Virus record (IMG/VR): IMGVR_UViG_3300029923_000015
Span: 14,732 to 78,731 of that record
DNA: 64,000 nucleotides
Source: a virus
Strand: one strand, 5' to 3'
In this document: positions 1-64,000 of the stretch, piece after piece
Layout of the letters: every line of letters starts with the position of its first letter
Position numbering within the stretch: position 1 is the first letter of the stretch
Translations under genes and position numbers: made by a program
The notes under the pieces: model-generated
Seen by the model: the letters and a program-made list of their open reading frames with translations, nothing else
Told to the model about the DNA's origin: nothing
Databases searched by the model: none

Positions 1-14
1 AAATTGGAATTAAG

Positions 15-2567
15 ATGAATAACACAACAACTATGTTTCCTGCGCAAAAAATAGCGCTCAAGAAAAAGAATAAAGAATGGGGCGAGGCTTGCGTAGACTA
101 TATTATTGGAATGGGCGAAATAGTTCCTTCTGGTTCCGATAGAACTAATTTCGAGGAGATGCAAACCTATTACGACTTATATAATAGTATCTTCAATGAA
201 AAAGATTTAAAATATGTAACAGACCCATTCAAACAGGATGATGGATTTCCAGCTAGCCCGCAAGACTTTAACATAATTAGATCTAAAATCGATTTGCTGT
301 TAGGCGAAGAAACAAAACATCCATTTAACTTTAGGGTCATTAGGACTAGCCAAGATGCTGCCTCTGACGTTCAAGAGAAGATGAAGAAGATGATGGTTGA
401 TTATATGATGGCAGAAGTTATGGCCGGAATGTCGGAAGACCAAGCAAAAGAGTTTCAAGATAAATTATCTACTGGAGAATTGATGCCACCAGAAAAAATA
501 GCATCATTTATAACAAAAGACTATAAGGATGTGGCAGAAAGTGCTGCGTATCATAGTCTAAATTATTTAAAAGAAAAACTTGGTTTAGATCATGAGTTCC
601 AGAAAGGATGGAAGGATGCATTAATAGCTGGAAAAGAAATATACTATACTGGAGTAATTAATGGCGAACCTAATATGGAGAGAGTGAACCCAATGTATTT
701 TGGACATGATCATTCACCAGACTTAGAGTTTATTGAAAATGGAGATTGGGCAGTTAGAAGGATGAGGATGTCTTATACTGAGATCTATGATAGATTGTAT
801 GATAAGATGGACGAAAAGCAATTAGACAAGCTCCTTGAAATGACAAATTCTAAACCAGGAGCTGCTGGATATGGTTCAGACAGGTCTAAAGTCGACTACA
901 TTCATTTAGATGTGAAAACAGTTACAGGTCCTGGAGACGATAATATAAACCAATCAAACCAATTAAATTTATGGCACGCTACATGGAAATCATATAAGAA
1001 AATTGGGTTTGTTACTATACTGGATGAAAATAATCAACCACAACAAATGATCGTTAGTGAGGATTACATGGTTATAGGAAATGAATTAAATATAGAATGG
1101 AAGTGGGTTATAGAGGTCTGGGAGGGATATAGATTCGGAGAAGATGGTTATGTTGGAGTTCAACCTTTAGAATATCAATTCGTATCTGCAGATAATTTAA
1201 ATTCACAAAAATTACCATACTCTGGAGTTATTTATAGTAATACAAACTCGAAGTCAAGGTCTCTCGTATCTATAATGAAGCCTCTCCAATATATGTACAT
1301 AATTATATGGTACAGGCTAGAATTAGCCTTATCAAGGGATAAAGGTAAAGTAATCACAATGGATATTACCCAAATCCCTAAATCCATGAATATTGATGCT
1401 GCTAAATGGATGCATTATCTATCAGCGGTTGGAGTTAACTTTGTTAATCCATATGAAGAAGGTTGGGATATACCAGGCAGAGAGGGCGGGAAGGCTGCTC
1501 AGTTTAATCAAATATCTGCACTCGATCTAACGATGTCTGATGTTATAAGCCAGTATATAAGTCTTATGGCAAAGATAGAAGACATGTTATCCGAGATATC
1601 TGGTGTTAGTAGGCAAAGACAGGGAGAGATTACATCAAGTGAATTGGTTGGGAATGTAAATCAGGCAGTTCAAAACTCTGCTAGTATAACTCAACCATTA
1701 TTTTGGATGCATAATCAATGCAAAAAAAACGCACTAAGGATGTTGCTAAATACAGCAAAAGAATGTTGGAGGGATTCTGCTAGACAGAATATTCAATACG
1801 TTATGAATGACTCTACTAGGGTATTTATGAAACTTGCTGATGATTTCTTTTATGAAGAAATGGATATATTTGTATCTGACTCTACAAAAGATTTACAGAA
1901 TCTAGAGGCGATAAAATCATTGTATCAGCCTGCGATGCAAAATGGAGCCAGTATATTGGATATCGCCGAGATAATGACGCTAGATAGTATTTCTGCAATT
2001 AAGACTAAGTTGGCACAGATAGAGAAGACTAGGTCCGATCAAGCGCAACAGACGGCAGACGCAGAAAATCAAAGACAAATGCAGTTGTCTCAGGTTCAGA
2101 ATGAAGTTAAACAACAAGAGGTCCTACTGAAACAACAAGAACTTGATTTGACTAAATATAAGACTGATTCTGATAATTCTACTAGAATAACAGTAGCAGA
2201 AATTGGTGCATATAAAGGAACGGCTGATATGGATGCAGATGCAAGTGGGACTCCAGATGTAATGGAAATAGCAGATATGGCATTAAAGCAAAGCCAACAT
2301 GATGCCGCTGTTTTTGACAAAGATATGGAAAGAAGTCAAAAAGAAAGAGAGTCTTCATTAAAGCATGACTTAGAAGGAAGAAAGATTGAAGCTGATAAAC
2401 AGGCCGCAAAATTAAGGGCAGATGCTGATAGAGATAAAATAAATCTTGAGAATCGAAAAATGGATGTCCAAAAACAATTACAAAAAATGAAAGATGATTC
2501 TGCTATGGAGCGCGAGAGATTAAAAGCTAAAACTGCGATTTCTAACAAGGTAACTGGTGAAAAATAA
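15..2567 (+). CDS. Portal protein (crAss-like)
   Basis: 850-aa ORF. The N-terminal FPAQK...WGEACVD segment and C-terminal coiled-coil tail resemble crAss-like portals, and it lies upstream of the MCP. Confidence 0.9.
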   Translation: MNNTTTMFPAQKIALKKKNKEWGEACVDYIIGMGEIVPSGSDRTNFEEMQTYYDLYNSIFNEKDLKYVTDPFKQDDGFPASPQDFNIIRSKIDLLLGEETKHPFNFRVIRTSQDAASDVQEKMKKMMVDYMMAEVMAGMSEDQAKEFQDKLSTGELMPPEKIASFITKDYKDVAESAAYHSLNYLKEKLGLDHEFQKGWKDALIAGKEIYYTGVINGEPNMERVNPMYFGHDHSPDLEFIENGDWAVRRMRMSYTEIYDRLYDKMDEKQLDKLLEMTNSKPGAAGYGSDRSKVDYIHLDVKTVTGPGDDNINQSNQLNLWHATWKSYKKIGFVTILDENNQPQQMIVSEDYMVIGNELNIEWKWVIEVWEGYRFGEDGYVGVQPLEYQFVSADNLNSQKLPYSGVIYSNTNSKSRSLVSIMKPLQYMYIIIWYRLELALSRDKGKVITMDITQIPKSMNIDAAKWMHYLSAVGVNFVNPYEEGWDIPGREGGKAAQFNQISALDLTMSDVISQYISLMAKIEDMLSEISGVSRQRQGEITSSELVGNVNQAVQNSASITQPLFWMHNQCKKNALRMLLNTAKECWRDSARQNIQYVMNDSTRVFMKLADDFFYEEMDIFVSDSTKDLQNLEAIKSLYQPAMQNGASILDIAEIMTLDSISAIKTKLAQIEKTRSDQAQQTADAENQRQMQLSQVQNEVKQQEVLLKQQELDLTKYKTDSDNSTRITVAEIGAYKGTADMDADASGTPDVMEIADMALKQSQHDAAVFDKDMERSQKERESSLKHDLEGRKIEADKQAAKLRADADRDKINLENRKMDVQKQLQKMKDDSAMERERLKAKTAISNKVTGEK

Positions 2568-3435
2568 TATGCCAAAGATAGTGACAAAAACAAACAAGTC
2601 ACTTATTTCTGATTGGAGGAAGAACTTCTCTAAACCTCCAACAGAATTGACTACGCCAGGTGTCGGTTTATTAGATACGCAACAACTACAATCGTCCACA
2701 ATGGTATCTACTCCAAATAGAATAAAGTCTGAGACTAATCGCGTTCCAATAGTGAAAGGAGATCCAACGCCAAAGTATATAAATATAAAGGATAATAGAA
2801 AAATTAGAGCAACCACTGGTCTTGCCATTGATCCTAATAGAGATCTCAAGACTGGATCTTATCCAACTACTCTTCCTGTTGATATAGCTGGCAGCGCAAA
2901 TACATTAAATAAAGATGCGTGGACAGTGATGGCTATAGGCCTTGCAGAAAATGACTTAGACAAAAAAGACTCTTTCTCCGGTCATATGACTTCACCACCA
3001 ACAGAAGGTGCAACATCTCCCGGAGATGATATGGTTAGGACGTTATCTAAAAAGATGCAACTCGCAAAAAGACTTGGCTATAAAGATGAACCCCACCAGA
3101 TACAGGCGTGGCAGGGATTAAGCCATAAGGGTCTAACTGCAAAGTCAGATCAAAAATACAATATAGAGACAGGGCAAGGCTCTAGTCAAGGGTCCTGGTT
3201 TGGGGTTCCAATCCCCTCTAGTGGGCATATAGATACTTTTGAGAACCCTTTGTATGGAAAAGAGATAATAGATCTTAGAGATAATGTATTAAAGCCGAAT
3301 AAAGACTTAAAGAATATAGTAGATACTACCGGCACAAAAGGTGGCGTTGTTATAAATAATGGAATAAAATATACTAACTCAAACTACGCCAGGAGACTTG
3401 CTGTCAATAAGTGGCTAGAGGGTAATAGAAAATAA
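2557..3435 (+). CDS. Hypothetical protein with possible lysozyme/transglycosylase-like fold
   Basis: 292-aa ORF overlapping the portal stop. Segments AIGLAEN and QAWQG...NPLYGKEIIDLR loosely recall SLT-like folds. Confidence 0.45.
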   Translation: MKNNMPKIVTKTNKSLISDWRKNFSKPPTELTTPGVGLLDTQQLQSSTMVSTPNRIKSETNRVPIVKGDPTPKYINIKDNRKIRATTGLAIDPNRDLKTGSYPTTLPVDIAGSANTLNKDAWTVMAIGLAENDLDKKDSFSGHMTSPPTEGATSPGDDMVRTLSKKMQLAKRLGYKDEPHQIQAWQGLSHKGLTAKSDQKYNIETGQGSSQGSWFGVPIPSSGHIDTFENPLYGKEIIDLRDNVLKPNKDLKNIVDTTGTKGGVVINNGIKYTNSNYARRLAVNKWLEGNRK

Positions 3436-3456
3436 TACAATTGAAAATAAACAATT

Positions 3457-4623
3457 ATGATAGATAAAAATAATGACGCTCTGGGAGGTTTTAGTGCAAT
3501 TTTCGACACACTATCTCCTAATGAAGACATACAAAGATTTAAAGGGTTTGAAGTTGTAGAAGATCCAGATGATCCTACGACAGACACTAAGGCAATTGAT
3601 GGAAAGGACGTACAAAGTCCATTTGACTTAGCGGATGAGGACGATTCCGTGGAAGTCCCAGGTAAACCAGATTTGAAAAAAACTACTCCTACTGTAGAGA
3701 AAGATGAAGTAAAGGAAATTATTCCTATTACTGATGATGAGCCTGAAAAAGAGGACGAAGTAGATGAGTCTGAATCTCAACAGGTGACTGCATTTTTTGA
3801 TGCAATAGCAGAACAAGTTGGATGGAATGATATTACTGATGATGAAAAGCCAAAGTCGGTAGAAGACTTCGTATCATATATGAAGTCAGCAGTAGAAGAA
3901 AGTAGCACGCCTCAATACGCTAACGATGAGGTCGCTTCTCTAGATCAGTATATAAAAACAGGTGGTACTATGTATGACTACTTTAATGGTACCACATCAG
4001 TTGATTATGATTCTGTTGACTTATCAAATGTAGAGTCTCAAAAAGCCCTAGTAAGTGAATTCCTTACTACAAAAGGGTTCAGTGATACCCAGATAAAAAG
4101 AAAATTAGAAAAATACCAAGATGCAGATCTTTTGGAAGATGAAGCTACTGACGCCATAGAATTTTTAAAAGAATCTAAAGAGCAAAACAGAAAAGCGCTA
4201 TTAGAAGAACAAAGAACTGCATACGACAATACGGTTAAGGAGCAACAAATTTTTTACAACAGCGTTGTTGATCAAATAGAAGCCCTTTCGGATGTTAGAG
4301 GAATAAAAATACCAAAAGAAGATAAGAAAGTTTTTAAGGAATATCTTTTAAAAATAGAATCTGATGGTAAAACCAAATATCAAAAAGACTATTCAAATCC
4401 TAATCGGATGATCAAGAATCTTATAGAATCTGCATACTTCACAATGAAAGGTGATGTATTGATAGAAAATGCTAAAAGATCTGGAGAAACGTCTGCTACA
4501 GAAAGACTGAAAAATACTTTGAAAACAAACAAAGTAAGTGGTTCGAAACAATCAATAAATAATGGGTCTCCAGCACCACTATGGTCTATAGCTTCGCAAC
4601 AACTATTACGAAGACCCCAATAA
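3457..4623 (+). CDS. Conserved crAss-like protein upstream of MCP (putative scaffold/structural protein)
   Basis: 388 aa with a very acidic low-complexity N-terminus and a helical C-terminus, in the conserved position immediately 5' of the MCP. Confidence 0.7.
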   Translation: MIDKNNDALGGFSAIFDTLSPNEDIQRFKGFEVVEDPDDPTTDTKAIDGKDVQSPFDLADEDDSVEVPGKPDLKKTTPTVEKDEVKEIIPITDDEPEKEDEVDESESQQVTAFFDAIAEQVGWNDITDDEKPKSVEDFVSYMKSAVEESSTPQYANDEVASLDQYIKTGGTMYDYFNGTTSVDYDSVDLSNVESQKALVSEFLTTKGFSDTQIKRKLEKYQDADLLEDEATDAIEFLKESKEQNRKALLEEQRTAYDNTVKEQQIFYNSVVDQIEALSDVRGIKIPKEDKKVFKEYLLKIESDGKTKYQKDYSNPNRMIKNLIESAYFTMKGDVLIENAKRSGETSATERLKNTLKTNKVSGSKQSINNGSPAPLWSIASQQLLRRPQ

Positions 4624-4647
4624 TAAACATAAAACTAAGTTTTAAAA

Positions 4648-6126
4648 ATGGATAATGGAATTTTAAACAACCTACAGCTTTACAAAGGAAAATGGTTTTC
4701 TGATCTTGTAGATGAAAATATGCTTTCTAATGCACTTCTGGTTAAACCTCACGAAGTATCTAGCGTAATTTCTTACGTATTTGGTGCTAAGGATGATGGT
4801 TATAGTTCTGCCTTAGATTTCTTAACAGGAGGTCTTGGAAAGACTATGGTAATTGACCAACGTGAATTTAGATGGTCTGTTATGATCGATTCTGATCGTG
4901 CAGTTACTATTCGTTCAGCTAAATGGAATGGTTCTACAGTAACCGATCCAACAACTCAGGCAGGTCTGGGTAATACTCCGATAATGCTATCTCTAGAAGA
5001 TAAGTGGTTCGGTCCAGGTGCTATACTTGAATTAGACGATAAGGAATTTCAATTACGTGTGTCGGGCGCTCCTTACCAAGATGGAAATGAATGGGTTTAT
5101 ACTTGCTTCATTGCAGATAGTCAGGCTACTTCGTTTGTACCGGGTAAATATTTACTTTCTGGATGTCAGGTATCTCGTTTAGGTTCCGCCTACGAAGAGT
5201 ACTCAGAAGAGGCAGATATCATCAATTACAATACTCATATTAAACTGCATAATCATTTGACTACGGTTCGTTTGTCTTACGATATTACAGGTACCGCTTA
5301 TAGTACTGTATTGGCTATCGCATTGAAAGACCCTAAGACTGGTAAAACTTCTTACTTGTGGTCGGATTTCCAGGAATGGAAAGCTGCCCGTGAATGGAAT
5401 AAACGTCAAGAACGTCAATTGGTATACTCTAAATATAATGCTAGTGCTGATGGTACTACTGAATTAATGGGTACTAATGGTCGTCCAGTATATATTGGTG
5501 CAGGTTTATTGCAACAGATAGCCCCGGCAAATCGTAGATATTATACAGAATTAAATGCCGATTTATTGGAAGATTTCTTATCTGACATGTCTTATAATAT
5601 GCTTGGAACTAATGAACGTAAATTCGTTGCCTTTACAGGCGAAATGGGTATGCGTGAATTTGACCGCGTATTAAAAGAAAAGGCAGGTACCTATAATCTT
5701 ATTGACAGTAAATTTGTTACTGGTTCTGGTCAAGAACTAACTTTAGGTGGTCAGTTCACTACTTATAAAATGACTAACGGTATTGAACTTACTGTTAAGC
5801 ATTTGCCAATGTATGATGATATCGTACATAATCGTAAGTTACATCCAATTACTGGGAAACCGGTTGAGTCTTATAGATTTACCTTCTTGGACTTTGGTAC
5901 AAGAGATGGAGAAGCTAATATCGTTAAGGTAGCTAGGAAAGACAGAGAGATGGTTATGTGGCATACTGCTGGTTCTGTAGCCCCTGGAGCTGGATATGGC
6001 AAATCAATCAACACCCTTCGTTCAAATGCAAAGGATGGTTATTCGGTAAACTTCTTAGGTGAAGTTGGTATCATGGTTAGAGATCCACGTGCTTGTGGTG
6101 AGTTGATCATGGACGTTATTGATTAA
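4648..6126 (+). CDS. Major capsid protein (crAss-like, HK97 fold)
   Basis: 492 aa. The MDNGILNNLQLYKGKWFSDL start and ...GIMVRDPRACGELI end resemble crAss-like MCPs. Frequent CGT/GGT codons fit a highly expressed gene. Confidence 0.93.
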   Translation: MDNGILNNLQLYKGKWFSDLVDENMLSNALLVKPHEVSSVISYVFGAKDDGYSSALDFLTGGLGKTMVIDQREFRWSVMIDSDRAVTIRSAKWNGSTVTDPTTQAGLGNTPIMLSLEDKWFGPGAILELDDKEFQLRVSGAPYQDGNEWVYTCFIADSQATSFVPGKYLLSGCQVSRLGSAYEEYSEEADIINYNTHIKLHNHLTTVRLSYDITGTAYSTVLAIALKDPKTGKTSYLWSDFQEWKAAREWNKRQERQLVYSKYNASADGTTELMGTNGRPVYIGAGLLQQIAPANRRYYTELNADLLEDFLSDMSYNMLGTNERKFVAFTGEMGMREFDRVLKEKAGTYNLIDSKFVTGSGQELTLGGQFTTYKMTNGIELTVKHLPMYDDIVHNRKLHPITGKPVESYRFTFLDFGTRDGEANIVKVARKDREMVMWHTAGSVAPGAGYGKSINTLRSNAKDGYSVNFLGEVGIMVRDPRACGELIMDVID

Positions 6127-6135
6127 TAAAAATTA

Positions 6136-6165
6136 AGTATAGGTAAATTGGTTTTTACCTATACT
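6136..6165 (+). terminator. 12-bp hairpin downstream of MCP
   Basis: AGTATAGGTAAA (6136-6147) / TTTACCTATACT (6154-6165). The U-tract is weak, so it may be a stabiliser or processing hairpin instead. Confidence 0.5.
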
Positions 6166-6316
6166 ACATTAATTAGATTAGTTTGATTCATAATAAAATC
6201 AAAACTATCGAAATGGAAGTAAAAATATTTTGAATTGCGATTGCATTCATAGGTTATAGCTAATCTACAATGTGTGATTAGTTATTTTTAGTATTAACTT
6301 TTAAATCTTTAGAATT

Positions 6317-7090
6317 ATGGCACTTACTTTAGATGGTACAACGACTTTACCTGCAATGGGTGGAAGTGGTCTAGGCTCGGGCGTTGGTCTCGGGGCAGTT
6401 GGCGGTGGTATTGCTGGGTTAATCCTTGGTGGATTAATAGGCAATAACGGAAATGGATTATTTGGTGGCGGGTCTAGTACCGCTAATGTAGCAGAATTTG
6501 GAGCAATAAATAACCAACTGCAAACATTACAATCTCAGATCGGCGCAAATGATTTAAGGAATGAATTGGAAAGTATGGAGAACACATACGCTACAATATC
6601 ATCCGGACAGACTGCTGCTAATGCAGCTGGATTCGCGTCAATCGGGAGTCAAATAGGAAACGTTGCAACGGCACAAGCAACTAATAACTTTACTACACTT
6701 ACATCTATCAATGATTTAGGCCGTGATATTACTGCTCAATCGAATCAAAATGCTTTACAGCAATTGAATTCTTTTAATCAGCAAAATACCACAATGCTGC
6801 AAGGATTTAACTCATCCGCAATGCAGGTTCAAAATGCAACTAATCAAATAATTGCTCAAGGAACTGCAAATGCAATGGCAATGGCTAATTGTTGCTGCGA
6901 AATAAAGAGTACTATCCTATCAGACGGAAATGCAACTCGCGCATTGATAAATGATCTTAATGTTCAAAACTTAAGAGATCAATTAACTGCTGCTAATAAT
7001 AAGATCAGTAATAACGATCAGAATCAATATTTGTTAAGTTCCATCTTGACACATATTCACCCAACAGTTACTGGGACTACTATTGTCTAA
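6317..7090 (+). CDS. Hypothetical Gly-rich / Asn-Gln-rich coiled-coil protein with NCCCE motif
   Basis: 257 aa: hydrophobic Gly-rich N-terminus, N/Q-rich helical body, then NCCCE...ATRALI...QNLRDQL. Confidence 0.75.
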   Translation: MALTLDGTTTLPAMGGSGLGSGVGLGAVGGGIAGLILGGLIGNNGNGLFGGGSSTANVAEFGAINNQLQTLQSQIGANDLRNELESMENTYATISSGQTAANAAGFASIGSQIGNVATAQATNNFTTLTSINDLGRDITAQSNQNALQQLNSFNQQNTTMLQGFNSSAMQVQNATNQIIAQGTANAMAMANCCCEIKSTILSDGNATRALINDLNVQNLRDQLTAANNKISNNDQNQYLLSSILTHIHPTVTGTTIV

Positions 7091-7104
7091 TAAAAAACAC
7101 CAAC

Positions 7105-7118
7105 GGGGCTTCGGCCCC
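7105..7118 (+). other. GC-rich UUCG tetraloop hairpin
   Basis: GGGGC-TTCG-GCCCC in the intergenic gap of an AT-rich genome. Confidence 0.6.
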
Positions 7119-7139
7119 TTAGGTTAAAACTAAAGAGAT

Positions 7140-7436
7140 ATGGCAAGTCCAATAACAGTAGGCACTACAGCAATTGTAGTCGCTTTAGCTAATTTGTCTA
7201 GGGCTGATATTCGATTTCAGAATACAAGTCTAACACAGACAATTTATTTGAAAAGGGTCCCTAGTACTGGGTTATTTACTCCAGTATCTACAACTGATTA
7301 TGATGTAAGAATGCTTCCAGATTCAGCAACTGGTGAAGGCGGAGAGCCATTTGAAACTAACTCAGTTTCTGCTTTCCAAGCAATTTCATCGGCAGCAGCA
7401 GGAACATTGGCAATTTATGAAACGGTTAAAGTTTAA
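7140..7436 (+). CDS. Hypothetical small beta-rich protein
   Basis: 98-aa ORF with an A-rich upstream context. Confidence 0.65.
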   Translation: MASPITVGTTAIVVALANLSRADIRFQNTSLTQTIYLKRVPSTGLFTPVSTTDYDVRMLPDSATGEGGEPFETNSVSAFQAISSAAAGTLAIYETVKV

Positions 7437-7440
7437 GATC

Positions 7441-7617
7441 ATGGAAGAAAATTATTTTAAAATAAGTTTCGATAAAGTCATGGAAATGATTTTAATCGAA
7501 GAAAGACAAAAGATACATAAGTTTATCTTAGATACATTAGGGAAGGCTACTGCAGATATATTCGAAACATACAAAGCGACTCCTTCCGAAACTCTTAAGT
7601 TATTTGTAACAGTTTAA
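7441..7617 (+). CDS. Hypothetical protein (58 aa; likely start 7441 rather than 7333)
   Basis: The ATG at 7441 lies 4 nt after the previous stop. The longer ORF call overlaps the upstream gene. Confidence 0.55.
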   Translation: MEENYFKISFDKVMEMILIEERQKIHKFILDTLGKATADIFETYKATPSETLKLFVTV

Positions 7618-7628
7618 CCTAAGCTAAG

Positions 7629-7880
7629 ATGGAAGATAATATTACTGTACAAGATACAGCCGTAGACACAAAGAAAGTCTATCCAATGGTAGAAGAGATG
7701 ACGTTCAGATCTCCTGTAAAGAGTGAAGAAGAAGCATATAGACTATTAATGGCAATACAAACTTTAGTCAATGAAGTAGGATCAATTGAGATTATCTCAC
7801 TATTCGATTATTTTGTAAAAAATCCATCAGCAATAGCAAAGGCTAAAAAGTACTTACCTTACTTAAAAATGTTAGGATGA
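7629..7880 (+). CDS. Hypothetical protein
   Basis: 83-aa ORF whose stop overlaps the next start (ATGA). Confidence 0.6.
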   Translation: MEDNITVQDTAVDTKKVYPMVEEMTFRSPVKSEEEAYRLLMAIQTLVNEVGSIEIISLFDYFVKNPSAIAKAKKYLPYLKMLG

Positions 7881-8341
7881 GCAAATTTATGAATTTAATA
7901 GAAAAAGCAGCTCCGATTGTTATTCAGTCTAAGCCAATGATAGAAATTATTAATATAGTTAATGAGCATCTAGATGATATGTGCTTATTGCATCCTAATC
8001 AATATGATGATCTTATTAATGAAATATATATGGTAGCAAATGGACCTTATTTCGATCTTGATATAGCCAATAAGGCTGTAGCTGCTATGCATAATGAAGA
8101 TGGCACTATGGGCCAGAAACTTAGTCTAAATGATACTAATCAAATAGCATCATCAATGAGTATTTATTTTGATAAATTTAATCAATACGATTGGTACTAT
8201 ACCGTAAACATGATATATTCTGATTACAGCGTAGTCTTATCAAATAACTCTTCATTATTAAATGAAATGGCAAAAGCCTTTTTAATGGATAAGGACGCCC
8301 CAGCAGGGAAGGCCTATCTGTACTATAAGGCAATGTGCTAA
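7877..8341 (+). CDS. Hypothetical helical protein (WYYxxNMxYSDY...AKAFLxDKDA family)
   Basis: 154 aa. The C-terminal DWYYTVNMIYSDY...AKAFLMDKDAPAGKAYLYY motif is one I recall from uncharacterised gut-phage proteins. Confidence 0.7.
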   Translation: MSKFMNLIEKAAPIVIQSKPMIEIINIVNEHLDDMCLLHPNQYDDLINEIYMVANGPYFDLDIANKAVAAMHNEDGTMGQKLSLNDTNQIASSMSIYFDKFNQYDWYYTVNMIYSDYSVVLSNNSSLLNEMAKAFLMDKDAPAGKAYLYYKAMC

Positions 8342-8346
8342 AATAC

Positions 8347-8378
8347 TTATGTGGGGCGATTGATTTTACCCCACATAA
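8347..8378 (+). terminator. Hairpin closing the post-MCP cassette
   Basis: TTATGTGGGG (8347-8356) / CCCCACATAA (8369-8378). Confidence 0.5.
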
Positions 8379-8421
8379 CAATTAAATAAATATAAAAATT
8401 ACTATACTTAAGTAAACTTAA

Positions 8422-9174
8422 ATGGAAGTATTATTGAAACATAAGCGCAAAGACGCTTGGGCCCAAGTAATAAAATATAAATCATGCTTTGATTATATTG
8501 CGCCTGCATTAACAAGATCGGGAAATAGACACACTGGATTAACAGAAGAAGACGCCCTTAGACTTGAAAAGGAATTAAATTTAGGACCAAATACTTTAGC
8601 CCCTTATAGCAAGTATTGGGTTACGTTTATTATAAAAATAACTAATAAAGAGCTTGCTCTAGACACTAGTAGACCCTGGGATGAATTGCAATATCTATTT
8701 TTAAAGAATCATCACAGAGTTGCAATTGGATTAAACGATTTAAAACCAGGAGCAGACTATGTATTAATAAACAAAGATTCTGAGGCTCAAGAGTCTAATA
8801 GGATCAATAAGAGAAAGCGCGATGCTATTAAAGAATTTGACAAACTATCGCTAGAAGACATGAGAAAGTGTTTGCGACTATTTGGATATAAAGCAGATAC
8901 TATGTCGGCTGAACTCGTAGAAAGCAAATTATTTGAACAAGTGGAAGGAAGCCCAGAGAGATTCTTTTCTAAATGGGTTGATAATAAATCAAAAAATACT
9001 GAATTCCTAATTGAGGCTGCAATAGCAAAAAATATTTTACGAAAAAATAAAAATGCTTATTTGTACGGAACGGATGTTATAGGGACTTCATTATCTGATG
9101 CAGTATCTTATTTAGATAATAAGATGAACCAAGATCTGAAGATGACTATAAAAAATGAATTAGAAAGTAAATAA
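8422..9174 (+). CDS. Conserved crAss-like capsid-module protein
   Basis: 250 aa with motifs TGLTEEDALRLEKEL and LIEAAIAKNILRK...YGTDVIG, as in the crAss gene usually adjacent to the MCP. Confidence 0.7.
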   Translation: MEVLLKHKRKDAWAQVIKYKSCFDYIAPALTRSGNRHTGLTEEDALRLEKELNLGPNTLAPYSKYWVTFIIKITNKELALDTSRPWDELQYLFLKNHHRVAIGLNDLKPGADYVLINKDSEAQESNRINKRKRDAIKEFDKLSLEDMRKCLRLFGYKADTMSAELVESKLFEQVEGSPERFFSKWVDNKSKNTEFLIEAAIAKNILRKNKNAYLYGTDVIGTSLSDAVSYLDNKMNQDLKMTIKNELESK

Positions 9175-9176
9175 AT

Positions 9177-9893
9177 ATGACAAACGAATTAGTACACAGG
9201 AATTTTAATATAGAGGCCGATAAATCTAATCTAATTACTAGTTCGCCTTCATTTCTTCCAGAAGAAATAGATTATTTTGTTAATACAGAAATAGAACGAT
9301 TTATTAAGACTAGATATTCTGGCTTAAATATACATAAAGATGGCTTCCAGCAAAGTCAAAAAAGATCAGATGATCTTAGAACTGTTACCAAGTCTGTAGA
9401 TATTATCCCAACCATATCAATGATATCAAAAAGTGATGATCTAAAGTCCTCTAAATATACTTTCGAGTACCCTATAGATTACTTTATTGGACTTGGAGAG
9501 ACTGCGTACATTAGTACTCCCAATGCACTGCCGTCAGGAGTACATAGAGTCGATGTAATGGAGTCTACAATAGAGAATATAGATTCGAGTCTCCAGAACT
9601 CATTAAGCCCTTACAGGTACCACAATGGGACGGCAAGGCCATTAAGAGTCTATTCAGATGGGAAGATAAATTTATATACTGACGAAAACTATATTATAAA
9701 TAAATATACTATAACTTACTTATTCCTGCCAGCGAAACTAGATTGGTACTCTGGAGATAGGAATGTAGAATTAACTATAATGCCAGACCACACTTGGGAT
9801 GAAATAATCGTAAATGCGGTAAAATTAGCATTATTAAATACTTCTGATGACAGGTATCAAGCCTACTCTCAGGAGGCTCAAATAATTGAGTAA
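9177..9893 (+). CDS. Head-tail ring / structural protein
   Basis: 238 aa with motifs FLPEEIDYF, FQQSQKRSDDL and HTWDEIIVNAV, typical of crAss ring proteins. Confidence 0.65.
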   Translation: MTNELVHRNFNIEADKSNLITSSPSFLPEEIDYFVNTEIERFIKTRYSGLNIHKDGFQQSQKRSDDLRTVTKSVDIIPTISMISKSDDLKSSKYTFEYPIDYFIGLGETAYISTPNALPSGVHRVDVMESTIENIDSSLQNSLSPYRYHNGTARPLRVYSDGKINLYTDENYIINKYTITYLFLPAKLDWYSGDRNVELTIMPDHTWDEIIVNAVKLALLNTSDDRYQAYSQEAQIIE

Positions 9894-9999
9894 TAAAATC
9901 TCAGTTTAGTTCAACGTGGAAATCTTTAACGAAAGTAGAAAAAACTAAACGATAGTTTAAACTGAGTCGACAAAAATTTAAACTAATAAAAATAAAAAT

Positions 10000-10977
10000 A
10001 TGTTACAAAAACCAAATACGGTATTCGTTGCTAAAAAAGTAAACACGGCTGGCACCTCGCTTGTTGCTGGAGACTTAGTGGTAATTAACGCCGAGACTGG
10101 AGCAGTTTCTGCATCTAGTGTAATTACAACTCTTGCTTCTGCCCCAAAATCGATTCAGTTCGGATTTGTTAAAACCGATGGTACTATTGCTAAAACGCAA
10201 GTTATCTCTAGGAAGAATATTACCAACATCGTATACGATGCATATGTTGCAAAAACAGTGGCATCTGCAGTAATTAGTTTTGCTGGAGTTACTCCTGTAA
10301 TCGGTCATCGTTATGTATTGCGTTGTATCTATAGGGATCTATACGAGCATCCTGGACAATTTACTCATTCTTATGAGGTAATAGCAAAGACTACTGTCCC
10401 TGCTGATTTGGCTATTGCTTTTAATGCTTTAATTAATACAAGTTCTAGTGCTCGTGTAACTTCTACTATCGTAGGGAGCATAATAACTCTTACTGCAAAA
10501 AGTGTAACTGATAATGGATTTGGAACTCAAGGTAAAGAGGCAATCACTCCTTATTCTCAAGTTCAATTGAGAGTAGTTGCATATGTTACTGATCCTAAGG
10601 CTAGATTTACAATTAGCGCAAAAGACGCTATTGTTGGATTGACTATAGTTCAGACAGAAAGTCAACCAGGTAAAGGTAATGCTTATATTGTTAGAGATCG
10701 CGAACAAGCTGCTCTTGCGTATAAAGGTATTACTTATCGTACAGAATGGCCAGTAATTAAACCAGAATTAAATGTAGACTTAACTGCTACTTACGATTCT
10801 CTTGTTATTGAATATAGCAAACAATATCAAAGTCCAGACAACCAATATATGAAATCTACTGATTTGGCCGCTGAAATTTATGTTGACCACTCAAATACGG
10901 GTACTCTATCTGCTTTGAATACACTTATTTCTGATTGGGCATCACTAGTTGGACCACAAGGGATACAGGGAGTTTAA
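10000..10977 (+). CDS. Auxiliary capsid / structural protein
   Basis: 325 aa, Thr/Val/Ala-rich and beta-rich. It has highly expressed codon usage and is followed by a strong terminator. Confidence 0.65.
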   Translation: MLQKPNTVFVAKKVNTAGTSLVAGDLVVINAETGAVSASSVITTLASAPKSIQFGFVKTDGTIAKTQVISRKNITNIVYDAYVAKTVASAVISFAGVTPVIGHRYVLRCIYRDLYEHPGQFTHSYEVIAKTTVPADLAIAFNALINTSSSARVTSTIVGSIITLTAKSVTDNGFGTQGKEAITPYSQVQLRVVAYVTDPKARFTISAKDAIVGLTIVQTESQPGKGNAYIVRDREQAALAYKGITYRTEWPVIKPELNVDLTATYDSLVIEYSKQYQSPDNQYMKSTDLAAEIYVDHSNTGTLSALNTLISDWASLVGPQGIQGV

Positions 10978-10993
10978 TTTATTCTATAAAATA

Positions 10994-11030
10994 AAAATAG
11001 GGACGGGTTTAATTAGTCGTCCCTATTTTA
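10994..11030 (+). terminator. Rho-independent terminator
   Basis: AAAATAGGGACG (10994-11005) / CGTCCCTATTTT (11018-11029). Confidence 0.75.
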
Positions 11031-11046
11031 ATATAAAGTCATCAAT

Positions 11047-11412
11047 ATGAAGAGATACCAAGGGGAGGATATTTATTTCTCATTAAATTTTAGTACTTCT
11101 ACGATTCCGGACATAACAAGTTTTAATGATCTGGAAAATATGATAGTCTATGCATATACTCAAAGCGATATTGTTACAAAATTCTCTAGGATAGCAAAAG
11201 AAGGCTATGGCCCACTATTAGATACTAATGGAAATGGATTAACACTTAAAGGCGTTATATCCAGTGATAATACTAAAGATATGCTTGGGCAAATAGTACT
11301 AGACATAATGTGTATAAAATCATCTACGGAAGGAGATCTTACTGAAAATCTAATACAAAAAGCATTAACTGGTATTTTTATTATGCCAAGTGTAATTAAA
11401 GAAGAAGCTTAA
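11047..11412 (+). CDS. Hypothetical Ig-like tail-associated protein
   Basis: 121 aa. The YQGEDIYF start resembles small beta-sandwich proteins that precede fibre genes. TAATG coupling to the next gene. Confidence 0.5.
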   Translation: MKRYQGEDIYFSLNFSTSTIPDITSFNDLENMIVYAYTQSDIVTKFSRIAKEGYGPLLDTNGNGLTLKGVISSDNTKDMLGQIVLDIMCIKSSTEGDLTENLIQKALTGIFIMPSVIKEEA

Positions 11413-12389
11413 TGGATTTAAACGTAGAGATAATCCCCGGAGAGGGGATGTTAGATTTAGATGTTAGTATATCTAATGTAGAGCTATCAGTAGATGTTAT
11501 TATTGGAAGTTCTTATGGTGGCACGACAGAAGAGTTACCGGAAGTATTTATTACTGACGCAGCCCCTACCGAGCATAGTGCAAAAATATGGATAGCAGGA
11601 GAGCCTTCAATAGTAGGAGAGAGCAATTTATATAATTGGTATGCAGTTGCAGATCCAAGGGGTATTGCCCCGATTGGTTGGCATGTCCCATCAATCTCTG
11701 AATGGAAAACTCTATATGACTATGTTGATGATGCAACTGGACTATCGTTAAGGGAGGTTGGATATGATCATTGGCTTGCTAATCAAGGGCCTATTGATTT
11801 CGAACAAGGGACTGATATATATGGATTTAAAGCTATTGCTAATGGAACTTATTATAGAGGGGAGTTCGGGGCTATAAAATACTATAGTTTATACTGGTCT
11901 ACTAGTGAATCTATTACAAATGATAATAGGATTGACGCTGCTATAATAAGCGCTGATTCCATTTTTGGTTTTACTTATGCAAAGAAAGAACCAGCTATAA
12001 CAATTAGATTAATAAGAGATAGTGATAATACTGCTCAAATTGCTACTGATTATGATGGGAATGCGTATCAATCGATAACGATTGGGACTCAGACTTGGCT
12101 TCAAAAAGACTTGAATGTTACACATTATCTTAATGGAGATTTAATAGGGTCTAATTTTAATGGAGTAGATGGCGCATTTATAAAATATAGCGAATCTGGA
12201 CAATCCAGCCTTAAGTATAGAAAAAATAGCAATTGGATAGAATTACATGATTCTCAAAAAGAAGATAAAGGTGTAGTTGCTGATTTGATTAGTAAAATGC
12301 CACTCTCTTTGCCAGAGATTCAAGTATCTAAAGAATCACCTACAGATTTAAATGTTACAATGTGGATTCAGCAAGTTGAAGAACAATAG
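11412..12389 (+). CDS. Putative tail-fibre protein with circularly permuted FISUMP (Fib_succ_major) domain
   Basis: LYNWYAVADPRGIAPIGWHVPSISEWKTL...IRLIRD is followed by DYDGNAYQSITIGTQTWLQKDL. Confidence 0.75.
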   Translation: MDLNVEIIPGEGMLDLDVSISNVELSVDVIIGSSYGGTTEELPEVFITDAAPTEHSAKIWIAGEPSIVGESNLYNWYAVADPRGIAPIGWHVPSISEWKTLYDYVDDATGLSLREVGYDHWLANQGPIDFEQGTDIYGFKAIANGTYYRGEFGAIKYYSLYWSTSESITNDNRIDAAIISADSIFGFTYAKKEPAITIRLIRDSDNTAQIATDYDGNAYQSITIGTQTWLQKDLNVTHYLNGDLIGSNFNGVDGAFIKYSESGQSSLKYRKNSNWIELHDSQKEDKGVVADLISKMPLSLPEIQVSKESPTDLNVTMWIQQVEEQ

Positions 12390-12400
12390 ACAATCATAAT

Positions 12401-14239
12401 ATGAAAAACATACTAAAACAAATACGTAATCCGCAAACTAATCTTTTAGAAGACGTGTTTACTATTCCTGATCCATCCACGTTATTACCTTATGAAAAGA
12501 AAGGAGTTGCTAAAACTTTAGTTGATGCTGAGGGTGTAACTAGACAAGAAGAAGATCAGAATTTGCAAACTCAAATTAATGGCATTGATCAATCTAAATG
12601 GGAACCTGCAACTATTGAGACTAAAACTATAATATATGGTAGATTATATAATTGGTATGCAGCAACTGATCCAAGAGGTATAGCACCTAATGGATGGCAT
12701 GTACCAAGTCAGGAAGAATGGCAAACTTTAATTGATTTTGCTGGTACCCCAATAACGGCCTTTTCTAAATTATCAGAAAGTAGTGATACATATTGGACAG
12801 TAAATGAACAAGTAAGAACCAATGAACTTGGATTTTCAGCGCTACCAGGAGGGTGTATTAATGGAGGGACTGGAAATCCTTTTATATTAGGCTTGGGTGC
12901 TAATTTTATTACTACGACACTACTATCTGATGATTATGAACGAGTAGTAACATTTGGATATAAGGATTATGGTATAACATTTGACCAAGGGAGTACTTTC
13001 TCATTTGGAGGTTCTATCCGACTAATCAAAGACAATTCAATTAACGAAGGTGATGTAATAATAGATGGAGATACTTACCATGCAGTAACAATAGGGGATC
13101 AAGTTTGGTTACAACAGAATCTTGCAGTTAAACATTATCAAAACGGTGATTTAATTGGTTCAGATTTTAGTGGTACAATTGGGGCTGTAACTGCATACAA
13201 TAATGATGAATCAAATGTTTATGATATTGTACAAGTTGAAGATTCAGCTCATATTCAACCCAAGGAATCTAAACGTATAAATGCTAATATAATTGATAAT
13301 TTACCTATAATAGATCCTAATGCAGTTATTGATGAAAATTATGTTCATACAGACAATAATTATACCACTACTGAAAAAAATAAACTTGCTGGAATAAATG
13401 AATATTTTAGAGGAACGTATCCTACATTAACAGACTTAAAAACTGCTATTCCTATAGGATCAGAAGGTAATGAAGCTGTAGTTGATGCAGGAATTGGAAG
13501 TGATCCACAAAAATACATATGGGATGTTTCGGATCAAGATTGGAGGTTAGGAAGCGGGACGGCTATCACAGTAGACCAATCCATTAACGAAGGTTCAGTT
13601 AATCCGGTTTCGGGTGGTTCAGTATTTAGTGGATTAGCGGCAAAGGCAAAGCAGTCATCAACTCATATTAATGATCCAGATGCAATCACAACGGAAAATC
13701 CTTCAGGTGATGTCATTGCAGATGTTGATAGATCAGCTTTTGCACAGGCGTCAATTACAGCGAATTCAGCTGCAACTGACGACGGAAATCATGTGTTTAC
13801 TTTATATTATGCAACTAAAGAAGAAAATGACGCAAAAGAAGATATAGGAGTAGCATCTCAATTAATATCTGAAATTCAATTTTTAGATATATTAGGTTAC
13901 GCTTTATCAGATCAAACAACAGATATTACTACTGGAATAAAAATAACTGATACTATATTAAATACATTCACATTAACAGATATTTTATTAAGCTTATCAA
14001 CTGCTGCTACAGGCGGTATATTTACTGTTAATATCAAAAAAAATGGGGTATCTATATTTACTACCAAAGTAACTATTGATGCAACTGAATTGTCTAATTT
14101 AACAGCTACTACTCCATATGTACTAGTATCAGATTCCACCACACTTATAGTAGGTGATCGTATTGAGATAAGTGTTGATGCTGTAGGAGCGGTTACAACA
14201 GGAAAAGGTGCAATAATTCATATTAAAGGAACATTATAA
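12401..14239 (+). CDS. Putative tail-fibre protein with circularly permuted FISUMP domain and C-terminal beta domain
   Basis: YGRLYNWYAATDPRGIAPNGWHVPS...GFSALPGG...SIRLIKD is followed by DGDTYHAVTIGDQVWLQQNL. It also has an NNYTTTEKNKLAGI fibre repeat and a C-terminal ALSDQTT...KVTIDATE domain. Confidence 0.75.
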   Translation: MKNILKQIRNPQTNLLEDVFTIPDPSTLLPYEKKGVAKTLVDAEGVTRQEEDQNLQTQINGIDQSKWEPATIETKTIIYGRLYNWYAATDPRGIAPNGWHVPSQEEWQTLIDFAGTPITAFSKLSESSDTYWTVNEQVRTNELGFSALPGGCINGGTGNPFILGLGANFITTTLLSDDYERVVTFGYKDYGITFDQGSTFSFGGSIRLIKDNSINEGDVIIDGDTYHAVTIGDQVWLQQNLAVKHYQNGDLIGSDFSGTIGAVTAYNNDESNVYDIVQVEDSAHIQPKESKRINANIIDNLPIIDPNAVIDENYVHTDNNYTTTEKNKLAGINEYFRGTYPTLTDLKTAIPIGSEGNEAVVDAGIGSDPQKYIWDVSDQDWRLGSGTAITVDQSINEGSVNPVSGGSVFSGLAAKAKQSSTHINDPDAITTENPSGDVIADVDRSAFAQASITANSAATDDGNHVFTLYYATKEENDAKEDIGVASQLISEIQFLDILGYALSDQTTDITTGIKITDTILNTFTLTDILLSLSTAATGGIFTVNIKKNGVSIFTTKVTIDATELSNLTATTPYVLVSDSTTLIVGDRIEISVDAVGAVTTGKGAIIHIKGTL

Positions 14240-14263
14240 ATTAAATATATAAATTAAAAAATT

Positions 14264-14845
14264 ATGTTAAAGGGAAGATTAATTCAGTGGAGTGCTGACA
14301 GAATGAGTTTTGAAACATTAAATTATAACCCATGTCCGGTTATGTTAGGTGAACCATTACAAGATATGGGTGAGGGAATAGAGTGGTATGCCGATTATGA
14401 ACCGTTACCTCCAATTGATTACGACCAACGTATTTATATTCGTGTTGTAAAGCAACAACCAACGGAGATACCACATCCGGAGTGGGCAATGTACAAAACT
14501 TTTCAAATCACGTATGACAAAGAAAAACGTTCAATTGAGGACATTATCAAGTCGATTCAGATTGAAGAACAAAATGCCAATGCTGCATTACTCAAGGAAG
14601 CTGAAGAATCAAAACTGAACTTCTTTATGGCTGCCTATACATTAGCTATTGCCCAGGGCGTTGAACCATCTGACGAAGCTAAGAATGCCGAAATACGCCA
14701 CTCAGATGTAACTTACAAAATGGCACAGAATGCAGCCAGGCGTGTTTATTTGATTGATGAATTCACAGCAGGGAATGTCCTCGATATTTCATCAGGTTTT
14801 GAACGTGATAATATCGCTATTGGAAATGCACCTTTTCAAAATTAG
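14264..14845 (+). CDS. Hypothetical protein (possible fibre assembly factor)
   Basis: 193-aa ORF between the fibre gene and the lectin-like gene. Confidence 0.55.
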   Translation: MLKGRLIQWSADRMSFETLNYNPCPVMLGEPLQDMGEGIEWYADYEPLPPIDYDQRIYIRVVKQQPTEIPHPEWAMYKTFQITYDKEKRSIEDIIKSIQIEEQNANAALLKEAEESKLNFFMAAYTLAIAQGVEPSDEAKNAEIRHSDVTYKMAQNAARRVYLIDEFTAGNVLDISSGFERDNIAIGNAPFQN

Positions 14846-14848
14846 ACT

Positions 14849-15577
14849 ATGGGATACGTCAATGATCCACGAAAAAATATTCATAAGATATATACAAAAG
14901 AGATGATAATTAATCCTTATGCATTTGGAAAATCTACACCAGCCATATTGAATGACGGTAATACAGTCGCATGGTGGGATTTTACAGATTTATCAAAGAT
15001 AGAGTTATATGCGAGTGGGAATGATATAAAAACAGTTAACCCAGTAATAGCAGGCCAGGTTCCACTCGCAGGAGATGCTGGGGTAACTCCCACGTGGAGT
15101 ATTAACGGAGCTCTCTTTGACGGAGGAGCTGCTTCCTTACGGAATTCGCAAGAACTTCTTGTTAGTCCTCCTTTTATAATTTATTATGTTATGCGACAAA
15201 TATCTATTATTCCAAATAGGTATAATATGCTCCTGTCAGGTAGTAATGCTTTTCAAAATGGTCAAGAACCAAATACTAACAGGATGTATATGTATGATGG
15301 TTCGAATGTAATTTATGATGGTTATATGCCTCTTAATACATTCTCAATAATAAAATTAGCATGTTATTCTGGCGGAGATTCCTTCGCATCTATTAACGAA
15401 AATAAGACATTAGGGAGCGTAGTAGGTGGAATAACTGATATTACGGTAGGTAAACACGTTAGCAATCAATATGCGAGTAATATTGAGGTAAAGGAAATGA
15501 TCATAAGACGCGTGATTGAAACGTCCCAAAACGAGTCCGATATTTATGCTTATTTAAAAACTAAATATCGTTTATAA
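14849..15577 (+). CDS. LamG/concanavalin A-like putative receptor-binding protein (alternative start 14903, MIINPY)
   Basis: Motifs VAWWDFTD, NGALFDG and IYAYLKTKY resemble LamG-type phage lectin domains. Confidence 0.55.
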   Translation: MGYVNDPRKNIHKIYTKEMIINPYAFGKSTPAILNDGNTVAWWDFTDLSKIELYASGNDIKTVNPVIAGQVPLAGDAGVTPTWSINGALFDGGAASLRNSQELLVSPPFIIYYVMRQISIIPNRYNMLLSGSNAFQNGQEPNTNRMYMYDGSNVIYDGYMPLNTFSIIKLACYSGGDSFASINENKTLGSVVGGITDITVGKHVSNQYASNIEVKEMIIRRVIETSQNESDIYAYLKTKYRL

Positions 15578-15850
15578 TTTTTAGGAGGAATTAAAAAAGC
15601 CTCCATCTCCACTCAACCGGCTCTCACACCGTGCAAATATTTAAGGTACTGATGGAATAACATCTGCATTTAGAGAAAGTAATTTTACTAGAGATATTAA
15701 TCAATATAATGCATTGATAGCAATATTATTAAGTCAAATTTCTATTCTATTTTGTTACTATTTATATTATTTAAATATTGTACTGATAAGCAATGCTATA
15801 ACTCTTTATTTATTAAAAAACCCTTTTAAACAATGGATGACAATTCTTGA

Positions 15851-16180
15851 ATGGATTGCATTTATAACTATAACAATAACTTTATTATGATAACAAATAA
15901 AACAGACATCTCAAAGTTTTCATTTCCAGAAGCTGTAAGTTCAAGCACTGGAAAGACATCAGGCAGCAAAGTCGCCGGAGCAATAGTAGTTGTTACTGGA
16001 TGTATTACATTTGCATCAGCGTCAGTCGCGACTATTCTTAACAATCCATTCGGGATAGCATTAGCAGGGATATGTGCCGGAGTAATTGCTTCTGGATTGG
16101 CTATATTTAGCTATTCAAAAAAGAAGGATATTGATAATAATACCATAACAAAAATCGAAACGTCTCCGATAGAGGATTGA
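15851..16180 (+). CDS. Putative holin (two TM helices)
   Basis: Two hydrophobic segments followed by a basic KKK, at the start of the lysis cluster. The true start may be the second Met. Confidence 0.5.
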   Translation: MDCIYNYNNNFIMITNKTDISKFSFPEAVSSSTGKTSGSKVAGAIVVVTGCITFASASVATILNNPFGIALAGICAGVIASGLAIFSYSKKKDIDNNTITKIETSPIED

Positions 16181-16213
16181 AAATAATCCTAGAATACAAT
16201 AAATTGTTTTATA

Positions 16214-16573
16214 ATGGCACTTAAGAAAGAAGTAAATATAAATAATGAAGAAAATAAGGGTAAAAATAAATCAGAAAAATATATTTATATACACGAATCA
16301 GATTATAAAAAAGACATACTTCCAGTCCAAGGATTAACATTCTCTCAAATATTATCTATGCTTGGCCTACTAGCCCTACTTGGTGCCGCTTGGGTTGATT
16401 TGAGCGTTAAGATGGAGAGAATAGATGTAAAATATGGAGAAAAGACAGAGTTTCTAGAAAAAGGGAGAGAAACGAATGCTAGGGCCATAGAATTAAATAG
16501 AACTGAGAATAAACAAGAACATGCTAAAATGCTTGATAAACTTGACTTATTACTAGAGAGAAGAAAAAATTAA
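16214..16573 (+). CDS. Membrane protein (holin/antiholin-like)
   Basis: One TM segment (ILSMLGLLALLGAAWV) followed by a coiled coil. Confidence 0.5.
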   Translation: MALKKEVNINNEENKGKNKSEKYIYIHESDYKKDILPVQGLTFSQILSMLGLLALLGAAWVDLSVKMERIDVKYGEKTEFLEKGRETNARAIELNRTENKQEHAKMLDKLDLLLERRKN

Positions 16574-16577
16574 AAAT

Positions 16578-17201
16578 ATGTTAAACAAAACAAAATTAAT
16601 ATTATATATAATAGGTGCATTATTTGTTATTGGCTCTGGGCTTGGAATCAAGTTGGCTTATAGCAAATATGTATCTATTGTAAATGAAAGAGACAGTTAC
16701 AGAGGAAATCAAAGAGCGTATGAAGATCTAATATCAGGTAAAACGTCTGAGAATAGGGCTCTAAGGCTTTCTAATGCTGATTTAAGGAACTCAAATGACA
16801 AATTCATACAATCTATCGATTCTGTTAGAAAGTCCTTTAAAGGAGCTAAGAATAAGCCTGGTGATGTTGCTACCGGGATAGGGAGTTCTATCCACACCTC
16901 CACTTCCGTATTACTACAAAATAATGGTGGTTGCGTAGTGGATACTGTCCTATATTTTAATAAATATACTAAAAGTCATATAACTTTAAAAAATAATTTG
17001 TTAAAAGATTCTTTGGATGTAAACAATGTACAGAGTTTATACGTTTACACTACTAGTGAGTACGTTAATACATACAAGAGTGGTTGGATTAGGTTCTGGC
17101 ATTTTGATTGGCATAAGGAAGATGTAGATAGGTATGACATAGATAATACAAATAAACTAATAAAGGTTGACAGCGTTAGGGTATATAAAATAAGGGAATG
17201 A
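16578..17201 (+). CDS. Putative spanin-like lysis protein
   Basis: N-terminal TM anchor plus coiled coil, next to the DUF5675 gene. Confidence 0.45.
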   Translation: MLNKTKLILYIIGALFVIGSGLGIKLAYSKYVSIVNERDSYRGNQRAYEDLISGKTSENRALRLSNADLRNSNDKFIQSIDSVRKSFKGAKNKPGDVATGIGSSIHTSTSVLLQNNGGCVVDTVLYFNKYTKSHITLKNNLLKDSLDVNNVQSLYVYTTSEYVNTYKSGWIRFWHFDWHKEDVDRYDIDNTNKLIKVDSVRVYKIRE

Positions 17202-17202
17202 T

Positions 17203-17634
17203 ATGAAACTAAAATTAATAAGGAAGGCACTAGAGGCTGACTATACTATCGGTGATTTATTGGTAAATGGCATATTTGAATGTAATGTTCTAGAGGATAC
17301 AGTTAGAGACCTTAATAAAGACGGTGATCTTAACGAGAAGGGAGAAACTAAAGTATATGGAAAAACCGCAATACCTTATGGAATCTATACAATTGATTTA
17401 ACATATTCAAATAGATTTAAGAAGATCTTGCCATTACTAGAAGATGTTAATGGATTTGAAGGAATTCGCATACATCCCGGAAATACTGCCGTTGACACTC
17501 ACGGGTGCTTACTCGTTGGTATAAATTCCACAAAAGGAATGGTAACTAATTCTAAAAAGACATTCGACAAATTAATGATAAAATTAGTAGACGCCCATCA
17601 AATGAAAGAAACTATAACCATAGAAATAGCATAA
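17203..17634 (+). CDS. DUF5675-family L,D-peptidase-like putative endolysin
   Basis: TIGDL...LED...KVYGKTAIPYG...GIRIHPGN...THGCLLVG signature. Confidence 0.85.
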   Translation: MKLKLIRKALEADYTIGDLLVNGIFECNVLEDTVRDLNKDGDLNEKGETKVYGKTAIPYGIYTIDLTYSNRFKKILPLLEDVNGFEGIRIHPGNTAVDTHGCLLVGINSTKGMVTNSKKTFDKLMIKLVDAHQMKETITIEIA

Positions 17635-17637
17635 TAA

Positions 17638-18336
17638 ATGATACAATTTAATTCTCTAAATACGATCATAGACGATATCTTATTAGAGTATCGGAATAAT
17701 CAACTAGCAGAAAGCGATCCACTTAGTAGAATTCAAATAGAACAATGGATTATCCACTATCGCGCATTCCTTATAAAACAAGATATAGATAGGGGCAGAG
17801 AAATAAATTCTGCATATGTACAAGAGGTTTTAAATTTGCCTGTTATCTATAAAGATTCGAACGGAGTCACTATTTCTACCTCAAATCTAATAGTCGGAAG
17901 AACTACTGACACTATTCCAAATGGAATAGATTTCCATTTTGCAGACAATATAATATCTATAACAGATAAGTATGATAATCTCATACAATTAACTTCTGAG
18001 CAGAGAGCAAAGATGCAAGTCAATAGGAGGTATACCAATAATAATCCAATGGCATATGAAAGAGATGGTTATATATACGTTGTATGCCAAGGGGATGTTA
18101 AATTTTTAAACATAAAAGGAGTATTTGAGAATCCGTTAGAAGATGTATTCGGACTAAATGCAGATGATCAATATCCAATTCCAGTAAATATGATCCCAAC
18201 ACTAAAGGATCTAATAATGACTAAAGAGTTAGATATAGTAGCGTTGTCTGATCTCTCAAATGATTCTTCAAATGATTTAGCAAAAGCGACACTAAACGCA
18301 AGAGACTATAAAAAACTATCACGTGGTATCAAATAA
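17638..18336 (+). CDS. crAss-like ring/structural protein
   Basis: 232 aa with QIEQWIIHYRAFLIKQ and GVFENP...YPIP motifs, in the conserved position upstream of the IHF-like gene. Confidence 0.65.
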   Translation: MIQFNSLNTIIDDILLEYRNNQLAESDPLSRIQIEQWIIHYRAFLIKQDIDRGREINSAYVQEVLNLPVIYKDSNGVTISTSNLIVGRTTDTIPNGIDFHFADNIISITDKYDNLIQLTSEQRAKMQVNRRYTNNNPMAYERDGYIYVVCQGDVKFLNIKGVFENPLEDVFGLNADDQYPIPVNMIPTLKDLIMTKELDIVALSDLSNDSSNDLAKATLNARDYKKLSRGIK

Positions 18337-18775
18337 ACATCAATCATATACGCTGGAAGACTACTTTAATTCCTATAAGGAATATACTAGTGGCAATCCG
18401 GCGTATACTGTTTCAAGGAAACAATTCAATTCTTTGCTTAAGGATTACTTTAAATTTCTATCGGCGGAATTGATAGATAACTCAAAAGAAATAAGATTAC
18501 CTGCAAGGATGGGTACGTTAGTAGTAACCAAGAAGAAGCCAAAAAGATATGATTTTACTTATTTGCGAGTCGACTTTCACAGTACAAAAGAGTCAGAAAA
18601 AACCATATTACATCTAAATGAACATTCCGATGGATATAACTTTAGATTCCATTGGTGCAAGAAGGACATGCTAATAAGTAATAAAAATATGTATGAATTA
18701 GTTATGTCTAGGGCAAACAAAAGGAGACTAGCTTACATGATAAAAGTAGAACACAAAGATTATATAGAGAAATAA
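18323..18775 (+). CDS. IHF/HU-like DNA-binding protein (crAss tail-module IHF)
   Basis: EIRLPARMGTL and HLNEHSDGYNFRFHW motifs, plus conserved synteny before the tail tube gene. Confidence 0.75.
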   Translation: MVSNKHQSYTLEDYFNSYKEYTSGNPAYTVSRKQFNSLLKDYFKFLSAELIDNSKEIRLPARMGTLVVTKKKPKRYDFTYLRVDFHSTKESEKTILHLNEHSDGYNFRFHWCKKDMLISNKNMYELVMSRANKRRLAYMIKVEHKDYIEK

Positions 18776-18776
18776 T

Positions 18777-19541
18777 ATGGTTTATAAAATGATCAGCGTG
18801 CAGCAGGTAATAGCAAAGGTATTGTCCGACTTGGATATAAGAGAAGAGGCTATAAGGATATCAGACTGTATTGAGTGGGCCTCAGAGGCTGTTGAGAAGA
18901 TAGGATCAGTGAAGCAATTAAACAGAAAGGTTTCTGGAACAAATGGACTTGGGGTATTGCCAATAGTTGGTCATCAGGTACAAATACCATTTGATTTACA
19001 CCGACTAAATAGTGTTGCGTGGTCTAGAACTGGTACCGGAAATTGGCATCCAATGACTTTGGCTACCGGAGCATTTAGCGTCTGGTCTGCAAAAGATATT
19101 AAAAATACAGTGGATACGTCTATGGGTCCAGGGATTCTAAATCAAGAATTAAAGTACTCCATAAAGCCGAGGTATATAATGACAAATGTAGAAGATGGAT
19201 TCTTGAAATTAAGTTACGACTCCATACCTTTGGATGAAAATGGATATCCATTAATACCAGATATTATATCATATATAGAAGCTATATATTGGTATATTAC
19301 TGTTAAGTTAAAATATCCAGATTATATGGCCGGAAGACTTAATAGAGAAGTATATTATGATATGCGTAGATCATGGAATTTTTATTGTAAGCAAGCATAT
19401 GGTGATTCACTAATGCCTACTTCTGACGAAATGGAGACTATAAAAAATAATTGGACAAAATTAGTTCCAGATGTATATGCCAATAATAATTTTTATGATA
19501 CTATTGGAGATATTCAGGTAATTAAAACACAGAATAACTAA
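18777..19541 (+). CDS. Tail tubular protein (P22 gp4-like)
   Basis: IEWASEA, DENGYPLIPD and WNFYCKQAY motifs, plus synteny. Confidence 0.75.
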   Translation: MVYKMISVQQVIAKVLSDLDIREEAIRISDCIEWASEAVEKIGSVKQLNRKVSGTNGLGVLPIVGHQVQIPFDLHRLNSVAWSRTGTGNWHPMTLATGAFSVWSAKDIKNTVDTSMGPGILNQELKYSIKPRYIMTNVEDGFLKLSYDSIPLDENGYPLIPDIISYIEAIYWYITVKLKYPDYMAGRLNREVYYDMRRSWNFYCKQAYGDSLMPTSDEMETIKNNWTKLVPDVYANNNFYDTIGDIQVIKTQNN

Positions 19542-22500
19542 TGAGTAGCAAGAACGGAAAGACTACTGTGAATACATTTAGTGGAGGAATCCAACTAGAT
19601 ATTGATAAAAGTCTGTTAAAAGAAAATCAATATAGATACGCGGAAAATGTTCGTATTGTATCAAATGAGGGCGCTACTACTGGCGCCCTAACTAATATAG
19701 AAGGATCTACTATTCTTAGCCTTGGCTCTGATACATTCTCTGTAGATGAAGATATAATTGCCACTACCACAATAAGGGATCTAGGCGTAGTAATAACAGC
19801 GCTGCCATCAAAAAGAACTGGTATGCTTACTTACGATTGGAATGAGCAGCCAGACACTGGCACTATAACAATACCAGCTAAGGCAGAGGAAACAATAGTT
19901 ATAGAAGATTCTAGAACGACCCCAGATCCTGTTAGTCCAAATGCAAATTTACTTTATGTAGAATGGACTGGTATAGGGACAAAGGAACTTAGATGCCAAT
20001 TTCAGGATCTTCTGACTACAACTGTATCATTTAAAGTTACAGTTACGTACACAGATAGTTCCAATGAGGTATTCAATGTATTCTTAGACCAATCTGCTAC
20101 CCCTAGGAGCGTAAATCCTGCGTCCCCATATGTCATAACCACAGTATTAAGGATGGATCTTAAATCGCCTTATATGCAGTATATCTCTGTTAACTCATTC
20201 TTACCAACTCATGATGGTGCAATGTGTGACAATAACGGTGTAGAAGGATATTATCCAGTAGAGACAAGGAGGTACAAAAATGTAACGCAATACTATTTAT
20301 ACGAGACGGATTATTACTCTCCAGACCCTGTAACATATAGAGGCGTAGATATAGTTACTTCTCACAATGTGGTCCATGACGAACAGTTTTACGAGGTAGC
20401 TACTATTATCGGCATATATAATAGCTACGTATCGGGAAGGGTCAATTTAGCGATATCAACCCCATTAACATTAAATTTAAATGCATATTTATATGATGTT
20501 GATATAAATACTATTTCTGGGAGATATAATGGCGCTAACACTCTGCATTTTAATTCCGCAACTATATATTCTTTTGATGGAGAATATATTTCGTCTGTAC
20601 AATCAAGAAGCGTAGAGATACAAGATATTATAAAAAATTCAGATGGGATTCATTCTGATATTATAGCGGCAAATCATCAAATTCCTATATATACACAGCA
20701 AGATATATCTATAGATTGTATAGACAAAAATTACAATAATGTATCAGCTATTGCTACATATTTAACGGATGGCCGTTTAAGTACTAATTTAGTATATAAT
20801 AAATCAGCCATAACATCAAATAAAATATATAGAGTATCATTTCCTGATGATAAATCTCCTGTGTTTAAAAATGTTCTAAATCCAAATGGAGTAAACTTCA
20901 ACACACCATTAAATCCAAACCTAAGTATGGTTGGGAGGTATGAGGATTTTGATAACATAAAATTATATTGGGCCGATGGGGTAAACTTTATTAGATGCGT
21001 AAATATAGCGAGTACTAATGATTTAAATAATTCAGTATTAACAGACTCATCTATATTTGATTTAATCCCATCTTCAAAACTAGTTAGCCCATCTATAGTT
21101 TCTATAGGGAGTGGAAGATTGGACGCGGGATTAATACAGTACTGTTATCAACTATACAGCCCATCAGGAGGAGAGACTGAATTAAGCCCAATGAGTCCTG
21201 TAGTACACTTGACTAATAGCGAGGTACTGGACTACAGTGTAAAATATATGGGGACTGGTATTGGTGACATTCATGGTAAGTCAACAGGCAAATCTGTCAA
21301 GGTTGGAATAAAGATACCAGATAACAATAAATTTATCAGAGCAAAATTAATATCTGTTTATTACTTTAATTACTCCGACGTCCCTGTTATCTCCGTGGTA
21401 AAGGAATTAGATATAAAATCAGAACAAGACAATGGATATATATATCTTGAAGATGGTGGGGTTGGAGCGGTAGGCGAATTAACTCAATCTGAATTTAATT
21501 TGATTGGCGGTAATTTATTTATACCAAACTATATAGAAAGCAAGGACAATATATTGTTTGCAGCTAATACGAAGGAAGACACCTGGGACTTATCAACTGA
21601 AGAGTACGATACTAGGTCTTATCAATTTAAGGATGAGTTTACAGGAGTCACTATTCCAGCAAATCCAAAATTGGTTACCCTCAGAACGGTAGTTATGAAG
21701 GGAAGCGCTACAATAGAAGTCAACATAGTTGATGACTATACTACTGTAAGCTCAGCTGTATCTATTGGAGATATACTAAAAGAAATAAATGGGGTCCCTA
21801 TTGCTAGAGAGATAAAAGTAATATCTATATCTGACGATAAGAATTGGATTGGATTTGACTCTTCCGAGATAGGCCTAACATATGTTAATGGCTGTAGTAT
21901 AGTGATATCAGAGCCATATACAGTTGAGATTCAGAAAAAGGCCAAATTAAGTATGGCCTCTGGCGAGTCAAGCAGTTACTCTTTGTCTCAATTGCAATCT
22001 ATACTTCCAACACACGACTGTATACATGACGAGATATACAAAGAAGATAGATATGCTGATTTACAGTATAGGTATGATAAAGATGGCAACCTTGGTGGAA
22101 GCGGGCTTAATGTAGATTATAAGTTTACAAATGCATTCTTTATTGAATCATATGGGGACTATTATGGCAAAAGGGTTAATTCTACTTCTGGAGATACTTA
22201 TTCAGAATCATGGGTTACAGACGCAGATAAATACATAGATCAGAGGACTGCTAGAATAGGAGATAAGAAAAGAAATATCTCAAGTATAAAACTACAGGAT
22301 AGTGATGGAACTATATATGACGCTCCATTATCTAATTTCGGATTGCCGGTACATGATGGGTTTCTAAATTACGCAAATCCATATCTGTCAAACAATTTCA
22401 CTTCGTATCAAAGAGATGAAATATATAGATTTGGGGCCATTTTTAGGGATACAAAAGGGAGAAAGACGCCAGTAAAATGGATAGCAGACATAAGATTCCC

Positions 22501-25237
22501 TGCTGGGTATGTCGAGAATAGTAAATGGGCTCCAAATATATTTGAGGTCCCAGAGGAGACGTATAATTTACCATATGTAGGTACTGAATTAGAATTTCAA
22601 GAATTGATAGTTAAACCCCTTGGACTAAAATTTAATTTCAGAAATTTACCGAAATCAGTAGTAAGTGTTGAGATAGTAAGAGCAAAAAGAGATATAAATA
22701 ATAAGACTATATACGCCCAAGGGATTATACAAAAAACTGGGACTCAATATCCATCATACCAGCAAGATCATTTAAATGATACTGGGTATATAATAGACGA
22801 GGGAATAACTAATACTCTAAGGCCTCACCCAATAGTATCTATGGGATATGCTACGTCAATATGTGGGATAGTCAGAAATCAAAATGGGAATATACCTCAT
22901 TCTATAAATATAGAGAATGAAGGTTCTTTTTGGTATGATTTTAATGATTATACTGGTAACACGTTTTCTCAAGATAATTCCCAAGTAAGAACTACTGCTA
23001 GATACACCGACCATGCTCTTTCTCCATATTTTTATTATAAGAACAGTGTTCTATTTGTAAATCCAGAGACTTCGTACTATGGAGTTGATTTTACAGAGCA
23101 GTTAAGGAATATTGCAGATTCAATTAAAATGGATATTGTTGATATTGCATATCCAATATCTACTCCCCCATTAACAGCAATGGCCCCTAATGTAAAGGGT
23201 CGATATTATATTGGTGGACTAGAGCAAGATAGACTGCAATTTAAAGTAGTAGGAGACTCTGCAAATAGATGGTATCCTACTGCAATGTATTTTGCGGCAG
23301 ATTTGAATAAGAAAATAAGGTCATCGTTCCCAATTCCATCTACTACCGCTCCAATATTTACAATAGGATTAGTTGGAGCCGATTACAGAAGAATAGCAAG
23401 TGAGACCACTGGATATACTAGTTATAATCATATGTGGAATGCTATAAATGCATCACCAGTATCTGATATTACTATACAAAGCAGTTGGAATGCTTTAGAA
23501 AAAGGAGATAGGGCTTATATATCACTCGGGGGGCTATTAGCATATGCTGGAGATAATAAATATATATATAAAAATGGTTATGTATATGATGTTGCTAGTG
23601 CAACTACTGATGATCCATTTATATTGGTGGACGCAGCAAGTACTAATGGTGCTTCTGGTGCTACGTTTAAGTATTTTAATAGATATGTGTCCAGATCAAG
23701 CACGATACAAAATAATATAAGTCTTGTTTTTCAAAAGACTTCTAATTTAGAGGATGCCACTGTTTACACTTTTGCCGGATTAGACGTACCAAAAACAAAT
23801 CCATATAGTAGTAGCACCGTAGAGAGCTTCTCATTAATAAGAAAGGTGTCATCGTTTGAGTACTCTGGTTCCATAAATCCAGGACTTCCTATAGAGAAAG
23901 TCTCTGGATCAGACTATGTTACCGCTGGCAGTATACAGTATTTAAATTGGTCTAAGCCATTAACTGGAGGAAATGAAGGTCAAACGAATTCTACTGACAT
24001 AAAGAATATAATATCTGTGCTTACTAAAACTAAAGTTGGCGGTCCACATGGAGCTGGTATAATCTTGTCTTTAGAAGATATGGAACAATTCCCAACAATA
24101 TCAGATGTAAATCAGTCTAAGAAAATATATGACGGAGTAAATGGACTATATTCCGGGTATAAAACTCTTGATAGGATAGGAAGTTCTTCTCTTTCTACAT
24201 ATATTACAAACATGAAAATGATGAATTCATATATATATGGTGGTTCTTCATTATTAGATAGGCAGTTTACTGAATATATATCTACTGGATGTTCATTTGA
24301 CAATATAGATGGTAATGGGACTAGTGTTGTCTTTGGTGGTGATACATTTATAGGTATATTCGATTATACGGCAGTAAAAGCAACAGATCCATATGTAGCA
24401 TATGACTCCTCAACTAAAATAGGCAGAGGGGCTAATATCGCTAGCCAAGTAAGACACATAGGGGCGTTAATTCCATTAGAATCATCTATAAATTTGCATC
24501 TAGTTAATTCTAAATCATACATAGCTGATGGAAATAATTTTGCCATACAAGACGAGCCAGGAGTATATTCTCCAGGAGCTAGTATAGGAAGTAAATGGAA
24601 GCATACTCAGTTGCTCCCTCAGTATAAATATAATTCTGCATATTCTTCAGAAATGACGGCTATTGGCTCTTTATCGAAACTCCTAATCACTCAAAGTAAC
24701 AAAACGTTTGATTGTAGGGTTTGGTCTTCAGAGCCAAAAACAAATGATGAATTATATGATAATTGGTCTAAGTTTAAAGTCGCCAACTATATAGATGTTG
24801 ATACTAAGTACGGGGAAATTACTGGTTTAAAAGCATTTAGAGATAAGTTATTGTTTTGGCAAAGAGATTCTTTTGGCGTTTTATCTGTTAATGAGAGGTC
24901 ATTAATAAAAGATAATAATATAAGTTTACTTACTCTTGGAACTGGTGGGATACTATCAAGATTTGATTATATATCTACATCTAATGGAATGAAGAAAGGA
25001 ATGATAGGTGGAGTAACAGAATCTGAATCTAATCTATATTGGTTCGACCTAAATAATCTTGAATTATGTACGTTTGGCGGATCGCTATCGGTACTATCTA
25101 AAGCAAAAGGTATACAGACTATATTAAATATGAATAGAGAGAATATTACAGATAAGATACCAATGGTCTTCGATAAAAAATATAATGAAGTGATGATAAC
25201 TTTAGATGGACTTCAGGGAGTCGACAATATAAGATAA
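19541..25237 (+). CDS. Tail stabilisation / muzzle protein (P22 gp10-like), main part, with large insertions
   Basis: 1898 aa with NTFSGG...YRYAENVR, YWADG, YQRDEIYRFG, FGGDTFI and WSKFKVANYIDVD motifs. Confidence 0.8.
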   Translation: MSSKNGKTTVNTFSGGIQLDIDKSLLKENQYRYAENVRIVSNEGATTGALTNIEGSTILSLGSDTFSVDEDIIATTTIRDLGVVITALPSKRTGMLTYDWNEQPDTGTITIPAKAEETIVIEDSRTTPDPVSPNANLLYVEWTGIGTKELRCQFQDLLTTTVSFKVTVTYTDSSNEVFNVFLDQSATPRSVNPASPYVITTVLRMDLKSPYMQYISVNSFLPTHDGAMCDNNGVEGYYPVETRRYKNVTQYYLYETDYYSPDPVTYRGVDIVTSHNVVHDEQFYEVATIIGIYNSYVSGRVNLAISTPLTLNLNAYLYDVDINTISGRYNGANTLHFNSATIYSFDGEYISSVQSRSVEIQDIIKNSDGIHSDIIAANHQIPIYTQQDISIDCIDKNYNNVSAIATYLTDGRLSTNLVYNKSAITSNKIYRVSFPDDKSPVFKNVLNPNGVNFNTPLNPNLSMVGRYEDFDNIKLYWADGVNFIRCVNIASTNDLNNSVLTDSSIFDLIPSSKLVSPSIVSIGSGRLDAGLIQYCYQLYSPSGGETELSPMSPVVHLTNSEVLDYSVKYMGTGIGDIHGKSTGKSVKVGIKIPDNNKFIRAKLISVYYFNYSDVPVISVVKELDIKSEQDNGYIYLEDGGVGAVGELTQSEFNLIGGNLFIPNYIESKDNILFAANTKEDTWDLSTEEYDTRSYQFKDEFTGVTIPANPKLVTLRTVVMKGSATIEVNIVDDYTTVSSAVSIGDILKEINGVPIAREIKVISISDDKNWIGFDSSEIGLTYVNGCSIVISEPYTVEIQKKAKLSMASGESSSYSLSQLQSILPTHDCIHDEIYKEDRYADLQYRYDKDGNLGGSGLNVDYKFTNAFFIESYGDYYGKRVNSTSGDTYSESWVTDADKYIDQRTARIGDKKRNISSIKLQDSDGTIYDAPLSNFGLPVHDGFLNYANPYLSNNFTSYQRDEIYRFGAIFRDTKGRKTPVKWIADIRFPAGYVENSKWAPNIFEVPEETYNLPYVGTELEFQELIVKPLGLKFNFRNLPKSVVSVEIVRAKRDINNKTIYAQGIIQKTGTQYPSYQQDHLNDTGYIIDEGITNTLRPHPIVSMGYATSICGIVRNQNGNIPHSINIENEGSFWYDFNDYTGNTFSQDNSQVRTTARYTDHALSPYFYYKNSVLFVNPETSYYGVDFTEQLRNIADSIKMDIVDIAYPISTPPLTAMAPNVKGRYYIGGLEQDRLQFKVVGDSANRWYPTAMYFAADLNKKIRSSFPIPSTTAPIFTIGLVGADYRRIASETTGYTSYNHMWNAINASPVSDITIQSSWNALEKGDRAYISLGGLLAYAGDNKYIYKNGYVYDVASATTDDPFILVDAASTNGASGATFKYFNRYVSRSSTIQNNISLVFQKTSNLEDATVYTFAGLDVPKTNPYSSSTVESFSLIRKVSSFEYSGSINPGLPIEKVSGSDYVTAGSIQYLNWSKPLTGGNEGQTNSTDIKNIISVLTKTKVGGPHGAGIILSLEDMEQFPTISDVNQSKKIYDGVNGLYSGYKTLDRIGSSSLSTYITNMKMMNSYIYGGSSLLDRQFTEYISTGCSFDNIDGNGTSVVFGGDTFIGIFDYTAVKATDPYVAYDSSTKIGRGANIASQVRHIGALIPLESSINLHLVNSKSYIADGNNFAIQDEPGVYSPGASIGSKWKHTQLLPQYKYNSAYSSEMTAIGSLSKLLITQSNKTFDCRVWSSEPKTNDELYDNWSKFKVANYIDVDTKYGEITGLKAFRDKLLFWQRDSFGVLSVNERSLIKDNNISLLTLGTGGILSRFDYISTSNGMKKGMIGGVTESESNLYWFDLNNLELCTFGGSLSVLSKAKGIQTILNMNRENITDKIPMVFDKKYNEVMITLDGLQGVDNIR

Positions 25238-26298
25238 TGCTGAATACTATAAACTACTCTGAGATGACTCAAGCATTTTGCTCTTTCATCTCTATGAACC
25301 CAAAATGGTACTTTGATTTTAAAAACAAGTACTATTCATTTGACTCTTTTGGGAACTTGGAGTTGCACAACTCAAATGACAAATATAATATTGCTGGCAC
25401 TTCTCAAGTTCCATATAGGTCATTTATAAGACTTATTATAAATGACCTATATCACTATACCAAGGTTTTTGATAACGTATCATATAGTGGAGATAATTTA
25501 GATTTTATGACGAATTTGCATAAATTCTATACAACGACACAGACAAGTTCGGAGATAAACTCGTTACTTATAGATAAAAGAGAGGATACATATAAATTTG
25601 CTATTCCAAGGAATACAAAGAGTGGGGAGTATGTTAAAATATTAGTCCCATCAACAACAGTATATACTATCGGTCAGGCTTTTCAAGGTGGAAAGATCGG
25701 ATACATACTACAACAAGGAGACTCTGGGTATGTATCTACTGAAAAAAGGTTAATAATAGTAGCAACGTCCGATCAAGCTATAGATACATCTTGGGGTCCA
25801 AATACAGTAGGTATAGGAACCACTAGCTCTGATATATACTCTGGGACAGACAATACAAATGAAATAATATCAAAAATACATAGTTATGGGGTTGCAGCTA
25901 ATGCATGCAAAAACTATAATAGTGGAGGCTTCACTGATTGGTGTCTACCTAGCAGTGGTGATTTAAACTCTATAATGAGCAATGCAACCGTGCTAGGAAT
26001 GGATAATGGATTAACATATCTTAGTTCTACCGAGGTGACTGATAGTAATTCAAATATATATACCTCTAGTGGATACACAACGAAAGAAGACTCTTCTGGC
26101 ATATACACAAGGGCTGTAAGATACTTTATAGACAAAGGAACTACTATTAATGGGTCGGAGATAGATATTGCGCCAGGAGCCTTCGCAGACAGAATGAGAG
26201 GCAAGTATCTAGTCTCAGATTACTCATTTCAAAATAATAATGGTATAATGTTTACCTTACCATCAATAGAAACAACATATAGATATTCAATGATATAA
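25237..26298 (+). CDS. Separate C-terminal module of the muzzle protein with an inserted DUF1566/Lcl-like domain
   Basis: YSE...KVFDN...KREDTYKFAIPR...DRMRGKYL...YRYS matches the usual muzzle C-terminus. The internal IGQAFQGGKIGY...GGFTDWCLPS...YLSSTE...RAVRYF segment is DUF1566-like. Confidence 0.7.
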   Translation: MLNTINYSEMTQAFCSFISMNPKWYFDFKNKYYSFDSFGNLELHNSNDKYNIAGTSQVPYRSFIRLIINDLYHYTKVFDNVSYSGDNLDFMTNLHKFYTTTQTSSEINSLLIDKREDTYKFAIPRNTKSGEYVKILVPSTTVYTIGQAFQGGKIGYILQQGDSGYVSTEKRLIIVATSDQAIDTSWGPNTVGIGTTSSDIYSGTDNTNEIISKIHSYGVAANACKNYNSGGFTDWCLPSSGDLNSIMSNATVLGMDNGLTYLSSTEVTDSNSNIYTSSGYTTKEDSSGIYTRAVRYFIDKGTTINGSEIDIAPGAFADRMRGKYLVSDYSFQNNNGIMFTLPSIETTYRYSMI

Positions 26299-26299
26299 T

Positions 26300-28813
26300 A
26301 TGAAGCAAAAAATAAAAGTGAAGCCATTGTTTGCTTCTAAAAAGAAATTGCCAAGATATGGTGAAGGAGGCGTTAGTACAATAGATCCATTAGCCGCCTA
26401 CCGTACTTCGATCAAACCACAAATTGGACCCGTTAACCCAACAAATACAAATGCGTTAATGACTGGTACTGCCGGTTCAGTACCGTCTACTGCGTCCGCT
26501 CCAGTAGATGTTTCCGGAATAGGGAATATTGCGTCTGGAGTAGGATCCATGATGATGACAGATGATGCTAGCAGTTCGCTTAATTACGCTGGAGATATGA
26601 TAGGAAATGCCGGTAAAGGGGCTTCTATGGGCGCAGCGTTAGGTCCATGGGGGGCTGCTGCTGGGGCTGCAATTGGTGGAATATATGGAGCTTTTGATGC
26701 TGCTAATGCAGAGAAAATGCAAAATAGAGCTAAAGAAAAAGAGCAGATAAATACTAATCTTGCATCAAATAACTCAATGTCTGGGTCTGTTAATTCTAAT
26801 TACAATTTAAGGAATTCATATAATGATAGGGTTCCTGGATTAAACAAAGGGGTTGCTAAATTTAAATCTGGAATTTCTAATACAAATCAGCCTAATGCTA
26901 TGATAGCTCCAGAAGAGGGGGTTATGGATGGTGACACTGGAAGGCTATCAATAGTCCCCGGGAAATATAACACATCTAATCCAGATACTGTACCGGCCAA
27001 CCTAACTAATGGCAGTTCTGTATTTTCAAACAAACAATCACAAGTACTTCCAGGTGGAAAAAGTACACCGGCTGACATTATGGCAAAGGCAGAAAAGATG
27101 CAAAAAATAAATGATAAGATATTAACTCCAAAAGAGGGAGAAAGAAAGCTCAGTAGAATAGACCAACTAACAGCAAAATTAAATCAAAGGAATATCCAGT
27201 TACAGGCTGAGAATTTGAATAAATTTAATATGCTATCTAATCCCATGCAGCAGCAATCAAATGTACTTCCAGGATATGCAAGAGGGACTGCTAGTTCTGG
27301 GGATAGGGAGATAGAGAATGAAATACCAGCCACAGTCTTAAGACAGAGTTTTACTAAGCCGAGCAGAAGTACAAGGCCAAATGGGACTAGGATAAATATA
27401 AGTCCAGCAGATTATTACGCACTTCCAGAAGACCAGAAAAAGCAATATAGGATCGACGAGGAAGCTGTTCCATACTCAGAGAAAGGTAATACTCCTGGTA
27501 TATATAATTATGATATAAGAGTAAATAAAGATGTTCCTGCAGAAGCCAAGCCTCAATCAACTCTAACTACTAATAATATAAATACGATAGCTGATCCTAC
27601 TAATAACGTCATTAATAACGTCTCTAACCCAAATACTTTCTCTACGAATATAACTGTCCCAAAAGGAGGAACAATGGCTCATGAGGCCTTAAAAGCTGTC
27701 CAAAAAGCTCATCCAGAGTTAAACGTTAAAGTTATTCCAAAAGATATAGCACTCGGTATTCAAACTCAAAATAATCAGCAGAAAGGTCAATTATACAAAC
27801 CTGGCTCATATAACGCTAACTTAGATTTGGGCCAATGGGCTGCTGCAAATAAACCTCAATCGAACTTTCAACCACAACCAGTTTCTGGAAGCAATTGGAA
27901 CACTAATATCCAAAACAATAGGTCATTAGATAGAATAGGAGGGCAGAATGATTATACGTCTACATATGTTCCAGAAAACGATATGAGGTTGGATAATCCA
28001 GAAATAGCAAAAATACAAGCTCCGTTAACAAATCAAAATTCAACTAATACGTCTGGGTCATATAGATTTAATACTCCTATGACCCAACCATTTATAACTA
28101 CTCCTAATATTGGAGATGTGAAAATGGGAACAAATTATAACTCACAGGCGAGTCAGCCTACTAACCCAGAAACTCAGGTAGAACAACCTAGGTCTCCGGT
28201 AAATTCACCAGCACAAGATCAACCCTCCGCTAACTTTGGGGGAATTAATAAACTTGGGAACAGTTTGATGTCATTAGCTCCTATAGCATACAATTCTTGG
28301 AACTCGGAACCAGAAGTCGCAACTCCAATATATCAAAACTATACTAACCCCAACCAAAGATATAACATAGCTCCAGAATTAGCCGAAGCAACAAAGCAAA
28401 GGCAAATATCTAGATATGGAAATGCATCTACAAATACAGGAACTGGTGCTAATATGGCGTATGGTGCTGATGCCTATTCAAGAGGCAATGATCAGGTATC
28501 TGAACTAATGGGTAAGGCTCAAACCGTTAATGCTGGATATAGGAATGATTATGTAAATAGATATAATCAAATAGCTGGAATGGATGCTTCTGAAAATAGA
28601 AGGATATATGATTTGAATGCAAGGAACAGAGCTGCATCTAGAACATTTGGAGCTAAAAATGCAGAGATGTTAAGTCAGTATGGGCAAACTCAACAATTAA
28701 TGAACAACCAACTGAACTCTGATAGATTAAACACATATGTTTACAGTCTATATAATACGGCAATGACTAAAGATCAAAGAGCAGAAGTTAATAGAAGATT
28801 AAATCAAAGATAA
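26300..28813 (+). CDS. Cargo (ejection) protein with glycine-zipper TM segment
   Basis: 837 aa with GASMGAALGPWGAAAGAAIGGIYGA and N/Q/P-rich low-complexity stretches, upstream of the vRNAP. Confidence 0.65.
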   Translation: MKQKIKVKPLFASKKKLPRYGEGGVSTIDPLAAYRTSIKPQIGPVNPTNTNALMTGTAGSVPSTASAPVDVSGIGNIASGVGSMMMTDDASSSLNYAGDMIGNAGKGASMGAALGPWGAAAGAAIGGIYGAFDAANAEKMQNRAKEKEQINTNLASNNSMSGSVNSNYNLRNSYNDRVPGLNKGVAKFKSGISNTNQPNAMIAPEEGVMDGDTGRLSIVPGKYNTSNPDTVPANLTNGSSVFSNKQSQVLPGGKSTPADIMAKAEKMQKINDKILTPKEGERKLSRIDQLTAKLNQRNIQLQAENLNKFNMLSNPMQQQSNVLPGYARGTASSGDREIENEIPATVLRQSFTKPSRSTRPNGTRINISPADYYALPEDQKKQYRIDEEAVPYSEKGNTPGIYNYDIRVNKDVPAEAKPQSTLTTNNINTIADPTNNVINNVSNPNTFSTNITVPKGGTMAHEALKAVQKAHPELNVKVIPKDIALGIQTQNNQQKGQLYKPGSYNANLDLGQWAAANKPQSNFQPQPVSGSNWNTNIQNNRSLDRIGGQNDYTSTYVPENDMRLDNPEIAKIQAPLTNQNSTNTSGSYRFNTPMTQPFITTPNIGDVKMGTNYNSQASQPTNPETQVEQPRSPVNSPAQDQPSANFGGINKLGNSLMSLAPIAYNSWNSEPEVATPIYQNYTNPNQRYNIAPELAEATKQRQISRYGNASTNTGTGANMAYGADAYSRGNDQVSELMGKAQTVNAGYRNDYVNRYNQIAGMDASENRRIYDLNARNRAASRTFGAKNAEMLSQYGQTQQLMNNQLNSDRLNTYVYSLYNTAMTKDQRAEVNRRLNQR

Positions 28814-30705
28814 TGGTAAATTTATACGATAGTCCTGCACAGGCTCAATTCATTAATACATACGTGCCAATTCAATTTGAAGGGTTATATAAAGTGGCAG
28901 ATAAAGCTCAGAAAAATCTGGACGAAGCAACCGCAATGGAAGATGATGCCATTACTAATTACTCTACATTAAACACCCCAATAGCGTCTCATAGAAAAGC
29001 TTGGGACACTAACGTATACGGTTCGTTTAGGGATTTAGTAAATAATACTCTTACTGACCCAGAAGCTTTAAAAGATCCAGTGAATCAGGCAAAATTAAAA
29101 TCAGCTGTTAGAAAAATGAAATCTAACCCATTGGCTGCCAATTTGCTTATAAGCGCTCAGAATGCGAAAGCGTACATAAAAGCATCTGATCCTAGGTGGG
29201 GCGATTATGAGATAAATAAAGCAAAAAACTTTGACCCAAATGGAACTGGCCAATTGTTTGAGGGATCTAATCAACAATATAAATCTGATGAAGAAATCTT
29301 CGAACCATTATTCAAGGATCTACATCCAGGAGGAACTGACTTAGGCCAAACTAAGGGCGGTGCATATGATTTAAAGGGATGGGATAAAACCCATACTGAT
29401 CAAAAGTTAGTACCAGCTATTGGCGAGTTGAGGCAACAAGAGGGAGTTCAATCTAGGATTGATCAGATGAGACAAGAGAATACAATTCCGGATAGATACT
29501 ATACTACTGATAAAAATACTGGAGTAAAGAGTTTAGATGAGAATGCGTTAATCTATGATATGGGTAGAAATATTGCAGTTAGGCATGAATGGGTCAATAA
29601 GACTCCAAATGAATTCTACCTAAAAAGGTATGAAGAATCATTGAGACCTAAACCCGTTGCAAAACAAGAAGGATACACTCCGAATCTAAATGATATTGAA
29701 CAATATTCGATGTCTAACCAAGTGGCAGGAGCTCTAGAGGATAATGCATATATGAAGCTTATATCTAATAGAATTTTACCTGGAGGGAAAATGCAGTCAT
29801 ATATATCTAAAAATTCCCAAGGAGTACCAGTAGTATCAAAAAATAATCCAATGGGGATAGTTGGTAGCGAGTATGCTAGAATTAGACTAAATAGAGATGC
29901 AGTTGGGAGTAGACTTAAGCAGATGGCAGCAATGTTTATAAACAGGCAAGCAACCACTCAAGAAACGAATGAATATGATAAAGTGGAAAGAAACTACAAG
30001 CACTTAAATCAAGAATTTGAACCAGCTAGAAAGGCATTTTTATCTCAAGTTGCAGCGCATAGAACGTTAGCAGAGAATAACGTTATTGACCCTGAGACCA
30101 GAAGACCAATGAAGAGTATATTTACTAAAGATGACTTATATAGTTCGGCAAAAGTACAAAACAGCCCTTTGTTTATAAATAAACAACTTACTGATGCACT
30201 AGGAAATCCTTCGACAGTAAAAACATCAACTAAGGTACAAACTGATTTATATCCAGTTAAGAATTCTGGGCTACTTACATTAATCGATCCTAGAAATGGA
30301 AGACAAATATATACGTCTGATATAAAAGATAATGACGTATCTAAAATGAAAAAATCTATTGAGTCTGGTAAGTTTAGCAACGCGGCATCATTTGAACCTA
30401 CAACTACATCTATGAAGTATTCTGACAGGGTAGATAACATAGGTAGTACTTATATTAGGGCTGGAAAATTTGAATCAGAAATGTATCCTCAGTTAGTAAA
30501 AGATAAAGACGTGAACACATTAGATAAAAAAATAAAAAAGCTTACACAAATGGGGTTATTATCATCTGAAGAAGTAACTGTTGGTACTGGACCAAATGCA
30601 ACTACTGAAACATATTATAGAATACCCACTTCCATAGATTTGGAAAGCCCTATAATCAATCCATATAGTAGAGTTACAAAACAAGATCCAATTAAAGCTA
30701 GATAA
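28813..30705 (+). CDS. Cargo (ejection) protein
   Basis: 630 aa. The N-terminal YDSPAQAQFINTYVPI resembles crAss cargo proteins. TAATG coupling to the previous gene. Confidence 0.65.
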   Translation: MVNLYDSPAQAQFINTYVPIQFEGLYKVADKAQKNLDEATAMEDDAITNYSTLNTPIASHRKAWDTNVYGSFRDLVNNTLTDPEALKDPVNQAKLKSAVRKMKSNPLAANLLISAQNAKAYIKASDPRWGDYEINKAKNFDPNGTGQLFEGSNQQYKSDEEIFEPLFKDLHPGGTDLGQTKGGAYDLKGWDKTHTDQKLVPAIGELRQQEGVQSRIDQMRQENTIPDRYYTTDKNTGVKSLDENALIYDMGRNIAVRHEWVNKTPNEFYLKRYEESLRPKPVAKQEGYTPNLNDIEQYSMSNQVAGALEDNAYMKLISNRILPGGKMQSYISKNSQGVPVVSKNNPMGIVGSEYARIRLNRDAVGSRLKQMAAMFINRQATTQETNEYDKVERNYKHLNQEFEPARKAFLSQVAAHRTLAENNVIDPETRRPMKSIFTKDDLYSSAKVQNSPLFINKQLTDALGNPSTVKTSTKVQTDLYPVKNSGLLTLIDPRNGRQIYTSDIKDNDVSKMKKSIESGKFSNAASFEPTTTSMKYSDRVDNIGSTYIRAGKFESEMYPQLVKDKDVNTLDKKIKKLTQMGLLSSEEVTVGTGPNATTETYYRIPTSIDLESPIINPYSRVTKQDPIKAR

Positions 30706-30708
30706 TAG

Positions 30709-33700
30709 ATGCCTACAAATAAACAAAACAGAGCATTAGCTCCTAAATCATTTACTGATAAATTAAGGGTCGAAAATACAATTGGGGGGCTAGTCTCTAG
30801 CTCCTCTGCTTTAAGCGAATCGGTAGATGAATTAAAACAAAGTACCGGTGTGGTTGATAGAACTCCATCACAAATTCAAGATGATAACGAATCTGTGTTT
30901 GACAAAGTTACTGATGCTGTTAGTTGGATTACCCCATCTACTAAGAACTCATTGAAAGTTGTTGATTGGCTGTCTGGGTCCAGAATAACGCTAGCTAATG
31001 ATCTAGATAGGACGAAGGTGGATACAGATAATGGAGACCTAAAAATGCTTCAAAACAAATCTGACGCGGTAGACTATATACAGAATATAGCCCCTCTAGA
31101 ACCTTTATGGCCAGAAGTCCTAAGGCAGGTTAATCTATGGAAAAATAGACCAATGTCTGAAAGAAAATCAGAAGATGTTAAAACGTCGGCTCCAGAACCT
31201 ATTTCGAAAAAAAATCCATTTTCTGATTTAAATAAATTTGTAAGTTCTACTTATGGAAGACAGACTACTACTGAAAAACTTTTATCAGAAAAAAAACAAA
31301 TAGAAGATAGAAATAGTCCAATAGACAAAAATGGGAATGTTAAAAATTGGGTATCCGACCAACACAAAGCCGAAGTGTTAGCAGGAAACTATAAGCCATC
31401 AGATGATAATACATTAAAGGGTTCTAATGTATATAAATACCTTAGTGACTATGAGAAATCAGTAGCGGACCAAACTAAATTTCCATTCGTTGAATTTGGG
31501 GGTGATCTTCCTGGTATAGGAGACATGCCTCCATATCTAAGAGCCGCGTATATTAAACATTCTGGGGCCCTTAGATACTATGAGCAGGCTAGGAAACAGA
31601 TGGGCGGAAAAGATGCATTTAAAAACACGTTTGAAAATACAGTATACAACTATACACCAGATCAATCTGTCAATAAACAAAAGCAGTTGCCATCTACATG
31701 GGATTTGGAGAAACATATAAACGAGATAGATTATGGTAATTCAGACTCATTTAATAGTTATAAAAAAACTGCTGTAGATTATTCTAAAAGGGTGAATGCT
31801 GAAATTGTAGACTATAGAAAATCGTTATTAGCTAGGAGCCAGCCAAGTGAGTATTATAAACAAAAAATGGAAGAAGGTAATCTTCTATATACTACCCCTG
31901 GCACCATAGGTTCATCATCGTCTGAGGCATTATCTCAGTGGGGATCTATGGCTGCAGAAATAACAATAGCTGCCATACCATCTATTTTGAAAATGCCATC
32001 ACTTCAGCCAATAGCGGATATAGTTGCTGCCGGGGTTAATGTAATGATGAACGTTCACCAAAGGAATAAAGAAGATTTAGCAGAAGTCGAACAACAAGGT
32101 AATACGAAGATAGATAATACAATAAAAGCGGCATATGGTAAAACAATAGAAGATTTTACTGATCAAGAGTTGTTAGCAAAAGTTCCATATGATAAATCTA
32201 ATTTAACCTTCATGGCTAATGCAAAGGGTGAGTTTAAAAGAGATGGAAAGCTATCAGAGAACACTAAATATGATTTAACTAGGGGGATTAGAAATGGTAC
32301 ATATAAGACCAATGATCCAGTAATAAATGAAGCTATAAAATCAGAGAGAAAGGGCCTTCAGGAGTATTGGGACAGAGATCAGGCATTCATGCTTGGAGAC
32401 ATCGTAACTAGTGCTTCCGTCGCTATTCCTGGTGCTAGTTTTATAAAAAGTTCATTCTCTAGACTTGCTAAGAATGCAGTAGAGGAGACTTCGGAGAGAA
32501 TGGTAGGTAAGTTATTATCTGGTGAATCAAGAGCTGTGAGAGGCCTTAAAACGATCACAGACGCCACTAGGATGGCTTATGATAAGTCATTGGGAAGATT
32601 CTCTAAGTCTAAGGCTGCACCATACCTGTCTTTAGCTGCAATACATACAATTAATGCAGGTTCTGAATACTTAGAAGAGGGCGGACAATATGTGAATGGA
32701 CAAAATTATATATATGACAATCAAGTAGAGAACACTAAATATATGAATTCTCTTATAGATGGTTATGCCGGAGGGTTAACTGGTGTTGCTCAAGTCCTTG
32801 GTCTATCAAACGATAATAGGTACATTAATAGAGATGATTTTCAACGGAACGCTGTACCTGGATTTGTGTTAGGGATGATAATGCCATTGCCATTTACTGC
32901 AATGCATGTTAATAGTAAAATTCAAGAACAAGTAAAAGATAAGCAAGCTAGGAAATTTGTTGAAAGTCAAATATTACCATCTGTAAAAAAAGACTTTATT
33001 GATGGTAGTATAATATCTGATTTAGATTCTAATACCAGAATGATTAAATCTCAGGCATATGTGAATTCTGCAATACAAGGCAGAGGCGCACATGTAATCT
33101 CTAATATAGAGAAGATGATTGCAAATCCACCTGAGGGAACTACTAGAGAGCAACTACAGGAAGAGTTAGAAATAGCAAAAGAAACTATAGGAATTGCAGA
33201 AAGTAAGCAAGTAAAGAAATTTGCTAAAACTGATGCTGATTTAGAAGGGACAGAACAATATGGATCTAATAATCATAAGTTACTAGTTGGTCTTATAATG
33301 GATCATAGGCGCTCCAGAAGTCTATCAGAAACTGCTGTAGCTGAAACAAATTCTACCGTAGTCAATACTGAACGTAAAGACTTTGCTGCAAATCCAGTAC
33401 TTGGAGAGTATTTTAAAACTATAAATGCAAAAAGACAAGAAGAAGGCAAGCCTGTTATTGATACTATTCAACAGATTAAGTTAGTTGGACTAGATAATAG
33501 ATTGAATTCTATTGCTATAGCAATTAAAACTAAAAATGCTAGCAATGACAATGAAAAGGCGCAAGGAGTAGATGGATATTTATCTGATAGCAGTAAGCAT
33601 TTTATGCATGAACTATTACAAGATCAAAAATCTACTGCGGCTCAAATATTTAAAATAAAATCAGACTACGAGATTACTGATGAGGAATATAATGATTTAC

Positions 33701-36700
33701 CAGATGCGATTCTATCTAATGATCACAACGCTGCATTAAATAAGAATGTAGTAGCTCAAGCTGGTATAAGATATGACTCTTATATGGAAGCTGGATTACT
33801 TGGTTATAAAACTAAGGCAACTAATACTGGTTATTCATTAGAGAAAATGAGTGATAGTTCTCATGAAAATTTTGTATTAAAACATTTAAATAAATACAAA
33901 GACTCTAGAGATATTGAGACGACCAATGAAGATAGTCGATTACAGAAAGAGGTTGACGATGCAAATTATGAAGAGAATCATGATAATGCGGAATCTCAAG
34001 GCGTATCTCATCCAGGAGAAAGGGTAGAACCCTCAGAAAAAGTAGCTCCAGAACCAATATACACAGATGACGCTGCTAATGATTTAGCAATGACGTTCCC
34101 ACCTACAGACGATACTAATCCCCCTGTTATCTCTGAGACTAATGAAGAAAGAGAATCTAAATTTAATCAGGAAGCTATAGACAGAGAAACTAGGAGAGCC
34201 GGTCAAGAGGCGCAAGCAGAAGCATTTAAAATAGCTCAAGAAAAAGATAAGGTCCAAGCTAAAACTCTTCCATCAGACGATATTAAAACTCCATCAGAGG
34301 AATCAAACTCAGAACAGTCAGAGAATACAGAGGCTATTGACTCCGAAGAACAGGAAATATTGAAGGGAGACATAGAATCTCTTGAGCAGTCTATGCAGGA
34401 TCTAATCCACAGTGAAGAAGATGTAGCAAGTCCGACCCAAGAAGAAGGTTCAGAATCTGTGGAGGTAGCAGAAAAAAAGGACGAAGTAAAAGATATAGAA
34501 GAAGCTGGTGGATTTGTTTCGTCGTTTAGAGTAAATAGACTATTCTTTGGAGTTATGTCTGACGAATTAGCTAAATCAGTTAGGAAACTTTCTACTGGTG
34601 GCTTTAAAAGTTCAAAACAACTTGGAGAAATGCTTCGCTCAGAGAATGCTTTATCTGATTGCGAGTTCGAAATATATGTTACTCCTGATAATAATGGAAT
34701 ATTTGCAATTGGTAGTAAATCTACGTACGATTATGCTAATATCTTAGTAAAAATAACTAAGAGATCAGGAGATCATTCAGGAGATTATCTGTCTGTTGTT
34801 AGGGACCCTCGCGTCTTGCTAAAAGATAGTGACGCAACTCCGACTGGAGATGATACCACGGACTTGTCTAAGTTCAGAGAGAATATAATAAATCTAGTCC
34901 CATTGACCATGACCAAAAGTGATGGTAAAACGACTAAGACTAGAAAGATTGTGGCTACTTCTATAAAACTAGTTGATGGCATAATTAATACTTTGAGAGA
35001 TAAGACAAACCCAATTATTCATGTCCAAAGGAAGCTAGAAGAGATTCCTGGTTTTAACTTACCTAGATTGGGAGATGGGAAGGTTAATTGGAATTTAGTT
35101 AATACAAAAACAATAAATTTACTTTATGGTGGTGGGGAAACAAATTATAACGATTTACTCACTCCGGGAGGATCCGCATCTGGGTTTAGCACCAGAGAAA
35201 CTAATGCTGGTAATGCATACTTATTAGTTCCTGGCAATGTTTCAAAATCCCCTAAAAGGGTCCATGTTAATATGAAGCAATTTAGCAGGGAAGATCCATC
35301 TGTGGTTAACTTCATAATTGGGTTATTGACTGGTGATGGGAGAACGTATATAAATACTAAAGGGAAATTAACAGATTCTGGTATCAGTGCTTTTGACATG
35401 ATCAATAAAATTGTTAATTTTGGACCAACAACAGAAGTTGGAGAGAACAGGACTGCAGAACAAAGAATATTTCTTACGCCTAAACAGTTTTACGTAGACT
35501 CTAAATTTGGGTTTATTCAACTTGGAGAAAACAAAATGAATCTAGATGAACTTAGAACAGAGTCTGGAATAACTAAGTTAAGAGAATTTGTAACATCTAA
35601 TTTGCACTGGAATCTAGATAAAAATGATCTTGTAAATACTAGCGAGAATGTTATTGGAGAAAAAGACAATAAGATAAAGGATCTATTTCCATCATTAAGT
35701 AGGGTGTTTAATGACGAGACAAATAGTATCACGTCGGCTACATTTGCAGAAGGATTAACTATATCTAAAGATGATATGGAATTGACATGGGCTGCGTGGT
35801 TGCTAAAGAATGGCAAAATTACATCTGACGCCATTGACGATATATTTACTCCTCCATTTATGCATTTAGAGGCATTTAAGGTTATCGATAATGAAGATAA
35901 TGCAATTGTATCAACTAATGGTGGAGAGTTGCTTAAAACGCCTCCAGTGAATCCACAACTGCTGTCTAGCGTAATAGATTCTGTATCGGATAAAGATATA
36001 GACGTCCCAATCAAAAAAGAGACAGGAAAGACTCCAACATTTGCGGATCTGAAACGGAAAAAACGTAATCTTCCGAAGGGCCCTTCTGCTTTAAGTATAC
36101 TGAAAGAGGACATAAAGGAAAGAGTTAACTTCGCTGTTGAGTCAAAATGGATTGTGTCCAAGTTAGGTATGGAAATAGAAGACATCCACGAACTAGATAG
36201 AGTATTAACTCTTGCTGGCGATAGACAGGCTATGGGCGCTATGTATGAAGATTCTATAGCAATATGGAAAGGGTCTGAAGAAGGTACTGGGTATCATGAA
36301 GCTTGGCATAGAATTTCTTTACTTATGTTTAGTAGGGCTGAACGAGTTAAAGTCTATCAAATAGTAAGAGATTCTGTTAAGTCAATGAAAAATGCGGATA
36401 GTAATTCCGTTGAAGAGTACTTAGCAGAAAGATTTAGACAATGGAAACTAGATAATGAATCTATTAATGACCATTATGGGATAAAGAGATTCTTTAGGAT
36501 AGTTGCTAATTTTACTAATAAACTACTTGGTTTATCGCCAAAAAGCCTAGATAGGTTATTTAAGGATGTTGAACTTGGTGTGTTTAAAGGTCATTCTATT
36601 AATCAAAACAGCTTAAGAGAATTTAAAGACAAGTATGGTGATGCTGCTCCCTATGGAATAACGGAACTTAATTTAAATAATATACAAACTTATACTCAAT

Positions 36701-39700
36701 TGTTTGAGATAAGGGATGCGCTGTTATATACTTTATTTAGAGTAAATGGAGTTTCAGGAATAGACAAAAATGTTGAGGATATTGACTTTGGTAAATTAAA
36801 TGCTACTATAAAACAATCAGCAGAAGAAGAGACTGACCCACAAAGAAAAGCTTTGTTCGAAGAAATCCATGATCGATTCGAAGAGGTATTTATTCCTAAA
36901 TTGAAACGCTCTCTAACATTAATGGGAATAAGAGAGATTGACGAGTATAATGCTACCGATACTAGTTCTAATCAACTTGCTGATGAAATGGCTGACCACT
37001 CCAAAGCCTCTTATGAGATATCCAAAAAGGATAATATAAGGACTGGAGTAAAGATGTTCATTGCAACAATGGAGCACTCTGAAATTAAAGATGGCGAATT
37101 AGAGTTTATTGAAGAACCAATGACCGGTTTATACAAATTTATACCATTTGACGTTGCGTGGAATACCATGATATCTCATTTGTCAAATGAAAGGACTGTA
37201 GAGTCTATGATTGGAAAGATATCTAGACTATCTGAAAATAACGCATTTTATAGGAATTTACTTGAGAGAATAAGCGAATTAGACGAAGATGGGAATCCCA
37301 TGCTAGACGAGAACTTTAAGACTCAATTTTGGAATACAATGTTCAGCTTAAGACATGAGTTCATTAACATTGGATATAAAGAGCAATTGCAGTCCCAAAA
37401 CCAAGTAGAGTCATTGTTTAATGTAATGGACAGTGATGTGGATAGGGCTACCAAGACGTTGCCATTGGCTTGGGGCCAAATGTTATCAGAAGATGAAAAT
37501 ATATATCCTACTGATGCGAATGGACAAAAAACATTTAATGCAAAATACGTTGAATCAATTAGAACTGAGTTTAGAGATGGTATTTCTAATCCAGTTAATT
37601 GGTCTAAAAATGGTATAGATATCGCTACGGAAGAAGGAAGACGTCAAGTAATAAACAAAATAGTATCATTATACAGCAAACTCGGAGTTAACATAGACTC
37701 TGAAACAATAGAATACATGCTATCTAGTGGTAATGGAGGCCCAGAGAATTCAATAGAATCACTTATGGATTATCTTACCAATAGGAAGTCAGGCAAAATG
37801 TATTTACTGTTCAATAATATACTTAAGTCTCTTATTGATAACGATGGGTCCATCTATAAAAAAGATAGATATACTAAGATTAATAGGAAGATGAGCACAA
37901 AAAACATATTCCTAGGTGAAAAGTTTGCTAAAAACCTAGCCGCAGCATATATTAAGGTCCATCCATCCCCAGAAGAGGTAACTGTACTTGGTGCCGATGG
38001 AGCTAAATTATATCAGATATCATTAAATAATTACTTATCAGATAAAGTAAGAGACATAAATCAATCTCCAGAAGCTATTGATGAGTTACTAAAGTCTACT
38101 TATAATAGAGGAAGATTAGATCAAGGTGGAATTGGTACTGGATCCAGATTGCTTAGTCAACTTAGAACTGGGGTCGCTTCTAAAATCCAATTAAAAACAT
38201 TCGTAAAGCTGTACGAAGAAGAGACTAAGGATAAAGGTAGAGACTATTTAGATATATCTCCCGCAGAAGACTATGTGATGAAAATGGCAGCAATGTCAAA
38301 AGATTATATGTGTTTACCAACCATGGCAGATAAGAAAACATACATGTTTATATCTGGAATAAAACTTATACATGAAGGTATTATATATAATAGAACGGTC
38401 GTAGATAATCCAGATGGGACCTCTAATAATGTTATAAATATAGATTTCGGACCAGAGGCTAAGGATCAATTAGGAGAATATTTTATTGCAGAATTATATA
38501 CAATAAGAGATGCTTGGGATGAATATCAATTACAAGGAGGTGATCAGAATAAACTAGAAAAAGTGTATCACTTTGGTGGCGAGAATATGAACACAGGCAA
38601 AAAGTGGTCTGAAAATCATGGCAATGGTTTGCGATTTAGGCACTTTGGAGATATGGTTCATGCGCTTTCAATTGGAGGCGAAGTAAAAACTTCTAATTTA
38701 AGTTTAAATGACTACTTAGATGCTGCAGTATTAGCAGATCCAAAAGATGGTTTAACTATTGCCTTAAACAACTTAGAACGTATATTTATTACTAATAAAG
38801 ATAGTGACATAGAACAGGGTGCTACTACCGTTAGAAATGATATGATTAATGCATCGTTAACTACTGCATTATACCAGGAACTGGAATATTGTAAATCTAT
38901 AGGTGTAATACAATATGATGGGTCAAATACATATACATTAAATAATAAACTATTAGATAAAGGCGATTTCAACAAACACTCATCAAATGCTAAAAATTCA
39001 GTATTCAGCAACACTTACGGCGGATACGAAAATCAAGCAGCTACTATTCAAATGATTGGGGAGGGATTAGTTAATGGAATCATATCTGTCAATGAGTTTG
39101 AAAAAATCATATCAAAAGACCCTTCGTTCTATCCAAATCCAGACTCTAAAATAAAGAGATTATCATCTATACTTTCTACCGGGTCTAATCTTAGAACTGA
39201 TTGGCCTGTTGGGCATAGACTAAGTGGAGTAACTAAATTTAATTCTTCCGAGTTAAATGACAATAAAGTAGGTAGCAATCAATTTGCTGAACTTAGAAAT
39301 AGATTCCTTGCAAGTTCCATTAATAGTGAATTAAGAAAGTCGTTAAAACAGACAATACCTAATTTGCTAGACTTAATAAATAACAAGTTTTTGCCTATAG
39401 CCGAAAGAGATGTTGGTAAATTATCTGAATTAGAAGAGTTAAATAAACAATACAAAAAACAATTTGCTATAGGATCTAAGTCTGTTGAAAATAGTTTCCT
39501 TGGATATGGTGAGAAAAAGATAAATGAGACTGATGCTACTGTTTATATATCTCCATCTATGTATAGGAATATAGTAGAGATGCTTGGCGAATGGTCTCCG
39601 GAAATGGAAGATGCATTTAATTTACTTGAATCACCAGATCAATCATGGATGAATGATGATGTTAAGTACACTTCAGTTATGAATTTGGCTCTTAAACCAT

Positions 39701-42700
39701 TGAAAATGATCTATTTTGGCGACAGAATCGATGAAATAAGGAATTTAGATATACCTAAACTTGATAAGATGGCTATGTTCCCTCTTTTCAGGGCTCTAGC
39801 TGGAGGCGATCTATCTACTTTATATGACAGAATGAATATAGATGAAGTTGCCACAGGAATGCGTAAAATCGATATGGTGGCATTTAATAGTGCTGTTAAA
39901 GTTGGTAATGGGAAAACTATGTCTTTTTACAAGGATGGTACTCAGTCAGAGATTAATGATCTATCGAATATGGCTCATGAAGAACAGGAGTATAAATATC
40001 TTAGACGTCAGCTATTAACAGATCCTCACGAGAGCGCTAACATTAATCTAGGCACACAAGCTAATAAAACTGGATTATCAAACATATTATCAGATAAAAC
40101 ATACAGTAATATAGATCTAAATGGTAAAAAAGGTGCTACCGGCGCTGAATTGATTGCAATCGCAAGAGAGTCTAATATTGCCTTGTCTGATCTTGGTGTT
40201 AATTCCCTTTCTAAAGAATTAGGAGTTACAACAAATGAGAGTGGACAACAGGAGGTAAATGAAGACGATTTATATAAATTATTATCTGAGGACGCTGAAA
40301 ATTCTGGCATGTCTGTCGATATTATAGAAAAACTTAGTACTAAAGATGGTGAAAAAAGATATCCACTTCAGGGTTTACTAGATTGGAAATGGATTGAGTC
40401 AAGAATAATGGCTACTATTGGGAAGAAAGTTATTGACGTTCAGACCCCAGGAGGTATGTTTATTCAAATGACTCCATTTGGTTTAAAATCTATAATGTCT
40501 CAACAATTAAATGAAGGTAAGATAAGTCAAGAAGATTATGATAAATCACATAAAGGGAAACATCTTATAAATAATGGTATGCCATTAAGATTCTTTGACG
40601 ATGGATCTATGGAAACAGTTATTTCTATTACTATGTTTAAAGATGTACTACCAAAAGAAATAAAGAACTTTTCTGCTCAAAAACAATGGCTTATTGATAA
40701 TAAAATAATAGGCCCAAATTCACAAGCATCATCTATTGGTTATAGAATTCCTACACAAGGCTTATCATCGATGTCATCATTAAAAATAGTAGACGTAATG
40801 CCTGCTAATATTGGAGATACAATAGTATTGCCTACTGAGTTTACCAAACTAACTGGTTCTGATTTTGATATTGATAAACTTTATATTGCTAGATATAACT
40901 TTAAAAAGAACGAATCAGGAGTGGTCGAAAAAATGAAATTCGATGATTCATTGTCTATCGATGGAAAAGACTCGTATCATTCTAATTCAAAAGAAGCAGT
41001 TCAAAATAGACTTTTAGATGTATTTATGGCAGTTCTAACTGACCCAGATAGTACTCATGAAACTAGAATGCCACTTGATACTGTGACTGATGAATTAAAA
41101 GACAATATACTTAGTGATGTTGAATCATTAATAAATGTAAGCGAAAAAACGTCTCCATTCAAATACTTATCTCCATCATTTCAATCCAGGAAGAAAGAAG
41201 AGTATTCTACTGGTAAGCGTGGTATAGCTCCATTTGCATTAGGTAATGCCCATCATGTATTAACTCAAACTGCAAAATTGGAGTTTAATAATAGAGGCCC
41301 AATTAGAAAATTCGAAATGAGTAGTTTGCACGATATAGATGGTATAGATGGTAAACGTATACTTGACTGGCTATCTGCTATGATTAATGCTCACGTCGAT
41401 GTTGCTAAGGACCCTTATATTACTAGACTTAATGTTAATCAATACACATATAATACTGTCAGTTTATTATTGAGAACAGGTATTGGTGGAAATTCGTTCT
41501 ATTTTATGCCACAGCCCATATTAAAAGAAATAGCTAACGGTGTAAGACTTGTAGATGGTCAATATGGCGCCGACAAAATGGCTTCTGCTTTTGAAAAAGA
41601 AGAGCGCGTAGTTAGATCAGTCAGCAGAAAATATATGAATATGGCAAAGGTTGCTATATTAGCAGAAGGCGATGTCGATGAGAGGAAACAAAGATTACTT
41701 GATGGATTGAATAAATTTGATAAAAATAAACACAAAATACTAGATAATGGACACGTATTTGATAAAGAATATTTAAGGACTCAATTAGCTAGCATTTCTG
41801 GAACATTTGAACATGCATATAATCAGCTACTCATATTTGAAACATATCAAGAACTTCAACCATTTTCTAAGTCATTGGCAGAATTAGTTAAGTATTCTCA
41901 GATTGACAATAAAAAATGGGGGAATAGCCTCACCTCTATTAAACTATTTGCCAAGAACGTTCAAGCAATTAAAGAACTTGGTAATAAGAGCGTATTTAGA
42001 AATGTATCTCAATTCTACGCTGAAACATTTTTGAATGCTAAACTAAAGAATGCATTGAGTATGTCTAATTTAGTCGGAAATGGTAGATTCTTCAGAACTA
42101 CTGACTCGGTTGAAAATTTCATAAATAAAATTGCATCTAGAATAAATAGTAGAAATGTAATGAATGAAGATACTGTAGTAGAAATTGCTAATGCAGTTGA
42201 CTCATTAATAAAATCTAAATTCTATATTGATTTAGCTAAAGAGAATAATACAGATATAGGTGGAATATTCTTTGGCGATAATACAATTGCAAAAAGATTA
42301 TATAAGATTAAACAAAAGATTAAAGACGAGGTTAGTGCATATGCATTATTAAGTAATAATACATTTTTAAATAATATTGAACCTGAAATATCAGAAGTAA
42401 ATATAGATCCATATAATCAACGTCCTGATCATGTATATGTTACATCTTCTGTAAAAAACGATAATTATGCAACTGAAATAAAAGAATACTGGGGCGAGTT
42501 ATTAGATAGTCCAATTCCTGAGGTCAAATCATTTGCACATGATTTTATACTTTATCAATACTTCTCTAATGGTGAAAATGGTGCATTTAATCAAGTCAAA
42601 CTTGGAGAAGATGTTAGATCTGATATTGGGTTTGGTGATTTTGTAAATAATAAATTAGAGGAATTTAAAAAGACTCAAGATCCATTTGAAAATGAGCAAG

Positions 42701-44409
42701 AAGCGATAGATCAGGTATTTAGAAATAGATGGTATGATGATAAAATAGTTCCTTCTACTTATATACATAAGAATCTAGGTACGTTTACAGATATAGGCGG
42801 TATGAGAATACCTGATACTTATAATGCCCCATCAATTCCTTCTAGGGCTGAGTACATTAAAGGTAAGACTCATGAGGTAGTATTTATTCAATCTGATGCT
42901 AAAAACATAGGAATGGATGACATGAAAAACCCTATATTCAGGCCATATGTTAAAGTAGCCTATGATGCTGGTAGTGAAGGTAAATTCTATGTATTATACA
43001 AACAAGTTGGTACCGTTACTGATGAAGATGGTAAAATTAAACCAGTATATACTGCTACTGACAAGTCTAGTGAGAAAGTATCAGGCAGATCTATAGTTGA
43101 ATTAGGTTTAGATAAGTCTATTGTTCCATCTAATACACTTAGAGAAAATGGTACTATACCGAATTTCTTATTTACCTCTAATGAAATGTTTACTAGCGCT
43201 ATTCAACAATTAGTTGCAGCGTATAATAATGATCCTAGATTTCAATCTGCTAGAGTTTCAAAAGATTCTGCAGATGCATTTTCTACTTTTAGACCACTTG
43301 ATGAGCAAATAGAAGATGGTGAAGTATATGAAGATCAATATGATGAAGATATGATGGAAGCAAATCCAATTGAGGATTTAAGGAATCAAATAAAAGAATA
43401 CCTAGAAGTAGCAGAGAATACCAAAGATTATGAATCTGCTGCTAATTCATTAAATGATGACTTATCTGAACAAGGATATTCTGACGCTCAAATAGATGCT
43501 TCTATGTACGAGTTTTCTAGATTACTATCTAACTCTCAACTTACAAAAAATAATACTACAGAAGAGCTTAAAACAAGCGTAGAAGCCTATTCTAAGGTAG
43601 TTATGGATACTTTATTAGATAATAACGTTTCTACAGACTATTTTAATGAGGCTGTTACTACCCCGACTAAGGTTACAACAGAAGCTGCCCCAGAAACGTT
43701 ATTAACAGATATGAAAGATATAACGAATCACTCCGGAGGAGCTATCGGTGCTGATAGTATGTTTGATACTATAGGCAGAGAATATGGAGTAATAAATCAT
43801 ATTCATTATTACCATGGATCTAAAACTCCGCTTGGCAATAGGGTATTGACACAATCAGAGCTAGAAGAAGGATGGTCTGAGGTTCAAAAAGCAAATACCC
43901 TCTTACATAGAAGGCCAGATGCATATAAAGATCTACTTAGTCGCAATTGGTTTCAGGTTAAAAATAGTACTCAGGTGGTTGCAATAGCACCTATAGAAAA
44001 TAATATGAAAACTGTTAAAGGCGGAACTGGGTGGGCCGTAGCAATGGCCCAAGTTAATGGAAAAGAAGTTAATGTTTTCAATCTTACAGATAACCTATGG
44101 TATAAATGGAATGGTGATACTTTCGTTAAGTCAGCAACCCCAATACTAGAAAAAGATTTTGCAGGAATAGGTAGTAGACAAGATGCTGGTAAAATGACTT
44201 TAGAGTCCATACAGGCAATTAGAGATGTATATGAAAATACTAAAAATTCTATTGAAAATAAACCAATTTCTTCTGTATCTATTTCAGAACAGGAATTATC
44301 TACTATAAATAAAACATTTCAAGATGCTGGGTTCCCAGCTATGACTATGGAAGAATATAATAATCTATCAGACGAAGACAAAGATAACTTAAAACCCTGC
44401 TTTTCATAA
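30709..44409 (+). CDS. Virion-packaged DNA-dependent RNA polymerase polyprotein
   Basis: 4566 aa. Catalytic GSDFDIDKLY (DFDIDK at 40861-40878) is preceded by GYRIPTQ. It also has a zincin HEAWH at 36295-36309 and a C-terminal SLOG-like domain. Confidence 0.9.
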   Translation: MPTNKQNRALAPKSFTDKLRVENTIGGLVSSSSALSESVDELKQSTGVVDRTPSQIQDDNESVFDKVTDAVSWITPSTKNSLKVVDWLSGSRITLANDLDRTKVDTDNGDLKMLQNKSDAVDYIQNIAPLEPLWPEVLRQVNLWKNRPMSERKSEDVKTSAPEPISKKNPFSDLNKFVSSTYGRQTTTEKLLSEKKQIEDRNSPIDKNGNVKNWVSDQHKAEVLAGNYKPSDDNTLKGSNVYKYLSDYEKSVADQTKFPFVEFGGDLPGIGDMPPYLRAAYIKHSGALRYYEQARKQMGGKDAFKNTFENTVYNYTPDQSVNKQKQLPSTWDLEKHINEIDYGNSDSFNSYKKTAVDYSKRVNAEIVDYRKSLLARSQPSEYYKQKMEEGNLLYTTPGTIGSSSSEALSQWGSMAAEITIAAIPSILKMPSLQPIADIVAAGVNVMMNVHQRNKEDLAEVEQQGNTKIDNTIKAAYGKTIEDFTDQELLAKVPYDKSNLTFMANAKGEFKRDGKLSENTKYDLTRGIRNGTYKTNDPVINEAIKSERKGLQEYWDRDQAFMLGDIVTSASVAIPGASFIKSSFSRLAKNAVEETSERMVGKLLSGESRAVRGLKTITDATRMAYDKSLGRFSKSKAAPYLSLAAIHTINAGSEYLEEGGQYVNGQNYIYDNQVENTKYMNSLIDGYAGGLTGVAQVLGLSNDNRYINRDDFQRNAVPGFVLGMIMPLPFTAMHVNSKIQEQVKDKQARKFVESQILPSVKKDFIDGSIISDLDSNTRMIKSQAYVNSAIQGRGAHVISNIEKMIANPPEGTTREQLQEELEIAKETIGIAESKQVKKFAKTDADLEGTEQYGSNNHKLLVGLIMDHRRSRSLSETAVAETNSTVVNTERKDFAANPVLGEYFKTINAKRQEEGKPVIDTIQQIKLVGLDNRLNSIAIAIKTKNASNDNEKAQGVDGYLSDSSKHFMHELLQDQKSTAAQIFKIKSDYEITDEEYNDLPDAILSNDHNAALNKNVVAQAGIRYDSYMEAGLLGYKTKATNTGYSLEKMSDSSHENFVLKHLNKYKDSRDIETTNEDSRLQKEVDDANYEENHDNAESQGVSHPGERVEPSEKVAPEPIYTDDAANDLAMTFPPTDDTNPPVISETNEERESKFNQEAIDRETRRAGQEAQAEAFKIAQEKDKVQAKTLPSDDIKTPSEESNSEQSENTEAIDSEEQEILKGDIESLEQSMQDLIHSEEDVASPTQEEGSESVEVAEKKDEVKDIEEAGGFVSSFRVNRLFFGVMSDELAKSVRKLSTGGFKSSKQLGEMLRSENALSDCEFEIYVTPDNNGIFAIGSKSTYDYANILVKITKRSGDHSGDYLSVVRDPRVLLKDSDATPTGDDTTDLSKFRENIINLVPLTMTKSDGKTTKTRKIVATSIKLVDGIINTLRDKTNPIIHVQRKLEEIPGFNLPRLGDGKVNWNLVNTKTINLLYGGGETNYNDLLTPGGSASGFSTRETNAGNAYLLVPGNVSKSPKRVHVNMKQFSREDPSVVNFIIGLLTGDGRTYINTKGKLTDSGISAFDMINKIVNFGPTTEVGENRTAEQRIFLTPKQFYVDSKFGFIQLGENKMNLDELRTESGITKLREFVTSNLHWNLDKNDLVNTSENVIGEKDNKIKDLFPSLSRVFNDETNSITSATFAEGLTISKDDMELTWAAWLLKNGKITSDAIDDIFTPPFMHLEAFKVIDNEDNAIVSTNGGELLKTPPVNPQLLSSVIDSVSDKDIDVPIKKETGKTPTFADLKRKKRNLPKGPSALSILKEDIKERVNFAVESKWIVSKLGMEIEDIHELDRVLTLAGDRQAMGAMYEDSIAIWKGSEEGTGYHEAWHRISLLMFSRAERVKVYQIVRDSVKSMKNADSNSVEEYLAERFRQWKLDNESINDHYGIKRFFRIVANFTNKLLGLSPKSLDRLFKDVELGVFKGHSINQNSLREFKDKYGDAAPYGITELNLNNIQTYTQLFEIRDALLYTLFRVNGVSGIDKNVEDIDFGKLNATIKQSAEEETDPQRKALFEEIHDRFEEVFIPKLKRSLTLMGIREIDEYNATDTSSNQLADEMADHSKASYEISKKDNIRTGVKMFIATMEHSEIKDGELEFIEEPMTGLYKFIPFDVAWNTMISHLSNERTVESMIGKISRLSENNAFYRNLLERISELDEDGNPMLDENFKTQFWNTMFSLRHEFINIGYKEQLQSQNQVESLFNVMDSDVDRATKTLPLAWGQMLSEDENIYPTDANGQKTFNAKYVESIRTEFRDGISNPVNWSKNGIDIATEEGRRQVINKIVSLYSKLGVNIDSETIEYMLSSGNGGPENSIESLMDYLTNRKSGKMYLLFNNILKSLIDNDGSIYKKDRYTKINRKMSTKNIFLGEKFAKNLAAAYIKVHPSPEEVTVLGADGAKLYQISLNNYLSDKVRDINQSPEAIDELLKSTYNRGRLDQGGIGTGSRLLSQLRTGVASKIQLKTFVKLYEEETKDKGRDYLDISPAEDYVMKMAAMSKDYMCLPTMADKKTYMFISGIKLIHEGIIYNRTVVDNPDGTSNNVINIDFGPEAKDQLGEYFIAELYTIRDAWDEYQLQGGDQNKLEKVYHFGGENMNTGKKWSENHGNGLRFRHFGDMVHALSIGGEVKTSNLSLNDYLDAAVLADPKDGLTIALNNLERIFITNKDSDIEQGATTVRNDMINASLTTALYQELEYCKSIGVIQYDGSNTYTLNNKLLDKGDFNKHSSNAKNSVFSNTYGGYENQAATIQMIGEGLVNGIISVNEFEKIISKDPSFYPNPDSKIKRLSSILSTGSNLRTDWPVGHRLSGVTKFNSSELNDNKVGSNQFAELRNRFLASSINSELRKSLKQTIPNLLDLINNKFLPIAERDVGKLSELEELNKQYKKQFAIGSKSVENSFLGYGEKKINETDATVYISPSMYRNIVEMLGEWSPEMEDAFNLLESPDQSWMNDDVKYTSVMNLALKPLKMIYFGDRIDEIRNLDIPKLDKMAMFPLFRALAGGDLSTLYDRMNIDEVATGMRKIDMVAFNSAVKVGNGKTMSFYKDGTQSEINDLSNMAHEEQEYKYLRRQLLTDPHESANINLGTQANKTGLSNILSDKTYSNIDLNGKKGATGAELIAIARESNIALSDLGVNSLSKELGVTTNESGQQEVNEDDLYKLLSEDAENSGMSVDIIEKLSTKDGEKRYPLQGLLDWKWIESRIMATIGKKVIDVQTPGGMFIQMTPFGLKSIMSQQLNEGKISQEDYDKSHKGKHLINNGMPLRFFDDGSMETVISITMFKDVLPKEIKNFSAQKQWLIDNKIIGPNSQASSIGYRIPTQGLSSMSSLKIVDVMPANIGDTIVLPTEFTKLTGSDFDIDKLYIARYNFKKNESGVVEKMKFDDSLSIDGKDSYHSNSKEAVQNRLLDVFMAVLTDPDSTHETRMPLDTVTDELKDNILSDVESLINVSEKTSPFKYLSPSFQSRKKEEYSTGKRGIAPFALGNAHHVLTQTAKLEFNNRGPIRKFEMSSLHDIDGIDGKRILDWLSAMINAHVDVAKDPYITRLNVNQYTYNTVSLLLRTGIGGNSFYFMPQPILKEIANGVRLVDGQYGADKMASAFEKEERVVRSVSRKYMNMAKVAILAEGDVDERKQRLLDGLNKFDKNKHKILDNGHVFDKEYLRTQLASISGTFEHAYNQLLIFETYQELQPFSKSLAELVKYSQIDNKKWGNSLTSIKLFAKNVQAIKELGNKSVFRNVSQFYAETFLNAKLKNALSMSNLVGNGRFFRTTDSVENFINKIASRINSRNVMNEDTVVEIANAVDSLIKSKFYIDLAKENNTDIGGIFFGDNTIAKRLYKIKQKIKDEVSAYALLSNNTFLNNIEPEISEVNIDPYNQRPDHVYVTSSVKNDNYATEIKEYWGELLDSPIPEVKSFAHDFILYQYFSNGENGAFNQVKLGEDVRSDIGFGDFVNNKLEEFKKTQDPFENEQEAIDQVFRNRWYDDKIVPSTYIHKNLGTFTDIGGMRIPDTYNAPSIPSRAEYIKGKTHEVVFIQSDAKNIGMDDMKNPIFRPYVKVAYDAGSEGKFYVLYKQVGTVTDEDGKIKPVYTATDKSSEKVSGRSIVELGLDKSIVPSNTLRENGTIPNFLFTSNEMFTSAIQQLVAAYNNDPRFQSARVSKDSADAFSTFRPLDEQIEDGEVYEDQYDEDMMEANPIEDLRNQIKEYLEVAENTKDYESAANSLNDDLSEQGYSDAQIDASMYEFSRLLSNSQLTKNNTTEELKTSVEAYSKVVMDTLLDNNVSTDYFNEAVTTPTKVTTEAAPETLLTDMKDITNHSGGAIGADSMFDTIGREYGVINHIHYYHGSKTPLGNRVLTQSELEEGWSEVQKANTLLHRRPDAYKDLLSRNWFQVKNSTQVVAIAPIENNMKTVKGGTGWAVAMAQVNGKEVNVFNLTDNLWYKWNGDTFVKSATPILEKDFAGIGSRQDAGKMTLESIQAIRDVYENTKNSIENKPISSVSISEQELSTINKTFQDAGFPAMTMEEYNNLSDEDKDNLKPCFS

Positions 44410-47400
44410 TGAAACATTGTATAAATATTCGCTTGAAAGAGTTTCAGGCACTTACAGAACAAACTAATATGCATCCAATGGTACTTGCTGCCAAGATGGG
44501 TGTATATATGGAAAAGAATAATACTACTGAATGGCCTACATTAGAGCAAATAGAATCTATAATTTTATCTGAAAAATCATTTGACGAACAATTATCTCAA
44601 TATGAAAAAGATTATGAATTATATCAGACAAAATTAAGATTTGACGAAAAGCCTACACACCCAATGTCCGAAGAAGAGGCTGATAGTGAGTTTAATGAGT
44701 TTAGTATTATATTTCCAGAGTCGGCGTTATCTATAGTTCCATTCGAAACACTTAAAACCATAAATGGAGAAACTGCGTATAGAATAGATATTAATTTAGA
44801 TAAGCCAATAAAACCAGTTAAAAGTAAAATAGAGTTATCTAAAGAAGAAGAATTAACTGCTGATCAGATATCTGAAAATGCATTAAAAGAACAAGAGGAA
44901 AAAGATTCCCAATTAAGTATAAACTTACAAAAGAAGAATCAAATATTTGATATGTATGAAGGTACTTCTAAGGCTGAGTCTGCATTAGGAGAAGACAAAC
45001 CAGGTACATTTACTAAAGATGAAACTGAATTAGACAAAAGAACTGAGAAAGAGTTAAAGAAATTAAAAAAGGTCCAACGTAGAACTCAAGCAGTTTTACA
45101 TATGTTAGCTACTAATATAGGTAAAAGAACTGGTGTTAGTTTTAAAGTAGTTACAGATTCTGAGATGCAAGAGATATTTCCATGGTTTCAGTCTGGAGAT
45201 CTTGGAGCATATGATGATACTAGTAATACCGCATATATAGTAAGTAATAATGCAGATGAAACTACTGTTGTTCACGAATTATTTAGTCACCCATTTCTAG
45301 ATTATATAAAATCAGTACTATCCTTAAAGTCTATATATGAAAATCTGCTTTTTGAAGCAAAGGCTACAGAAGGATTAGAAGAAAATGTACGTGAGACATA
45401 TAAATCTGAGAATATTGATGAAGATGCAATGAACGATGAGATCGTTGCAAGAGCTTTAGATATGGCAGTTCAGGGCATTTTGAATGAAGAACGACATAAA
45501 ACACTTATAGATGCCATTAAAGCCTATTTTAAGGCGTTTACAGACACTATTAAGGAGGCTCTGGGCATTCGTTCCGGTCTAGTGTTTACTATCAATGAGA
45601 AGACTACAATTAGCGAATTAGCTAAGTGGGCTTTAAATGGCGAAGGACAAATGAGGGTACTTGGAGACCTAAATGAAAGAGAAAGTATAGTTGAGTCATT
45701 AGATATTATATTTACTGACAAAGGCGAATCTAAATTTGATGAATTATATAAAGGAATGACTATAGATCAGTTTATAGATAGTTTTGATGTTAATTCTAAA
45801 GATTCTGAATTGCTTAAAAATTGGATGTACGAACATAATCCAGCTAATATAGACGATTTAGTTAGGGGGGTATTGTCTGATTTAAATAGAGAGGAGGTAT
45901 TAATAGATAAAAAAGGTTTTGTCTCATTACAAAAGAAAATATTTTGGAAACCAGGAGATATGACTGAAAATGCTATTAAAGCAAAAGAGTTTTATGTCCA
46001 TGGATTAAAATCTAGAGCCGCAATATTAAAGAAAAGTAAGGCTTTAACTAGATCGCAAAGAGATGAATTCGATAAAGTAATTAATGAAATAGAAAATTCG
46101 GACGAAGTGGTTGCGGCAATGAAATTTGTTGAATACGCAATGCAAGAAGGATTGTCTACTGAGAAGGAGTTGAAAGAAATGACAACGAAAATGAAAGTTG
46201 GAGATGATATTGATGCAAATAGATTAATTTCTATTTATAATGACTTTCTTAAAATGTTTGATCAGTCGATTAAGAATATTTCAGTAATAAATAATAACGA
46301 AGATAGTATAATAAATAAATATGCTAGCAAAACTAAACTTAAGGAGTTTAAAGAAAACTTAAATTCAGTAAAGGAAGCATTTCAAAATTTAGATGAATTA
46401 TTTCAGCCATTATTTGAATATAAATACAGGAATAAGCTACAGGAAATAGCAGCTACTGCAGGATCTCCTACTATGGATATGGTAGTTGAGGATTTGTATA
46501 ATTCAGAAAGAGATGTTACCTGGATGTCTACATTTGTAGGGAGCCCATCTATGTCTAGAGTTGAGCAAATCAGAGCGTTAGATTTTTTACTTACTAACAT
46601 AAATAATCAAGTAAGACATGATGTGAGTAATTCTGGATGGATATCTAAATTATCTATATTATCTAAAAAGATGGCTGGTACTAATCCATATGTTAGTTTT
46701 ATGAGTTTTTACGAGCATCACGAAGGTAAAGCTACTGGATTTTTACTGTCTAAACTTAAATATGGCGTCTTCTTAAAGGATTATAATAAATTTATGGACG
46801 AACTCGCTGAAGAGTTTGACCTTAATAATACATATGAATCACCACTAGATCCAGTAGAGTATAAAAAGTTTATAGAGAAAAAGGATAAGTTTTTAGAAGA
46901 ACATGCCGAGAGGATGTTTACTCCAGAATATTATAATTTAAAACACTCATTGTCTCCTATGACTAGTGAAGTTTTAGATGATTCAAATAAGTCGATTCGC
47001 GCCATAACTGATAAATATATAAATGAGTTTGGAGTTCCAGATGCATTTAATATGACGTTAGAGGATAGTGAGAGATTATTTACACTAAGGAAAGAAAAAG
47101 AATTTCTTTCGTCTGATAAATACCAAGGAACTGGACTCCCTAAATTTGGAAGAGATCTGGAGATAGCAAATGAATTAAAATCATATAATGAGAATATGAA
47201 GGGTAAATTAGATTATCACACTAATAAAACCAAATTTAATCAAGCTAAATCTATTATGAAATCTACATTGGCTCCAGAAGAGTATATGAGATGGGTGCAA
47301 GCAAATACTAAAGTAGAATATGAGCAGTCATTTTGGGACGATTTAGCTTCTTTAGAAAAAGAAAATCAAACTCCACAATGGCAAGCTTTATATGATCAAA

Positions 47401-50018
47401 AACAAGCTATATTAAAATCATTCAGAGACACTAATACAATGGAGATTAGAGTTAACCGAATGGAAGCATCTAGAATTGGCCTAAAATCAGTAAAAGAATG
47501 GATTGATAGTGCTGATTCCATGTTAAGCAAATATAAAAATCAATCTAAAAACAAAAATGCTAGACAGTTTGGTAGTATCGCTGACATGGTGAAGACTAAG
47601 GCGTATCTTGCTGAAAATGCAAAATATACTGAAATGGCATTAGGAAATTCTATCGAGCAAAAAATATCTGAAGAATGGTTTGCAGAAAATCATACTGTTA
47701 GAAGTGATGGTGTTTCATTAGTACCTAAAGGATATTGGATGAAAATAGAACCTAAAGATAAATCTTTAATAAAAAGAGACGTCCCTAATGCTTCTTGGTC
47801 TGAGCTAGATGAGAATTCTATCTTCTATAACAACAAGTATGAAAAAGATATGTCTGATTACGGGTTGCAACCTAACAAAATATTATACGATAACTCTTCT
47901 GAATTCAATAAAATGATGAGTTCTTCAGATAAGGCAGAATTCTATAATACTATTATTGAAATGAGGAAAGAAGCTGATTCTATGCTTGATTTTATAGAGA
48001 GGCCAAATCCATTACTTATGCCACAGATATCTGGTAATAGCGTTCGTAGAATGTTTTCTGAGAATAATTTACTAAAAGGTATATGGAATGAAATAAAAGA
48101 CATATTTGCAGTTAGATCAGATGAGTCTGAATATGGTGGAGATGTAGATAAATTATTTAGGCCAGATAGCTCTATAGTAAAAAATATCCCTGTATTTTAT
48201 AGGAAGATGCTTGATAACCCATCTGCTATTTCAAAAGATATGATACATATATATACTTTGTATTATACTATGGCTGCTAATTATAAGAGACAGAATGAAA
48301 ATCATGCTGATGTACAAGTATTATTAGAAGGCCTGAATAGGACTTCCGCCTCAAATAAAACATTGTTTAATAAGATTGGTGGAGCAATAAAAAATAAAGG
48401 TTTAGATAGATCTGATTTAGAGACTACTAAAGCTGGCGAAACTAATATAATTAAACGAGCTAGAGGAATGGTTGATAGGTCTATGTACGGTATAAACTCA
48501 AATAGAATGACGGCCTCCTTGAACTTCGCTGACTGGAGGCGGAGTATAGGAATATTTAAAGTTTTATTACCAAATTCAAATATTAAGATAGATATAGCTA
48601 AACCTTTTAAAAGTATGCTATCTTGGTTTAGAATGATAAACCTTGCATACAATCCACTAGCTATTGTAGCTAATTATGCTACTGCAGAGATAAATATGAA
48701 GATTGAAGCCGAGATTGGATTAAATATGAATGAAAAGGACTTGTGGAATGCAAATATAGAACTAATTAAAATTTTACCTGAAGCATTGATGAGTCTTACT
48801 AGAAGAAGATTTAATAATAAAGTGGTTGCCTTGACTAGATTGTATGGAGTTGCTGGGTCAGAAGCGGAATCTACTAAAGATACATATGGATTACAATTAG
48901 CCCAATTTACAGGAGAACATATAATGTATGGTCCATATACAGCAGGTGACTTCTTAGTTAAATCTAGAATGCTTATAGCAGTATTAAAAGGGTATAAATT
49001 AGATGGAGATACATATGTAAATAGGAATGAATTTATTACTAAATTTATGTCTACAACTCCAGGATCTAACAGAAAGGATGCTATTGAATTTTTTAATGCA
49101 TTACCAACTAATCTATATGACTCATTTATAATTGATAAGAAAAGTGGTCAATTATCAGTAGACCCAAAATACAAAGCGTTTGTTACTCAAGAAGTAATGA
49201 ATAAGTCTAATATGGTTGCAGAAAGATTAGCTGCTAAATTAGATGGTGTTCTCGTATCTTCAGATAGAAATGCTATTAATACAAATGCCATTGCTAGTGC
49301 ATTAATGATGCATAGAGGATGGATGGTTGGTGCTATTCAGGATAGATTTGGTGGCAGGATGTTTAATTATACTAAAGGTATGATGGATGAGGGTCAATAT
49401 CGTACTTTAGCGACTTCTAAGGCAGGTTATCAAGCATTGTTGAACATTCTTACCTTTAACATAATTAAGCCTCTTAGAGAGTCTCTAAATACGTCTGAGA
49501 GCTATAAGGTATATAATATTAAAAGGACTTTAAATGAAGTAAAATATATGGTAATTACCGCAATACTTACTTCGCTATTAAAACCTGATCAGCCTGATAA
49601 AGACAAGGAGAAACCATCTACACAAGAAATGTTATATATAGCCGCAATGAGGGTTCTATACGAACAGAATGCAGTATTTTCTCCGGCAGATGCATTAGGA
49701 ATTTTAAAATCACCTACAGCCGCACAAAATCAATGGGATGTAATGTTCAATATCACAGATGGATTGATGTCTGGGACTTTAGGCACTGAGATACAGAGAG
49801 GAAAATATAAAGGCAAAACTAAAGGAGAGCAGTATGTTACTAAATTGATACCCGGGTACAAGAATATCTATGAAAACTTTCTGCATCCAGATTTACAGGC
49901 TAAGGAATTATACATGAGAAAGAATATTGGATTGATCTTTAGAGCATTAGGTCCAACAGACCCAAATGTTATCAAAAAAAGAAATGCTAGAAAAAAATCA
50001 TCAACAAGGCCACAATAA
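44409..50018 (+). CDS. Large cargo / polyvalent protein
   Basis: 1869 aa, mostly helical, with an HELFSH zincin-like motif at 45273-45290. It is the last gene of the late module. Confidence 0.7.
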   Translation: MKHCINIRLKEFQALTEQTNMHPMVLAAKMGVYMEKNNTTEWPTLEQIESIILSEKSFDEQLSQYEKDYELYQTKLRFDEKPTHPMSEEEADSEFNEFSIIFPESALSIVPFETLKTINGETAYRIDINLDKPIKPVKSKIELSKEEELTADQISENALKEQEEKDSQLSINLQKKNQIFDMYEGTSKAESALGEDKPGTFTKDETELDKRTEKELKKLKKVQRRTQAVLHMLATNIGKRTGVSFKVVTDSEMQEIFPWFQSGDLGAYDDTSNTAYIVSNNADETTVVHELFSHPFLDYIKSVLSLKSIYENLLFEAKATEGLEENVRETYKSENIDEDAMNDEIVARALDMAVQGILNEERHKTLIDAIKAYFKAFTDTIKEALGIRSGLVFTINEKTTISELAKWALNGEGQMRVLGDLNERESIVESLDIIFTDKGESKFDELYKGMTIDQFIDSFDVNSKDSELLKNWMYEHNPANIDDLVRGVLSDLNREEVLIDKKGFVSLQKKIFWKPGDMTENAIKAKEFYVHGLKSRAAILKKSKALTRSQRDEFDKVINEIENSDEVVAAMKFVEYAMQEGLSTEKELKEMTTKMKVGDDIDANRLISIYNDFLKMFDQSIKNISVINNNEDSIINKYASKTKLKEFKENLNSVKEAFQNLDELFQPLFEYKYRNKLQEIAATAGSPTMDMVVEDLYNSERDVTWMSTFVGSPSMSRVEQIRALDFLLTNINNQVRHDVSNSGWISKLSILSKKMAGTNPYVSFMSFYEHHEGKATGFLLSKLKYGVFLKDYNKFMDELAEEFDLNNTYESPLDPVEYKKFIEKKDKFLEEHAERMFTPEYYNLKHSLSPMTSEVLDDSNKSIRAITDKYINEFGVPDAFNMTLEDSERLFTLRKEKEFLSSDKYQGTGLPKFGRDLEIANELKSYNENMKGKLDYHTNKTKFNQAKSIMKSTLAPEEYMRWVQANTKVEYEQSFWDDLASLEKENQTPQWQALYDQKQAILKSFRDTNTMEIRVNRMEASRIGLKSVKEWIDSADSMLSKYKNQSKNKNARQFGSIADMVKTKAYLAENAKYTEMALGNSIEQKISEEWFAENHTVRSDGVSLVPKGYWMKIEPKDKSLIKRDVPNASWSELDENSIFYNNKYEKDMSDYGLQPNKILYDNSSEFNKMMSSSDKAEFYNTIIEMRKEADSMLDFIERPNPLLMPQISGNSVRRMFSENNLLKGIWNEIKDIFAVRSDESEYGGDVDKLFRPDSSIVKNIPVFYRKMLDNPSAISKDMIHIYTLYYTMAANYKRQNENHADVQVLLEGLNRTSASNKTLFNKIGGAIKNKGLDRSDLETTKAGETNIIKRARGMVDRSMYGINSNRMTASLNFADWRRSIGIFKVLLPNSNIKIDIAKPFKSMLSWFRMINLAYNPLAIVANYATAEINMKIEAEIGLNMNEKDLWNANIELIKILPEALMSLTRRRFNNKVVALTRLYGVAGSEAESTKDTYGLQLAQFTGEHIMYGPYTAGDFLVKSRMLIAVLKGYKLDGDTYVNRNEFITKFMSTTPGSNRKDAIEFFNALPTNLYDSFIIDKKSGQLSVDPKYKAFVTQEVMNKSNMVAERLAAKLDGVLVSSDRNAINTNAIASALMMHRGWMVGAIQDRFGGRMFNYTKGMMDEGQYRTLATSKAGYQALLNILTFNIIKPLRESLNTSESYKVYNIKRTLNEVKYMVITAILTSLLKPDQPDKDKEKPSTQEMLYIAAMRVLYEQNAVFSPADALGILKSPTAAQNQWDVMFNITDGLMSGTLGTEIQRGKYKGKTKGEQYVTKLIPGYKNIYENFLHPDLQAKELYMRKNIGLIFRALGPTDPNVIKKRNARKKSSTRPQ

Positions 50019-50064
50019 TTTGGCTCTGTCGCGTTTCGAATAGATAGAGTTGCAAAATAATAAA

Positions 50065-50105
50065 AAAAATGCCATCACCTGCAGTTAGCAAGTAATGGCA
50101 TTTTT
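50065..50105. terminator. Bidirectional terminator between convergent modules
   Basis: AAAAATGCCAT (50065-50075) / ATGGCATTTTT (50095-50105) with A/T tracts on both sides, where the + and - gene blocks meet. Confidence 0.7.
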
Positions 50106-50657
50106 AGTTTCGTCTTTAATCATTATAGCATGCATAATGTCTTCTCTTGTCGGAAGATAATCAACTTCGTATATTTCTTCATTCTCTATTTTCCCTAACG
50201 TCTTATCGCTACGGTATAGTGAGTGAAATAATAATGAGTCAACTCCCTCTTCCCAAAAAGATATTATATCTGCTTTATCATCTCCGCTTATATGTCTATA
50301 GTCCCCATCAAGGATATGTCTATATGACTTTTCCTTTTCATCTGGTATCCTATATGCATAGATTACGTAAAAGACTTTATTTATTTTTACTGTATATTTT
50401 GATTTGAAATTCTCATTTCTTCTTAACTTTGATAATGGTAGATCTAAATCTATTGCTGCTTCGAAAAGTAGGAATATATGTCGATCCAACCATGGCTTAT
50501 TTATATCTATGTTGTATCCATTCACAAAACTGTCGTCTCGCGTCGAATATAGGTTTTTTGCGCCTGTGTAATCTAACCAAGTTTCACCTTTTTCAGCTAC
50601 TAATGGTAATAAAAATAGTAATGAGGAATTCAATGTTTCTTTAAGTACCATGTTCAA
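50085..50657 (-). CDS. Hypothetical protein
   Basis: 190-aa ORF overlapping the stop of the nuclease gene. Confidence 0.7.
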   Translation of the reverse strand: MNMVLKETLNSSLLFLLPLVAEKGETWLDYTGAKNLYSTRDDSFVNGYNIDINKPWLDRHIFLLFEAAIDLDLPLSKLRRNENFKSKYTVKINKVFYVIYAYRIPDEKEKSYRHILDGDYRHISGDDKADIISFWEEGVDSLLFHSLYRSDKTLGKIENEEIYEVDYLPTREDIMHAIMIKDETKNAITC

Positions 50658-51642
50658 GTAATGATTCTACACCATCACCTTCGTAGTATTCTTTTGTGTA
50701 ATCCCATAGACCATTGCGTAAGTGCCAATCTATTTGTGATAAGTTGTTGTCTATGTCTGTAAGTTTGTTGAGTATTGTTCTTTCCGGAACACTCAAAACT
50801 TTAACTTCATTGTTGCCGTTTTCAATGGTTACAATATAAGTTTCGCTTCTGTATTCCTCTATATCAAGATTCAATTCGTTTTTAAAATACCAATATATCG
50901 CCATCCAATAGAATGCCATTTGCTGCCCGTAATCGTATTTTGTAAATGATTCTGCAAAATTACTATTACTAAGTGTCGTTTTTATATCAATTAATTTTAT
51001 TACTTTGCTTTCGTGGTCTATTATTAATCTGTCGATTAATGATTTGCATGAAACTGTTCCTCCGAATTTTGTCTCGTATTCCCAGTTAATATGGAATTCA
51101 TTATGTGTTTCTACATTAGGTGAATCCAGTTCTGTCAAAATGAGTTCTCTCGCTTTCTTATGAAGCGAAACATTCTCTTTCATTATTTTCAATGAAGTTA
51201 ATTGAGCCCATGACATATTCTTTTGTCCGGCAGTATTACTTCTCAACCATTTGATATATCCTTTTAGCTGTAGAGCCATTTTAAGGGCCGTAGCTTCAAT
51301 CGTAGCATCTGTCTTACCAGTTGCACTATAATTCAATTTAAATGCCTCTATCGCCTTTAAAACGACGCTAGGGGCTTTGCTATCTATATAAGATTGGCAA
51401 AATTGTTTTTGTTGAGAGGATGATGGTATTGTAAAGTCCAATATCCTATACATCTTACTAAATTCATTGTATTGTAATAGGTAAGCATGCCTCATGGTTC
51501 CATTATCCATCGCGGACGAGGCGTCGTTTGGTATCTTGCCGTCAAGTTTATCCCTAAAGTATCTAGGAGATATTTTGAACCAATTTAAACTGGATCTTGA
51601 TATCCTTGAGTTGTCTTCGTAATATGGTATACTAATATCCAT
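50641..51642 (-). CDS. PD-(D/E)XK exonuclease (RecE/DUF3799-like); likely start 51642
   Basis: ISRSSL...SP, GTMRH, CKSLIDRL...LIDIKT and YDYGQQMAFY motifs. The upstream extension to 51678 overlaps a hairpin. Confidence 0.8.
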   Translation of the reverse strand: MDISIPYYEDNSRISRSSLNWFKISPRYFRDKLDGKIPNDASSAMDNGTMRHAYLLQYNEFSKMYRILDFTIPSSSQQKQFCQSYIDSKAPSVVLKAIEAFKLNYSATGKTDATIEATALKMALQLKGYIKWLRSNTAGQKNMSWAQLTSLKIMKENVSLHKKARELILTELDSPNVETHNEFHINWEYETKFGGTVSCKSLIDRLIIDHESKVIKLIDIKTTLSNSNFAESFTKYDYGQQMAFYWMAIYWYFKNELNLDIEEYRSETYIVTIENGNNEVKVLSVPERTILNKLTDIDNNLSQIDWHLRNGLWDYTKEYYEGDGVESLLEHGT

Positions 51643-51668
51643 TTTATTTCGGTTTAAGTAAAAAAAAT

Positions 51669-51718
51669 AATAAAGCATGTGTCAGGATTATCACATCCAA
51701 GTTTGCACATGCTTTATT
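51669..51718 (-). terminator. 13-bp hairpin followed by a U-tract on the - strand
   Basis: AATAAAGCATGTG (51669-51681) / CACATGCTTTATT (51706-51718), with a run of A at ~51660-51667 on the + strand. Confidence 0.55.
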
Positions 51719-51745
51719 TGCTAACCCCTTAGCATATTTTATAGA

Positions 51746-52066
51746 TTATGCTGCCAATTTAGTTCCAAAGAATGCTAAATACAATCTTTCGATAGCTTCT
51801 TTAGTCTTTTTTGCATCTTCTTTTTTCTTTTCAGTTTTGAGTAATTTATTGACATCTAAATCTTCAATGTTTTCAACTAATTTGTTGAATTCATTTTCAG
51901 CTTCTATCAACTGATCCGAGCAAAAGTCTGTTGCTGATTCAAATTTGCGTTTAGTCGAACGTTCCACGAGTGGTTCTTTCAATTTCTTTGCAATATCTGC
52001 AGTCATGTTATAAAATTTCTTAAATAAATTCTCTTTTGCTGGTATAATCACTTTTGTTGCTTCCAT
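51746..52066 (-). CDS. Hypothetical coiled-coil protein
   Basis: 106-aa Lys/Glu-rich ORF with an A-rich start context. Confidence 0.65.
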   Translation of the reverse strand: MEATKVIIPAKENLFKKFYNMTADIAKKLKEPLVERSTKRKFESATDFCSDQLIEAENEFNKLVENIEDLDVNKLLKTEKKKEDAKKTKEAIERLYLAFFGTKLAA

Positions 52067-52067
52067 T

Positions 52068-52295
52068 TTAATAGTTTTGTTTGATTGTAATAAACGTTGT
52101 GTAGTCCAATATTTCTATCGGACCTATTGTATGTTCTTTTGCTTCTGTAACTAGTTGAGTGTTTGCATCTCCAAAAGGTGTATATGGTTTAATGTTATCA
52201 TATATGCTACTTCTTTTGTATGTCATTCTCCCAGTCCTTGCACACCAATCCTCGTATGTTTCATATCTACGAGGTAATAAATTATCTGCATCCAT
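52068..52295 (-). CDS. Hypothetical protein
   Basis: 75-aa ORF abutting the next gene. Confidence 0.55.
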   Translation of the reverse strand: MDADNLLPRRYETYEDWCARTGRMTYKRSSIYDNIKPYTPFGDANTQLVTEAKEHTIGPIEILDYTTFITIKQNY

Positions 52296-52319
52296 AATTG
52301 TATACTGTATTTGAATTGT

Positions 52320-52397
52320 TGCCTATCTCGGTGTTACTCCGATAAGGGGTATTATCTATGAATTTAGACAATACCCCTTTCCTGTTCTGTAATAGGC
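52320..52397 (-). ncRNA. tRNA-like (tmRNA-TLD-like) structured element
   Basis: On the - strand: GCCTATT/GATAGGC 7-bp acceptor-like stem, an unpaired linker, a 15-bp hairpin, a TCGG-AGTAACA-CCGA T-arm-like hairpin, then AACAA. G.U pairs form only on the - strand. Confidence 0.45.
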
Positions 52398-52450
52398 TCG
52401 ACGATTATAGGTCTTCGTCGGTATTTTTATCTTCATTCATATGTAAAATA

Positions 52451-53635
52451 TTACTTATAAATGTAGAAAATGTCTTCTTTTTTTGTCCCTTGCATGTCAT
52501 TTTTTTTCGAAAATAATGCGAATTTAACTTCAATGTTCTTTGATTCAGCTTCGGCAAAAATAGCTTCTCTCTGGTCTGCATTGTATATTGAACCGGTACC
52601 GTCTGAGATCACTAATAAATATTGCTTTGTTTTAAGTTTTGTTAACAATCTAACTTTTTCTAATGTACATCGACCCATATTGTCTTCGTCATCTTCGTCA
52701 ATTGTAAACACTTTATTCTCCAAATCTGTTTTATTTCTTATTCGTTGTGGTGCAAATTCACCAGTTGAATACAAGTGTGAATTCCAAAAGGAATTTTCTA
52801 CGCTAATGTTCATTTTTACACAATCATCATATGTTTTTTCCATTAAGGCATTGCGCCAGTCATGAAAACCTCCCATACTTCCTGATCTATCAATAATGGT
52901 ATGCATAAATCTCTCACTTTCAATCACTTGTTTCAAGTATAACTCTTTGCCTATAATTTTTTTCATAAACAAAGCCTTAGGTTTAATAAATTCCACAGGA
53001 GATACCTTCTGTAAATCAGAAATTTTTGACATTTGTCTATATTTCTTTTTCTTAGAATTTGTAGTACCTTTCATTTTTTTTAGCCAAGCCTCCAATTCTT
53101 TGTATCCTACCATATCTTTTAGTGGGTTACCGTCCTCTGGCTCTTTGTGTTCGTTAGAATTTTCTTCTGCGCAGGTATTTCTACTTACTACCCCTTGCTC
53201 TTCTTTGATTTCCTCTTTTGTAGGTTCAAATTGGATTATGTCTTTGTACTCATTGTACATTGCATTGATCGTTCTATTTAAGATCGTGCCTTCTTCATAT
53301 TTCCCTGATTCTGCCATTATATCTGACTTCAAGGCTATATCTTTATAAGACTCGACGTCTTCTCCATCTTCCCCTTTCTGAAAAGCTGATTGCGTCTCGT
53401 ATCCGCTTAATTTATTATATATGCTTGGTAGCATAATGGATTCGAATTTTTTCAGTTCCAATTCCGCTGATTTATATTCTTTCGTATATGTCCCGCGCGC
53501 TTTACAATTTTCCATTTCTCTGTCTTTGTTTGATTTTAGAGCTTTTTTAATTGCTGCTAATTTCACAAAGTCTTCGTATTCCATATTGTACTTCATATCT
53601 TGGAAGCACGCGTGTGCGTTATTTCCTGCTATCAT
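52451..53635 (-). CDS. von Willebrand factor A (MIDAS) domain protein
   Basis: IIDRSGSM (DxSxS) and LLVISDG motifs in the C-terminal half, directly downstream of the AAA+ gene. Confidence 0.8.
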   Translation of the reverse strand: MIAGNNAHACFQDMKYNMEYEDFVKLAAIKKALKSNKDREMENCKARGTYTKEYKSAELELKKFESIMLPSIYNKLSGYETQSAFQKGEDGEDVESYKDIALKSDIMAESGKYEEGTILNRTINAMYNEYKDIIQFEPTKEEIKEEQGVVSRNTCAEENSNEHKEPEDGNPLKDMVGYKELEAWLKKMKGTTNSKKKKYRQMSKISDLQKVSPVEFIKPKALFMKKIIGKELYLKQVIESERFMHTIIDRSGSMGGFHDWRNALMEKTYDDCVKMNISVENSFWNSHLYSTGEFAPQRIRNKTDLENKVFTIDEDDEDNMGRCTLEKVRLLTKLKTKQYLLVISDGTGSIYNADQREAIFAEAESKNIEVKFALFSKKNDMQGTKKEDIFYIYK

Positions 53636-53637
53636 TA

Positions 53638-54867
53638 TTATCGCTTGTTAATCAGGGTTAATAACTCATCAATTTCTTTTATTGCATTTATAGCACTTTG
53701 TTCTCCACTCAAAGCGATAGCCTTTCTAGCGATAGCCTTTTTAATGATTTCCAGGTTTCGACTGGTATCAATGAATGAATCATAATCTGTAATTTGTCCG
53801 TCTCGTATTGCTTTCTTTGTCGTTACGATTTCGTTAAATAGTGATTTATATACATTGATACTTGTTTTTGTTTTCAGGTAATTGGTTACTGGCGTCATCA
53901 AATTATTGGTGATCTTTTCAGAATAGTTCTTATTCTTAATGATATCCAAATTTTTAATGTATTTTGACATTTCCAGAATCTTTCGTGGGGAAAGACCTTT
54001 CATCTCTGTAATAGTGTCAATCATTGCAGCCAGTTTATCTTCTCCAAAGTCTGGATAACGATTTAAAATCAGACTCGCTGAGTTTAGTTTGTTGATTTCG
54101 TACTGGAATGGATATGATACAGCGAATCGTTGAGTTAACGCCTCTGTTGAGTCATCTTCAATTACTTCTTCGTATGTTTTGTTGGTAAGCCCGATAATAA
54201 TTTTGGTTTTTATCGGGAAACGTTGATTTCCGTTTCGAATTTCTTTTGAGGTTAATGTATCCTTAAGTGCGGCCAACACTTGTGGATTAGCGTCAAAGAT
54301 CTCTTCGAGAATCACAATCTCACTGTTTGCGAATGAATTTTCACAATTGTATTCGATTGAGCCCGTGTCAGTCATTTTCTTAATATTAATGCCTCCGAAT
54401 AAGTCTTCAACGGTGGTAGCTTCAGATAGCGATTTAATGAATACGCGCCCCTTCAATTCTGCACATGAAAATAATTCGTCACAAACTTCTGATTTACCAA
54501 AACCTCCTTTACCGTATAATATGAGGTTCATATCATTTGACAATGCATTCTTGATAACCTGGGAAGGTCCAGACATGTTAATGAATTTCTTGCTGATAAT
54601 TTCATATATTTTGTCAGAGTTTTTGTATTCGCTCAACAAAATATCACCGAATTCGGCAAGTATGTTTTTCTTCACTTTACGGAATTTTCGTCCGTCAATT
54701 TCCTCGTCGATCCATTCTCCTTCTGATATATATTCGCTATTGTCCTGAATTACGAAGTCAAATGTATTTTTGTCGATGACGATAAATTTACTCGTCTTAA
54801 CTCCGAAATGTTTTTCAGTCTCCATTGGACTAATCAGATAATTTTCTGTATTGGATTTTATATTCAT
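53638..54867 (-). CDS. MoxR/RavA-like AAA+ ATPase
   Basis: Walker A GKGGFGKS, Walker B IVILEEIF, plus EDLFGG, IRNG, GLTN and ALTQRF motifs. Confidence 0.85.
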   Translation of the reverse strand: MNIKSNTENYLISPMETEKHFGVKTSKFIVIDKNTFDFVIQDNSEYISEGEWIDEEIDGRKFRKVKKNILAEFGDILLSEYKNSDKIYEIISKKFINMSGPSQVIKNALSNDMNLILYGKGGFGKSEVCDELFSCAELKGRVFIKSLSEATTVEDLFGGINIKKMTDTGSIEYNCENSFANSEIVILEEIFDANPQVLAALKDTLTSKEIRNGNQRFPIKTKIIIGLTNKTYEEVIEDDSTEALTQRFAVSYPFQYEINKLNSASLILNRYPDFGEDKLAAMIDTITEMKGLSPRKILEMSKYIKNLDIIKNKNYSEKITNNLMTPVTNYLKTKTSINVYKSLFNEIVTTKKAIRDGQITDYDSFIDTSRNLEIIKKAIARKAIALSGEQSAINAIKEIDELLTLINKR

Positions 54868-54971
54868 TTTGATATGTTTTGTTTTTTGATTAACAGAGTA
54901 ACTCCATTCTGTTAACGAAGATTAATAATAGTGATAATTATTTGAACTTTTCCAAGGTTCAATTTAAATTG

Positions 54972-55045
54972 TAGGCCATACGAGATTCGAACTCGTATAC
55001 TATCTTATTTCTAAGATCCCCATGTACCTATGTGGGCAATGGCCT
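54972..55045 (-). ncRNA. tRNA-like RNA with no canonical anticodon loop
   Basis: 74-nt cloverleaf: AGGCCAT-TG-CCCA-CATAGGTACA-TGGG-G-ATCTT-AGAAAT-AAGAT-AGTAT-ACGAG-TTCGAAT-CTCGT-ATGGCCT-A. Confidence 0.8.
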
Positions 55046-55235
55046 TCCGATTATTTTGTCTTTGAAGTGTGCACTATTTCATTGCACTCTACTGATATAC
55101 CCATATACATCTAACGTTTGTTTTTCCCTGGGTTATCATCCCAATTGCAATCTTCTACTTTTTTACATTGCTTTGATCACACATCGCAATACTTTAACAG
55201 GTTGCTAATCGATATGGACGATCCTGTTCTTTCAG

Positions 55236-56213
55236 CTAATTAGCCATTGAATCAAAAATCTGTAATGCTTTCGCATATCCCAGTCCTTTGACTAAATCGC
55301 TAATATCTTTTGTTTTATACTTTTTGTTGATAAAGATTGCATTTATATTATACGCTTTTGATACTTTCCTTGCATATTCAACTCCTGCTTTATCTCTATC
55401 GTAAAAAATCAATATTCTTTTAAACCTTTTTTTCAGGTTATTCATTACACTCTCTGGTATTGTAACGCTTTCGCTCGAAGGAGCAACTGCATCATATCCC
55501 ATCTCATGTAATACCATGACATCTTTCAATGATTTTGTGATAATAAGCAAATCCCCATTTTCCGGTAATTGCTCAAATCCTTGAATATCAAGAGCGTTTA
55601 AATTCCCTCTCCATTTTATCATTTTAGAACCAAAAGGCCTATAAATTTTAAACTTGTTAAACACTTTGTAACAGTACAAAGGGTTTTCTATTTCGTATTT
55701 ACCTTTTACTATTCCATTTGTTAAAAACTTAGAAATTGGACTAACATTGTATATCTTAAGTGTTTCTTTAGATACACCAAAGCTACTCCAAAATTTAATA
55801 TCAGTAAGATTTAATGGCTTTCTGACTACGCTTATAATCGTGTCTTTAATTAATCGTTGCTTATGCTCTGACGACATCATTAATTTTAACCCATTAATAT
55901 TCATATCTTCTGAAATTACTTTCAAGGTCTCTTCATATGTATTTAGGTTTTTTAGTCGTTTAACAAATTTAAATACGTTTCCGCAGTCATCGCTTGCCAA
56001 GTCTTTATACAATAGATCTCCCGTTTTTCTACTTACAAAAATTCCAAATGAAGGATTTTTGTCATCTCGTAACGGACTATTATATATATAACCTATTTTA
56101 AAATCACCTATATATTTAGAGAAGATATCATAATCAGTTACTTTCTCTAGTATATTTTGCATTGTAATTTTGGCCTCTGCGTTTTGATTTAGAATAGTAT
56201 TGGTATTATACAT
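55236..56213 (-). CDS. dnaG: DNA primase (DnaG-like, TOPRIM)
   Basis: SPLRDDKNPSF N-terminal domain; LIITKSLKDVM, APSSE, FYDRDKAG and KDISD motifs typical of crAss primases. Confidence 0.88.
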   Translation of the reverse strand: MYNTNTILNQNAEAKITMQNILEKVTDYDIFSKYIGDFKIGYIYNSPLRDDKNPSFGIFVSRKTGDLLYKDLASDDCGNVFKFVKRLKNLNTYEETLKVISEDMNINGLKLMMSSEHKQRLIKDTIISVVRKPLNLTDIKFWSSFGVSKETLKIYNVSPISKFLTNGIVKGKYEIENPLYCYKVFNKFKIYRPFGSKMIKWRGNLNALDIQGFEQLPENGDLLIITKSLKDVMVLHEMGYDAVAPSSESVTIPESVMNNLKKRFKRILIFYDRDKAGVEYARKVSKAYNINAIFINKKYKTKDISDLVKGLGYAKALQIFDSMAN

Positions 56214-56231
56214 AATCTGTTTATAATCAGC

Positions 56232-56882
56232 TTAAAAAGGCGCTGTCATAGAATTAGCGGTAGCGTTCATCATATTCACTGCTGTAGCTCCTCCACCAAA
56301 TATATTTGCTGCCGTTGCAGTTGATGTTTCTTTATCTCCTATTTCTGGACGATCAAACACATCAATACCTAATTTTTTAATCTTAGATTTATCCGCTGGG
56401 ATATCCATGCTCTCAATGAAAGTATATTTGGCATATTTAGGCAATGAGGTATAACCTGTTTCGCCATAAATAACTTTTACTCTCAATAGTTTGTTTTTAT
56501 CAACTGCATCCATTAATGATTTGACCCATGAGTACAATTCATCGAACTCGCTGAAAGTGTAGTTCTGTAATGCTTCTTTTTCGTAGAAACATCCCATAAC
56601 TTGTAATATTCTTGCCACTTGGTTATTTGCTTTTGTTGCAAATTGTTCGTCTGTGTCTTCTGATCTTTTATTTGGTTCCCATTCTGTATGGGTTAACTTG
56701 GCTCCGTTTTTTGCAAATTCGAATTCAAGGAATAAATTGCCCCCGGTGGAGCGTTCTTTTCTCACGTTAACAAAGTTTACATTTTCGTGAATACCTCCTT
56801 CTAAGAAGGCAATGTCTTTCTTTTCAACGTCAAAAGCGTTTTGTGTACTAAATATCATAATCTGTCTCTTTCTATTAATCAT
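56232..56882 (-). CDS. Putative single-stranded DNA-binding protein
   Basis: Lies between the ATPase and primase and has a flexible C-terminal tail ending in PF. The likely start is the second Met (MIFST). Confidence 0.55.
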   Translation of the reverse strand: MINRKRQIMIFSTQNAFDVEKKDIAFLEGGIHENVNFVNVRKERSTGGNLFLEFEFAKNGAKLTHTEWEPNKRSEDTDEQFATKANNQVARILQVMGCFYEKEALQNYTFSEFDELYSWVKSLMDAVDKNKLLRVKVIYGETGYTSLPKYAKYTFIESMDIPADKSKIKKLGIDVFDRPEIGDKETSTATAANIFGGGATAVNMMNATANSMTAPF

Positions 56883-57621
56883 TTGATGGCAAAAATACTT
56901 TATCCCAATAGGTTGTAATCACATTATCTTTATCAGAATCTGCTATAACTATTTTTTTCCCTCTTAGGTGCGGGGCTCTTGCTTCTCTTACTGAGTTTAC
57001 TCCTCCTTCAAATGATATTAAAGTCTCATTTGTTTTTCTATAAACATATCCCACTGCGTCTGCTTCTCCGCAGACTATTAATCCAAGTTTTCCAACCAAG
57101 TCTATTTCCATTTCAGATAATTCTATTCCGTCTTTAGTTATTAGACTGTCTTTTGTATGTCCTATCAGAATAAAATGATCTGTTAGGTTACGAAAGTTAT
57201 CTATTACTGTTTTTACGGCTTCCCTTAAATAAAGATATCCTGCTCCTTTTTCTAACGTTCTCACATCAGTTCCAGTCCAGTTCTTTGCTATTGGGTTTTG
57301 TTTATATAGGCTGGCGGCATATGGCAAACACATGTCTTCTAGTCTTGTAGCATTATCTATTGCAATGTAATCGTATGGTTTTTTCCCTGTTTCTGCAATT
57401 TTTGTTTTAATTGCTGTTGCTATCTCTCCTAGATCTGTGACGCTTCTAGCTTGAACTGCCATTGCTTCTAAGAACTCTGATCCGCCTTCTAGATCTACTA
57501 TTAGGCAGTTTTTTAGGGTTGATAGTAATGTTGTTTTTCCAGTTTTAGGCTTTCCAAACAAAATTAAGAATCTTGGGTTTAATACTTTGGGTATGCTTTT
57601 TATTGTTGGTAGTATAACCAT
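56875..57621 (-). CDS. Sak4-like / AAA_24 ATPase
   Basis: Walker A GKPKTGKT, plus IVDLEGG, IAIDNAT, LIGH and ADAVGY motifs. Confidence 0.85.
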   Translation of the reverse strand: MVILPTIKSIPKVLNPRFLILFGKPKTGKTTLLSTLKNCLIVDLEGGSEFLEAMAVQARSVTDLGEIATAIKTKIAETGKKPYDYIAIDNATRLEDMCLPYAASLYKQNPIAKNWTGTDVRTLEKGAGYLYLREAVKTVIDNFRNLTDHFILIGHTKDSLITKDGIELSEMEIDLVGKLGLIVCGEADAVGYVYRKTNETLISFEGGVNSVREARAPHLRGKKIVIADSDKDNVITTYWDKVFLPSND

Positions 57622-57717
57622 TTTGCTGTCTTATTGTTAAAAAACAGCAGATGATTTTTTATTTGATAGAGTTGACAATATTTGATATGATTTGATATAA
57701 TCATCCGCATGTTATTA

Positions 57718-58272
57718 TTATGCGTAGATATTTTCGATAGTAACAGTATACTCGGTGGTGTATTGAGGTTTACGATAACTATAGAAGGTTGGAAAGCTAA
57801 TTGCCTTTGGGATTATGGTGTATCCTACTTTTGTACAAGAAGCAAATTCTTCTACATCTGTAATATTTCCACAAAGTGGGCATTTATAACTTTCTGAGTA
57901 ACGGTCGTTACTTTTTGTGGTTTGTTTTGCGTTGTTGAGCGCAAATAACGTCAGGTGTTTTAGCGCTCCTGCTGTTTCTGTCATCAAATTGTAGTTTGGC
58001 ATTTTGTATCCATCTTTCAAATATGATAAATCTTCAATCCAATTTACATCGTGTGTTTTACTGGTACCGAAAGTCAATACGCTTCCTGCTGGTGCATAGT
58101 CTATTCCTTTAATACTCTTTCCTAGGGTATTTTTGAATGGAGCGTCTGTTCCGGCCACTGTCAACCATGGGCATCCTTCGATGATCGTTTCTACAAATGC
58201 TGTTTTTTTCAAACCGAATCTGTCTTGTTTCTTTGTTGGCAATGTTACCGTAAAATTGTAATAGTTATTCAT
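57718..58272 (-). CDS. Hypothetical protein with CxxC motif
   Basis: 184 aa with CPLCG. Confidence 0.65.
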   Translation of the reverse strand: MNNYYNFTVTLPTKKQDRFGLKKTAFVETIIEGCPWLTVAGTDAPFKNTLGKSIKGIDYAPAGSVLTFGTSKTHDVNWIEDLSYLKDGYKMPNYNLMTETAGALKHLTLFALNNAKQTTKSNDRYSESYKCPLCGNITDVEEFASCTKVGYTIIPKAISFPTFYSYRKPQYTTEYTVTIENIYA

Positions 58273-58285
58273 GATGTGTGTTTTT

Positions 58286-59293
58286 TTAAATTTTTATTTC
58301 TAGCTGCTGTTGGTGTCTTTCCGCGGTTATTTCGTCTTCTTCTGGCTCTTTTAGGTTGTTATACTTTAGATCATTGATAAATTTCAATATCTTAAGGTCC
58401 CCTTCTCTATTTTTCAAAAAATGTAAGTATACACAATCTTTTACGGGGAGATTGTTGTAACCATAGGATAATAATCCTAATACTTCAGGTCTGTGTATTA
58501 CTATGACATAGTCTGATCCTTGGAAGACCGCATCGCTTGACGATAAGTCGCTTCGCTGTGGGTAATGAAGAGAACTATTGTTTAACCTTTCTGGCGATTC
58601 AATATTCCTATTCATTTGTGATATTTGTATGATAGAGGTTTTACCAACTTTTTTTGCCCCTATTAATTCTTTTTCTAAATCCACAATAATTTCTCTTTCT
58701 CCTCCGGTACCACTTCCTCTAATTAATAGAGTATGGTCTATAATGACTACTAGCCATTTCCCTTTGGCAAGAGTATCTTGAAAGAATTTTATTGTTGTTG
58801 CTATTTCGCTTACGTTCCCTGGCGTATCTACATAATAAATTGGATAACTCATTATTGTTTTTGCCTCTTTCTGTATCCCCTCATACTCTTCGTCCGTTAT
58901 TAGCCCCTTTTCTGAGGCACTATATAACTCTGATGTGGTTTTTTTTAGTTTATAGGATAATTTTCTTCCCACTTGCCTGCTTGATAGCATTTCAAACGAA
59001 AATGATAGGATTACTATATCTTCGCGTGGATTTAGATCAATAAGATCAGTTTCTAATGTATTGACAAATGACGACTTTCCACTCCCAGAGACCCCTGCTA
59101 TTGCATATATGGCATTTGGTTCAATTCCTCCCATTGCTAGGCGATTGAATTTAGGCCATCTGGTCGCTAATGAGTTTACTTTTTTTGTCCTTCTGTCTTG
59201 AATATATCCAACAATTTCGTTCGTAGCAGTTGATATATGTCTGTATCCTAGTATTTTACTACTCGATTGCGGTGCCATAAACTTCCCCTGCAT
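58286..59293 (-). CDS. dnaB: Replicative DnaB-like helicase
   Basis: Walker A GVSGSGKS, plus FSFEM, IIDH, SQMNR, SDL...FQGSD and LKNREG motifs. It lacks the N-terminal domain of cellular DnaB. Confidence 0.9.
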   Translation of the reverse strand: MQGKFMAPQSSSKILGYRHISTATNEIVGYIQDRRTKKVNSLATRWPKFNRLAMGGIEPNAIYAIAGVSGSGKSSFVNTLETDLIDLNPREDIVILSFSFEMLSSRQVGRKLSYKLKKTTSELYSASEKGLITDEEYEGIQKEAKTIMSYPIYYVDTPGNVSEIATTIKFFQDTLAKGKWLVVIIDHTLLIRGSGTGGEREIIVDLEKELIGAKKVGKTSIIQISQMNRNIESPERLNNSSLHYPQRSDLSSSDAVFQGSDYVIVIHRPEVLGLLSYGYNNLPVKDCVYLHFLKNREGDLKILKFINDLKYNNLKEPEEDEITAERHQQQLEIKI

Positions 59294-59825
59294 GTTTTTG
59301 AATTTTTTTATCTTTCATAAATTCGTCATATAATAGCCATTCTTCAGATAATAGCCATTTAGCCATTCTCTTCATATAACCTAGTGAATTTCCTCTTTTT
59401 CTTGTTTCTACTTCGAATTTTAGGCAATCCATCATGTGGTCATGTTTGGTTTTGTTTTTTCCTACTATTTTATCATAATACTTCCTACATCGAGATATAT
59501 CTCCTCGTAAGTAATCCTTTAGTCCATCATTTCTCAGCACTGATGCTGGATATGCTTCAAAGAATTCAGTAAAATAATCTTTAACTTTAATTTTTGTTTT
59601 AAAGTCTTCGGTTATGACTAGTTTTGAAAAATCTTTTTCATCAAAAGTTGATTCTTTTGTTAATATATCCTTATCTATTAGGTTGTTGATGTCATCTTCT
59701 TCTAATGGAATTACGTCCAGTAGAGGTCTTATTGGTGTTTTATTCATCAGCAAACTAATCAATATAATCTGATTTACTGTAATCCCGAGACGCTTAGCCT
59801 CTTCCAAATCTAGTTCTATCAGCAT
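59259..59825 (-). CDS. Putative replication initiator / helicase-loader-like protein
   Basis: FTEFFEAYP and KWLLSEEW motifs as in phage replication proteins; overlaps the dnaB start. Confidence 0.5.
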   Translation of the reverse strand: MLIELDLEEAKRLGITVNQIILISLLMNKTPIRPLLDVIPLEEDDINNLIDKDILTKESTFDEKDFSKLVITEDFKTKIKVKDYFTEFFEAYPASVLRNDGLKDYLRGDISRCRKYYDKIVGKNKTKHDHMMDCLKFEVETRKRGNSLGYMKRMAKWLLSEEWLLYDEFMKDKKIQKHAGEVYGTAIE

Positions 59826-59877
59826 TTTTAATTTACTTTTAAGTTAAATCTTATGTGATAAAGTTTGATAGGATCTG

Positions 59878-60363
59878 TTATTTCATTTCAGAATAATCAT
59901 CTAATGTGATTTCTGGCCTTAGTAGAACATTTACGAACGCTTGCTCCATTTCTGGTGATATCTTTCCGTTGTGCTCTTTCATGTATTTATCGATTGCGAT
60001 AATATGATCTTTTGTTAAATCGCTAACTCTTCGGTTTAATGGTTCATCTAAAAGATTCATGTCTTTGTCGTAGAGCGAAGTCCAATACAAACATTCTTCT
60101 GGTGGAAGTCCCTGTGACATTAAAATGTCTGGCTCTTCTGCATGCCATATTACAATGTCATTTGGCACTATTTGCATGTTTATAAGGACTTGGCCGATTC
60201 TCATATCTGGATTTTCTTTCCAGTATTCTGGAACAGTTGGTTTTATTGCGTATGCAATTTTTTTATCGTAATAAATTTCTTTATCCAATTTCCATCTGTT
60301 ATATAATAGGTCATTCCAATCTACTTTTTTTAAAAAATCATCTATTCTTTCAATTGGTCTCAT
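59878..60363 (-). CDS. Hypothetical protein
   Basis: 161 aa. The MRPIERID...WKENPDMRIGQVL motif is common in small phage proteins. Confidence 0.7.
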   Translation of the reverse strand: MRPIERIDDFLKKVDWNDLLYNRWKLDKEIYYDKKIAYAIKPTVPEYWKENPDMRIGQVLINMQIVPNDIVIWHAEEPDILMSQGLPPEECLYWTSLYDKDMNLLDEPLNRRVSDLTKDHIIAIDKYMKEHNGKISPEMEQAFVNVLLRPEITLDDYSEMK

Positions 60364-60385
60364 TTTGTTTGTTTTTTAATGTGAT

Positions 60386-60583
60386 GACAGATAATTTGGA
60401 GTTACAAACTTGTAGGCGTTTCGTGGACGCCTCGTTGTCTGATTTTACGCTTGACTGTCCAGTTAATCACAATACTTTGATTACGAGTCTCTGTATTATA
60501 GTCGTATACTGTAACGCAACACCAGTCTTTAGACCCTTATGAAGCTAACGAACTCTATTTGCCCTTTTTTTAAATTATCTGTC
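60386..60583 (-). ncRNA. Candidate ~200-nt structured RNA
   Basis: A perfect 12-bp closing stem GACAGATAATTT/AAATTATCTGTC encloses several hairpins. The strand is assumed from the flanking genes. Confidence 0.45.
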
Positions 60584-60586
60584 TTT

Positions 60587-60650
60587 TGTTAAAGCTTGGG
60601 AATTGGACCCAATTACACTTCTTCTAGTGCATTTACCATTACTTCTTTGT
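60587..60650 (-). ncRNA. Degenerate tRNA-like element
   Basis: On the - strand: AATGGTAA D-loop-like segment, GCACT-AGAAGA-AGTGT arm, TTGGG-TCCAATT-CCCAA T-arm, then ...AACAA. The acceptor stem is weak. Confidence 0.4.
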
Positions 60651-60655
60651 TAGTG

Positions 60656-61114
60656 TTATGCTGCGTCATTAATTTCTTCAGCGTTAAATTTTAGCAGATA
60701 TTCCTCCAGTATAGTTATCTTCCCATTCAATTCAGTAATTTCATCGTTGATGAATTTTCTACTAAATACCACTTTTTCGGTATCTTCCTTTTTTGTTGGG
60801 ATCATTGCCAATTTTGTTGCTCGTTCTTTAATTTGTTGTAATAAAAAGATCGAATAGAACGCGCTATCTTTAGAGATAAGACTTAGGTCCTTAATTCCAA
60901 AATTAATTGCCTGTAGTTTGATCTTCGTTTCGATCAACTTGGCTTCGTCTTTTTTAATTTGAGCATATACAGCTGTTAAATTGTATAGAGGCATCATCTC
61001 TGTTGGTAATACATTGTTTTTAATAATAAGATTCCAAGAGGTTTTGATCTGTGCGATAAGTACTTCGCGTTTTGCGATCAGTTTTGTAGGTGTAATTTTA
61101 GTAGGTGCTGTCAT
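60656..61114 (-). CDS. Hypothetical coiled-coil protein
   Basis: 152-aa ORF with ATCAAA-ATG start context. Confidence 0.7.
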   Translation of the reverse strand: MTAPTKITPTKLIAKREVLIAQIKTSWNLIIKNNVLPTEMMPLYNLTAVYAQIKKDEAKLIETKIKLQAINFGIKDLSLISKDSAFYSIFLLQQIKERATKLAMIPTKKEDTEKVVFSRKFINDEITELNGKITILEEYLLKFNAEEINDAA

Positions 61115-61206
61115 TTTGATAATTTTTTAGTTTTGATTATTACTAATAGTTAATTCTTTTTGACCTAAAGCAACCTCTCCGTGTTAAATAACAGATATCA
61201 CTCTGT

Positions 61207-61314
61207 TTATTCTTTTTTAAAAGGACAAAGCAGTTCCTCCCCGTTTAAGGTTTGGATCTGCGTTATTTTTTTTGTGTGTTTTCTAAGCCATAATGAATAT
61301 TGTTTTTTGTACAT
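61207..61314 (-). CDS. Possible 35-aa small ORF (MYKKQYSLWLRKHTKK...)
   Basis: Fills the gap between two - strand genes and is below the ORF-track size cutoff. Confidence 0.3.
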   Translation of the reverse strand: MYKKQYSLWLRKHTKKITQIQTLNGEELLCPFKKE

Positions 61315-61422
61315 TGTCTTCTCGCTTAGCGTAAATGATCCTCGGAGTTACCCAATCATATACAGTTCGAACGTCAGGGTTTAACCTCAATGAATTTCAA
61401 TATTTATTACTTAATTAAAAAA

Positions 61423-61944
61423 CTACCTTTTGCCAATTATGACAATTTTATTGTTTCTTTTGCCATTTAATAATGCGCAAACATTCTCATTTAGCTCTCG
61501 GATGCTAGGTTCCTTTCGGAATATAACTTCTCCTGGATAGAGCATTCGTTGTTTGGACTCAATTGTTACCTTTTGCCCAATCACTTTTGCCTCTTCTATT
61601 TGAGGGTCTTCGTCTATTATATGTGCTGTATAGAGTTTTGCAATAACTGTTGATCTATCATTGTTGTCAATTAATATATCAATAGAATTATCGCATGTAG
61701 TTGCTATGAAAGGGATTACTCCCTTAACATCCATAATTCCTTTTACAATTATCCCTACCACTTCTAAGAAGTCATAGTGGTCTTCTGAACTCCGTTTAAA
61801 GAGTCTTGCCAACCAAGATTTAACTGTTAAAGAAACCTCACCTTTCCCATTTATTGAAAAACGTTCAGATGGTTTGAGATAGACATTGACTAATTCAGCT
61901 AATCGCTGCAAATCAATATCATTTAAACTAGTCTTTTTATCCAT
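61423..61944 (-). CDS. Hypothetical protein
   Basis: 173-aa ORF. Confidence 0.65.
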   Translation of the reverse strand: MDKKTSLNDIDLQRLAELVNVYLKPSERFSINGKGEVSLTVKSWLARLFKRSSEDHYDFLEVVGIIVKGIMDVKGVIPFIATTCDNSIDILIDNNDRSTVIAKLYTAHIIDEDPQIEEAKVIGQKVTIESKQRMLYPGEVIFRKEPSIRELNENVCALLNGKRNNKIVIIGKR

Positions 61945-61979
61945 ATTGAATATGAATTAAGAGTTCTTGCGAACTCGGA

Positions 61980-62447
61980 TTAGTCCTCTTCTTCTTCGTA
62001 CAACGGAATAGCTGCGGTATTTGCCTTGTTAGCGGCAATTAGACAGTTAATCTGTTCTTCGATATCATCGCGAATAATTGTCAAGCGATTAATCTCGCTT
62101 TCATTTTCAGCGTTGCAAATTGAGATTGCCTCCTTATAGGAAGGGAAATATGTGTCGGGCTCTTTTTCGAGATCGAATTTACCGGCGTCTTCTGCGAATT
62201 TGTAATTACCAGGGAATAAGACTTTGTTGTCTCCTCCGTTCACTACGTAAATTTCCGATCCACCAGGTCCGTGTGTCAATTTCACTTCGTTTACTACGAG
62301 TGCTTTTGGCATGCAGATAAGTGCAAGTTTTTCGATACGTAATTCTTTTTCTTTTGACTTGTGATTTACATCAACTGGTTTTGATGCTATTTTGAAAATT
62401 TCTGCGCCAGCAAAAAGCCGCTGACCTACTTTATTCTTTGTCTTCAT
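61980..62447 (-). CDS. Hypothetical protein
   Basis: 155-aa ORF with GGAGGTCAAA upstream of the ATG. Confidence 0.7.
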   Translation of the reverse strand: MKTKNKVGQRLFAGAEIFKIASKPVDVNHKSKEKELRIEKLALICMPKALVVNEVKLTHGPGGSEIYVVNGGDNKVLFPGNYKFAEDAGKFDLEKEPDTYFPSYKEAISICNAENESEINRLTIIRDDIEEQINCLIAANKANTAAIPLYEEEED

Positions 62448-62449
62448 TT

Positions 62450-64000
62450 TGACCTCCGTTTTTAATTGATTTAATTACTGTGTTTTGAAAATATTTTGCG
62501 TCTTACTGAGAGTTTAATCTGTTCCGACTAGAAAATTTGATGTAAAATGTAAAGAAATTTAATAATGATTGGTTACACTCCAATCCTAAATCCATTGCTC
62601 TCCTACTCGCAGGGCATGTAATCCTTATATCACTATATACTTTCTGTATCTGTCAGTCGCTAGACGATTTATTTACTATAAACCTCATAAGTAGTCTCTT
62701 ATGATCAATCTTATTACCTCAGCATTATCTGCCACTGCTCTAAGACGCTCCATTCCATTGTATATATGTATGCCCTAGTTTCATCGTTTTCTCGGGCTGG
62801 TTTTGAATAAAAGCGGTATTTGAATAATGGGCTTCTCCATCTATTCCAGTTATATTTACACAACAAGCCTATGGATGTTTATGTCACGATCTACCCTTGA
62901 GATTAGCCTCTTGAGTATAGTAAATACAATAGCCGATAATATTTGATAATTTAAAAAAACTATTCTTTAGCATTAAGAATAGAGAAGAACGTATGTAGAA
63001 AGATTTCGTAACGAACCTTGTATCAATTCCTATGGCAAATGAAGCCATGGTGTTCTGAAGTTCCATATTGTGTCAAGTCTTGAAACTTGAGTTACTATTG
63101 ATATAATTTGCAATGTTTTGTTTAAATCCTATTTAGTGACTACTTTATATATGTACATAAGCACGGGGCAAATAATCATATTCTTAATTATTTACTTTGT
63201 TTACAGTTTGGACCTGCGTGTTCTGTACCTTTCTCCATTAAAGGACTGATTCCAACTATGGGCGCCAGGTTTCTAAACTTCAGACTCTTGTATTGAAATG
63301 ACTTTCTTATCGTCTTGTACCGAATGATTGTTCATTTCCCTATTCTATTGGTTTTAAAGTGTTTGACCTTCCACTTGGTTTTGCATATCGAGCTCCTTTG
63401 CGCCCCTATTATTACTATTCATAAGACATATGATAGCAATAAGTATACCGGGTTCTAGCCGTATTGACATATGCTGTAAAAGCTTACTACTCTTTTACTG
63501 GTGATATAAACTTTGCCCATATATCATGGGTTTGAAGTTTTCCTGTCTGGCAGGTCGTACTCCTAACTAGCCATTCTTTTAGTTTTTCGCATGATTTGTT
63601 CTATAGCTTAATCTACTGCCCGAATCTCGCCGGGATGAAACTATATAGCGAGTTTCCAACTTCGGCTTTCGCCTTTCTGTTCGTTATCACACTTACAACG
63701 TGTGTTTCCTATCTACTAGTATAGGCGCAGACCACTTTCGATTAACCTTGAAAGCAACAACTAGGTTGGTTTTTATATTGTTTCATTCATTTTAAAACCA
63801 GTAATATAATGAGATGTTCGCTATCTAGGTCCATGGGCCTTTGGTTTTTTAATTGCCAAAAAGATAACTTCAACTATTGGATTTCCACCCCGCGCATTAC
63901 TAGCCGGTTTATGTATTCTATTAATAGTTGTTTTTGCATTTTCTCCTTTAATCTTCCATCTCTCATGGGCTGATCGCCATTATTATAGCGCGGGGAGTTA
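62450..64000. ncRNA. Candidate large structured non-coding RNA region (runs off the window end)
   Basis: No credible ORF in 1.55 kb. It has many hairpins and long-range 7-8 bp perfect helices, including crossing (pseudoknot) pairs. Confidence 0.55.

Follow-up and report, generated by a model that had tools for sequence, protein, structure and literature searches.

The stretch of viral DNA analysed here (64,000 nucleotides, hereafter the window) carries, between a primase gene and an ATPase gene, a tRNA-like cloverleaf without an anticodon, designated TLS1, whose stems covary among related phages. The reading preferred here, to which a probability of about one half is given, is that TLS1 is a phage "t-element", that is, a signal that would be cut by RNase P and RNase Z and would thereby punctuate the replication operon. 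The following paragraphs describe the fold and the conservation of the element, its 3' end and its neighbourhood, and the class to which it seems to belong; the known systems that it resembles and the other explanations for it are considered afterwards.

The preliminary description had presented TLS1 as a cloverleaf whose anticodon loop is replaced by a 6-nt loop amounting to a GAAA tetraloop; the sequence reads exactly so (Table 1), and both the fold and the Rfam score agree with it. Its stems comprise 22 pairs, all of them Watson-Crick, with zero unpaired stem cells; the 3:70 pair is G-C, and the anticodon loop consists of the six nucleotides AGAAAU, with neither U33 nor an anticodon. In the minimum free energy structure an A-U pair within this loop closes as well, which gives a 6-bp stem capped by the GAAA tetraloop. 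The fold has a z-score of -3.76 against shuffled sequences, with 0 of 200 shuffles folding equally well, and the cloverleaf persists when the whole 373-nt spacer between the primase and ATPase genes is folded. Within the T-arm, GAGTTCGAATCTC corresponds to the GTTCRANYC core of the motif GGTTCRANYCC, the first and last positions of which differ.

Table 1. Features of TLS1 and its surroundings (positions in the window)
Feature	Position	Strand	Description or basis
TLS1, anticodon-less tRNA-like cloverleaf, A1 to discriminator A73	54972..55045	-	Rfam, fold, direct reading, compensatory changes in relatives
TLS1 acceptor stem, AGGCCAT/ATGGCCT, 7 bp	55045-55039 / 54979-54973	-	followed by U8, G9
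TLS1 D-arm	55036-55019	-	4-bp stem CCCA/TGGG, 10-nt loop CATAGGTACA containing GG, then G
TLS1 GAAA-capped hairpin, ATCTT-AGAAAT-AAGAT	55017-55002; tetraloop 55011-55008	-	
TLS1 variable loop, AGTAT, 5 nt	55001-54997	-	
TLS1 T-arm, ACGAG-TTCGAAT-CTCGT	54996-54980	-	
TLS1 trailer CAA (C74 encoded, C75 and A76 not)	54969..54971	-	pattern of related phages' tRNA genes
DnaG-type DNA primase gene, directly upstream of TLS1, same orientation	55236..56213	-	PHROG 12622, E 2.3e-43; Toprim and Zn-ribbon domains
190-nt spacer, primase stop codon to TLS1	55046..55235	-	comparison with relatives
Hairpin TTGAAC-9 nt-GTTCAA, just 3' of TLS1	54942..54962	-	stem kept in L001, L002, L004, L005
Second hairpin TTAACAG-12 nt-CTGTTAA, leader of the ATPase gene	54890..54915	-	conserved TATTATTAA motif upstream of the hairpin
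MoxR-type AAA ATPase gene, downstream of TLS1	53638..54867	-	Pfam bpMoxR 8.7e-18, AAA_5 1e-15
TLS2, second anticodon-less tRNA-shaped element	52316..52398	-	fold; pairing-preserving changes in L004
TLS3, weak degenerate relative of TLS1	60587..60650	-	model R1 10 bits, E 4.6, not significant alone

The Rfam tRNA model (RF00005) misses TLS1 in a scan with default filters and finds it once the speed filters are relaxed, with 37 bits over model positions 1-71 (gathering cut-off 29). The E-value is 4.2e-6 in a local search and 1.1e-7 in a search of the whole 78.7-kb virus record, where TLS1 is the sole match to this model; Rfam families other than tRNA give no match to it. ARAGORN does not call TLS1 as a tRNA; it reports 0 tRNA genes and no tmRNA in the window, and a genuine tRNA was found nowhere in the window's own genome. 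The 77-nt element alone, compared as DNA with a phage collection, gave only generic T-arm matches to assorted phage tRNAs, which assign it to no ancestral isotype, and the spacer DNA had no match in the phage collection.

Orthologous loci (L001, L002 and so on) were fetched by means of the primase protein, the primases of these relatives being 53-86% identical, and the relatives keep the element directly past the primase stop codon. In L001 (primase identity of 86%) the architecture is identical, with an anticodon-arm stem CTCCTA/TAGGAG where the window has ATCTTA/TAAGAT, and with a T stem GTGAG/CTCAT; in L012 and L013 (60%) the hairpin stem is one pair shorter and the cap is still UAGAAAUA. 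The window and L001 differ at 14 of the 44 paired positions and at none of the 33 unpaired ones (Fisher p = 1.7e-4), every pair being preserved except 1:72, while the D-loop, the UAGAAAUA cap and the variable loop AGUAU are identical across the window, L001 and L012. The same 6-nt loop is present in independent metagenome assemblies from other samples, and since these reproduce the sequences, the loop is not an indel artefact, an error against which the preliminary description had cautioned.

Because the Rfam scans lost TLS1 and its orthologues (those in L001-L010 were missed at E-values up to 0.01), a custom acceptor/T-arm scan and a purpose-built covariance model were used instead. This model, R1, was built on the acceptor and T stems and recovers orthologues in ten lineages. 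In the resulting alignment of 10 sequences 94% of the cells are paired, as opposed to 24-43% when the partners are slid, changes on both sides are found in 11 of the 12 acceptor/T pairs, and the observed covariation score is reached by 0 of 500 shuffles. Positions 1 and 72 are mismatched (A.A or A.G) in 7 of the 10 sequences, the stacked helix then being of 6+5 bp. The G.U pairs form on the coding strand only. RNAalifold, applied to a six-sequence MAFFT alignment, recovers the acceptor stem, the T-arm and the upper part of the GAAA hairpin, with the D region misaligned. R1 is tuned too closely to the window's clade: E-values of only 2-5 are reached by TLS2 and TLS3, and a match at 2789-2869 was discarded, being inside an ORF. 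When viral and metagenome contigs were scanned with patterns for further close relatives, most of the matches were attributable to chance, and lineages other than L001 and L012 did not emerge. Taken together, the degree of pairing and the double changes indicate that TLS1 is a functional folded RNA under selection and not a decaying pseudogene, in line with the original proposal of a non-decoding tRNA mimic that is not the product of random decay, a proposal with which the covarying stems, the invariant loops and the conservation of the element in relatives all agree.

The anticodon arm takes various forms in the orthologues. It has 6 bp and a GAAA cap in the window, L001 and L014, 5 bp and GAAA in L012 and L006, 4 bp and GUAA in L049, 3 bp and UAAA in L016, and 5 bp with a UGU triloop in L010; it is missing from L005, a 59-nt element that consists of the acceptor, one D-like arm and the T arm, and it is replaced by approximately 80-95 nt in L002-L004 and L011. 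This comparison shows that the arm is dispensable and is a structural strut, not a decoder. The earlier idea of a decoy for anticodon nucleases thus becomes unlikely, there being no anticodon loop to attack and whole arms being deleted in relatives. Some variants have non-canonical T-loops (AGCGAKA, AGUAACA). In the AGCGAKA subclade (L006:4035-4065, L010, L011, L014) the TGCCC of the acceptor 3' strand can also pair with a conserved downstream GGGCA or GGGCG, a pairing that would compete with the acceptor stem and could constitute a structural switch.

The 3' end of TLS1 has to be seen next to the genuine tRNAs of related phages, which score 48-72 bits in five related crAss-like genomes. In all 18 of the tRNA genes that ARAGORN finds in these genomes the discriminator (N73) is followed by C74, and in 17 of them the trailer is CAA, CTA, CTT, CGT or another sequence and not CCA, the full CCA being encoded in 1 of 18. 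The statement that TLS1 ends in CAA rather than CCA is therefore correct as far as the sequence goes, and the peculiarity once attached to it disappears, since nearly all genuine tRNA genes of the relatives also lack the full CCA. The tails of TLS1 and its tRNA-like relatives (ACAA, ACTA, ACTT, ACGG) follow the same N73-C74 rule, and for this reason these elements look as if they were made for the 3' maturation route of real tRNAs. The genuine tRNA genes with N73-C74 and mostly non-CCA trailers are those of L176-L179, L115-L119, L024 and L091, and the pattern has the appearance of a rule that holds for phage tRNA genes throughout the lineage and that would call for a CCA-adding enzyme. One of these loci (L177:496-568), in the 96-kb genome of relative G004, holds an amber suppressor tRNA (anticodon CTA, labelled "Pyl" by ARAGORN), and this points to a recoding of TAG in the G004 lineage.

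TLS1 is located in a minus-strand replication module that also includes a DnaB-like helicase, Sak4 and a PD-(D/E)XK exonuclease. The nearest named relatives of its primase belong to crAss-like phages, with approximately 53% identity to those of Suoliviridae such as cr10_1. The 190-nt spacer upstream of TLS1 is mostly missing from those relatives whose element begins 4-9 nt past the primase stop, and in L049 the gap is 60 nt; local hairpins are present in this spacer (55046-55235, minus strand). A sequence downstream of TLS1 weakly resembles a sigma-70 promoter, and expression of the ATPase gene may therefore be independent of processing. The second gene downstream, a 394-aa ORF, gave no domain matches, and no genes for tRNA-related enzymes were found in the replication operon. 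The closest relative has a group I intron (L001:545-794, Rfam RF00028, 76.6 bits) about 2.3 kb upstream of the primase gene, and no such match exists in the window. As for the genes that follow the element, the comparison gave no specific link to MoxR, several relatives having other genes in that place, and a dedicated partnership with MoxR was rejected on the same grounds (the elements of L012, L016 and L049 precede other genes).

Elements of this kind are not confined to the orthologues of TLS1. A strict scan, which demanded a canonical T-loop, a 5/5 T stem, pairing at acceptor positions 2-7 and a distance of 500 nt or less from the primase gene, was run on 99 non-redundant primase loci and found elements on the coding strand in 35 of them and antisense in 1, shuffled sequences predicting 0.75. 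The loci were fetched by way of the primase, so that the link to this gene is in part a sampling effect and the 99-locus count does not establish an enrichment over other gene borders. ARAGORN accepts one of these elements as a normal tRNA (tRNA-Glu, in L024) and calls another "tRNA-???". While the acceptor/T scaffold is constant, the length of the middle domain varies between 11 and 138 nt; the shortest form, present in six loci, is a bare minihelix, TAGCCTG-11 nt-TGTAG TTCGATT CTACA-CAGGCTA-ACAA. In the window's clade the elements start 4-9 nt past the primase stop, and in Suoliviridae-like contigs they end 16-23 nt before the primase ATG; this position, always on the coding strand, fits the suggestion of an mRNA processing signal that had been made from TLS1 itself. 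The published Suoliviridae genome cr10_1 (NC_055875.1) has an unannotated element (L184:586-684) in the 247-nt spacer upstream of its primase gene, with the acceptor GAGAGTA...TACTCTC, the T-arm GAGG-TGCAAGT-CCTC and the tail ACTA, 16 nt before the ATG; just upstream of it there is a second T-arm-like hairpin, GGGGG-TTCGAAT-CCCCC. The cultured phages crAss001, phi14:2 and DAC15 have neither spacer nor element beside the primase gene and thus cannot serve as models for TLS1, and no element is found beside that of L015.

Two further candidates lie in the window. TLS2 is located past the 394-aa ORF and 23 nt before the next ATG, so that TLS1 and TLS2 bracket the gene pair of MoxR and the 394-aa ORF. 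It has the acceptor AGCCTAT/ATAGGCA (with 1:72 being A.A), a 15-bp helix, a 4-bp hairpin with the 7-nt loop AGUAACA, and the tail ACAA; for its fold a z-score of -7.8 was obtained, the changes in L004 preserve its pairing, and its matches to the Rfam tRNA model and to model R1 are not significant. TLS3 has a D-loop similar to that of TLS1, a CUAGAAGAAG segment, the T-arm TTGGG-TCCAATT-CCCAA and the tail ACAA, and its acceptor stem is poor. Directly after TLS3 there is a domain of approximately 200 nt (60386-60583, minus strand) with a 12-bp closing stem GACAGATAATTT/AAATTATCTGTC, ahead of the next ORF. L120 and L121, from elsewhere in the genome of a relative, hold elements that score below the tRNA cut-off, are rejected by ARAGORN and, on reading, have no normal anticodon arm. 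In other loci (L095:1343-1481, L100:1359-1485, L071, L107) a normal D-arm and T-arm flank 60-140 nt that replace the anticodon loop, and these inserts are shorter than a group I intron would need to be. L100 and L086 present one scaffold with different inserts; CUAGAAAUAG also occurs in L100.

The acceptor/T helix, the elbow with its GG and C56, the discriminator and C74 are the features that RNase P, RNase Z and the CCA-adding enzyme read. The retention of elbow and acceptor features had been pointed out from TLS1 at the outset and stands, given that the acceptor stem, the T-arm, the D-loop GG and the tRNA-type trailer are all kept, in agreement with recognition by these enzymes. TLS1 can thus be pictured as a tRNA-derived RNA that would have lost decoding and kept the stacked acceptor and T helices, the elbow formed by D-loop and T-loop, A73 and C74. 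It would be transcribed within the minus-strand replication operon, presumably together with its neighbours; RNase P of the host would cleave on its 5' side, which would give the primase mRNA its 3' end, and RNase Z or a comparable enzyme would cleave past the discriminator or C74, which would leave the 5' end of the downstream RNA. These cuts would punctuate the polycistronic transcript and free a stable RNA of approximately 74 nt, which the CCA-adding enzyme may complete, and the former anticodon arm would be a mere structural strut with a stable GAAA tetraloop as its cap. This role in punctuation is favoured because the parts used by the maturation enzymes are kept and those used for decoding are gone, and because of the tight position at the gene border, the coding strand, the G.U pairs in the RNA sense, and the match with t-elements and with MALAT1/mascRNA.

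The t-elements of plant mitochondria were reportedly treated by Hanic-Joyce in 1990. They serve RNase P and RNase Z as signals, their ends are also those of mRNAs, and the RNAs released from them gain non-templated C or A residues (PMC1920247, Forner et al., 2007). Like them, TLS1 is a non-canonical cloverleaf that retains an acceptor stem and a T-arm matching the core of GGTTCRANYCC, and its place is where the co-oriented primase and ATPase genes adjoin, on their coding strand, just as plant t-elements lie at 5' and 3' borders of protein genes in polycistronic transcripts (co-transcription being probable for TLS1). Unlike them, it belongs to a bacteriophage of Bacteroidota-type hosts, shares no homology with them, is only predicted to be cleaved, and has a conserved GNRA-capped anticodon arm and loops under strong sequence conservation. 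In the case of MALAT1, the upstream RNA owes its 3' end to RNase P, and a small tRNA-like RNA arises through the action of RNase Z and the CCA-adding enzyme (PMC4919922), and the same source also supports which parts of a tRNA are recognised by bacterial maturation enzymes. The mascRNA and menRNA of MALAT1 and MEN-beta resemble TLS1 in having a tRNA-like fold at the 3' end of a longer RNA and a degenerate anticodon loop, and differ from it in belonging to eukaryotic nuclear lncRNAs.

Among phages, the CI RNA of P4 and the stable "species 1/2" RNAs of the T4 tRNA cluster are matured by the RNase P of the host. The C4 antisense RNA of P1/P7 is also phage-encoded and RNase P-processed (PMC4919922). 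All of these are, like TLS1, small phage RNAs with a tRNA-like acceptor region, maturation by RNase P being a prediction in the case of TLS1. TLS1 is a much closer look-alike of tRNA than C4 and CI (37 bits with the Rfam tRNA model), and these two have an antisense loop that pairs with sites in their own operon, whereas no such complementarity was found for the D-loop of TLS1. The tRNA-like domain of tmRNA and the YrlA module share with TLS1 the mimicry of acceptor and T-arm without an anticodon. However, tmRNA has G3.U70, a tag ORF and pseudoknots, all of which are absent from TLS1, a continuous RNA of 74 nt in which ARAGORN sees no tmRNA; YrlA has a permuted topology and Ro/Rsr as its partner, whereas the topology of TLS1 is that of a normal tRNA. 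Neither the ATPase nor the 394-aa ORF downstream of TLS1 matches TROVE/Rsr, no TROVE protein was detected, and TLS1 has no match to Y RNA in Rfam.

Several observations count against a processing role. The constancy of the loops in the window, L001 and L012 exceeds what would be needed for a bare cleavage signal. Relatives with 82-86% primase identity have three types of element at the same site (window/L001, L002 and L005), which may point to turnover, or to a diversification greater than processing alone requires. The optimal context for RNase P has U at -1 and G at +1; the -1 nucleotide of TLS1 is A, and together with the mismatched 1:72 pair (7 of 10) this makes for a context that is non-optimal. 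The weak promoter match downstream, the absence of the element from L015, crAss001, DAC15 and phi14:2, and the non-canonical T-loops of some variants also count against this role.

Some of these observations would be explained if the released tRNA-shaped RNA were the product itself, a possibility that is tentatively kept as the foremost alternative. TLS1 would then be a tRNA mimic, stable and acting in trans, or a naturally occurring "tRNA scaffold", that might titrate or inhibit a host factor reading the elbow or the acceptor end (a defence toxin directed at tRNAs, or an enzyme of modification or processing), or that might present a small regulatory RNA; the function would be carried by the body or, in relatives, by the variable insert that replaces the anticodon arm. 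This idea is in keeping with loops that are invariant while stems change, the UAGAAAUA cap being kept across clades with 60-86% primase identity, with a hypervariable middle domain on a constant acceptor/T scaffold, and with close relatives (82-86%) that carry different elements at the same site. The CI RNA of P4 is a phage precedent for a small RNA processed by RNase P. The C4 RNA of P1/P7 is another (PMC4919922). On the other hand, neither a partner protein nor an RNA target was found, the replication operon has no gene for a tRNA-related enzyme, and a middle domain free of constraint would be expected to show just the same diversity. A search for antisense targets, in which the reverse complement of the 15-nt D-loop region was compared with the 64 kb at up to 3 mismatches, found only the region itself, with 1.18 matches expected by chance; the other loops are too short for such a search.

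A more speculative and rather doubtful extension concerns crAss-like phages as a group, namely the Suoliviridae-like contigs and the window's clade. The acceptor/T-arm scaffold might be a natural expression cassette that is excised and stabilised by the tRNA enzymes of the host, and the D/anticodon region a fast-evolving cargo slot, holding anything from a bare GAAA hairpin to inserts of approximately 140 nt and yielding trans-acting small RNAs, so that TLS1 would be the minimal member of an unrecognised class. Such RNAs could be sponges or inhibitors of tRNA-directed immunity or enzymes of the host, or regulators of replication genes.

That TLS1 is instead a functionless, decaying tRNA gene, a pseudogene derived from an ancestral tRNA beside the primase gene, is very unlikely. 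Real tRNAs do exist in the relatives, including the tRNA-Glu upstream of the primase gene in L024, and the element is absent from L015 and from cultured Steigviridae. Nevertheless, neutral decay would hit the loops and break the pairs, and what is seen is compensatory change in 11 of 12 pairs, a pairing of 94% in lineages none of which has an anticodon, perfect stems in the window, and 0 substitutions in 33 unpaired positions against 14 in the stems; these observations already disfavour decay strongly. It is just as improbable that the element acts as DNA, either as a replication origin or single-strand initiation signal for the primase or as an attP-like fragment of a host tRNA. Its constant adjacency to the primase gene in many lineages could be taken in that sense, and hairpins are possible in single-stranded DNA; but the tRNA-specific T-loop, the D-loop GG and the tRNA-type trailer are kept, similar elements occur away from the primase gene (TLS2, L120, L121), and the link to this gene partly reflects the sampling. 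Against an origin, the only GC-skew switch in the window is at approximately 50 kb, where transcription converges, and not at 55 kb. Against an attP site, patterns of 25 nt and 19 nt (T-arm plus acceptor 3' strand) had 0 matches in the bacterial genome contigs of 185,579 species, and the acceptor sequences covary freely, without matching a host tRNA. Finally, it is barely conceivable that TLS1 is a tRNA that decodes by way of an unusual 6-nt anticodon loop, for frameshifting or for a reassigned codon, and orthologues with 3-6-bp stems, four different caps or no arm at all effectively refute this idea. In its favour are the tRNA-like remainder of the body, the stop-codon recoding for which crAss-like phages are known, and the CUA suppressor tRNA of a relative; against it, the loop closes into a GAAA tetraloop without U33, ARAGORN rejects the element, and the long ORFs of the window are open under table 11.

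Non-decoding, tRNA-like processing modules are known from other systems. For Crassvirales, no description of tRNA-like elements was found in the literature, where one preprint mentions only low-scoring tRNA pseudogenes, and the public records carry no annotation of them. Crassvirales rank with the most abundant gut phages and, to our knowledge, how their long operons are converted into individual mRNAs is barely known; likewise, we know of "tRNA punctuation" until now only from mitochondria and a few lncRNAs. Conserved anticodon-less tRNA mimics at gene borders would make it testable for phage gene expression. The elements also account for some of the "pseudo" or undetermined tRNA calls in crAss-like genomes, and annotation pipelines should therefore not count them as tRNAs. 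Should the released RNAs prove to be trans-acting, they would represent a new family of small phage RNAs that have a tRNA as their scaffold.

Follow-up and report, generated by a model that had tools for sequence, protein, structure and literature searches.

What is carried by the longest gene-free run in a phage genome, and does the fold first drawn at one edge of it exist as an RNA domain in its own right? The window analysed here is a stretch of 64,000 nt, positions 14732-78731 of a 78.7-kb IMG/VR virus contig which is ~80% complete, and the end of the window is also the end of the contig. The run free of open reading frames (ORFs), at 62448-64000, is the longest such gap in the genome. It is closed to ORFs under translation table 11, with TAG read as Q, with TGA read as W and under every one- or two-stop code. 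The start codon of a 60-aa ORF at 62884-63066 is lost in the relative L002, as seen in a four-sequence alignment. ARAGORN found no tRNA or tmRNA. At the edge of the run, the initial annotation had placed an autonomous, multi-helix and pseudoknotted RNA domain of 331 bases (62450-62780), described as an ncRNA of unknown class upstream of a minus-strand operon. Its statement that this part is ORF-free is borne out by the ORF list and by the stop-reassignment translations.

The first gene past the run on the minus strand (61980-62447, from the ORF list) encodes a protein of 155 aa from no known family; it has no Pfam or PHROG match and the Atlas returns viral hypothetical proteins only. It is followed on the same strand by a replication module containing a DnaB-type helicase, Sak4 and a primase, all identified by Pfam/PHROG. 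The helicase is 70% identical to that of cr118_1 and ~59% identical to those of Birpovirus and its allies, and it assigns the phage to the Crassvirales, as a Suoliviridae-like member. A set of 80 relative loci was fetched via the helicase, and in nearly all of those reaching far enough an ORF-free gap of 1.4-2.2 kb is present in the same place. The locus sits between a sigma-factor gene block, as seen in the relatives, and the helicase/primase operon. In the relatives a homologue of the 155-aa gene always succeeds the RNA and has its own conserved start region, while the gene upstream of the RNA has a stop codon and a hairpin at its end.

Several other features of these loci were recorded. In both of the sequence groups described below, an ECF-type sigma factor (Sigma70_r2 and r4) is encoded upstream of the RNA, with a few small genes in between, at L014:1958-2554 and as gp76 of NC_055898; the contig of the window ends short of that position. 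Ahead of the first operon gene, 62448-62470 (minus strand) and the equivalent part of the relatives contain a conserved TAATCAAT box, an A-run and, in most cases, a GGAGG Shine-Dalgarno-like sequence, the last of which is unusual before the 155-aa gene if the hosts are Bacteroidota. Several relatives (L015:2979-4236, L016:10001-11258) have a helicase gene with an interruption of ~260-355 nt, and in MT774379 (cr118_1) it is given as two CDS pieces 355 nt apart. This interruption could be an intron or another insertion.

The extent of the locus is given by L002, in which the complete interval between the flanking genes spans 1234-3219 (1,986 nt). The window holds the 3′ 1.55 kb of this structured-RNA locus of ~2.0 kb (62448-64000, minus strand), and with the contig stopping at 64000 it lacks ~630 nt of the 5′ part. 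Breaks within the RNA locus are found in at least five contigs of the phage group, namely that of the window (64000), L009, L004, L054 and L062, and may reflect high local microdiversity that defeats assembly. The non-coding DNA of the window has 78% identity to L002 (over 62800-63975) and L003, 74% to L008/L009 and 71% to L005, with only short islands of similarity in more distant phages. In the comparison with L002, the RNA region is 78% and the adjacent early genes are 78.8% identical; the RNA stretch is conserved to the same degree as its neighbouring genes.

The gaps of the relatives split into two sequence groups. Besides the window, group A has about a dozen distinct phages as members, and group B is made up of human-gut sequences. 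In both groups, a sigma-factor gene lies a few genes upstream and the helicase lies downstream. A pattern scan for group A returned 13 IMG/VR and 9 JGI contigs.

The most conserved part of the locus within the window is a multi-branch domain closed by two helices, D1 (63118-63291, minus strand), which was defined in an alignment of 10 phages. Its structure was drawn from the five closest sequences, and the five distant ones serve as an independent test. Across the 10 phages 80.4% of the cells are paired, against 28-41% when the partners are slid by 1-3 columns. Changes on both sides are seen in 29 of the 48 pairs, a level reached in 0 of 500 shuffles. The covariance model of D1, termed R1, scores 174.5 bits (E 3e-32) at 63118-63291 on the minus strand, and matches 12 distinct phages, including L029 and L095 from outside its seed. 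Membership of the R1 family is defined by a full-length match in an ORF-free interval upstream of the 155-aa gene and the helicase operon, and this is what the window contains.

Adjacent to D1 is a closed three-way domain with a UUCAAG-type loop hairpin, D2 (63008-63095, minus strand). The structure of D2 was derived from the 4 closest phages and scored on the alignment of 10, where 89.2% of cells are paired (26-40% when slid) and 15 of 26 pairs are changed on both sides, again reached in 0 of 500 shuffles. Folding is also better than that of shuffled sequence in this core, with z-scores of -1.72 for 62990-63292 and -2.89 for 63293-63800. Many further hairpins show compensatory changes in the four-sequence alignment. 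In a small hairpin at 62898-62911 (minus strand), the central pair is AU, CG, GC and UA in the four phages of the folded alignment. A 9-bp hairpin at 62822-62846 (minus strand) is nearly invariant in the four closest phages, and more distant relatives also contain its GGAG..GCCC block. Two conserved tetraloop hairpins lie closer to the end of the contig, both on the minus strand. The first, with a GAAA loop (63663-63674), was found by a motif scan of group A and in the four-sequence alignment, and has a second copy in the 5′ domain of the relatives. The second, with a GGAA or GAAA loop (63879-63890), is shared by the window, L002, L020, L019 and L012.

The strand which folds is indicated by the wobble pairs. 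The closing helix of D1 contains invariant G-U pairs, and G-U cells number 51 compared with 22 for A-C; by both the folded strand is the minus strand, which is the direction of the operon. A plus-strand sigma-70-like promoter at 63080-63107 (11/12 match) was rejected, as its -10 element is deleted in L008 and altered in L002 and the G-U asymmetry favours the other strand.

The same asymmetry bears on the possibility that the interval functions as DNA, for instance as a replication origin or a packaging site, with its hairpins formed in single-stranded DNA. Such an element would be well placed beside the replication genes, and the breaks of several contigs inside the locus would also be in keeping with it. 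However, the conserved G-U pairs and the excess of G-U over A-C are strand-specific, as for RNA. The multi-branch domains, the GNRA loops and the pseudoknot are likewise features that characterise RNA. Neither the repeated binding sites nor the AT-rich unwinding element of a replication origin occurs in the interval. There are no iterons or repeat families, only short two-copy repeats of the kind produced by chance, and no AT-rich unwinding block, the GC content of the RNA region being flat at 0.31-0.39, as elsewhere. A DNA-level element is considered very improbable.

Known RNA classes were searched with Rfam 15, including GOLLD, ROOL, OLE, group I/II introns, RNase P, tmRNA and 6S, and there were 0 matches in the window at the gathering score. 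Below this threshold (E up to 10) only chance-level hits were returned, the best with an E of 0.083, and the full-length loci of L002, L019, L012 and L028 gave unrelated tRNAs or nothing. This agrees with the "unknown class" of the initial annotation. A self-splicing group I/II intron was rejected on the basis of no intron model match, no RVT_1 in the genome and flanking genes with intact ends. A reverse-transcriptase-associated ncRNA was likewise discarded, there being no RT in the genome, and the paper on UG27 has no bearing here. The locus is non-coding and conserved, its helices covary, it is folded from the minus strand and it lies outside all known families. The claim of a folded ncRNA of no catalogued class upstream of the minus-strand operon therefore holds for the larger ~2-kb locus, the core of which is outside the flagged interval, and fails for 62450-62780 as a self-contained domain.

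The 5′ part of the locus is outside the window and was seen in the relatives. It contains an H-type pseudoknot (L002:1475-1520), in which the loop GGAC pairs with a downstream GUCC and an A-rich linker separates the strands. Compensatory variants of this pairing are GGGC/GCCC in L005 and L019, and GAGC/GCUC in L026. A UCC-UUAAAU-GGA(GAAA) hairpin motif is found in both D1 (63230-63250, minus strand) and the 5′ domain (L002:1545-1565). A GGC-GAAA-GCC hairpin occurs twice, and R1 has a weak second match of 18 bits on the 5′ domain (L002:1498-1619). The motifs repeated between D1 and the 5′ domain may have arisen by internal duplication, or may be a binding site present more than once. For the 5′ domain, modelling by covariance was dropped, as the RNAalifold consensus was too poor to add to the sequence motifs.

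The flagged stretch differs from this core. It is the least conserved part of the locus, and nhmmer tiles over 62450-62840 reach only the three nearest lineages. The letters of all six complementary pairs of the drawn fold are present. These are an outer 8-bp helix (GCGTCTTA at 62498-62505 with TAAGACGC at 62741-62748), two further nested helices (CTGAG 62506-62510 with CTCAG 62718-62722, and CGACT 62525-62529 with AGTCG 62655-62659), two local hairpins (GATTGG 62567-62572 with CCAATC 62580-62585, and TCATAAG 62685-62691 with CTTATGA 62698-62704) and a pseudoknot (AGGGCAT 62611-62617 with ATGCCCT 62770-62776). The density of such complementarity had been taken as a sign of a folded ncRNA, but it does not exceed what chance would give. 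Perfect complementary 6-, 7- and 8-mers number 16, 5 and 1, against 18.9, 4.95 and 1.25 expected from 500 dinucleotide-preserving shuffles of the 331 nt. The minimum free energy of the 331 nt is no better than that of shuffles, the z-score being -0.40 for the plus strand and -0.15 for the minus strand.

Much of the drawn fold involves a lineage-specific insertion of ~95-110 nt at 62684-62790 (minus strand), which is absent from L002, L008 and L005. The insertion occurs once in the genome, which rules it out as a repeat or mobile element. It holds one arm each of the outer 8-bp helix, the CTGAG/CTCAG helix and the pseudoknot, as well as the entire TCATAAG hairpin. When counted on the alignment with L002, L008 and L005, three of the drawn helices are represented by letters from the window alone. 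In the nearest relatives the pseudoknot is either gapped or unpaired, and the CGACT/AGTCG helix is broken at 2 of 5 pairs. In the same alignment, RNAalifold pairs the ATGCCC segment locally instead. The tail at 62450-62800 can be aligned in the three nearest relatives only, and this rejection of the drawn helices is based on four sequences.

Covariation had been proposed as a check on the drawn helices. It supports GATTGG/CCAATC, and the other five of the six are without comparative support. An autonomous domain at 62450-62780 could draw on the six pairs being real, on the one hairpin that covaries and on a minus-strand centroid fold which includes the outer 8-bp helix. Set against these are the chance-level k-mers and folding energies, the three helices lost from the relatives together with the insertion, the two further pairings broken in them and the local pairing of ATGCCC. 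There is hardly any likelihood that the domain exists as drawn. The drawn long-range helices and pseudoknot would be chance complementarity, mostly involving the insertion of ~100 nt, and the pseudoknotted fold should not be carried forward.

Two blocks in the leader of the first operon gene (62475-62528, minus strand), at 62510-62528 and 62475-62491, are invariant in the four closest phages, and neither has a second copy in the window. They take in the 5′ arms of the drawn outer helices, the claimed partners of which are absent or broken in the relatives, and the blocks appear to be kept for some reason other than these helices. An ECF-type promoter (GGAAC...TAAGAC) within 62510-62528 was considered and dropped, as the motif is absent from more distant members.

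Within the flagged stretch, only two hairpins appear from the alignments to be under structural selection. The first is the GATTGG/CCAATC hairpin (62567-62585, minus strand), the sole drawn helix with comparative support, which has an invariant 7-nt loop, AGUGUAA. In L002 and L008 the stem becomes GAAGAG/CTCTTC, with 3 of its 6 pairs changed on both sides and all cells paired. It does not qualify as an intrinsic terminator; it was not reported by the scan for minus-strand terminators, and the U-rich run begins ~8 nt past a 6-bp AT-rich stem. The second, which was absent from the initial list of helices, is a family-wide hairpin at 62668-62682 (minus strand), whose stem is 5 bp long and whose (C/A)GUAA loop is invariant. 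A single such hairpin is present at the corresponding position of 12 phages; eight different stems are seen among these, and U-G pairs occur in three of them. The search for it demanded pairing, and the evidence is accordingly the constant loop and position combined with varying stems, not the percentage of paired cells. Loops ending in GUAA are present in three conserved minus-strand hairpins: 63688-63704 (GUUGUAA), 62567-62585 (AGUGUAA) and 62668-62682 (xGUAA). This recurrent loop motif is perhaps a docking or protein-binding signal.

Taken as a whole, the flagged 331 bases are probably the fast-evolving 3′ tail of a structured non-coding RNA locus of ~2 kb, joined to the leader of the replication operon, and the RNA itself probably acts in trans. 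It would consist of a string of independently closed domains: the 5′ pseudoknot domain of the relatives, the GNRA-capped hairpins, D1, D2 and a looser tail. The tail hairpins may mark the 3′ end of the RNA or its separation from the operon mRNA. The Bacteroidota -7 motif TAnnTTTG is conserved nowhere in the interval. Since the interval lacks both a terminator-like site on the minus strand and any conserved promoter motif of the Bacteroidota type, the leftward transcription unit probably includes the RNA, which may be synthesised early or in the middle of infection.

An alternative is that the whole 2 kb is a cis-acting 5′ leader of the replication operon, with a role in antitermination, translational control or mRNA stability. 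The minus strand yielded neither a promoter nor a canonical terminator, so that a discrete RNA is indistinguishable from a very long leader. The strand is shared with the operon, no terminator-like site intervenes before the 155-aa gene, no Bacteroidota-type promoter motif is conserved internally and the homologous first gene is never separated from the RNA. Known leaders measure tens to a few hundred bases. Here, by contrast, closed and covarying domains extend over ~2 kb, at a long distance from the start codon, and the portion closest to the gene is the least conserved. It has also been reported that the comparable RNAs of phage phi14:2 persist while other early transcripts fall (bioRxiv 10.1101/2020.03.07.982082). 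A cis-acting leader is considered unlikely.

A further possibility is that the locus is not one giant RNA but a tandem string of several independent small RNAs. Separate closing helices are present in D1, in D2 and in the 5′ domain. The relatives differ from one another by insertions and deletions of whole blocks, and D1 is absent from L026 and L018 although their 5′ domain is present. Against this, block order and spacing are kept across the clade, and the interval is not punctuated by promoter or terminator signals. The chance that the RNAs are separate is put a little lower still than that of a leader.

The preferred reading, a trans-acting RNA of ~2 kb, can be extended to the human-gut relatives with less assurance. 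The gap of human-gut Suoliviridae (for example that of cr115_1, a Birpovirus, at 47392-49596 of NC_055898) is similar to that of the window in length (~2.0-2.3 kb), in being ORF-free and in strand. It also occupies the same slot, in the order sigma-factor gene, a few small genes, the ~2-kb gap, small genes and helicase. Between the gaps of group A and those of the human gut, no similarity was detected by blastn clustering, nhmmer tiles, motif scans or R1 with filters off, and the flanking small proteins are too diverged for BLASTP to confirm orthology. The two gaps are putative orthologues by position. Some human-gut relatives have a second ORF-free gap of ~2.1 kb, located ~8 kb downstream of the helicase (L066:18003-20134, L067:17876-20004, L073:18128-20256, L075:18147-20278). 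These second gaps cluster among themselves and not with the first gap.

The broadest proposal is that one discrete RNA of ~2 kb, larger than GOLLD or ROOL, has been retained in this slot, in forms that have diverged, throughout the Suoliviridae-type crAss-like phages and acts early in trans, for example as a scaffold, an anti-defence decoy or an organiser of replication or transcription. This proposal is tentative, its chances being judged slightly below even.

CrAss-like phages dominate many gut viromes, and those of the Suoliviridae type are among the commonest gut viruses. To our knowledge, almost nothing has been established about their early biology. The RNA takes up 2% of a tightly packed genome and is conserved like the neighbouring protein genes, so it must pay its way. 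D1, D2 and the R1 model provide a concrete target for structure determination and for metatranscriptome mapping.

The closest comparison is with phi14:2, a crAss-like phage of Cellulophaga. Two long intergenic regions lie among its early genes; their transcripts run in the gene direction, exceed those of most genes, are seen from the first time point onward and persist (Drobysheva et al., bioRxiv 10.1101/2020.03.07.982082). In the genome record these regions correspond to a stretch of ~1.7 kb with no remaining CDS annotation, the annotations of small ORFs having been withdrawn. The window has the same arrangement, a long ORF-free interval among the early genes of a Crassvirales genome and on the gene strand, and the RNAs are comparable in size. 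Unlike the present phage, phi14:2 belongs to the Steigviridae and has a marine host. Its RNAs are known by transcription, with no structure or family defined, whereas the present RNA is known from sequence and covariation alone. R1, which covers D1 only, has no match in positions 1-9000 of the phi14:2 genome (NC_021806), and the likeness is therefore one of analogy and not of membership. By this analogy, the most likely function of the present RNA would be that of a stable protein-binding scaffold or decoy acting in trans, like the phi14:2 long non-coding RNAs.

In the literature, no large RNA was found for the Suoliviridae or Crassvirales besides the phi14:2 report. Among catalogued families, GOLLD (RF01998) and ROOL (RF03087) are similar: both are very large multi-domain structured RNAs carried by phages and prophages, and both contain GNRA loops and pseudoknots. 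The present locus differs in being two to three times longer and in having no match to either model at E values up to 10. The comparative structure described here lends support to the unexplained long non-coding RNAs of phi14:2. The locus represents a previously undescribed family of very large phage RNAs, broadly akin to the phi14:2 lncRNAs and to the ornate RNAs of other phages.

Follow-up and report, generated by a model that had tools for sequence, protein, structure and literature searches.

GOLLD, ROOL and OLE are large ornate RNAs, a kind that is, to our knowledge, rare and whose functions are still open questions. GOLLD (RF01998), a very large non-coding RNA of phages and prophages, resembles the locus described here in having many helices, GNRA loops, and cores that are conserved while the peripheral domains vary. 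ROOL (RF03087) is likewise a large ornate RNA found in phage and prophage contexts, while OLE (RF01071), also a large structured RNA, works together with dedicated small proteins. By cryo-EM, GOLLD forms RNA-only oligomers, and ROOL forms homo-oligomeric cages (PMC12286853). In the literature on crAss-like phages and non-coding or structured RNA, no description of a locus of the present kind was found; non-coding regions are not mentioned by Yutin 2021, and the motifs reported by Fremin 2023 are 29–151 nt only.

The window analysed here, a 64,000-nt stretch of a crAss-like phage whose host is presumably a member of the Bacteroidota, ends where its contig ends. At this end lies the 3′ side of a locus of roughly 2,000 bases; about three quarters of it are within the window, and its 5′ end is placed by nhmmer about 550–610 nt beyond the contig (Table 1). 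A preliminary description had proposed that 63200–64000 holds a second large structured RNA domain, running past the window end, of GOLLD- or ROOL-like scale without a diagnostic match and possibly of an undescribed class. A large structured RNA domain extending past the window end is borne out by the lack of ORFs, a position kept in 14 genomes and covariation above controls, and the suggestion of an undescribed class agrees with the lack of any matching Rfam family. The domain is not a separate one, however, but the middle of a single locus of about 2 kb which also takes in the first domain of that description. By comparative sequence analysis the locus probably specifies a very large structured non-coding RNA of several domains, as one molecule or a few in tandem, and minus-strand positions 62448–64000 make up its 3′ three quarters. 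The RNA, whether one molecule or several, is best read as a novel class among very large structured RNAs of phages.

The locus measures 1.7–2.2 kb across 14 distinct related crAss-like phage genomes, which form a small clade of environmental phages. In all 14 it occupies the same ORF-free gap between a homologue of u114 and homologues of p155 and p173; the order of the module is u114, RNA locus, p155, p173, all on the minus strand and heading a block of replication genes. The gene p155 lies immediately downstream in 11 of 13 RNA-carrying genomes and was not detected at loci lacking the RNA. Each flanking ORF is a complete gene in its own right, with its own start and stop, and none belongs to a known family; searches of Pfam and PHROGs returned no match for p155 or p173. 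The structure model of p155 (pLDDT 81) has EF-P domain I as its best, though weak, fold match (Z 5.2), and a fold search with p173 gave no match. A protein identical to p155 is also encoded on a 93.7-kb contig.

Searches further afield added little to this set. Blastn in distant mode against 50,697 phage records gave no matches to the locus, pattern scans of viral, metagenome and genome contigs returned just duplicates or chance matches beyond the known set, and a search for related loci seeded with p155 found none. Profile similarity to the locus was not found in L083–L100 or L106, and a gap of about 2.1 kb in the sister clade (group B) had no detectable sequence similarity to it on profile comparison. 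The homologue set consists of 14 distinct sequences, of which 4 supply most of the information for positions 63200–64000.

No ORF of 90 aa or more is present in any frame of the locus, whether under code 11 or with TAG read as Q, TGA as W or TAA as Q, and the same is true of the full-length homologue L002 under all four codes. Some ORFs of 40–86 aa are present, as might be expected of a decayed or heavily interrupted coding region or of a set of small ORFs, but these are conserved in no homologue; in addition, indels are not multiples of three, and conservation takes the form of short blocks flanked by covarying stems. A split gene would call for an intron, and group I and II introns (RF00028, RF00029 and related models) were rejected as candidates, there being no Rfam match and the flanking ORFs being complete. 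A coding origin is therefore scarcely credible.

Structured non-coding RNA accounts better for the pattern of conservation. Near-invariant blocks are collinear among genomes whose flanking proteins are just 30–47% identical, and these blocks are interleaved with hairpins whose sequence varies while their pairing is retained. The architecture comprises a conserved 5′ core, which lies past the contig end and includes a covarying pseudoknot, a lineage-variable middle (63300–64000), a conserved 3′ core (63008–63291) and a tail. Taken operationally as more than 400 nt with no ORF and many covarying helices, the large ornate structured non-coding RNA is a kind to which the locus conforms in being ORF-free and conserved in position.

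Table 1. Coordinates of the RNA locus, its elements and the adjoining gene in the window
Feature	Position	Strand	Remarks
ORF-free structured-RNA locus, part within the window	62448–64000	−	nhmmer: profile positions 547–1931 of 1933
Local hairpin, AAUA loop	63975–63990	−	3 of 5 pairs with double-sided changes in 4 close sequences; overlaps the CCCCGCGC arm
Helix B, CAACTATT/AATAGTTG	63871–63930	−	Encloses a 34-nt near-invariant motif
Hairpin UUUGG/CCAAA	63840–63860	−	Read from the sequences
Self-complementary hairpin	63827–63840	−	Palindromic centre CCAUGG, CUAUAG in L028; read from the sequences
Hairpin UCAUU/AAUGA, 16-nt loop	63787–63812	−	Covarying stem; CUGUC/GACAG in L020 with equal loop length
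Domain D-b, seven helices	63642–63769	−	Contains CTTTC/GAAAG, CCTAT/ATAGG, CACAC/GTGTG and the GAAA tetraloop hairpin 63664–63673
Insertion unique to this phage	63597–63645	−	Own hairpins, including GAAACT/AGTTTC; absent from L002, L008 and L005 (alignment A1)
Domain D-a, five helices	63467–63596	−	Four closest genomes only; model R3 matches just 4 close sequences
Covarying hairpin	63414–63437	−	4 of 9 pairs compensatory
Near-invariant block, used as search motif	63349–63373	−	Kept across 8 distinct genomes
Domain D-c, first half of 3′ core	63120–63291	−	Multibranch, 8 helices; closed by 63282–63287/63124–63129 and 63269–63278/63131–63140
Domain D-d, second half of 3′ core	63008–63095	−	Nested helices around the conserved UUYAGAAYACC motif
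3′ tail, including the first domain of the preliminary description (62450–62780)	62448–63007	−	Ends about 10 nt before the p155 Shine-Dalgarno sequence
p155, gene downstream of the RNA locus	61980–62447	−	Predicted small beta-barrel with a long C-terminal helix

Covariation is clearest in the 3′ core. The D-c model R1, built on 4 close sequences, detects 7 further genomes at E ≤0.0034; in the model alignment 90% of cells are paired and 32 of 46 pairs show double-sided changes, a level that none of 500 shuffles attained. In a structure-blind MAFFT alignment of the same domain 75.7% of cells are paired, against 30–43% when the structure is slid, and three of the 27 testable pairs rank among the 25 most strongly covarying of all 33,541 column pairs (P ~1e-6). 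In D-d, RNAalifold predicts 16 pairs from the MAFFT alignment of 13 genomes, and 11 of these have double-sided changes; at one such pair, 9 genomes have U-A and 4 have C-G. The tail is conserved in close relatives and in part in L017 and L018. The multibranch stem previously drawn in this region, AGTTTGGA-CCTG / CAGG..TCTAAACT, is replaced by other pairings: its first strand pairs with 63131–63140, a U-A pair there being changed to C-G in three or four genomes. CCUGG, for its part, closes a local hairpin.

In the variable middle, the D-b model, R2, detects L020 at E 1.4e-12, and in an alignment of 7 rows, 2 of them weak matches fitted to the model, 96% of cells are paired and 22 of 32 pairs are double-sided, which was reached by 0 of 500 shuffles; slid controls lie at 27–41%. 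In D-a 96% of cells are also paired, with 5 of 26 pairs double-sided. Further towards the 5′ side, the arms of helix B are fully paired in all six genomes that keep the 34-nt motif, and these carry five different arm sequences. Inside the motif is a local hairpin, CCGGC / GC(G)CGG, in which C-G changes to U-A and G-C to A-U.

The complementary segments listed in the preliminary description are all present in the DNA at the coordinates given there, and five of its helices stand: CAACTATT/AATAGTTG; CACAC/GTGTG and CCTAT/ATAGG, both with compensatory changes among homologues; and GGC-GAAA-GCC and CTTTC/GAAAG, both invariant in close relatives and L020. For AAACTT/AAGTTT the comparison favours a different arrangement, in which the partner of ACUUC is GGAGU. 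The description had also set CAACTATT/AATAGTTG against an all-GC helix, CCCCGCGC/GCGCGGGG, as a crossing pair. The former is helix B; the latter falls away, its 5′ arm being not conserved (L002 differs) and overlapping the covarying hairpin with the AAUA loop, and its 3′ arm pairing locally with CCGGC instead, with two compensatory changes. Nor does a single perfect 8-bp complement, such as the all-GC one that had been singled out as notable, stand out here: the 801 nt concerned hold 11 perfect 8-bp inverted repeats, compared with 5.1 ± 2.9 in dinucleotide shuffles, a number reached by 3.5% of the shuffles.

How far the statistics carry depends on the alignment. De novo RNAalifold on 13 genomes gave 65% double-change pairs, compared with 29% and 10% for two coding controls from the same genomes. 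With 3–7 close sequences, compensatory pairs amount to 20–27% in the locus and 10–14% in coding DNA, and such counts are weak because coding controls score nearly as high. Across the whole locus, a global 13-sequence MAFFT alignment with RNAalifold yields few helices because the variable parts misalign. Where cells deviate from the window sequence in a plain MAFFT alignment, their pairing is just at background level (37.5%), so that the case for the variable hairpins depends mostly on model-fitted alignments. Overall, covariation stands well above controls and, as far as sequence comparison can tell, supports base pairs of the kind found in large ornate structured RNAs.

The strand had been left undecided in the preliminary description, with the GNRA loop pointing to the minus strand and some G.U pairs to the plus strand. 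Folding energies say little: the MFE z-scores for the 801 nt are −2.7 (minus) and −2.3 (plus), with 20 shuffles each, and RNAalifold energies differ only slightly between the strands. Read on the minus strand, three domains together contain 97 G-U cells and 17 A-C cells, and near-invariant pairs that are G-U on this strand would be A-C on the other. The RNA is placed on the minus strand because of these near-invariant G-U pairs, of GAAA tetraloops that are correct only on the minus strand, and of the flanking genes on the same strand.

Some features would also suit an element that acts as DNA, be it an origin of replication, a packaging site or an array of promoters, or a replication-primer transcript: the position of the locus at the head of the replication module, its AT-rich composition and its location 1.6–3.3 kb from the right end of the complete genome G001, which has terminal repeats. 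Two findings had been named in the preliminary description as counting against an RNA, namely an origin or array of promoters and sequence conservation that lacks compensatory changes; neither was encountered. A repeat search of the locus returned two-copy families of 10–15 nt only, with no iterons or direct-repeat arrays; neither AT-rich unwinding blocks nor the clustered direct repeats or binding-site arrays that mark an origin or iteron array were found in it, and promoter-like sites occur at chance frequency. Moreover, what the compensatory changes preserve is pairing on a single strand, with its G-U pairs and GNRA loops, and a function in double-stranded DNA needs none of this. Origin-priming transcripts such as ColE1 RNA II resemble the locus in being structured and in lying beside replication functions, but RNA II, about 550 nt long, hybridizes at a defined origin, whereas no origin features were found in the locus, and its structure is far more elaborate. 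Overall, an element or primer of this sort is very improbable.

A different possibility is that the replication-operon mRNA carries the locus as a giant structured 5′ leader, or between cistrons, and that the locus affects p155 and later genes in cis, through their translation, processing or stability. It lies on the same strand as p155, directly abuts the Shine-Dalgarno sequence of this gene and co-occurs with p155 and p173. No terminators were found on the sense strand of the locus or before p155, and because of the latter a role as an mRNA leader is conceivable. A possible long-range contact bears on the same point. The first arm of TTACTGGT/ACCAGTAA, an 8-bp helix spanning 300 nt in the preliminary description, lies in the 16-nt loop of the hairpin 63787–63812 and has at least three partners of similar energy. 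Among these is a 17-bp match between 63788–63804 and 62475–62493, just upstream of the Shine-Dalgarno sequence. This is the sole very long-range helix, but it is nearly invariant, has competitors and shows no double-sided changes. In addition, conservation is lowest next to the start codon and highest in the cores 0.5–2 kb upstream, and 2 kb of sequence with dozens of helices and conserved loop motifs goes far beyond what known bacterial leaders are generally understood to need. A cis-acting leader is thus improbable.

Within the reading as structured non-coding RNA, the number of molecules has to be considered. Independent structured RNAs of a few hundred nucleotides each, cut in tandem from the operon transcript, would be consistent with the fact that D-b, D-a, D-c and D-d are each self-closing, that middle domains are lost or swapped in relatives which retain both cores, and that no helix spanning more than about 170 nt has covariation support. 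Against such a set stand the block order and similar total length common to all 14 genomes, the lack of internal terminators or promoters that stand out, and a hairpin motif recurring in the 5′ and 3′ cores, which would suit one integrated fold. Several separate RNAs in place of a single 2-kb RNA are on balance unlikely. More far-reaching, and likewise rather unlikely, is the proposal that the whole 2-kb locus is one RNA which forms a particle, either from several copies of the RNA or jointly with u114, p155 and p173, that this phage lineage needs early in infection, the unrelated-looking 2-kb gaps of sister clades being diverged versions. If true, no structured RNA so far described from bacteria or phages, ribosomal RNA apart, would match this single RNA in size, and giant RNAs would be a general, overlooked component of Crassvirales biology; crAss-like phages are among the most abundant phage groups.

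For the preferred reading, a very large structured RNA of one or a few molecules, the following course can be envisaged. The locus would be transcribed together with the early or replication operon, and the fold of the RNA would be built from many local helices and GNRA loops together with one pseudoknot or more. It may serve as a stable scaffold, on its own, in oligomeric form or in complex with the small proteins conserved alongside it; in this it would work like GOLLD or ROOL and not like a short regulatory leader.

Rfam offers no family for such an RNA. Cmscan of the whole window at the gathering score gave no matches, positions 62300–64000 gave, at E up to 10, only unrelated weak matches, and the full-length L002 gave none at E up to 1. 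The non-coding RNA associated with the UG27 reverse transcriptase was dropped as a lead because no reverse transcriptase lies near the locus. The GOLLD model is unmatched at the gathering score or at E up to 10, and GOLLD differs from the locus in its length of about 800 nt, against 1.7–2.2 kb, in its hosts, and in often adjoining tRNA genes; ARAGORN found no tRNA in the 64-kb window, and the tRNAs of relatives are at least 4 kb away from the locus. ROOL, about 580 nt, has an unmatched Rfam model too, and shared motifs were not seen. OLE, also unmatched in Rfam, is about 610 nt and is chromosomal in extremophilic Firmicutes; by analogy with it, u114, p155 and p173 could be protein partners of the RNA, although the neighbouring proteins of the locus are without a detectable family. 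Lying in a defined gene module beside replication genes, the locus offers a handle in its fixed neighbouring proteins and its natural series of domain variants, and a conserved, folded RNA locus of 2 kb would exceed GOLLD, ROOL and OLE two to three times in size.

The source contig, that of a crAss-like phage, is 78,731 bp long with an estimated completeness of 80%; the window comprises its bases 14732–78731, and the two end together. Its plus strand carries ORFs of 4566, 1898 and 1869 aa, and a minus-strand gene block at window 50085–62447 includes a DnaB-like helicase. The last 1,553 bases (62448–64000) are the contig's longest stretch without an ORF of at least 80 aa, and stay free of ORFs with TAG, TGA or TAA treated as an amino-acid codon. 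Because the whole stretch is free of ORFs under the standard and altered codes, the region 63200–64000 belongs to a larger gene-free unit. The preliminary description had seen in this region a large ornate RNA-like domain; its RNA-like character holds, but it is no separate domain, sharing the stretch with what was there called the first domain (62450–62780).

With the helicase as query, 80 related loci (here given L numbers) were drawn from IMG/VR, and BLAST and profile searches found the gene-free stretch to be homologous in a subset of them. A search of the complete, terminally repeated genome behind L011 with R1, a covariance model of one helix domain, D-c, added one more copy, giving 14 distinct versions, each with a gap of 1.7–2.2 kb; that of the full-length relative L002 is likewise ORF-free under alternative codes. 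Decayed coding sequence is the least likely of the four alternatives considered. R1 found no match in two complete relatives with 60–69% helicase identity, and scanning viral, metagenome and genome collections for sequence patterns returned nothing beyond duplicates or chance matches.

The gap always lies between a homologue of u114 (114 aa) upstream and homologues of p155 and p173 (155 and 173 aa) downstream, all on one strand. Among 12 related loci that carry the RNA, each of the three genes was found next to it in 10 or 11, and none of the three was detected in related loci without it. No known family was found for these neighbours. Structure prediction gives p155 a small beta-barrel and a long helix of 50 residues; its best fold match, EF-P domain I, scores Z 5.2, too low for any function to be assigned from it, and a fold search with p173 gave no match. 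L020 has a gene for a sigma-70 family (ECF-like) sigma factor (L020:2117–2671), located upstream of the RNA locus at a distance of about 2.4 kb. In the genome behind L011 (G001; 97,050 bp, direct terminal repeats) all three genes recur, and the u114–RNA–p155–p173 module (L107:490–2220; G001:C1:93741–95471) occupies a position 1.6–3.3 kb from the right end, so that the physical terminus separates p173 from the remaining replication genes.

In the window the locus covers profile positions 547–1931 of 1933. Some 550–610 nt of its 5' part are therefore absent from the contig, and were not found elsewhere on it. Several independent contigs start or end inside gene-free loci (window 64000, L009:1, L004:1, L054:1, L062:1); assemblies may break there, perhaps through strain variation. 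Large structured RNAs usually consist of conserved cores and variable peripheral domains. The profile alignment of the locus contains collinear, near-invariant blocks separated by stretches of differing sequence and length (see table). Its middle part is partly deleted in L005, replaced in L008 and unrecognisable in L016, L017 and L026, and carries an insertion particular to the window's phage at about 63597–63645.

Coordinates of the locus, its neighbours and comparable gaps (window positions unless a related locus is named)
Feature	Position	Strand	Remark
p173	61423–61944	minus	small gene adjoining RNA
p155	61980–62447	minus	small gene adjoining RNA
u114	L002:889–1233		small gene adjoining RNA
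Tail	62448–63007		conserved in close relatives, partly L017 and L018
3' core	63008–63291		most conserved
Middle	about 63300–64000		most variable part
5' core	beyond contig end		most conserved
Domain D-d	63008–63095
Domain D-c	63120–63291
Domain D-a	63467–63596
Domain D-b	63642–63769
UCC-UUAAAU-GGA-GAAA motif	63230–63246; 63940–63955; L002:1545–1560		second copy weaker, near window end
H-type pseudoknot	L002:1468–1510 and homologues		5' core, outside window; GCGAC/GYCGC hairpin loop pairs with downstream GUCC
Group B gaps	L046:2291–4325; L052:1994–4262; L056:2171–4165; L078:2067–4240; L067:2052–4060; L037:2020–4147
Second group B gaps	L066:18003–20134; L067:17876–20004; L073:18128–20256; L075:18147–20278

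The 5' and 3' cores share a short hairpin motif in which UCC and GGA enclose the six-base loop UUAAAU and GAAA follows; the G-A/A-G juxtapositions flanking it hint at a kink-turn-like or T-loop-like module. At L019:1700–1740 the hairpin equivalent to window 63840–63860 resembles a tRNA T-arm (CAGG, AUUCGAA, CCUG); a tRNA search of the window found none. Positions 63827–63840 form a self-complementary 14-mer whose palindromic centre, CCAUGG, is CUAUAG in L028, with the palindrome kept; such a sequence could fold back as a hairpin or pair one copy of the RNA with another.

Given the small size of the family, the evidence for structure was weighed against controls. RNAalifold predicted about 80 helices from the four closest sequences, many with compensatory changes. 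With few close sequences, however, compensatory pairs amounted to 20% at the locus against 13% and 10% in coding DNA of the same genomes, and such a count is weak by itself since coding DNA also yields many. R1, built from only four close sequences, matched seven further genomes (E ≤0.0034). In the alignment fitted to it, 90% of D-c cells pair, compared with 30–40% in slid controls, and 32 of 46 pairs have changed on both sides, a number reached by none of 500 shuffles. As that alignment is fitted to the model, the structure was also projected onto 13 genomes aligned by MAFFT alone, where 75.7% of cells pair (30–43% when slid). Cells differing from the window sequence pair there only at background frequency; the variable hairpins are evidently misaligned, and their support comes from the model-fitted alignment. 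Two closing helices of D-c show repeated double changes, one pair being C-G in 7 genomes and U-A in 5. When the 33,541 column pairs of the structure-blind MAFFT alignment were ranked by G-test with average-product correction, 3 of the 27 testable D-c pairs fell in the top 25 (expected 0.02; P about 1e-6).

De novo folding of the 13-genome alignment with RNAalifold gave 65% doubly changed pairs, the best helices lying in D-d; two coding controls from the same genomes gave 29% and 10%. D-b recurs in L020 (E 1.4e-12), with 96% pairing and two-sided changes in 22 of its 32 pairs. D-a is present only in the four close genomes and shows double changes in 5 of 26 pairs. In the 5' core of relatives both stems of a pseudoknot covary (GGAC/GUCC, GGGC/GCCC, GAGC/GCUC). 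The results are consistent with a locus whose function lies in folded RNA, either a new, very large multi-domain molecule or a small number of tandem RNAs; the likeliest of the four alternatives is a series of smaller RNAs in tandem.

The strand, left open in the preliminary description, is the window's minus strand as read from the sequence, since G-U pairs, GAAA tetraloops and flanking genes agree. Several pairs are G-U in 9–12 of 13 genomes, where the opposite strand would give A-C; over three domains, G-U cells number 97 and A-C cells 17. The conserved GAAA tetraloop hairpins are GNRA on the minus strand only, and the genes flanking the locus share this strand, which RNAalifold energies favour only slightly. 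A DNA-level element such as an origin, third in likelihood, is disfavoured by the strand-specific pairing and by the lack of repeats, a search for direct-repeat arrays having found none.

Every complementary segment first proposed within 63200–64000 is present at the coordinates given for it, though singly of little weight: the 801 nt hold 11 perfect 8-bp inverted repeats against 5.1 +/- 2.9 in dinucleotide shuffles, and the z-scores for folding energy are modest (-2.7 on the minus and -2.3 on the plus strand). Comparison bore out helix B, CAACTATT/AATAGTTG (63871–63930): the 34-nt motif that it encloses is kept in six genomes, and in each of them the arms, which occur in five different sequences, pair completely; CACAC/GTGTG and CCTAT/ATAGG covary, and the GAAA hairpin and CTTTC/GAAAG are conserved. 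Others gave way to better partners. Only the window's phage has the all-GC pair CCCCGCGC/GCGCGGGG. The 3' arm of this pair forms a local helix with CCGGC (C-G to U-A and G-C to A-U changes), and its 5' arm is not conserved and overlaps a covarying hairpin at 63975–63990. The proposed multibranch stem was mis-paired; 63269–63278 pairs with 63131–63140 (U-A to C-G in three or four genomes), and CCUGG closes a local covarying hairpin. AAACTT/AAGTTT is replaced by GGAGU/ACUUC. As for the 8-bp helix 63495–63502/63797–63804, its 5' arm (RNA sense) sits in the 16-nt loop of a hairpin (63787–63812) whose stem covaries. This loop can pair about equally well with 63495–63502, 63894–63906 or 62475–62493 (17 bp), and none of the three candidate partners shows double-sided changes.

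Just downstream of the segment 62475–62493 comes the ribosome-binding site of the next gene. That the locus is a giant leader of the operon, acting in cis, is the second likeliest of the alternatives. The RNA is probably transcribed together with the early/replication genes; the locus lies between same-strand genes, and neither a sense-strand terminator nor an excess of promoter-like sites was found there.

A sister clade (group B; 58–62% helicase identity), many of whose contigs come from a single sample, likewise has an ORF-free gap upstream of its replication genes; the gap measures 2.0–2.3 kb and has no detectable sequence similarity to the window's locus. There, 27% of RNAalifold pairs are doubly changed against 10–14% in coding controls, which is only suggestive of structure. 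In part of the group B genomes another gap without ORFs, about 2.1 kb long, lies roughly 8 kb downstream of the helicase gene.

No Rfam family matched the whole window (gathering score), the region (E up to 10) or the full-length homologue, and literature searches turned up no description of such an RNA in crAss-like phages. Among known kinds GOLLD, ROOL and OLE come closest; tested for membership of each through Rfam, the locus matched none. It may be a scaffold-type RNA comparable to GOLLD and ROOL. Known here from its sequence, the locus is rated as a new class within the known kind of large ornate phage RNAs, made remarkable by its size.
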